Assembly (NCBI GenBank): GCA_016930515.1
Contig: JAFGGO010000105.1
Coordinates: 1-20,330, forward strand
Length of the DNA: 20,330 nt
Direction of reading: 5' to 3'
Origin: Promethearchaeota archaeon
Lineage (GTDB): Archaea > Asgardarchaeota > Lokiarchaeia > Sigyniarchaeales > SOKP01
Position numbers and translations under genes: made by a program. Within the stretch, counting starts at the first letter, position 1, and each line of letters begins with the position of its first letter. Under the pieces are notes generated by a model. It did not search any database. It saw only the letters and a program-made list of their open reading frames with translations, and had not been told where the DNA came from. Below are positions 1 through 20,330 of this stretch, in pieces.

Positions 1-240
1 AATAAAAAATATTTGATTATAGGGATGATACAAGCATTTAAATGAAGTCCAGATTTGTCAAGAAATCTTTCAACTATGAATTTACACCTCTATTTTTATG
101 ATATATTGGATCAAATACTATTGATAAAGGAGATAAAAATTATATTTATAACATTAGAAATCGATAATTTTTATTGATTTTTTTCATTGATTGTGCTTGT
201 TTTTTGTTGGTAGAATCAATTAATACATATATATAATATT

Positions 241-888
241 TTAATTAAATATTGTGTTATAAATGGTTCTTTCTATCTTTCGGAAATGCTCGTATAATGC
301 GCTCTGAGAAATGTTAAAATGGTCTGCAATTTTTTCTGAATCGATTTTGCGAGGTATTTCAAAAAATCCGTGTTGAACGGCGTAATAGGCGATTTCTTTC
401 TGACGATCCGTTAATTTTAAGGATAGATCTTCGGTATCAGGATGCATATTGGAAATGCTTAGTACCTCGATTTTACCATCATAACACTTTTCGATGTGAT
501 CAAAAAATTCGTTAACATGCTTGCTTTCTATTATAATGCGTACTACCAACCAATTGTGATCGAAGAAAAGGGGAGGATCGATGATCATGTCAACTTTATC
601 GTAAAATTTCCAAGTTTCTTCAAACCACTTGAACCTTGAAAAGAAGATAAATTCGTTTTTATCCCTATTTTCTTCTAAAACCTCAACATAGGACCAACCA
701 TTAGGGGTTATCCCTTCTAACTGCTTTGGATGCATGGTTTCGTCCTTGAACTTGACCTTCTGGGTTACGGTGATTTGATCGTAGTCGCAACGGTGAATTT
801 TAAGTACTTCATATTTCTCGATTAGATTGAATATTTCATATTTTGCATTTAAAGGTACTTTTAGTGCGATTTTTTTCAAGTTCTTCAT
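241..888 (-). CDS. Bacterio-opsin activator-like (HTH_10) transcriptional regulator, copy 1
   Basis: C-terminal LTDRQKEIAYYAVQHGFFEIPRKIDSEKIADHFNISQSALYEHFRKIE is the HTH_10 signature. Start moved from TTG 933 to ATG 888 (MKNLKKIALK) because it aligns with the paralog start MKKLKKIVLK, and 933 lies inside a promoter palindrome. Confidence 0.85.
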   Translation of the reverse strand: MKNLKKIALKVPLNAKYEIFNLIEKYEVLKIHRCDYDQITVTQKVKFKDETMHPKQLEGITPNGWSYVEVLEENRDKNEFIFFSRFKWFEETWKFYDKVDMIIDPPLFFDHNWLVVRIIIESKHVNEFFDHIEKCYDGKIEVLSISNMHPDTEDLSLKLTDRQKEIAYYAVQHGFFEIPRKIDSEKIADHFNISQSALYEHFRKIERTIYNTIFN

Positions 889-920
889 GCAATTACAATA
901 ATTTTGTGGGATCTTGATAA

Positions 921-934
921 CTTGAATATTCAAG
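921..934. promoter_or_regulatory. Palindromic operator candidate CTTGAATATTCAAG
   Basis: Perfect 14-bp palindrome 32 nt upstream of the regulator start. A similar site sits at the same position upstream of the paralog (3670-3683). Confidence 0.5.
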
Positions 935-1035
935 CATAAGGTTAATCATTAGAAAAAATATCTTTTTTATTAACTTTATGGTATGTCGCCTAAAGTAATA
1001 ATTATATAATAATAAATGGAAAAAAATGAAATAAA

Positions 1036-2010
1036 ATGAAGCAAAAAGTATTATTAACTGGAGCATTTGGAAATGTAGGGCAAAACGCCTTGAAGCAGCT
1101 CCTCAAGCGAGAGCACCAAGTAATTTGTTTTGATTTGAAAAATAAGGAAAATCAAAATTCTTGTAAGGAATTATCAAAAAGATTGCAATTTAAAACGATT
1201 TGGGGGGATATTACGAATCAAGAGGATGTTAATAACGCCGTTAACGGAATGGATTGCATCGTCCACCTTGCCGCTATCATCCCACCTTTAAGCGAAAAGA
1301 ATCCCGAATTAGCGCGTAAAGTAAATATCGAGGGCACTCGGAACCTCATAAATGCTGCAAAAGTTTTACCAAACAAACCAAAATTCATCATGGCGAGTTC
1401 AGCAAGCGTTTTTGGAGTGACAATGGATTTGAATCCTCCAACGACAGTGAATACTCCCTTGAATCCATCCGATCATTATTCGCACACGAAAGTGGAGTGC
1501 GAAATAATGTTAAGGAATAGCGGACTTCCTTGGTTAATCCTGAGGTTGGCAGCTGTCTCGGTCGACAAGCTCCCAAATACATTTGATACTCTCTTGTATG
1601 AAATGCCACTCGAACAACGCATAGAATTCGTTTCTTCAAAGGATTGCGGAATTGCGTTTGCGAACGCTGTATTTTTCGAAGAGGTTGATAAAATATTTCT
1701 CATTGGAGGTGGAGAAGGTTGTCAACTTTATCAGAGAGATTTTTTAACGGGTGTTTTTGACGCTTTTGGATTAAAGATGCTTCCTGATGATTGCTTTAAA
1801 GTCCCAACTAAAAAGGAGGATTGGTTCTATATCGATTGGATGGACACGAAAAACTCTCAAGACGCTCTTAAATTTCAAACGGTCACATTTGAACAATATG
1901 TGGAAGGAATGAAGCGAAATTCTAAGATGAAACGGTTGGGAATGAAAATCCTCGGACCCCTTGCCAAACGAACCTTGATTAAAATGTCTCCGTATAATAA
2001 ATCAGAATAG
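1036..2010 (+). CDS. NAD(P)-dependent epimerase/dehydratase (extended SDR)
   Basis: TGAFGNVG Rossmann motif, HLAA, and YSHTK (YxxxK) catalytic motif. Confidence 0.9.
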   Translation: MKQKVLLTGAFGNVGQNALKQLLKREHQVICFDLKNKENQNSCKELSKRLQFKTIWGDITNQEDVNNAVNGMDCIVHLAAIIPPLSEKNPELARKVNIEGTRNLINAAKVLPNKPKFIMASSASVFGVTMDLNPPTTVNTPLNPSDHYSHTKVECEIMLRNSGLPWLILRLAAVSVDKLPNTFDTLLYEMPLEQRIEFVSSKDCGIAFANAVFFEEVDKIFLIGGGEGCQLYQRDFLTGVFDAFGLKMLPDDCFKVPTKKEDWFYIDWMDTKNSQDALKFQTVTFEQYVEGMKRNSKMKRLGMKILGPLAKRTLIKMSPYNKSE

Positions 2011-2155
2011 AGTTAATTTATGAACAGATATAAGAGAATCCATAATATGCTTTACATGTGTGAATTTCTTTTGTCTAAGCAATTTAATAATAACTCATAT
2101 TTTTTTATCAAAATGGTTAATTCAAGCACGATATCCTTCCTTAATGTCCCAGCAC

Positions 2156-2866
2156 TTACTTCGCAATGAGTTCTGAAATGTTTGTAATAATACGATCGGG
2201 AATGATGTTCGACGACAATGGAAGTCCTTGTTTTCTATAATCGTTCCAGATGCTATAGATACCAAGTTTTTGTGGTGCTTCCACATCCCATTCGAGATTA
2301 TCTCCAACAAACCAAACCGAACCTGCGTTTAATCCTATTTCATCCAACGCACGAAGGTAAACGGCCTCGTTGGGCTTTCCATATCCCAACTCTCCTTCGA
2401 TAAGAATCGAGCTGAAAAATCGCTCTAATCGAAATCGCTCGATCTTTTCTCGCTGTTTTTCGGCTTGACCGTTTGTTACTAATCCTAAAGAAACACCCTG
2501 TTCATACAAGTATTTTAGCGTTTCCTCCGCTCCAGGATAAAAATCGATCGCTTCAACTCTCAATCGCGAATATGAATCTGCAATTTCGTGAGCGAGAGAA
2601 ATATCATCATTTTTTATTTTATTAAATGTTAATTCCAATATCCTTCTCCTCGCATTCTCGATATCTAGACGCCCTTTTTCGTGTCGTTTCTTGTCGCTCC
2701 AATACCAGTTTGCAGTTTCAATGATTTTTAAGTACAACTCGTTTTCGTTCACGTTATCGATTTGATTGGCGTATTTATTGCACACCTTTTTCCAAGAGGG
2801 TTCGACGACCGTATCAAATGTAGTTATCGTATCGTCAAGGTCAAATAATATTCCTTTTGGTAGCAT
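2156..2866 (-). CDS. HAD-superfamily hydrolase (YjjG-like)
   Basis: FDLDDT motif I, VTNG motif II, GKP motif III, VGDNLEWD motif IV. Confidence 0.92.
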   Translation of the reverse strand: MLPKGILFDLDDTITTFDTVVEPSWKKVCNKYANQIDNVNENELYLKIIETANWYWSDKKRHEKGRLDIENARRRILELTFNKIKNDDISLAHEIADSYSRLRVEAIDFYPGAEETLKYLYEQGVSLGLVTNGQAEKQREKIERFRLERFFSSILIEGELGYGKPNEAVYLRALDEIGLNAGSVWFVGDNLEWDVEAPQKLGIYSIWNDYRKQGLPLSSNIIPDRIITNISELIAK

Positions 2867-2981
2867 AAATATCCTGATTTAACATACTTGATCAATACGG
2901 GAAATAAATCTTCGAATTCTTAAATTATTTTGTAGAAGTTTGATGCTATTATCCTCGTGATTTACGATATTTATTTACTTT

Positions 2982-3638
2982 TCATGTAAATATTGAATAA
3001 TAAATTGTTCTTTCGACTTTACGCAAGTGATGGTATAAGGCGCTCTGAGAAATCTCAAAATGGTTGGCGATTTTTTCTGAATCGATTTTGCGAGGTATTT
3101 CAAAATAGCCGTGTTGAATGGCGTAATATACGATTTCTTTTTGACGATCCGTTAATTCTAAAAAAAGATTTGCGTGGTTGGGATGCAAGCGAGTTATGCT
3201 CAGAATTTCAAGGTCTCCACTATAAAAGTTTTCTAAGGATTCGCAGAACGCATCGATATTCTTGCTCTCTGAAATTATGCTTACTAAAAGATAATCACGA
3301 TCGAGTACAATGGGAGGATCGATGATTAAATCGAGCTTATCGAGGAACTTTTTTGTATCGTTAAATAAATTATTTTTAGAAAAGAAAATAAATTCGTTTT
3401 TAGCCTTATTCTCTTCAATGACTTCAATAAAAGACATTCCATATCTATCTCCTTCCAACATTTTTGGGTGCATTTTTTCGTCCTTGAATTTAACTTTCTG
3501 GGAGACATAGATTTGATCGTCGTCGAAACGGTGGATTTGAAATAATTCATATTTTTCAAAAATATTAAAGAATTCGTACCTTAGATCAAATGATATTTTT
3601 ACGGGTACTTTTAGAACGATTTTTTTTAATTTCTTCAT
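2982..3638 (-). CDS. Bacterio-opsin activator-like (HTH_10) transcriptional regulator, copy 2
   Basis: LTDRQKEIVYYAIQHGYFEIPRKIDSEKIANHFEISQSALYHHLRKVE; colinear with 241-888 over its whole length. Confidence 0.88.
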   Translation of the reverse strand: MKKLKKIVLKVPVKISFDLRYEFFNIFEKYELFQIHRFDDDQIYVSQKVKFKDEKMHPKMLEGDRYGMSFIEVIEENKAKNEFIFFSKNNLFNDTKKFLDKLDLIIDPPIVLDRDYLLVSIISESKNIDAFCESLENFYSGDLEILSITRLHPNHANLFLELTDRQKEIVYYAIQHGYFEIPRKIDSEKIANHFEISQSALYHHLRKVERTIYYSIFT

Positions 3639-3669
3639 TTTTCGTTAAAATTTGCGATCCTTTTTGCTA

Positions 3670-3683
3670 GTTGATAATTCAAC
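3670..3683. promoter_or_regulatory. Palindromic operator candidate GTTGATAATTCAAC
   Basis: GTTGA-N4-TCAAC, 31 nt upstream of the regulator ATG; positional equivalent of 921-934. Confidence 0.45.
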
Positions 3684-3806
3684 CTCAATATTATTAAATC
3701 TTTTTACTTCATCTCTTATGAGCATTTAACAATGCTAATTATTTTTGAATAGAAAATAGTTGATATTAAAAATTTAACTTTATTAGTCCAAAAAAGATGT
3801 TGTATA

Positions 3807-6230
3807 ATGCAAACAAATGAATTAAAAGGATCAGAAGATCCACTATTTAAGGAACCGTATGTCGATATCGATGAATGGCGTGACGAGCCCGTGCGTCATC
3901 GATATGTTCATGGAGGTTTTGAAGATACCGAATGTCGATTCTCTATTTATTTTCCACCGAAAGAGCAATACGATGGACGCTTTTTTCAATACATCATGGC
4001 GATATCGGGCAACGAGAAGGTAGCACAAGCGCCAGAAAACCCCGATCCCAGCTACGCATTAGGTTTTGTCTTCGAAAGTGGTGCTTATTTTGTGGAATCA
4101 AACCTGGGAAGAAAAGACATGTTTCCTGGTAAGGACCCAACAATCACTGGGTATCGAACGAGTGCAGCAGTAGCGAAATACTCGCGCGTTTTGGCTTCAG
4201 AAATGTATGGACCCCACCGTCCCTTTGGGTATGCCTGGGGAGGTAGTGGGGGAGGATACAAGACAATTAGTTGTATCGAAAGCACGAACGGTGTTTGGGA
4301 TGGCGTGGTTCCATTTATACACGCATCACCGATGGCAATGATCAATGTTTTCTCAGTACAAGCCCACGCCATGCGGATTCTGAAAGATAAAATACCCTCT
4401 ATTATCGATGCAGTTGAGCCTGGTGGTAGTGGCGACATGTATGCTGGCTTAAACGAAGAAGAACGCGAAGCGCTTGCCGAAGTGACTAAGATGGGATTTC
4501 CCCCAAGAGCTTGGTTCAATTACAAGAGGATAGCGTTCGGCTATACGGGAGTATTAACAACCCTGCTTGATATAGTAATTAAATGGGATCCCACATATTT
4601 TAAGGATTTTTGGACGATGCCAGGTTATCTAGGTGCAAACCCTCCCGATTCACTCTTAAAAGCCCGAATCCAACACGAAACAACCATTGTCAAGCTGATT
4701 ATGCCCGAAGACATAAGGCAAATGGGGCAATCAATATCTATATCGGCCGGACAAGCGGGAAATGTAAAAGTCCCAGCTGGTCTTGTATTAGAAAGTGTTC
4801 CTGAGGGTGACATACAGGGGTCTTCAATATTCATACAAAGTGGCGAAGCAAAAGGTCGCGTGGCTTATGCAATTGTAGCGCTTGGTAACACGGTAATGCT
4901 TGCTTACGGTGAGGATAATTATCCCTATCTGGCAAATATCAAGGTAGGCGACAAGATAAAGCTCGATAACTCCAATTATCTTGCTGCTCAAACCTATCAT
5001 CGCCACCAGGTTCCGGGTCCTGAATATAAGGTTTGGGATCAGTTTCGAGACGCTGATGGTAACCCATTGTATCCACAAAGACCAGAAATCCTAGGTCCGC
5101 GCCACGCTGAGATGGGATCAGGGTCAGTCCAATCTGGTAAATTTGAGGGCAAGATGATCGCGGTGAATATGTTGATGGATGAAGCTGCTTATCCATGGCA
5201 ACCCGACTGGTATCGTTCGAGAGTGAAAGAACACTTAGGAGATCGAATCGATGACAATTATCGGCTCTGGTACTTTGACAACGCGATGCACACTCCGCCA
5301 ACAATAACGCCATTAGACGAACCCCCGATGATAACCACTCGGATCATAAACTATGGAGGCGTATTACAGCAAGCATTGCGCGATGTGAGCGCTTGGGCCG
5401 AGAAAGGCATAGCGCCCCCTCCAAGCACAGTATATAAGGTGGTGGATGGTCAAGTAGAGGTGCCGCCGACTGCTGCGGAACGCAAGGGGATCCAACCAGT
5501 CATTAATTTATCTGTAAATGGAGGTGTGCGTGCAGATGTCAATGTTGGTGAAAGGGTTGAGTTTTCAGGGGTTATAGAAATACCCCCTGATACCGGTTCA
5601 ATAGTTAATTTAGAATGGGATTTTGAAGGTACAGGCGATTTCCCCATACGAGAACCGCTCAAAGACGCTAAAAATACTCGGATAGAGGCAAAGACTACTT
5701 ATAGCTTCTCCAAGCCTGGATCATATTTTCCCGCGCTAAGAGCAAGCTCAAACAGGTCAGGTGACCCTCAAACACCCTATGCCAAAGTCCAGAACATTGG
5801 ACGAGTGAGAGTGGTGGTTACTTCTAAGGATGAGGGTAAAACTAAAGAAAAAAGTAAACCAAAGGGTAAAACTAAAGGTCGAGAATTAGTTATTGAATTG
5901 GATAAGAAACCTGTCGATTTTCAAAAATTTATGGACAACTTTGCCGAAGCTGTTACGCAAAAAAAAACCGTAGTGCAAGGAAATGAAATATCAAATGTTG
6001 AAGTTGAACCAAGAAGCAGTTGTTCTTTGAAATTCCAACTCACGCCCTTCATTGGTGATGCTTTTTACACGATAATTTTTGAAGATACTCGAACCGGCAT
6101 TGCGGTGTTCTTAGAAGTGGAAATTGCGGCTACGGGTGCCTATAAAATGTTTCAAAAAGCCATAAAAAAAGGCGTTTCAAAAAAAGTTATTGAAAACACG
6201 ATTGAGATACTAAACAAAATATTAGAATAA
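3807..6230 (+). CDS. Tannase-like alpha/beta-hydrolase-fold protein with PKD domain and an extra C-terminal domain
   Basis: WGGSGGG nucleophile elbow; LWYFDNAMH candidate catalytic His; EWDFEGTGDF...YSFSKPGSY PKD signature; Lys-rich linker followed by a ~115-aa tail. Confidence 0.7.
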   Translation: MQTNELKGSEDPLFKEPYVDIDEWRDEPVRHRYVHGGFEDTECRFSIYFPPKEQYDGRFFQYIMAISGNEKVAQAPENPDPSYALGFVFESGAYFVESNLGRKDMFPGKDPTITGYRTSAAVAKYSRVLASEMYGPHRPFGYAWGGSGGGYKTISCIESTNGVWDGVVPFIHASPMAMINVFSVQAHAMRILKDKIPSIIDAVEPGGSGDMYAGLNEEEREALAEVTKMGFPPRAWFNYKRIAFGYTGVLTTLLDIVIKWDPTYFKDFWTMPGYLGANPPDSLLKARIQHETTIVKLIMPEDIRQMGQSISISAGQAGNVKVPAGLVLESVPEGDIQGSSIFIQSGEAKGRVAYAIVALGNTVMLAYGEDNYPYLANIKVGDKIKLDNSNYLAAQTYHRHQVPGPEYKVWDQFRDADGNPLYPQRPEILGPRHAEMGSGSVQSGKFEGKMIAVNMLMDEAAYPWQPDWYRSRVKEHLGDRIDDNYRLWYFDNAMHTPPTITPLDEPPMITTRIINYGGVLQQALRDVSAWAEKGIAPPPSTVYKVVDGQVEVPPTAAERKGIQPVINLSVNGGVRADVNVGERVEFSGVIEIPPDTGSIVNLEWDFEGTGDFPIREPLKDAKNTRIEAKTTYSFSKPGSYFPALRASSNRSGDPQTPYAKVQNIGRVRVVVTSKDEGKTKEKSKPKGKTKGRELVIELDKKPVDFQKFMDNFAEAVTQKKTVVQGNEISNVEVEPRSSCSLKFQLTPFIGDAFYTIIFEDTRTGIAVFLEVEIAATGAYKMFQKAIKKGVSKKVIENTIEILNKILE
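5833..5877 (+). repeat. 15-bp direct repeat AGGGTAAAACTAAAG (x2, period 30) in the linker-coding region
   Basis: Exact copies at 5833-5847 and 5863-5877, encoding GKTK twice. Confidence 0.8.
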
Positions 6231-6369
6231 AATTCCTATTTTTTTTGTCTTTATCTTAATATCATCATCTCATAAAAATTTGAATATTTAATTGTGTTTT
6301 TACGATGATTTTAATTGAATATTGAGTGATAAACGCATATTATGAAATGAGACAATCTTAGATATATTC

Positions 6370-6573
6370 TCATTTTAGTGTCCCGATGGTTGCGTCCTCG
6401 GGGGTTAACTGGCAGATGAACCTAAAGAGCCGGAGTCGCACGCCTTTTTCAAGTGCTCTCAGCACCTTTTTTGGCGCATGCCAGCATGTTTTCGCTTTCT
6501 TGAGAGAACCATCAAGGGAAACGTTAGGAACTTCAAACCACAGGCATCCGTCCTCCAACAGGAGTTCTTTCAT
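6370..6573 (-). pseudogene. Fragment of the second IS gene (possibly tnpB)
   Basis: Protein-like frame (KELLLEDGCLWFEVP...KKVLRALEKGVRLRLFRF) directly downstream of truncated tnpA within the GC-richer tract. No RuvC or Zn-ribbon motif is visible. Confidence 0.35.
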
Positions 6574-6968
6574 CTTGCCTGCATTTCAGTCCTGAGGCGA
6601 TGTCCTTGTAAACTAGCACGTGCGGATATCCCTGTTCACGAGCTTTTTCACGCAGGAATTCTGCTTGTCGTACCAGGTCTTCTTTCTGCTTTGCCGCAGA
6701 TACTCGTGCGTACATGGCCACGTGTTCATGGGCATGTAATTGAAATTGAGTAATCGTCTTGTTTCTCTTTTTCTGGAGTTTTTCATTCTCATCAATGAAC
6801 GCTTTGAGTCGGTCTAATGAATATCTCCGATGCCCTCCCGTGGTCCTGCAATCCGCCGTGAACGTTCCGTTCTCATCCCATTGTCTTGGTGCAAACGCCG
6901 AATATTCGTGCTGCTTGAGAAATGGATAATAACATGAAAAATCATTTGAAAAAACAAATAAAATGTCC
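6379..6968 (-). mobile_element. Internally deleted IS607-family element remnant
   Basis: Visibly GC-richer than its flanks; contains a broken serine-recombinase tnpA; bounded by TGTCC (GGACA on minus) at 6379-6383 and 6964-6968. The boundaries are tentative. Confidence 0.75.
6580..6935 (-). pseudogene. tnpA: IS607 transposase (MerR-HTH + serine recombinase), frameshifted and truncated
   Basis: Manual translation: MLLSISQAARIFGVCTKT, frameshift at ~6881, then WDENGTFTADCRTTGGHRRYS...AMYARVSAAKQKEDLVRQ...YKDIASGL. YARVS and DIASG are the family motifs; similarity ends after SGL. Confidence 0.88.
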
Positions 6969-7005
6969 TAGATTTTCCAAATTTTTTTTAACTATTTTTT
7001 ACGGT

Positions 7006-7143
7006 TTAATCTATTTTTCGTAAGTGTTCGTTTATTGCACTTTTAGAAATCTTAAAATTCTCTGCGATCGCCTCTGAATCGATTTTGTGGGGTAATTCAA
7101 AATATCCGTGTTGAGCGGCGTAATATATGATTTCTTTTTTCCT
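7006..7143 (-). pseudogene. Third HTH_10 regulator copy, C-terminal HTH only
   Basis: Manual translation RKKEIIYYAAQHGYFELPHKIDSEAIAENFKISKSAINEHLRKID*, clearly homologous to copies 1 and 2; premature TAA and no N-terminal domain. Confidence 0.85.
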
Positions 7144-7242
7144 CGGATCTTCTTCTATACTTCAACATTCACAGTGTCTGCAACTTCTTCCATAGAACCA
7201 GAAATCCAAGCCGATAATTAATAAGCATTTTTTGAATTATTT

Positions 7243-7803
7243 TTAAAAAAATAAGTGATTAATCAATATATTTAATCCTATACCAATTAGGATGAGACCT
7301 CCCAGAATTTCCACTCTCTTTCCAAAAACTTGACCAACTTTATTACCTAAAAGGACACCAATCACGGAAAACGAAAAGGCTACAATTCCAATTAATATTG
7401 TTGGAACTAGGATCGGGCTATTTAACACAGCAAAACTCAAACCTACAGCCAAGGCGTCTATGCTTGTTGCGATCCCCAATAAAAATAAAACGCGTATCTC
7501 AAGTGGATTAATTTTTTTGTCCTTTTCAGAGTCTTTTCTAGATTCGTATATCATCTTTGAACCAATAATTAATAGAAGGAAGAATGCGATCCAATGATCT
7601 ATTTCTGAAATCAGGTGAGCGATATAGGTTCCCCCAAGCCAGCCTAAAAATGTAAAAAAAGCCTGAAAAAATCCGGTAAAAAAAGCGATTTTTAAGGCGT
7701 GTTGTATTTTTGTCTCTTTTATTATGATACCGCTCGAAATCGATACCGCAAAAGCATCCATCGCTAAAGCAATTGCGATTATAAGCACTACTAAGAGATC
7801 CAT
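7243..7803 (-). CDS. mntP: Manganese efflux pump MntP
   Basis: ALAMDAFAVS and ATSIDALAVG duplicated motifs, DHWIAF, and six hydrophobic segments. Confidence 0.92.
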   Translation of the reverse strand: MDLLVVLIIAIALAMDAFAVSISSGIIIKETKIQHALKIAFFTGFFQAFFTFLGWLGGTYIAHLISEIDHWIAFFLLLIIGSKMIYESRKDSEKDKKINPLEIRVLFLLGIATSIDALAVGLSFAVLNSPILVPTILIGIVAFSFSVIGVLLGNKVGQVFGKRVEILGGLILIGIGLNILINHLFF

Positions 7804-7885
7804 TGATGATTTAAATGATTATACTAATATATATTTTATTTAGAAATTCGGCCTCAATTTTTTCTTGCGTATAATTTAAATAATA

Positions 7886-8872
7886 TTACTTGATGTAACC
7901 GTTTTCTCTGAACCAATCAATTGCCTTCTCGATTGTTTTTTTAATTGGAGTTTGCTGTAGACCGAGTTCAGTTATTGCTTTAGAACAATCAAAATGTTCT
8001 CCCATCTTTCCCAATCGCACTTGGTTCACTGAAACGATGGGAGGCTTTTTTGTAATGCGCGATCCCGCTTGAAACAAAAATCCTAAGAAAAGCGCAACTC
8101 TATAGGGAATTTTCCTTCTTGGGGGTTTTACGCCAGCAATTTCTGCGATCAAATTAAAAAATTCCCCTACAAACATGTTTTCGTTTCCAAAAAGATATCT
8201 TTCGCCAATTCTTCCTTTTTTAGCCGCTTGTATTTGACCACGCGCCACGTCTTCGACATCAATAACATTAATTGCACCTTCAATATATCCTGGCATATTT
8301 CTGTTTGCTATATCCACTATTAACGCCCCCGAGGGCGTTGGCTTATAGTCTCTTGCACCAATTACTAAAGTCGGATTTATTATAACTAGGGGAAGTCCTT
8401 TATCGCAGATCTTTTTTGCTTCTAGTTCTGCGAGATATTTTGAGATGGCGTAATGATCTCCCGCTTCCCACCCATTAAATTCCGCCTCTTCGTTCACATA
8501 ATTTCCCGCGCCGTGAGAACCTATGGTATTGGATGTACTCGTATATACAACTTTTTCTAATCCTTGAGAAAGTGCTTCTTCAAGAAGATTTTTTGTGCCT
8601 TCAACATTAGTGTCGTAAAAAAGCTGTTTATTAGGTGCCCAATGGGCAAAAAACGCAGCTATGTGATATAATGTATCACATCCTTCTAATGCCTTTTTAA
8701 TGGATTTTTTGTCTCGGATGTCCCAATAGATTTTTTCTACATTTAACTCGTCAATATTCTTTGTATTGCTTCCTTTCCTTATGGAAATTCGTACGTCCTG
8801 GCCATCCTTTATCAATTCCCTAACAACATTTGAACCCATAAATCCATTGGCTCCAGTTACCAAAACGGTCAT
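7886..8872 (-). CDS. HpnA/dihydroflavonol-4-reductase-like NAD-dependent epimerase
   Basis: TGANGFMG, YAISK, NPTLVIG..D.KPTPSG and GRIGERY motifs. Confidence 0.88.
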   Translation of the reverse strand: MTVLVTGANGFMGSNVVRELIKDGQDVRISIRKGSNTKNIDELNVEKIYWDIRDKKSIKKALEGCDTLYHIAAFFAHWAPNKQLFYDTNVEGTKNLLEEALSQGLEKVVYTSTSNTIGSHGAGNYVNEEAEFNGWEAGDHYAISKYLAELEAKKICDKGLPLVIINPTLVIGARDYKPTPSGALIVDIANRNMPGYIEGAINVIDVEDVARGQIQAAKKGRIGERYLFGNENMFVGEFFNLIAEIAGVKPPRRKIPYRVALFLGFLFQAGSRITKKPPIVSVNQVRLGKMGEHFDCSKAITELGLQQTPIKKTIEKAIDWFRENGYIK

Positions 8873-8940
8873 TTTGATCGGTTTAAAAAATTCAATGATT
8901 TATTTGGTTTTAAATTAGGTTACTTTGTATATATAATTTT

Positions 8941-9340
8941 TTAAGTGAATAGCTTTCAGCAAATCTTTTTCAGAACTTGTTATGCTTGACAACTGAGATA
9001 TAAAAATGTGAAAATTAAAATGAGAAACATTGCAATCAACAGGTAACAGCAATCGAAATAATGGAATTTCCTAATAGAAAAGAAGGTAGAATAAAAAAGA
9101 CAACAGCCAATATACATGCAACAGCAGTAGATAATATTTCTCAATATCTTCGTAATTTAAATTGGCTTCATTCTTCCTCTCTCCAATTTCAAGCAACTTG
9201 ATCGTTGTTGTAATTCCAAAAATGATATATAAAAAGTTAAATAATCCAATAACAACTTTTGAAGCCTTGAATTCCTTGCCTTTAAAATAAAAATAGGGGG
9301 ATAAATCATTTCTGCACTAGTGATTTTTCTCCTCGTCCAG
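8941..9340 (-). pseudogene. Decayed ferritin-like + VIT1/CCC1 family membrane protein gene
   Basis: Pieces in several frames: LDEEKNH*; GKEFKASKVVIGLFNFLYIIFGITTTIKLLEIGE...NYEDI; TAVACILAVVFFILPSFLLGNSIISIAVT; LIAMFLILIFTF; FYISVVKHNKF*KRFAE. These resemble the N- and C-termini of rubrerythrin-VIT1 proteins; the middle is missing. Confidence 0.6.
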
Positions 9341-9395
9341 TAAATAAAAAAAGGATTAATAAATCTATCTTAGATTATAGAATAATTAATTAGCA

Positions 9396-10532
9396 CTATT
9401 CTGAAAACGCTTCTAATATATAATCGGTTATATATTTGCAGAGTTTATCCATCGAATTTTTATAGTTGGCATACCTGAAATTAAAGATACATAAGGGACA
9501 AGAGGATACGATTTCTTCAGTCTTAAGATTTCCAAGTGTTTTTTTCCCAATATTTATACTCAAGGTGCTATTTACGCCTCTAATTCCAGAACCCGCGCCG
9601 CAACAAGGGCAATCGTCGTGATTTTCGGATATTTCTTTCACATTCACGCCGCACTTCTTCAATATTTCTCTTGCCTCATGATAAAGTGGACCGTTTTTAT
9701 ACTTCCGCCCGAGTCTACAAGGATCGTGATAGGTAATTGACTTATTTAGGGATTTTAATTCGATTTTACCTTCTTTTTCAAGTTCATAAATGACATCTAC
9801 AACATGCCTGACTTTAATATCAAAGTCCTTAAAATATTTTCGATACACGGTATCAAAAGCGTATAAACATCCTCCACAAGTCACGATCAGATTTTTTACA
9901 CCGATTCTTCTAAACAAGTCAATATTTTCTTTAAATAATTGTTTGGAAAGCTCAATTTTACCCGTTGAATAAATATATTCCCCACAACAAGGTTCCTTTT
10001 TTAGAATTTTAAAATCGTAATTAGCATTTCTTAATATAATATAAGGTGCCAGTGCGCTTTCTTGAACGCGAAAAGAAGACATGCATCCTAAAAACAATAA
10101 AGTGTCAGATTCCTTCTCCTCAAAAGATTCCTGCTTCTTATAGTCTTCTGATAGCCAATTCAATCTTTCTTCTGCTATTCCTCCTACGGAGTTGCCCGCA
10201 TCCACGATTCCTTGGATAATTTTTTCGTGATTAGGTAATGGCCCCAATTTTTTACTTACCAACTTAACCTTAGTTGCGTGAACGATCTCTGAGATCTCGA
10301 TCTCTTGTTGACATTTTAGATCGCAAGCAGCACATAATGTACACGTGTAAATACCAATTATTTCTTCGTTTGAAACCTCCTGACCACTAAAAATCTTTCC
10401 CGCAATTTTTAACCTCCCACGAGGTGATTTAAATTCGTCTTGAGTGACTTGAAAAGTATCACAAAAATCCAAGCACAGCCCACATTCTATGCACGATTGA
10501 ACTTGGTTTAAAAGTAATTTTTCATCAAGCAT
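9396..10532 (-). CDS. Fe-S oxidoreductase (GlpC/HdrD-like; 2x[4Fe-4S] + two CCG domains)
   Basis: CIECGLCLDFC and CTLCAACDLKC; FLGC, EPCCG, TCGGC, YHDPC, CCGAG, SSCPLC. Confidence 0.9.
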   Translation of the reverse strand: MLDEKLLLNQVQSCIECGLCLDFCDTFQVTQDEFKSPRGRLKIAGKIFSGQEVSNEEIIGIYTCTLCAACDLKCQQEIEISEIVHATKVKLVSKKLGPLPNHEKIIQGIVDAGNSVGGIAEERLNWLSEDYKKQESFEEKESDTLLFLGCMSSFRVQESALAPYIILRNANYDFKILKKEPCCGEYIYSTGKIELSKQLFKENIDLFRRIGVKNLIVTCGGCLYAFDTVYRKYFKDFDIKVRHVVDVIYELEKEGKIELKSLNKSITYHDPCRLGRKYKNGPLYHEAREILKKCGVNVKEISENHDDCPCCGAGSGIRGVNSTLSINIGKKTLGNLKTEEIVSSCPLCIFNFRYANYKNSMDKLCKYITDYILEAFSE

Positions 10533-10538
10533 GCTCTT

Positions 10539-11774
10539 TCAAGTTTCGTTTATGTCTTTTTCTTTATTCAATACATCGATAAGTGTTTCAAATTGAACGA
10601 TTTCTATGTCTAAGAAATTGTTTTTAAATATTAAAGATGGCCCTTCATTTAGCGCTTTCTTTAAATAAATTTTATCGCATTTATTTGAGATCAACCAGTC
10701 AGCTACGAGAATTCCTTTCCTTTTTTCTTCGTATAGAAATTTATTCTCTACAATTTGTACACTGAGCAAATTAGCGTCTTTAAATTCTAAAAATCCGAAA
10801 TAATTGCTTTCTCCAAAATGATTTGCGATTTTGGAATTCAATCCGTCATTATTATCTAAAGGAATTGCGATTTTAATAATTTCTTTCTTTTCCCCACTTA
10901 TTATAATTATAATCTTAAAGATTAAAGGAAATTTCCTCATTATATCTTCACTTATAGATTTTTTTAAATTATTAATGCGAGAAATTGGAAAATTTTCTCT
11001 TATGCTAATCTCTAATTCAAGGAATATGTATTTTCCATAGGATCTAATGTCCATCTTTTCAATTTTTTCAATCTTTTGAGTTTTTTCAATCATATTCAAT
11101 AATTCCGTTCTCTGGTCAAAGTTGATTACTGCATCAAGTAAAGTTTTTGTTGAGGCAAGAAATATCTCGTACCCCCCTTTTATTATGAAAATGGATATAA
11201 TTAATGCTATTATTGAATCGAGAACTTGGAAATTGAAAAACACTCCAATAAATCCAAAGATAACAGAGGAGGATATGAAACAATCTAATAATTTCTCCCT
11301 TGCTTCTGATTTAATAATTGGAGAATTCACTTTTTTAGATATTATTTTCAGATATAAGGCTAAAATTAAGGTAGTTAAAAGCGATATTGCGATGAAATAA
11401 AATACGATAGGAGGTGCTTCAATATTTGTATGTTTACCATTAATAAAAGCAATGATACTTGAAATTGCAGCGACTATAATGTTATAAGCCGTGAAGAAGA
11501 TGAATAAAGAAATGATCAAACTGATTAGGTTTTCCATCTTATAATAACCGTAAGGAAATTTCTTGTTTGGTTTTCTCTTAGAAAAGAAAATACCAACAAA
11601 GGCAATTAAGCACATTACAACATCCGTCAGACTATCAAAAGCATCGGTTTGCAGTGCCAGACTATTTGTTAGAATACCAAAAATATATTTTGAAATAAAA
11701 AGAGTTAAATTTGTAATAAGTAGTACGAAATTAATAAAAACGGGTTGTTCGTAAAATTTATCTTTAGGTTTCAT
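10539..11774 (-). CDS. Cation diffusion facilitator (FieF-like) fused to a C-terminal NifB/NifX-family domain
   Basis: SLALQTDAFDSLTD, FPYGYYKME, six transmembrane segments, RSYG cytoplasmic domain, then KIAIP...HFGESNYF...EN...KG NifB/NifX-like motif. Confidence 0.88.
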   Translation of the reverse strand: MKPKDKFYEQPVFINFVLLITNLTLFISKYIFGILTNSLALQTDAFDSLTDVVMCLIAFVGIFFSKRKPNKKFPYGYYKMENLISLIISLFIFFTAYNIIVAAISSIIAFINGKHTNIEAPPIVFYFIAISLLTTLILALYLKIISKKVNSPIIKSEAREKLLDCFISSSVIFGFIGVFFNFQVLDSIIALIISIFIIKGGYEIFLASTKTLLDAVINFDQRTELLNMIEKTQKIEKIEKMDIRSYGKYIFLELEISIRENFPISRINNLKKSISEDIMRKFPLIFKIIIIISGEKKEIIKIAIPLDNNDGLNSKIANHFGESNYFGFLEFKDANLLSVQIVENKFLYEEKRKGILVADWLISNKCDKIYLKKALNEGPSLIFKNNFLDIEIVQFETLIDVLNKEKDINET

Positions 11775-11842
11775 TGAAATATTTCTTATTCTTTTTTAAA
11801 AATATTATAAGTATAATAGGAAAAGAGTCTATTTAAGGAATA

Positions 11843-11975
11843 TGAATAAATATTCAGAAAAACGATCCTAATTCCATTTTGAACCTAATGTCTCCGAAGT
11901 CGAATATTTATTCACAATGCTTTTAAGCCTTTTGTCTTTATACTTAATTAAGGCTGTTTTATGAATAATAATTCA
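11843..11975. promoter_or_regulatory. Three TGAAT-N4-ATTCA palindromes in the CDF/cdhA divergent promoter
   Basis: TGAATAAATATTCA (11843-11856), CGAATATTTATTCA (11901-11914), TGAATAATAATTCA (11962-11975). Confidence 0.55.
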
Positions 11976-12009
11976 TAGAACTAAAATAAATAGTACTAAT
12001 GATAAGATT

Positions 12010-14358
12010 ATGAGCAAGCAAGGAACTAGCATCAAAATAGATGAATATAAAGGACCGTTAGGTTTAATTAAAGGATTCGAATTTAGTGCTGGAAAAGTCT
12101 CAATGGGTGACGAAACAGAATGGGAACCAATGGGTCCCCATCCAAAGCCGCATATTCCGACATTAAGAAATTGGTTCTTTAAATTGATGGAAAGATACAA
12201 GCCTTTTTACATGCCAATCTGTGATATGTGTTGTTTATGTACTTATGGAAAATGTAATCTTTCAAAAGGGCGAACGGGCGCTTGTGGAATCAATATGGAA
12301 ACGCAACAAGCGAGAATTGTGGAAATAGCCTGTTGCATTGGAGCATCCTGTCACAGCGCTCATGGAGATCATCTTTTACATTGGTTAAAAGAAAAATATG
12401 GTAATGTTGCCATTAATTTTGGACATAATATTGCAGTTGAAATGCCATGTACAAGACTGATTGTTGGTATGAAACCCGAATGTTTGGAGGATTTGGAAAC
12501 CGCAATGGAATGGGTTCATTATACGATCACTCATTTATTAGCCGCGGGACACACGGGACAAGAATCTAACCATTTAGATTACGAATCTAAAGCTTTCTTA
12601 GCGGGTTTAGCTGATGCTGTAGGTATGGAGATATCTGATGCCGTACAAATTGCTGCCTATGGATTTCCAATGGGCGAACCCGATGTACCAATCATTGAGT
12701 TGGGAATGGGAACAATGGATTTTGAAAATAAGGCCTCAATTCTAATGATCGGACATAATGTCGCACCAGGAATTGAATTAGTAGATTACATGAGAGAAAA
12801 GGGATTAGAAGACAAGGTTGATGTGGGTGCAATTTGTTGTACAGCAATTGATCTAACCAGGTATTTTGATGGCGCTAAAGTTGTTGGTTCTCTCTCTCGA
12901 CAGATGTTTTATATCCGATCAGGACTTGCAGATGTTGTCATGGTGGATGAGCAATGCGTGAACCTCCGAAGTTATGAACAAGCAAAATTGGTAAACGCAC
13001 CATTTATTGCTACTAATGAAAAAAATATGGGTGGTTTACCCAACAGGACTGACGATCCTGCCGAGGAAATCATAGCTGATCTCGTGAGTGGAAAAAACGA
13101 CGGTGTTTTAATTTTAGATCCCATTAAAGCGGGTAAAGTAGCTGTTGAAACCGCAATAAAAGTAAAACCCATAAGGGCTGGAAAAAGTGGAGTTCCTGAT
13201 GAGAAAGGATGCATCGAAATGGCGATGAAATGCAATGGATGCGGAAATTGTCAAAGAAATTGTCCTAACGATCTGCCCATTGTTGAAGGTGTGAAACAAG
13301 CAAAGGAAGGGAACTTTAAAATTTTAGAGGAAGTTTTTGACTCTTGCCTGGATTGTGGACGATGCGAAACTGATTGCAAGAAAGAAGTTTCACCGTTAAC
13401 ATTAATAATGTTTGCTGCGCGAAACAAGATACGAAACGAAAAGTTTAACATGAGAGCTGGTCGAGGACCCATTCAAGATACTGAAATTCGAAATGTTGGT
13501 GCTCCGATTGTTTTAGGCGAAATTCCAGGAATTGTTGCGATAATCGGATGCGCAAATTACGCTAAAGAAATTCAAGAGCTTTACATGATGGCCGAAGAGT
13601 TTTTAACGAGGAATTACATCGTCGTAGTGTCTGGTTGTGGAGCCATGGATATCGGTCTTGTTAAGGACGATGAAGGAAAAACCCTTTACGACAGATTTCC
13701 AGGTACATTCGACAGGGGGGGTCTAGTAAATGTCGGAAGTTGCGTTAGCAACCCACACATCAACGGGGCTGCAATTAAAGTTGCCAATATTTTCGCAAGA
13801 CGCCCCTTACGAGGAAATTATGAGGAAATTGCAGATTACATCCTCAATCGTGTAGGTGCCTGCGGTGTTGCGTGGGGCGCAATGAGTCAAAAAGCAGCTA
13901 GTATCGCAAGTAGTTGCAACGGAATGGGCATTCCTGCTATATGTGGACCTCATTCGGCTGAATACAGAAGGATGTATCTTGGTAGATCTTACGATGAGGA
14001 AACATGGAAGGTTTATAATGCACGAGATGGAACGGCTAATCATTCAATAGGTCCAGGTCCAGAACATCTTTTAACAACGGCCGAATCCATAGAACAAGCC
14101 ATTTGTTTGACGGCAAAATTATGCTTAAGACCCGCAGATAACTCTAAAGGAAGAATGATTAAACTATCCCATTGGATCGATCTTGAACGCAAATATAAAG
14201 GCGTAGATTTTCCAAACGATTTAGAAAAATTCATCCGAGTCGAAGCTGACATTCCTATAGCAATGAAAGACGGTATAATGACATACTTGAAAGAAAAAGG
14301 TTGGAAACCAAAAGAACTTGTTGATCCTACCTTAATTGAACGTTTATGCCATAAATGA
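12010..14358 (+). CDS. cdhA: CO dehydrogenase/acetyl-CoA synthase complex subunit alpha (archaeal type)
   Basis: WEPMGP.PKP, CDMCCLCTYGKC..GACG, C-cluster ligands GHN, CCT, DEQC, GC, SGC, GSC, two extra ferredoxin motifs (CNGCGNCQRNCP, CLDCGRCETDC), and C-terminal DPT. Confidence 0.96.
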   Translation: MSKQGTSIKIDEYKGPLGLIKGFEFSAGKVSMGDETEWEPMGPHPKPHIPTLRNWFFKLMERYKPFYMPICDMCCLCTYGKCNLSKGRTGACGINMETQQARIVEIACCIGASCHSAHGDHLLHWLKEKYGNVAINFGHNIAVEMPCTRLIVGMKPECLEDLETAMEWVHYTITHLLAAGHTGQESNHLDYESKAFLAGLADAVGMEISDAVQIAAYGFPMGEPDVPIIELGMGTMDFENKASILMIGHNVAPGIELVDYMREKGLEDKVDVGAICCTAIDLTRYFDGAKVVGSLSRQMFYIRSGLADVVMVDEQCVNLRSYEQAKLVNAPFIATNEKNMGGLPNRTDDPAEEIIADLVSGKNDGVLILDPIKAGKVAVETAIKVKPIRAGKSGVPDEKGCIEMAMKCNGCGNCQRNCPNDLPIVEGVKQAKEGNFKILEEVFDSCLDCGRCETDCKKEVSPLTLIMFAARNKIRNEKFNMRAGRGPIQDTEIRNVGAPIVLGEIPGIVAIIGCANYAKEIQELYMMAEEFLTRNYIVVVSGCGAMDIGLVKDDEGKTLYDRFPGTFDRGGLVNVGSCVSNPHINGAAIKVANIFARRPLRGNYEEIADYILNRVGACGVAWGAMSQKAASIASSCNGMGIPAICGPHSAEYRRMYLGRSYDEETWKVYNARDGTANHSIGPGPEHLLTTAESIEQAICLTAKLCLRPADNSKGRMIKLSHWIDLERKYKGVDFPNDLEKFIRVEADIPIAMKDGIMTYLKEKGWKPKELVDPTLIERLCHK

Positions 14359-14393
14359 TCCATAAAAATATAATGATCCTTCTTTAGACATTT

Positions 14394-14454
14394 ATGTGAA
14401 TTGGTCTAAAACATTGTTGTTTTAGACCAATTTCACATTTCTATTTCTTTTTTT
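14394..14454 (+). terminator. Long hairpin plus T-rich tract after cdhA
   Basis: ATGTGAATTGGTCTAAAACA-ttgt-TGTTTTAGACCAATTTCACAT: 20-bp stem with a single 1-nt bulge, followed by TTCTATTTCTTTTTTT. Confidence 0.55.
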
Positions 14455-14558
14455 GAAATAAAGTACTTAAATATTAAAAAAAATTTTAAAAAATAACTCT
14501 AAAATTGCTTCCATATTGCAAAAAAAAAAAGGATAATTAAAACAAGAGGATAAAAAAG

Positions 14559-15359
14559 ATGTCTAATTTTCTTAATAAAACTTTTAAAGTATTAGAAAAA
14601 GGTTTAACCGACAAATCTCTTCCAAAAACACGAGAAGTATTGATTGGAAGAAAATTTATGGCGGTTTTATTGGAAAACTATTTAGGTGCATGTTATGGAC
14701 CCAGAACTTCTTTTCCTACCTGCAACATATTTGATAAACCAGGAGAATTAGATGAAATTTCTGTAATTGAATTAATCGAATACATAAATTCTGATGATTT
14801 AATTGAGAGAGCTATTGGGATTGCTAGCTTAAATGCCCTGAGCCAGTATTTTATCGATGAAAATAAGGAAAAATATAATTATTATTCAAACTTTAATTTG
14901 TTATCGTTTCTTCCGATATTACCAGAAAGTAGGGTAGGAATGGTCGGATTGATAGGGCCTTTTATAAATTACTTGAATGAAAGGGTTACGGAGTTAATCG
15001 TCATAGAAGATAATCCTCTCATCCCCCAGGGGAAAACCAAGCAAGGTTTTTTTGTATATCGAGATCTTGATGCTTTAGAAGACGTGGATATATTGATAAT
15101 AACAGGTTCTACTGTAATTGAGCATTCGATTGAAAAGCCATTAAACATTGCCAAGAGTGCAAACTTTAAAGTTGTAATAGGCCCAACATCGTCTTGGATT
15201 CCCGATGTTGCTTTTGCTCTCGGTTTTAACGCTGTTTGTGGTATGAAATTTTATGAACCAGAAAAAGCTTTCAGGATTATCATGCAAGGTGGTGGAACGC
15301 AATATTTCTCAAAATACGCAGATAAGTACACATTGACAAAAGAAAAAATTGAAAAATAG
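14559..15359 (+). CDS. DUF364 family Rossmann-like protein (putative heavy-metal chelation)
   Basis: ERAIGIASLNALSQ, VGMVG, IITGSTVI, VIGPTS and GGG motifs. Confidence 0.82.
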   Translation: MSNFLNKTFKVLEKGLTDKSLPKTREVLIGRKFMAVLLENYLGACYGPRTSFPTCNIFDKPGELDEISVIELIEYINSDDLIERAIGIASLNALSQYFIDENKEKYNYYSNFNLLSFLPILPESRVGMVGLIGPFINYLNERVTELIVIEDNPLIPQGKTKQGFFVYRDLDALEDVDILIITGSTVIEHSIEKPLNIAKSANFKVVIGPTSSWIPDVAFALGFNAVCGMKFYEPEKAFRIIMQGGGTQYFSKYADKYTLTKEKIEK

Positions 15360-15405
15360 AAAATAACCAAGTATAAATTACCTCAAGTGATTTTAATTTT
15401 TTCTT

Positions 15406-15816
15406 CTATTTACAGTTATTGCAATACCTAAAAAGTCTAATGTCTTGCTTAATTGGTTTGATATCGAATTCGGATGTTGTTAATTCCCAAAATTTCTTAA
15501 TTTTTTTTGAATAGAGATCTTCGATATCTCCACATATAGGACAAATAGCGTGGATGTGAAAGTTCGATTTGATTTCAAATCTTTGGGTGCCATCAACTTC
15601 TATTGGTGTTATCATGTTTAATTCTTCTAAAAGATGAAGAATCTGATAAACTGTTGACATGCTAATGTTAGAATGAATTTTACTAACTATATTAAATATA
15701 TCTTCAGCACATGGATGATTATCGCTTTTTATCACAGCGTCAAAAACTGCAAGCCTTTGAGGTGTAATTTTTAAGCCTCTTTTTTTAAAAATCGCTCTTA
15801 AGCTGTCTCTATCCAT
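15406..15816 (-). CDS. Fur-family repressor, probably PerR-like
   Basis: GLKITPQRLAV, HPCAEDI, STVYQIL, HIHAICPICG and YCNNC; divergent from a peroxiredoxin gene. Confidence 0.9.
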   Translation of the reverse strand: MDRDSLRAIFKKRGLKITPQRLAVFDAVIKSDNHPCAEDIFNIVSKIHSNISMSTVYQILHLLEELNMITPIEVDGTQRFEIKSNFHIHAICPICGDIEDLYSKKIKKFWELTTSEFDIKPIKQDIRLFRYCNNCK

Positions 15817-15876
15817 GTTTTAAAATAAATGATTATATTTTATAAAATTAGTTCTTATATAGAATAAAGTCCTAGC

Positions 15877-15891
15877 TAGTAATCATTATTA
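15877..15891. promoter_or_regulatory. Fur/Per-box-like 7-1-7 site TAGTAATCATTATTA
   Basis: Near-perfect 7-1-7 inverted repeat between the Fur-family gene and the peroxiredoxin; an SD-like GAGGT lies at 15915-15919. Confidence 0.5.
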
Positions 15892-15928
15892 AATCATATT
15901 TAATATTGAAAAACGAGGTAAAACCATT

Positions 15929-16594
15929 ATGAGCGAAAATATTGGAATTCCCTTACTTGGTGATGATTTTCCAGAAATGGAAGTTGTTACGACCCAAGGC
16001 GTGATGAAATTACCAGCTGATGCAAACGAAGGGGGAAAATATTGGTTTATATTGTTCAGCCATCCTGCTGATTTTACACCCGTGTGCACCACGGAGTTTC
16101 ACGCATTTGCCGTGAGAAATCAAAAGTTCCAGGAGTTAAATACAAGATTGATTGGTCTTTCTATGGATCAGGTATTTTCTCACATCAAATGGGAAGAATG
16201 GATTAAGGATAATCTGAAAGTAGAAATACCATTTCCAATCATTGCCGATCATGGCATTGTAGGCAAGAAGTTAGGCATGGTTCATCCAGGAAAAGGATCT
16301 AACACTGTAAGAGCCGTTTTCATTGTTGATCCACAAGGAAAAATTCGGCTTATCTTGTATTATCCTCAAGAAATAGGTAGAAACATGGACGAGATTCTTA
16401 GAGCTCTAAAAGCACTTCAAACCGCAGATAAAAACAAGGTGGCAACCCCTGCGAATTGGCCTAATAACGAGCTATTCGGAGATCACGTCATAATTCCGCC
16501 CGCTAAGGACGTGAAAACTGCCAAGGAAAGATTAGCCAACGCCGGAAAGGATTACGAATGTTTGGATTGGTGGCTCTGTCATAAAAAATTATAA
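15929..16594 (+). CDS. Peroxiredoxin, Prx6/archaeal TPx type
   Basis: [14 protein letters not shown] peroxidatic motif, [20 protein letters not shown], and C-terminal CLDWWLC. Confidence 0.95.
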
Positions 16595-16753
16595 TCTTTT
16601 CCATTTTTTATTTTCTAATTATTTATTTTTTTCTCTTATTTGATTTCTATCAAAAGGCTTATAATTTGCTCCATTAGATTGATATTGAATCAGATTAGTA
16701 GTAATTTTCCCGAATAAAAACCAATCTAACTTTGGATTATTTTACTTAATTAA

Positions 16754-16769
16754 ATAAGTAAATACTTAT
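16754..16769. promoter_or_regulatory. ArsR-type operator candidate ATAAGTAAATACTTAT
   Basis: 7-2-7 palindrome (ATAAG-N6-CTTAT) 26 nt upstream of the arsR-family start. Confidence 0.6.
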
Positions 16770-16795
16770 ACCTCTATGACTTATAATTACTTAAT

Positions 16796-17149
16796 ATGAC
16801 TGATCTTCTCGAACAACTGCCAAGAATTTTTAAAGCATTGGCTGATCCTACTAGATTAAAAATATTTCGACTATTAATGTTTAACGACGAAGATAAATTG
16901 AAAGTAATCGATCTTGCCGCAAAGATCGGTATATCTCAACCAGCGGCAACCCAACACATTAATATATTGAAAGAGCACAATCTTATTAAATCGAAACGCG
17001 AACAAAATATCAAGTATTACTACATCGATAAACAGGAATTTAATAGATTGAAAGAACTACTAAATAATGCCTTGGATATTTCTCTAATGAAATGCACATT
17101 CAAGGGAAAATGCATCGATTGTCCACGCAATAAAGATAGAGAAAAATAA
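16796..17149 (+). CDS. ArsR/SmtB family repressor with a Cys-rich C-terminal tail
   Basis: FKALADPTRLKI, ISQPAATQHINILK, and tail CTFKGKCIDCP. Confidence 0.92.
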   Translation: MTDLLEQLPRIFKALADPTRLKIFRLLMFNDEDKLKVIDLAAKIGISQPAATQHINILKEHNLIKSKREQNIKYYYIDKQEFNRLKELLNNALDISLMKCTFKGKCIDCPRNKDREK

Positions 17150-17203
17150 AAAGCAAGGTTTTGAATCCGCTTTTATCAAGGAAAAAACCATAGAAAGATT
17201 TAA

Positions 17204-17239
17204 ATATAAGTGAGTGCCTATATAAGCACAAGCTTATAT
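17204..17239. promoter_or_regulatory. Tandem ATATAAG-N6-CTTATAT operator candidates
   Basis: ATATAAGTGAGTGCCTATAT (17204-17223) overlaps ATATAAGCACAAGCTTATAT (17220-17239); same core as 16754-16769. SD GAGGTGA follows. Confidence 0.65.
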
Positions 17240-17262
17240 TGAGTACGTTGAGGTGAAAAATC

Positions 17263-17796
17263 ATGAAAGATAAAAATCATAAAACTATGTCCAATTTTGA
17301 TTTTAATTCGATGTCCGCAATTTTTGCGATAAGGGATTTATTTAACGATCCTATAAAAAAAATTAAGAAAGCTAAAATAGTCAAAGGTCAATATGTTTTA
17401 GATTATGGTAGTGGTCCTGGAGCCTACACAATTGCTGCAGCGAGAGTGGTTGGAGCTTCTGGTAAAGTATACGCAGCCGATATACATCCACTTTCTGCGA
17501 AAAAGGTCTTGAAGAAGGCTAAAAAAGTGGGACTCGATAACATAACAACAATCACAACCGATTGCCATACTGGCTTAGAAAATAACTCGATCGATGTGAT
17601 TCTATGTTTTGATATGCTCCATTTTGTAAACGATAAGCAAAAGATTTTTTCAGAATTCCATAGGGTGTTGAAGCCTAACTCAATTTTATCCTTAGATTGT
17701 CACCACATGAACGATATTAAGAACCAAGTAGAAGGATCTGGATTATTTAAACTTGTAGAACAAATCGAAAAAACATCTAATTTCCATAAAATATGA
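17263..17796 (+). CDS. Class I SAM-dependent methyltransferase
   Basis: VLDYGSGPG motif I, VYAADI, DVIL..D.LH, and EFHRVLKP. Confidence 0.9.
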   Translation: MKDKNHKTMSNFDFNSMSAIFAIRDLFNDPIKKIKKAKIVKGQYVLDYGSGPGAYTIAAARVVGASGKVYAADIHPLSAKKVLKKAKKVGLDNITTITTDCHTGLENNSIDVILCFDMLHFVNDKQKIFSEFHRVLKPNSILSLDCHHMNDIKNQVEGSGLFKLVEQIEKTSNFHKI

Positions 17797-18614
17797 AAAT
17801 CGCCGTTATTTTTTTTTCTGCTACTAAAAATACTGCTAAAATGGCACGATTCATCATTGAGCAATTAAAACTATTTGATAAAAGCAACCAAATAAACGAA
17901 GTTGATGTGTCTAGTCATTCAAGCAGGTTAAGGAAGTTAGATGTGAACAATTACGATGCGATTTATTTTGGATTTCCAATACACGCCTTAAGGGCTCCAG
18001 AAGTTGTTAGAAAATGGCTTAAAACCTTGGAGGGTAAGAAGAAAAGATGTTCCGTATTTTTTACTTACGGTGGCGTTGATGCAGGGATAGCACACTCTGA
18101 TATGAAACATATTTTGGATGAACAAGACTTTCAACTAGTTTCAACCGCAGAGTTCGTTTCCAAGCATTCTTACAATTTAGGTGGATGGAATCTAGCACAT
18201 AATAGACCTAATGAATTTGATTTTGAAGTTGCAAGGCAGTATGTAAAAAAAACTCAAAATCTTTTTTTAGATAACGGTTTTATTAATCTCCAATTCGAAA
18301 AAACAAGATTACCCGAACCTGTTCTCTTTAAAATTAAGGAATCTTTAAAGAAATCTATATTACCACCTTCGAGAAAGGGAAGCAATTGTAGTCTTTGTAA
18401 TATTTGCGAAGAATTATGTCCTACGCTTGCAATGGATTCTAAATTGGGAGAAGCAGATTTTGAAGCTTGCATTCGTTGCTTTCGGTGTTTTGCTAATTGT
18501 CCTGAGAACGCTTTAAAAATTGGCGATCTTCGACGCCAACTTAGATTATTTGAAAAAGTAAAAAAAATATCTAGCGATGATATTTTAACTAAAGAGAGCA
18601 GATTTTTCATATAA
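17793..18614 (+). CDS. EFR1-type flavodoxin-ferredoxin fusion
   Basis: FSATKNT and FGFPIH flavodoxin motifs, TYGG, CSLCNICEELCP and CIRCFRCFANCP; ATGA overlap with the upstream gene. Confidence 0.88.
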   Translation: MKIAVIFFSATKNTAKMARFIIEQLKLFDKSNQINEVDVSSHSSRLRKLDVNNYDAIYFGFPIHALRAPEVVRKWLKTLEGKKKRCSVFFTYGGVDAGIAHSDMKHILDEQDFQLVSTAEFVSKHSYNLGGWNLAHNRPNEFDFEVARQYVKKTQNLFLDNGFINLQFEKTRLPEPVLFKIKESLKKSILPPSRKGSNCSLCNICEELCPTLAMDSKLGEADFEACIRCFRCFANCPENALKIGDLRRQLRLFEKVKKISSDDILTKESRFFI

Positions 18615-18617
18615 ATC

Positions 18618-18831
18618 TTATATACATGTTAGAAGCCAAGGTGTAAAAGATAATTTTACTCCTGTATTTTTTTCTCGTGTTTAATTATATTCAATCGACC
18701 GTCAGTAACATCAACTTCAATCAAACTCTTTAAATAATGATAATTATCTCCAAACGCTAAAAAATCGAGTGTTGGAATTCTTGCTTTTGGAAATTTAATA
18801 ATTTGATATTTTCAATATTTTCTCTACTCAT
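18618..18831 (-). pseudogene. 5' fragment of a 2-oxoacid dehydrogenase E2-like acyltransferase (catalytic-domain-only type)
   Basis: MSRENI/fs/KYQIIKFPKARIPTLDFLAFGDNYHYLKSLIEVDVTDGRLNIIKHEKK/fs/TGVKLSFTPWLLTCI*. EVDVT and KLSFT are E2 motifs; two frameshifts. Confidence 0.72.
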
Positions 18832-18962
18832 AATTAATAAAGTATCTTTTTCTATTAAAACTCCATTTCGAGTATTCTATATATCATAGTTTTTCCTGTT
18901 CTTGTTCTTTTTTAATTATCAGCTGCTAGCTTAAATACTTGAATTATTTTCTTTAATATGAT

Positions 18963-20174
18963 ATGGATGAATTGAGAAATTTCTTTGCTTACGAAATTGA
19001 AGAAAATGGGGTACGCAAGGAATTATTTTTCTCAGAAAAAGACCTCGAACAATATCTCGATCCAGAGAAGGTTTTAATTTTAATAAGGGAAGATTTAAGA
19101 AGAATTTTCGTTTGGAAAGGAGCAAAGTCTTCGGTTCAAAATCGATTCATTAGTTCAAATGTCGCAACGGAGCTCCAGCAAGAACTCGCGAAAGATTCTC
19201 GTTATCAAGTGTGTAAAATCGTTTCGGTGGATCAGGGTGACGAGGTTCAAGAATTTCTTAAAGCATTTGCTTTAAAATCAATGGATGTGAAAGAACGATT
19301 AGCAGATATGAGATATGTTCGGAACAGTGAACGGTCAATATATGAAAAAGAAAAGACATATCCTGAAGAAAAGGAATTTAGAATCAGTGAACATATCGTG
19401 CTAAAATTCATAAAAGGACAAACCGTTATCTTCATAAACGACGAACCGTTTCATCAATGCAAATATTTACTCTTAAATCTCACTCAAAAGGATTTTATCG
19501 AATTTGATGATGTTGATTCCATTGATGAAGCCTTCAAGATCTATAACAAGATGGAAAAAAAACACGAACATGACCACGATCTCATCGATCCAGAGTCCGA
19601 ATTTATGGGTCATTGTTCTAACCTCCAAGCTTGGTACGAACACGACTATGATCTCAGAATTCTTCATAGTAGCCTTTCAATTCCCTTATTGAAGAAAATT
19701 GCTTTTTTAGGGGATAAAAAAGCAATCATGCGACTAAAAGAAAGCATCGCAACTCGGATAGCGTCGAGAAATTTTAATACTATCGTTTTTTACCTCAACG
19801 AAAAGTATCTGAAACTATTTTCGAATGAGGAATTGGAAGCGATGTTTGAAGACTGGCTTAATAAAAAGGTAGATTTCGCCTTTATGGAGAAAAGAAGGTT
19901 GTGGTATCCCCTTCTTCAAGAATTAATCGAACGGGGAATTTTAAAGGCTCAGAAAATCGTCAAAAACGAAATCATAAAATATCTCAAAGAAGACAATCTT
20001 GAAGCTTATAGATATTTACTTAACACTGATTTTCTCAAGCTTCTTAAACTTGAAGTCCTGGAAGAACTCTATGAAATTGTTCCAAAGAAAGACTTGGTTG
20101 CGATGCGAAGGGTTGAATCCATTATTCTCAAAAAAACACTCAAAAAAAGAAGAGAATCACAATCTATTACATAA
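18963..20174 (+). CDS. Gelsolin-like domain fused to a Lokiarchaeia-type 'GHCSNLQxW' domain
   Basis: N-terminal LDPEKVLILIREDLRRIFVWKGAKSS...SVDQGDEVQEFLKAF matches the gelsolin repeat pattern. It is followed by EFRISEHIVLK...QCKYLLLN...SIDEA...EFMGHCSNLQAWYEHDYD.RILHS.L..PLLKK. Confidence 0.72.
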   Translation: MDELRNFFAYEIEENGVRKELFFSEKDLEQYLDPEKVLILIREDLRRIFVWKGAKSSVQNRFISSNVATELQQELAKDSRYQVCKIVSVDQGDEVQEFLKAFALKSMDVKERLADMRYVRNSERSIYEKEKTYPEEKEFRISEHIVLKFIKGQTVIFINDEPFHQCKYLLLNLTQKDFIEFDDVDSIDEAFKIYNKMEKKHEHDHDLIDPESEFMGHCSNLQAWYEHDYDLRILHSSLSIPLLKKIAFLGDKKAIMRLKESIATRIASRNFNTIVFYLNEKYLKLFSNEELEAMFEDWLNKKVDFAFMEKRRLWYPLLQELIERGILKAQKIVKNEIIKYLKEDNLEAYRYLLNTDFLKLLKLEVLEELYEIVPKKDLVAMRRVESIILKKTLKKRRESQSIT

Positions 20175-20330
20175 ATAAACAAATTAATTCTATTGAATAA
20201 CGATTTGTAAATTAATAGAATTTAAGTAAATTTATTTCATAAAAATTGATTATCTCTCTTGTTTAATATTCATTTATGCTTTCAAAAAATTCTCTCGTAT
20301 GAATTCTTGGATTATTGGATTAGAATCTAT

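Follow-up and report, generated by a model that had tools for sequence, protein, structure and literature searches.

Gene and domain organization of the locus

The window, by which we mean the whole 20,330-nucleotide stretch of DNA that was analyzed, carries close to its end an open reading frame that runs from ATG to stop over 403 codons, beginning 348 bp past the preceding gene and ending 156 bp short of the end of the contig. An earlier note on this DNA had read the frame as a gelsolin-like domain fused to a recurring, uncharacterized domain, and this two-part arrangement was confirmed in the reading frame, in both domains (Table 1) and in the motifs, with IFVWKGAKS at residues 48-56, VDQGDEVQEFLKAF at 89-102, QCKYLLL at 165-171, SIDEA at 186-190, EFMGHCSNLQAW at 213-224 and PLLKK at 241-245.

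Table 1. Coordinates in the window of the fusion gene and of the parts of its product.
Feature	Position	Strand	Description	Basis
Fusion gene, complete	18963..20174	+	403 aa, 48.4 kDa, pI 6.1; stop codon included	ORF list and translation
Gelsolin-homology (GH) domain, aa 1-105	18963..19277	+	ProGel/GelX single-domain type	Pfam PF00626; Foldseek versus 7c2f_B
Linker, aa 106-135	19278..19367	+	Partly conserved, flexible	pLDDT and orthologue alignment
"GHCSNLQAW" module core, aa 136-297	19368..19853	+	~160 aa	Stretch common to 2,270 clusters
Basic helical-repeat tail, aa 298-403	19854..20171	+	Probably a generic ARM/HEAT-like alpha-solenoid	

A search of 5.8 billion proteins returned ~70 full-length orthologues of 399-435 aa with 63-83% identity, which begin at the identical methionine. 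All of these derive from metagenome bins of Lokiarchaeial (Promethearchaeota) origin, two of them belonging to the Loki's Castle LCGC14 metagenome, and those that carry a name are annotated merely as "hypothetical" or "gelsolin-like domain-containing". In an alignment of 31 orthologues the mean pairwise identity was 68% for the GH domain (aa 1-105), 58% for the linker (aa 106-135), 81% for the module core (aa 136-257), the highest value, and 72% for the tail (aa 258-395). Conservation of every part in this alignment shows that the fusion is a genuine gene, held by purifying selection. The full-length AlphaFold2 model, built from a 116-row alignment, had a mean pLDDT of 87 and a pTM of 0.64, versus a pTM of 0.83 for the C-terminal part modelled alone, and the GH domain and the C-terminal part were not confidently packed together.

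Elsewhere in the window, two long genes (3807-6230 and 12010-14358) have a G+C content of 40-46% against ~30-33% around them; they encode an 807-aa protein that matches PKD weakly and a 782-aa protein of the prismane/CO-dehydrogenase family with an inserted 4Fe-4S dicluster. Two paralogous HTH_10 regulators (Pfam) of 230 and 218 aa, encoded on the minus strand at 241-933 and 2982-3638, flank genes for an epimerase and a HAD hydrolase.

The gelsolin-homology head

The Pfam model PF00626 matched residues 32-99 at 26.2 bits (E 7e-6, gathering score 21) when the whole protein was searched, and reached 28.9 bits against the cut-off of 21 when residues 1-135 were searched alone. This is the one GH stretch that Pfam finds in the protein, and 300 further residues follow it. 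The closest PDB sequences were Thor ProGel (7c2f_B, E 1e-4), then Thor 2DGel3 and Loki 2DGel. Consistent with these matches, the model of the domain, with pLDDT values of 72-92 in 10-residue blocks, superposed in a Foldseek search of the PDB on 7c2f_B with a TM by target of 0.85 and an rmsd of 2.0 Å over 95 columns, and the best 50 PDB matches of the full-length model were all gelsolin-family chains, with 7c2f_B first. The gelsolin pattern that had been recognized by eye at residues ~1-125 thus holds both at the level of the Pfam threshold and in the superposition on Thor ProGel, and the Foldseek search that the earlier note had proposed as a check on the N-terminus, where absence of a gelsolin fold was to count against its reading, found that fold in the model.

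Thor ProGel (7C2F chain B), which was solved with actin, is the best match of the fusion's GH domain in both structure and sequence, at 27% identity. It differs, however, in being a GH domain alone (88-94 residues), without the linker motif or any C-terminal domains, and it is a weak actin binder that does not sever filaments; its Kd for rabbit actin is 337 µM (PMC7444086). In a HMMER alignment, Q59 and N60 of the window protein are aligned with a D/E pair of Loki 2DGel (7whg_G), and these two positions are K/K in most of the fusion orthologues, while the genome's own two-domain gelsolin retains SVDEK at the corresponding acidic pair. In gelsolins this D/E pair, with which the long helix opens, forms the type-II calcium site. 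The fusion does not have the acidic pair of that site found in calcium-regulated gelsolins, and because Q59/N60 (mostly K/K) stand in its place, we predict that the GH head is without calcium control. This is a prediction for the window protein, whereas for Thor 1DGelX calcium independence was measured.

The genome from which the window derives encodes a Lokiactin and, besides the fusion, about eight GH proteins. Its two-domain gelsolin (G000:C161:27461-28450; L029:1447-2436, plus strand) is a 329-aa protein with an LKDV motif between the GH domains, and bears a C-terminal zinc-ribbon-like CPNCG...CGECG after an acidic, S-rich linker, an addition for which no mention was found in the 2DGel literature consulted for comparison.

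The linker

The first 20 residues of the linker (SMDVKERLADMRYVRNSE) form a near-invariant motif that is common to classical Loki GelX; the same post-GH motif follows the GH domains of P0094, P0111 and P0119. In the orthologue alignment the near-invariant positions are M107, E108, V109, E111, L113, D115, Y118, R120 and N121. The remainder of the linker is variable, and some fusion orthologues have a 23-aa insertion near residue 130. These insertion variants, together with pLDDT values below 50 for residues 111-119, argue for a flexible connection between the GH domain and the module. Within the subgroup of fusions of 423-428 aa the 23-residue insertion is itself conserved (KTKVFS..H.RFLQEF...); its carriers include loci L081, L082 and L083 (genus g12) as well as P0036, P0046, P0048, P0064 and others.

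The GHCSNLQAW module

An exhaustive phmmer search with residues 130-403 against 1.84 billion representatives retrieved 2,270 clusters at E<=1e-3, 1,923 of them at E<=1e-10, with E-values to members of the family of ~1e-33 to 1e-60. The stretch that these clusters have in common corresponds to positions 8-168 of the query, i.e., to residues ~137-297, and is present up to six times in some of the proteins. As such, the GHCSNLQ domain that had been delimited from motifs at residues ~137-295 is a real recurring unit with a core at almost those bounds. Between the fusion and other module proteins the core is 33-58% identical.

In 112 divergent segments from paralogues, no substitution is seen at C166, D188, S219, N220, Y229, L243 or R265, and H217 (98%), C218 (96%) and H235 (94%, replaced only by D or E) are nearly invariant; E213, W224 and E226 are also near-invariant in the family. 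The window protein retains C166, D188, H217, C218, S219, N220, Y229 and R265, and the fusion orthologues depart from the family-wide residues at W215 (M or I), F240 (I) and E261 (S). Polar residues fixed in such number may point to a metal site, a catalytic site or a highly specific buried network.

When residues 130-403 were modelled alone with AlphaFold2 from 128 aligned relatives, the pLDDT was 91.3. The model has a four-strand beta-meander at residues 137-163, a helical part that includes the GHCSNLQAW helix, and helical hairpins that run to the C-terminus. The tail, which has a pI of 9.4, prolongs a helical stack that starts inside the module at about residue 236, and for residues 258-403 the VIA-align wide and second-look search listed only generic helical repeats. 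For the second domain, on which the earlier note had likewise called for a fold search, Foldseek found no match to the C-terminal model in the PDB at E<=1e-3, and searches of the ESM Atlas by shape and by feature brought up nothing beyond clusters of the module's own family, at TM 0.63-0.72. The Foldseek search was made with the model of residues 130-403 as a whole, and we do not claim a new fold for residues 134-257. A profile search of the module against PDB sequences gave noise only, and comparison of the C-terminal part with Pfam, NCBIfam and PADLOC gave no match. The statement in the note that the second domain has no assigned function accords with this, in that no Pfam or NCBIfam model names the module.

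Module partners and taxonomic range

A census of partner domains, likewise suggested in the note, showed that leucine-rich repeats (LRR), which the note had described as frequent, predominate: 27 of 95 representative module proteins carry LRR, with fewer bearing TPR (seven) or Ras/Roc (three) domains. The window's genome has about 19 copies of the module; among the 17 paralogues that were scanned, 11 have LRR, one TPR, one Ras/Roc, and four no other recognizable domain. The unnamed module proteins, such as the stand-alone P0077, the LRR-bearing P0087 and P0091 and the Ras/Roc-bearing P0103, have the core, the invariant residues and the predicted shape in common with the fusion. They lack a GH domain, however, and the module is N-terminal in most of them (in some proteins it is C-terminal), whereas in the window protein it lies C-terminal to the GH domain.

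The taxonomic range of the module is narrow. Strong matches were found in the window's own family, f1, by single-protein search and in family f4, at 2-6 copies, by profile search, and family f2 gave one weak partial match with the profile. The profile found nothing in the three closed genomes of the sister family f3, two of which are those of Promethearchaeum syntrophicum MK-D1 and Candidatus Harpocratesius repetitus, nor in five genomes from three other families of the same class, nor in 17 genomes from 14 families of other Asgard classes. The description of the module as Asgard-specific is therefore too broad, as it was found only in f1 and f4 of one order, apart from the weak partial match in f2, and not in these 25 other genomes. 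Two matches lie outside this range: an f3 bin of 1,150 contigs (G139) has four module copies, against the closed genomes of f3 without the module, and an f16 genome from outside the order (G077) gave a match to the whole protein at E 2e-35. Both could be the result of bin contamination or gene transfer.

Distribution and genomic context of the fusion

A survey of 400 Asgard species genomes detected the full-length fusion in no family except that of the window. There it is present in 22 of the 134 other species, representing five genera, and is missing from many genomes that are rated 100% complete. No neighbouring gene was common within 6 kb to the 16 fusion loci compared across the five genera; as a control, the genes next to Lokiactin, up to 1.5 kb away, are shared among these genera. 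Given its presence in 22 of 134 species and its lack of conserved neighbours, the fusion has the character of an accessory gene, outside the core cytoskeleton. A tree of the 16 fusion orthologues labelled by genus was star-like, with starred branches that force at most one change per genus, and does not separate transfer from loss as the source of the patchy distribution. The ORFs upstream of the gene in the window encode methyltransferase-like and flavodoxin/4Fe-4S-like proteins and the further genes are metabolic; none of these upstream genes recurs at the other fusion loci, and the gene context thus gives no hint of function.

Origin of the fusion

The two halves of the protein have separate relatives. 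GelX (P0094) aligns with the window protein over residues 6-135 and no further, at 61% identity; its own orthologues, matching over the full length, occur in MK-D1, Harpocratesius and a third closed genome. Similarly, GelX-type proteins of 300-378 aa are 57-65% identical to it over residues 7-124/146 and have the same post-GH motif. Beyond that motif, the Loki GelX-type proteins have first a stretch rich in S/T/P, then a small conserved domain and finally a charged tail, an architecture that fits the published description of GelX (preprint 10.1101/2025.11.30.690169). In a tree, the GH domains of 14 fusions formed a single clade (ultrafast bootstrap 98, SH-aLRT 100) that was placed among the GH domains of the 300-378-aa GelX-type proteins. 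The nearest relatives of the C-terminal part, on the other hand, are proteins of ~280 aa that are 50-63% identical over residues 131-398. One of them, P0077, is the product of a complete stand-alone gene of 285 aa (52% identical over residues 131-398); an Alba gene lies upstream of it, and neither a gelsolin nor any other actin-related gene is nearby.

Because the match to GelX ends at about residue 135 and the tail matches the ~280-aa proteins, the fusion corresponds, by its sequence relationships, to residues 1-~135 of a GelX followed by an entire module protein of the free-standing kind. The fusion GH domains constitute one well-supported clade, which is most simply read as a single origin. 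Within the window's genome, no GH domain comes closer to that of classical GelX than the one in the fusion (61%), and no canonical GelX turned up in this assembly, which is 94% complete.

Comparison with known gelsolin systems

The nearest described systems are single-GH proteins with a non-gelsolin extension, termed X. Thor 1DGelX binds rabbit actin with a Kd of 7.7 µM, and its severing of filaments needs no calcium (Akil et al. 2020, PMC7444086); bare ProGel does not sever, and the authors credited this activity to X, which they proposed as a filament side-binding site (PMC7444086). Architectures like that of 1DGelX, with X predicted to be coiled-coil, have been stated for Lokiarchaeota (PMC7444086), with three 1DGelX counted in Loki GC14_75 and two in MK-D1 (PMC9433394). 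Lokiarchaeal GelX has been described as having "one GH domain and two disordered domains" (Radler et al. 2025, preprint 10.1101/2025.11.30.690169), and in L. ossiferum five GH proteins co-precipitate with Lokiactin (preprint 10.1101/2025.11.30.690169).

The window protein resembles Thor 1DGelX and L. ossiferum B35_GelX in consisting of one GH domain with a non-gelsolin extension, and its GH domain and post-GH motif group with the Lokiarchaeal GelX-type proteins. It belongs to the 1DGelX/GelX class on both counts, i.e., a single GH domain with an extension, and a GH domain and linker related to those of Loki GelX sequences. The extension itself is different: the published X is disordered or coiled-coil, whereas that of the window protein is a folded 270-aa module plus solenoid (pLDDT 91), which is not homologous to the X of the Loki GelX compared (P0094), having no similarity to it beyond residue ~135, and is set apart from the Thor X by description. 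The note offered the fusion as a candidate for undescribed biology and accepted an already catalogued architecture as a refutation; this objection holds by half. In its coarse form the architecture is already catalogued as 1DGelX/GelX (PMC7444086, PMC9433394); the combination with a folded, family-expanded X is new, and no description of the motif and GH-module architecture was found in the literature searched.

A looser likeness is to two eukaryotic proteins. Flightless-I combines LRR with gelsolin repeats, and villin combines gelsolin repeats with a headpiece. The logic is the same, in that gelsolin-fold actin binders gain a function through an added non-gelsolin domain, and the family of the window module usually carries LRR. 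There is, however, no homology outside the GH fold, and the window protein has a single GH domain without LRR or headpiece. No eukaryotic counterpart of the added domain was found.

Proposed function and alternatives

The most likely reading, to which we give about even weight, is that the head, being derived from GelX, would bind Lokiactin with no need of calcium and that the tethered module-plus-solenoid would link actin to the partner or activity of the module family; the link to actin is drawn from homology. In this scheme the head, comprising the GH domain and the post-GH motif, would have been copied from the order-wide Lokiarchaeal GelX, and the disordered X of GelX would have been swapped for a complete ~280-aa free-standing protein consisting of the module and its helical-repeat tail. 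The head would dock on Lokiactin free of calcium control, and the flexible linker of 25-50 residues would let the folded module-plus-solenoid serve as the working end. In view of the fact that the module is constant in the paralogues and their LRR, TPR and GTPase domains are variable, we speculate that LRR, TPR and Ras/Roc are interchangeable targeting parts of the module proteins and that the GH head is the targeting part here, which would bring the common partner or activity of the module to actin filaments or monomers. The direction could also be the opposite, with the GH head recruiting actin to the docking place of the module. An adaptor role would be the default reading, based on the repeat-type partners and the solenoid tail. 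The dense invariant polar residues of the module (C, D, H, C, S, N, Y, H and R), however, fit a passive docking surface no better, and perhaps less well, than a site for catalysis or metal binding.

It is unlikely, although the extension of Thor 1DGelX is credited with severing that ProGel lacks (PMC7444086), that the tail is instead a second actin-binding site on the filament side, with which the protein could sever or cap filaments by itself and be in effect a GelX with a different side-binding domain. The retention of the GelX linker motif and the basic character of the tail, as opposed to the acidic character of actin, fit this idea. The module is present, however, in > 2,000 clusters, most of them LRR or TPR proteins without a GH domain, which makes a general actin-binding role for it unlikely, and the stand-alone P0077 has no actin-related neighbour.

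Ranking after this, with only a minor share of the probability, is the possibility that the module is a catalytic or metal-binding effector of Cys/His/Asp type, and that the fusion modifies actin or an actin-bound target. The complete conservation of C166, D188, S219, N220, Y229 and R265 in the 112 segments, with H217, C218 and H235 at 94-98%, favours it, as does the core being the most constrained part of the orthologues (81%). A constant domain with interchangeable targeting repeats is, moreover, the layout of many targeted enzymes, for example the LRR-NEL ligases and the F-box proteins. Against it, sequence and profile searches of Pfam, NCBIfam, PADLOC and the PDB showed no similarity to an enzyme family. 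We consider it rather improbable that, more generally, the module is an unrecognized catalytic or metal effector aimed by LRR, TPR, small-GTPase or gelsolin domains, with the fusion as an actin-directed enzyme; if true, this would be a form of cytoskeleton regulation without a described archaeal counterpart.

Slightly less probable still, we think, is that actin binding has been lost from the GH domain, which would leave it as a folded N-terminal unit of a generic kind. The modest Pfam score of 26.2 bits and the weak binding of ProGel to rabbit actin (PMC7444086) point in this direction, but the GH domain and post-GH motif are 54-83% identical across the orthologues and ~60% identical to GelX, and this conservation argues for a retained GelX-like function. 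Least probable, and in our view very doubtful, is that the module is the signalling head, mounted on variable recognition domains, of a variable sensor or immune-like family, with the GH domain as an integrated bait that would sense factors directed at gelsolin or actin and not itself a cytoskeletal regulator: the large lineage-restricted expansion (~19 copies per genome), the occurrence of the fusion in 22 of 134 species of the family, the absence of a common neighbour within 6 kb at 16 loci, unlike at Lokiactin loci, and the usual LRR and TPR partners would agree with it, but there is no PADLOC match, neither an NTPase nor a known effector domain is present, and the orthologues, at 63-83% identity, show good conservation and not fast diversification.

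[quoted passage not shown] The value of the fusion is limited by the presence of the module in few families, by the occurrence of the fusion in about one-sixth of the species of a single family, and by the cultured strain MK-D1 having neither module nor fusion, so that heterologous proteins are needed for tests. Within these bounds, the fusion can serve as a "Rosetta stone", as it sets the commonest head domain of Lokiarchaeal LRR proteins on a domain of actin-binding type, and makes possible a concrete experiment on the action of the module at actin and on its binding partner.

Other C-terminal domains on GelX-type proteins

Additional proteins with a GelX-type head were encountered during the analysis. 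A 316-aa ORF in the window's genome (G000:C160, locus L034, minus strand) has a single GH domain and the GelX-type linker motif, followed by a different, beta-rich C-terminal domain of ~165 aa. P0111 and P0115, GelX-type proteins of 369-378 aa from other Lokiarchaeial genomes, have a C-terminal helix-extension-helix motif of HeH/LEM or Rho_N (SAP-like) type that scores 27.6 bits, just below the Pfam threshold of 28.9. A motif of the HeH/LEM type on a GelX-type actin regulator would hint at a nucleic-acid or lamina-type tether.
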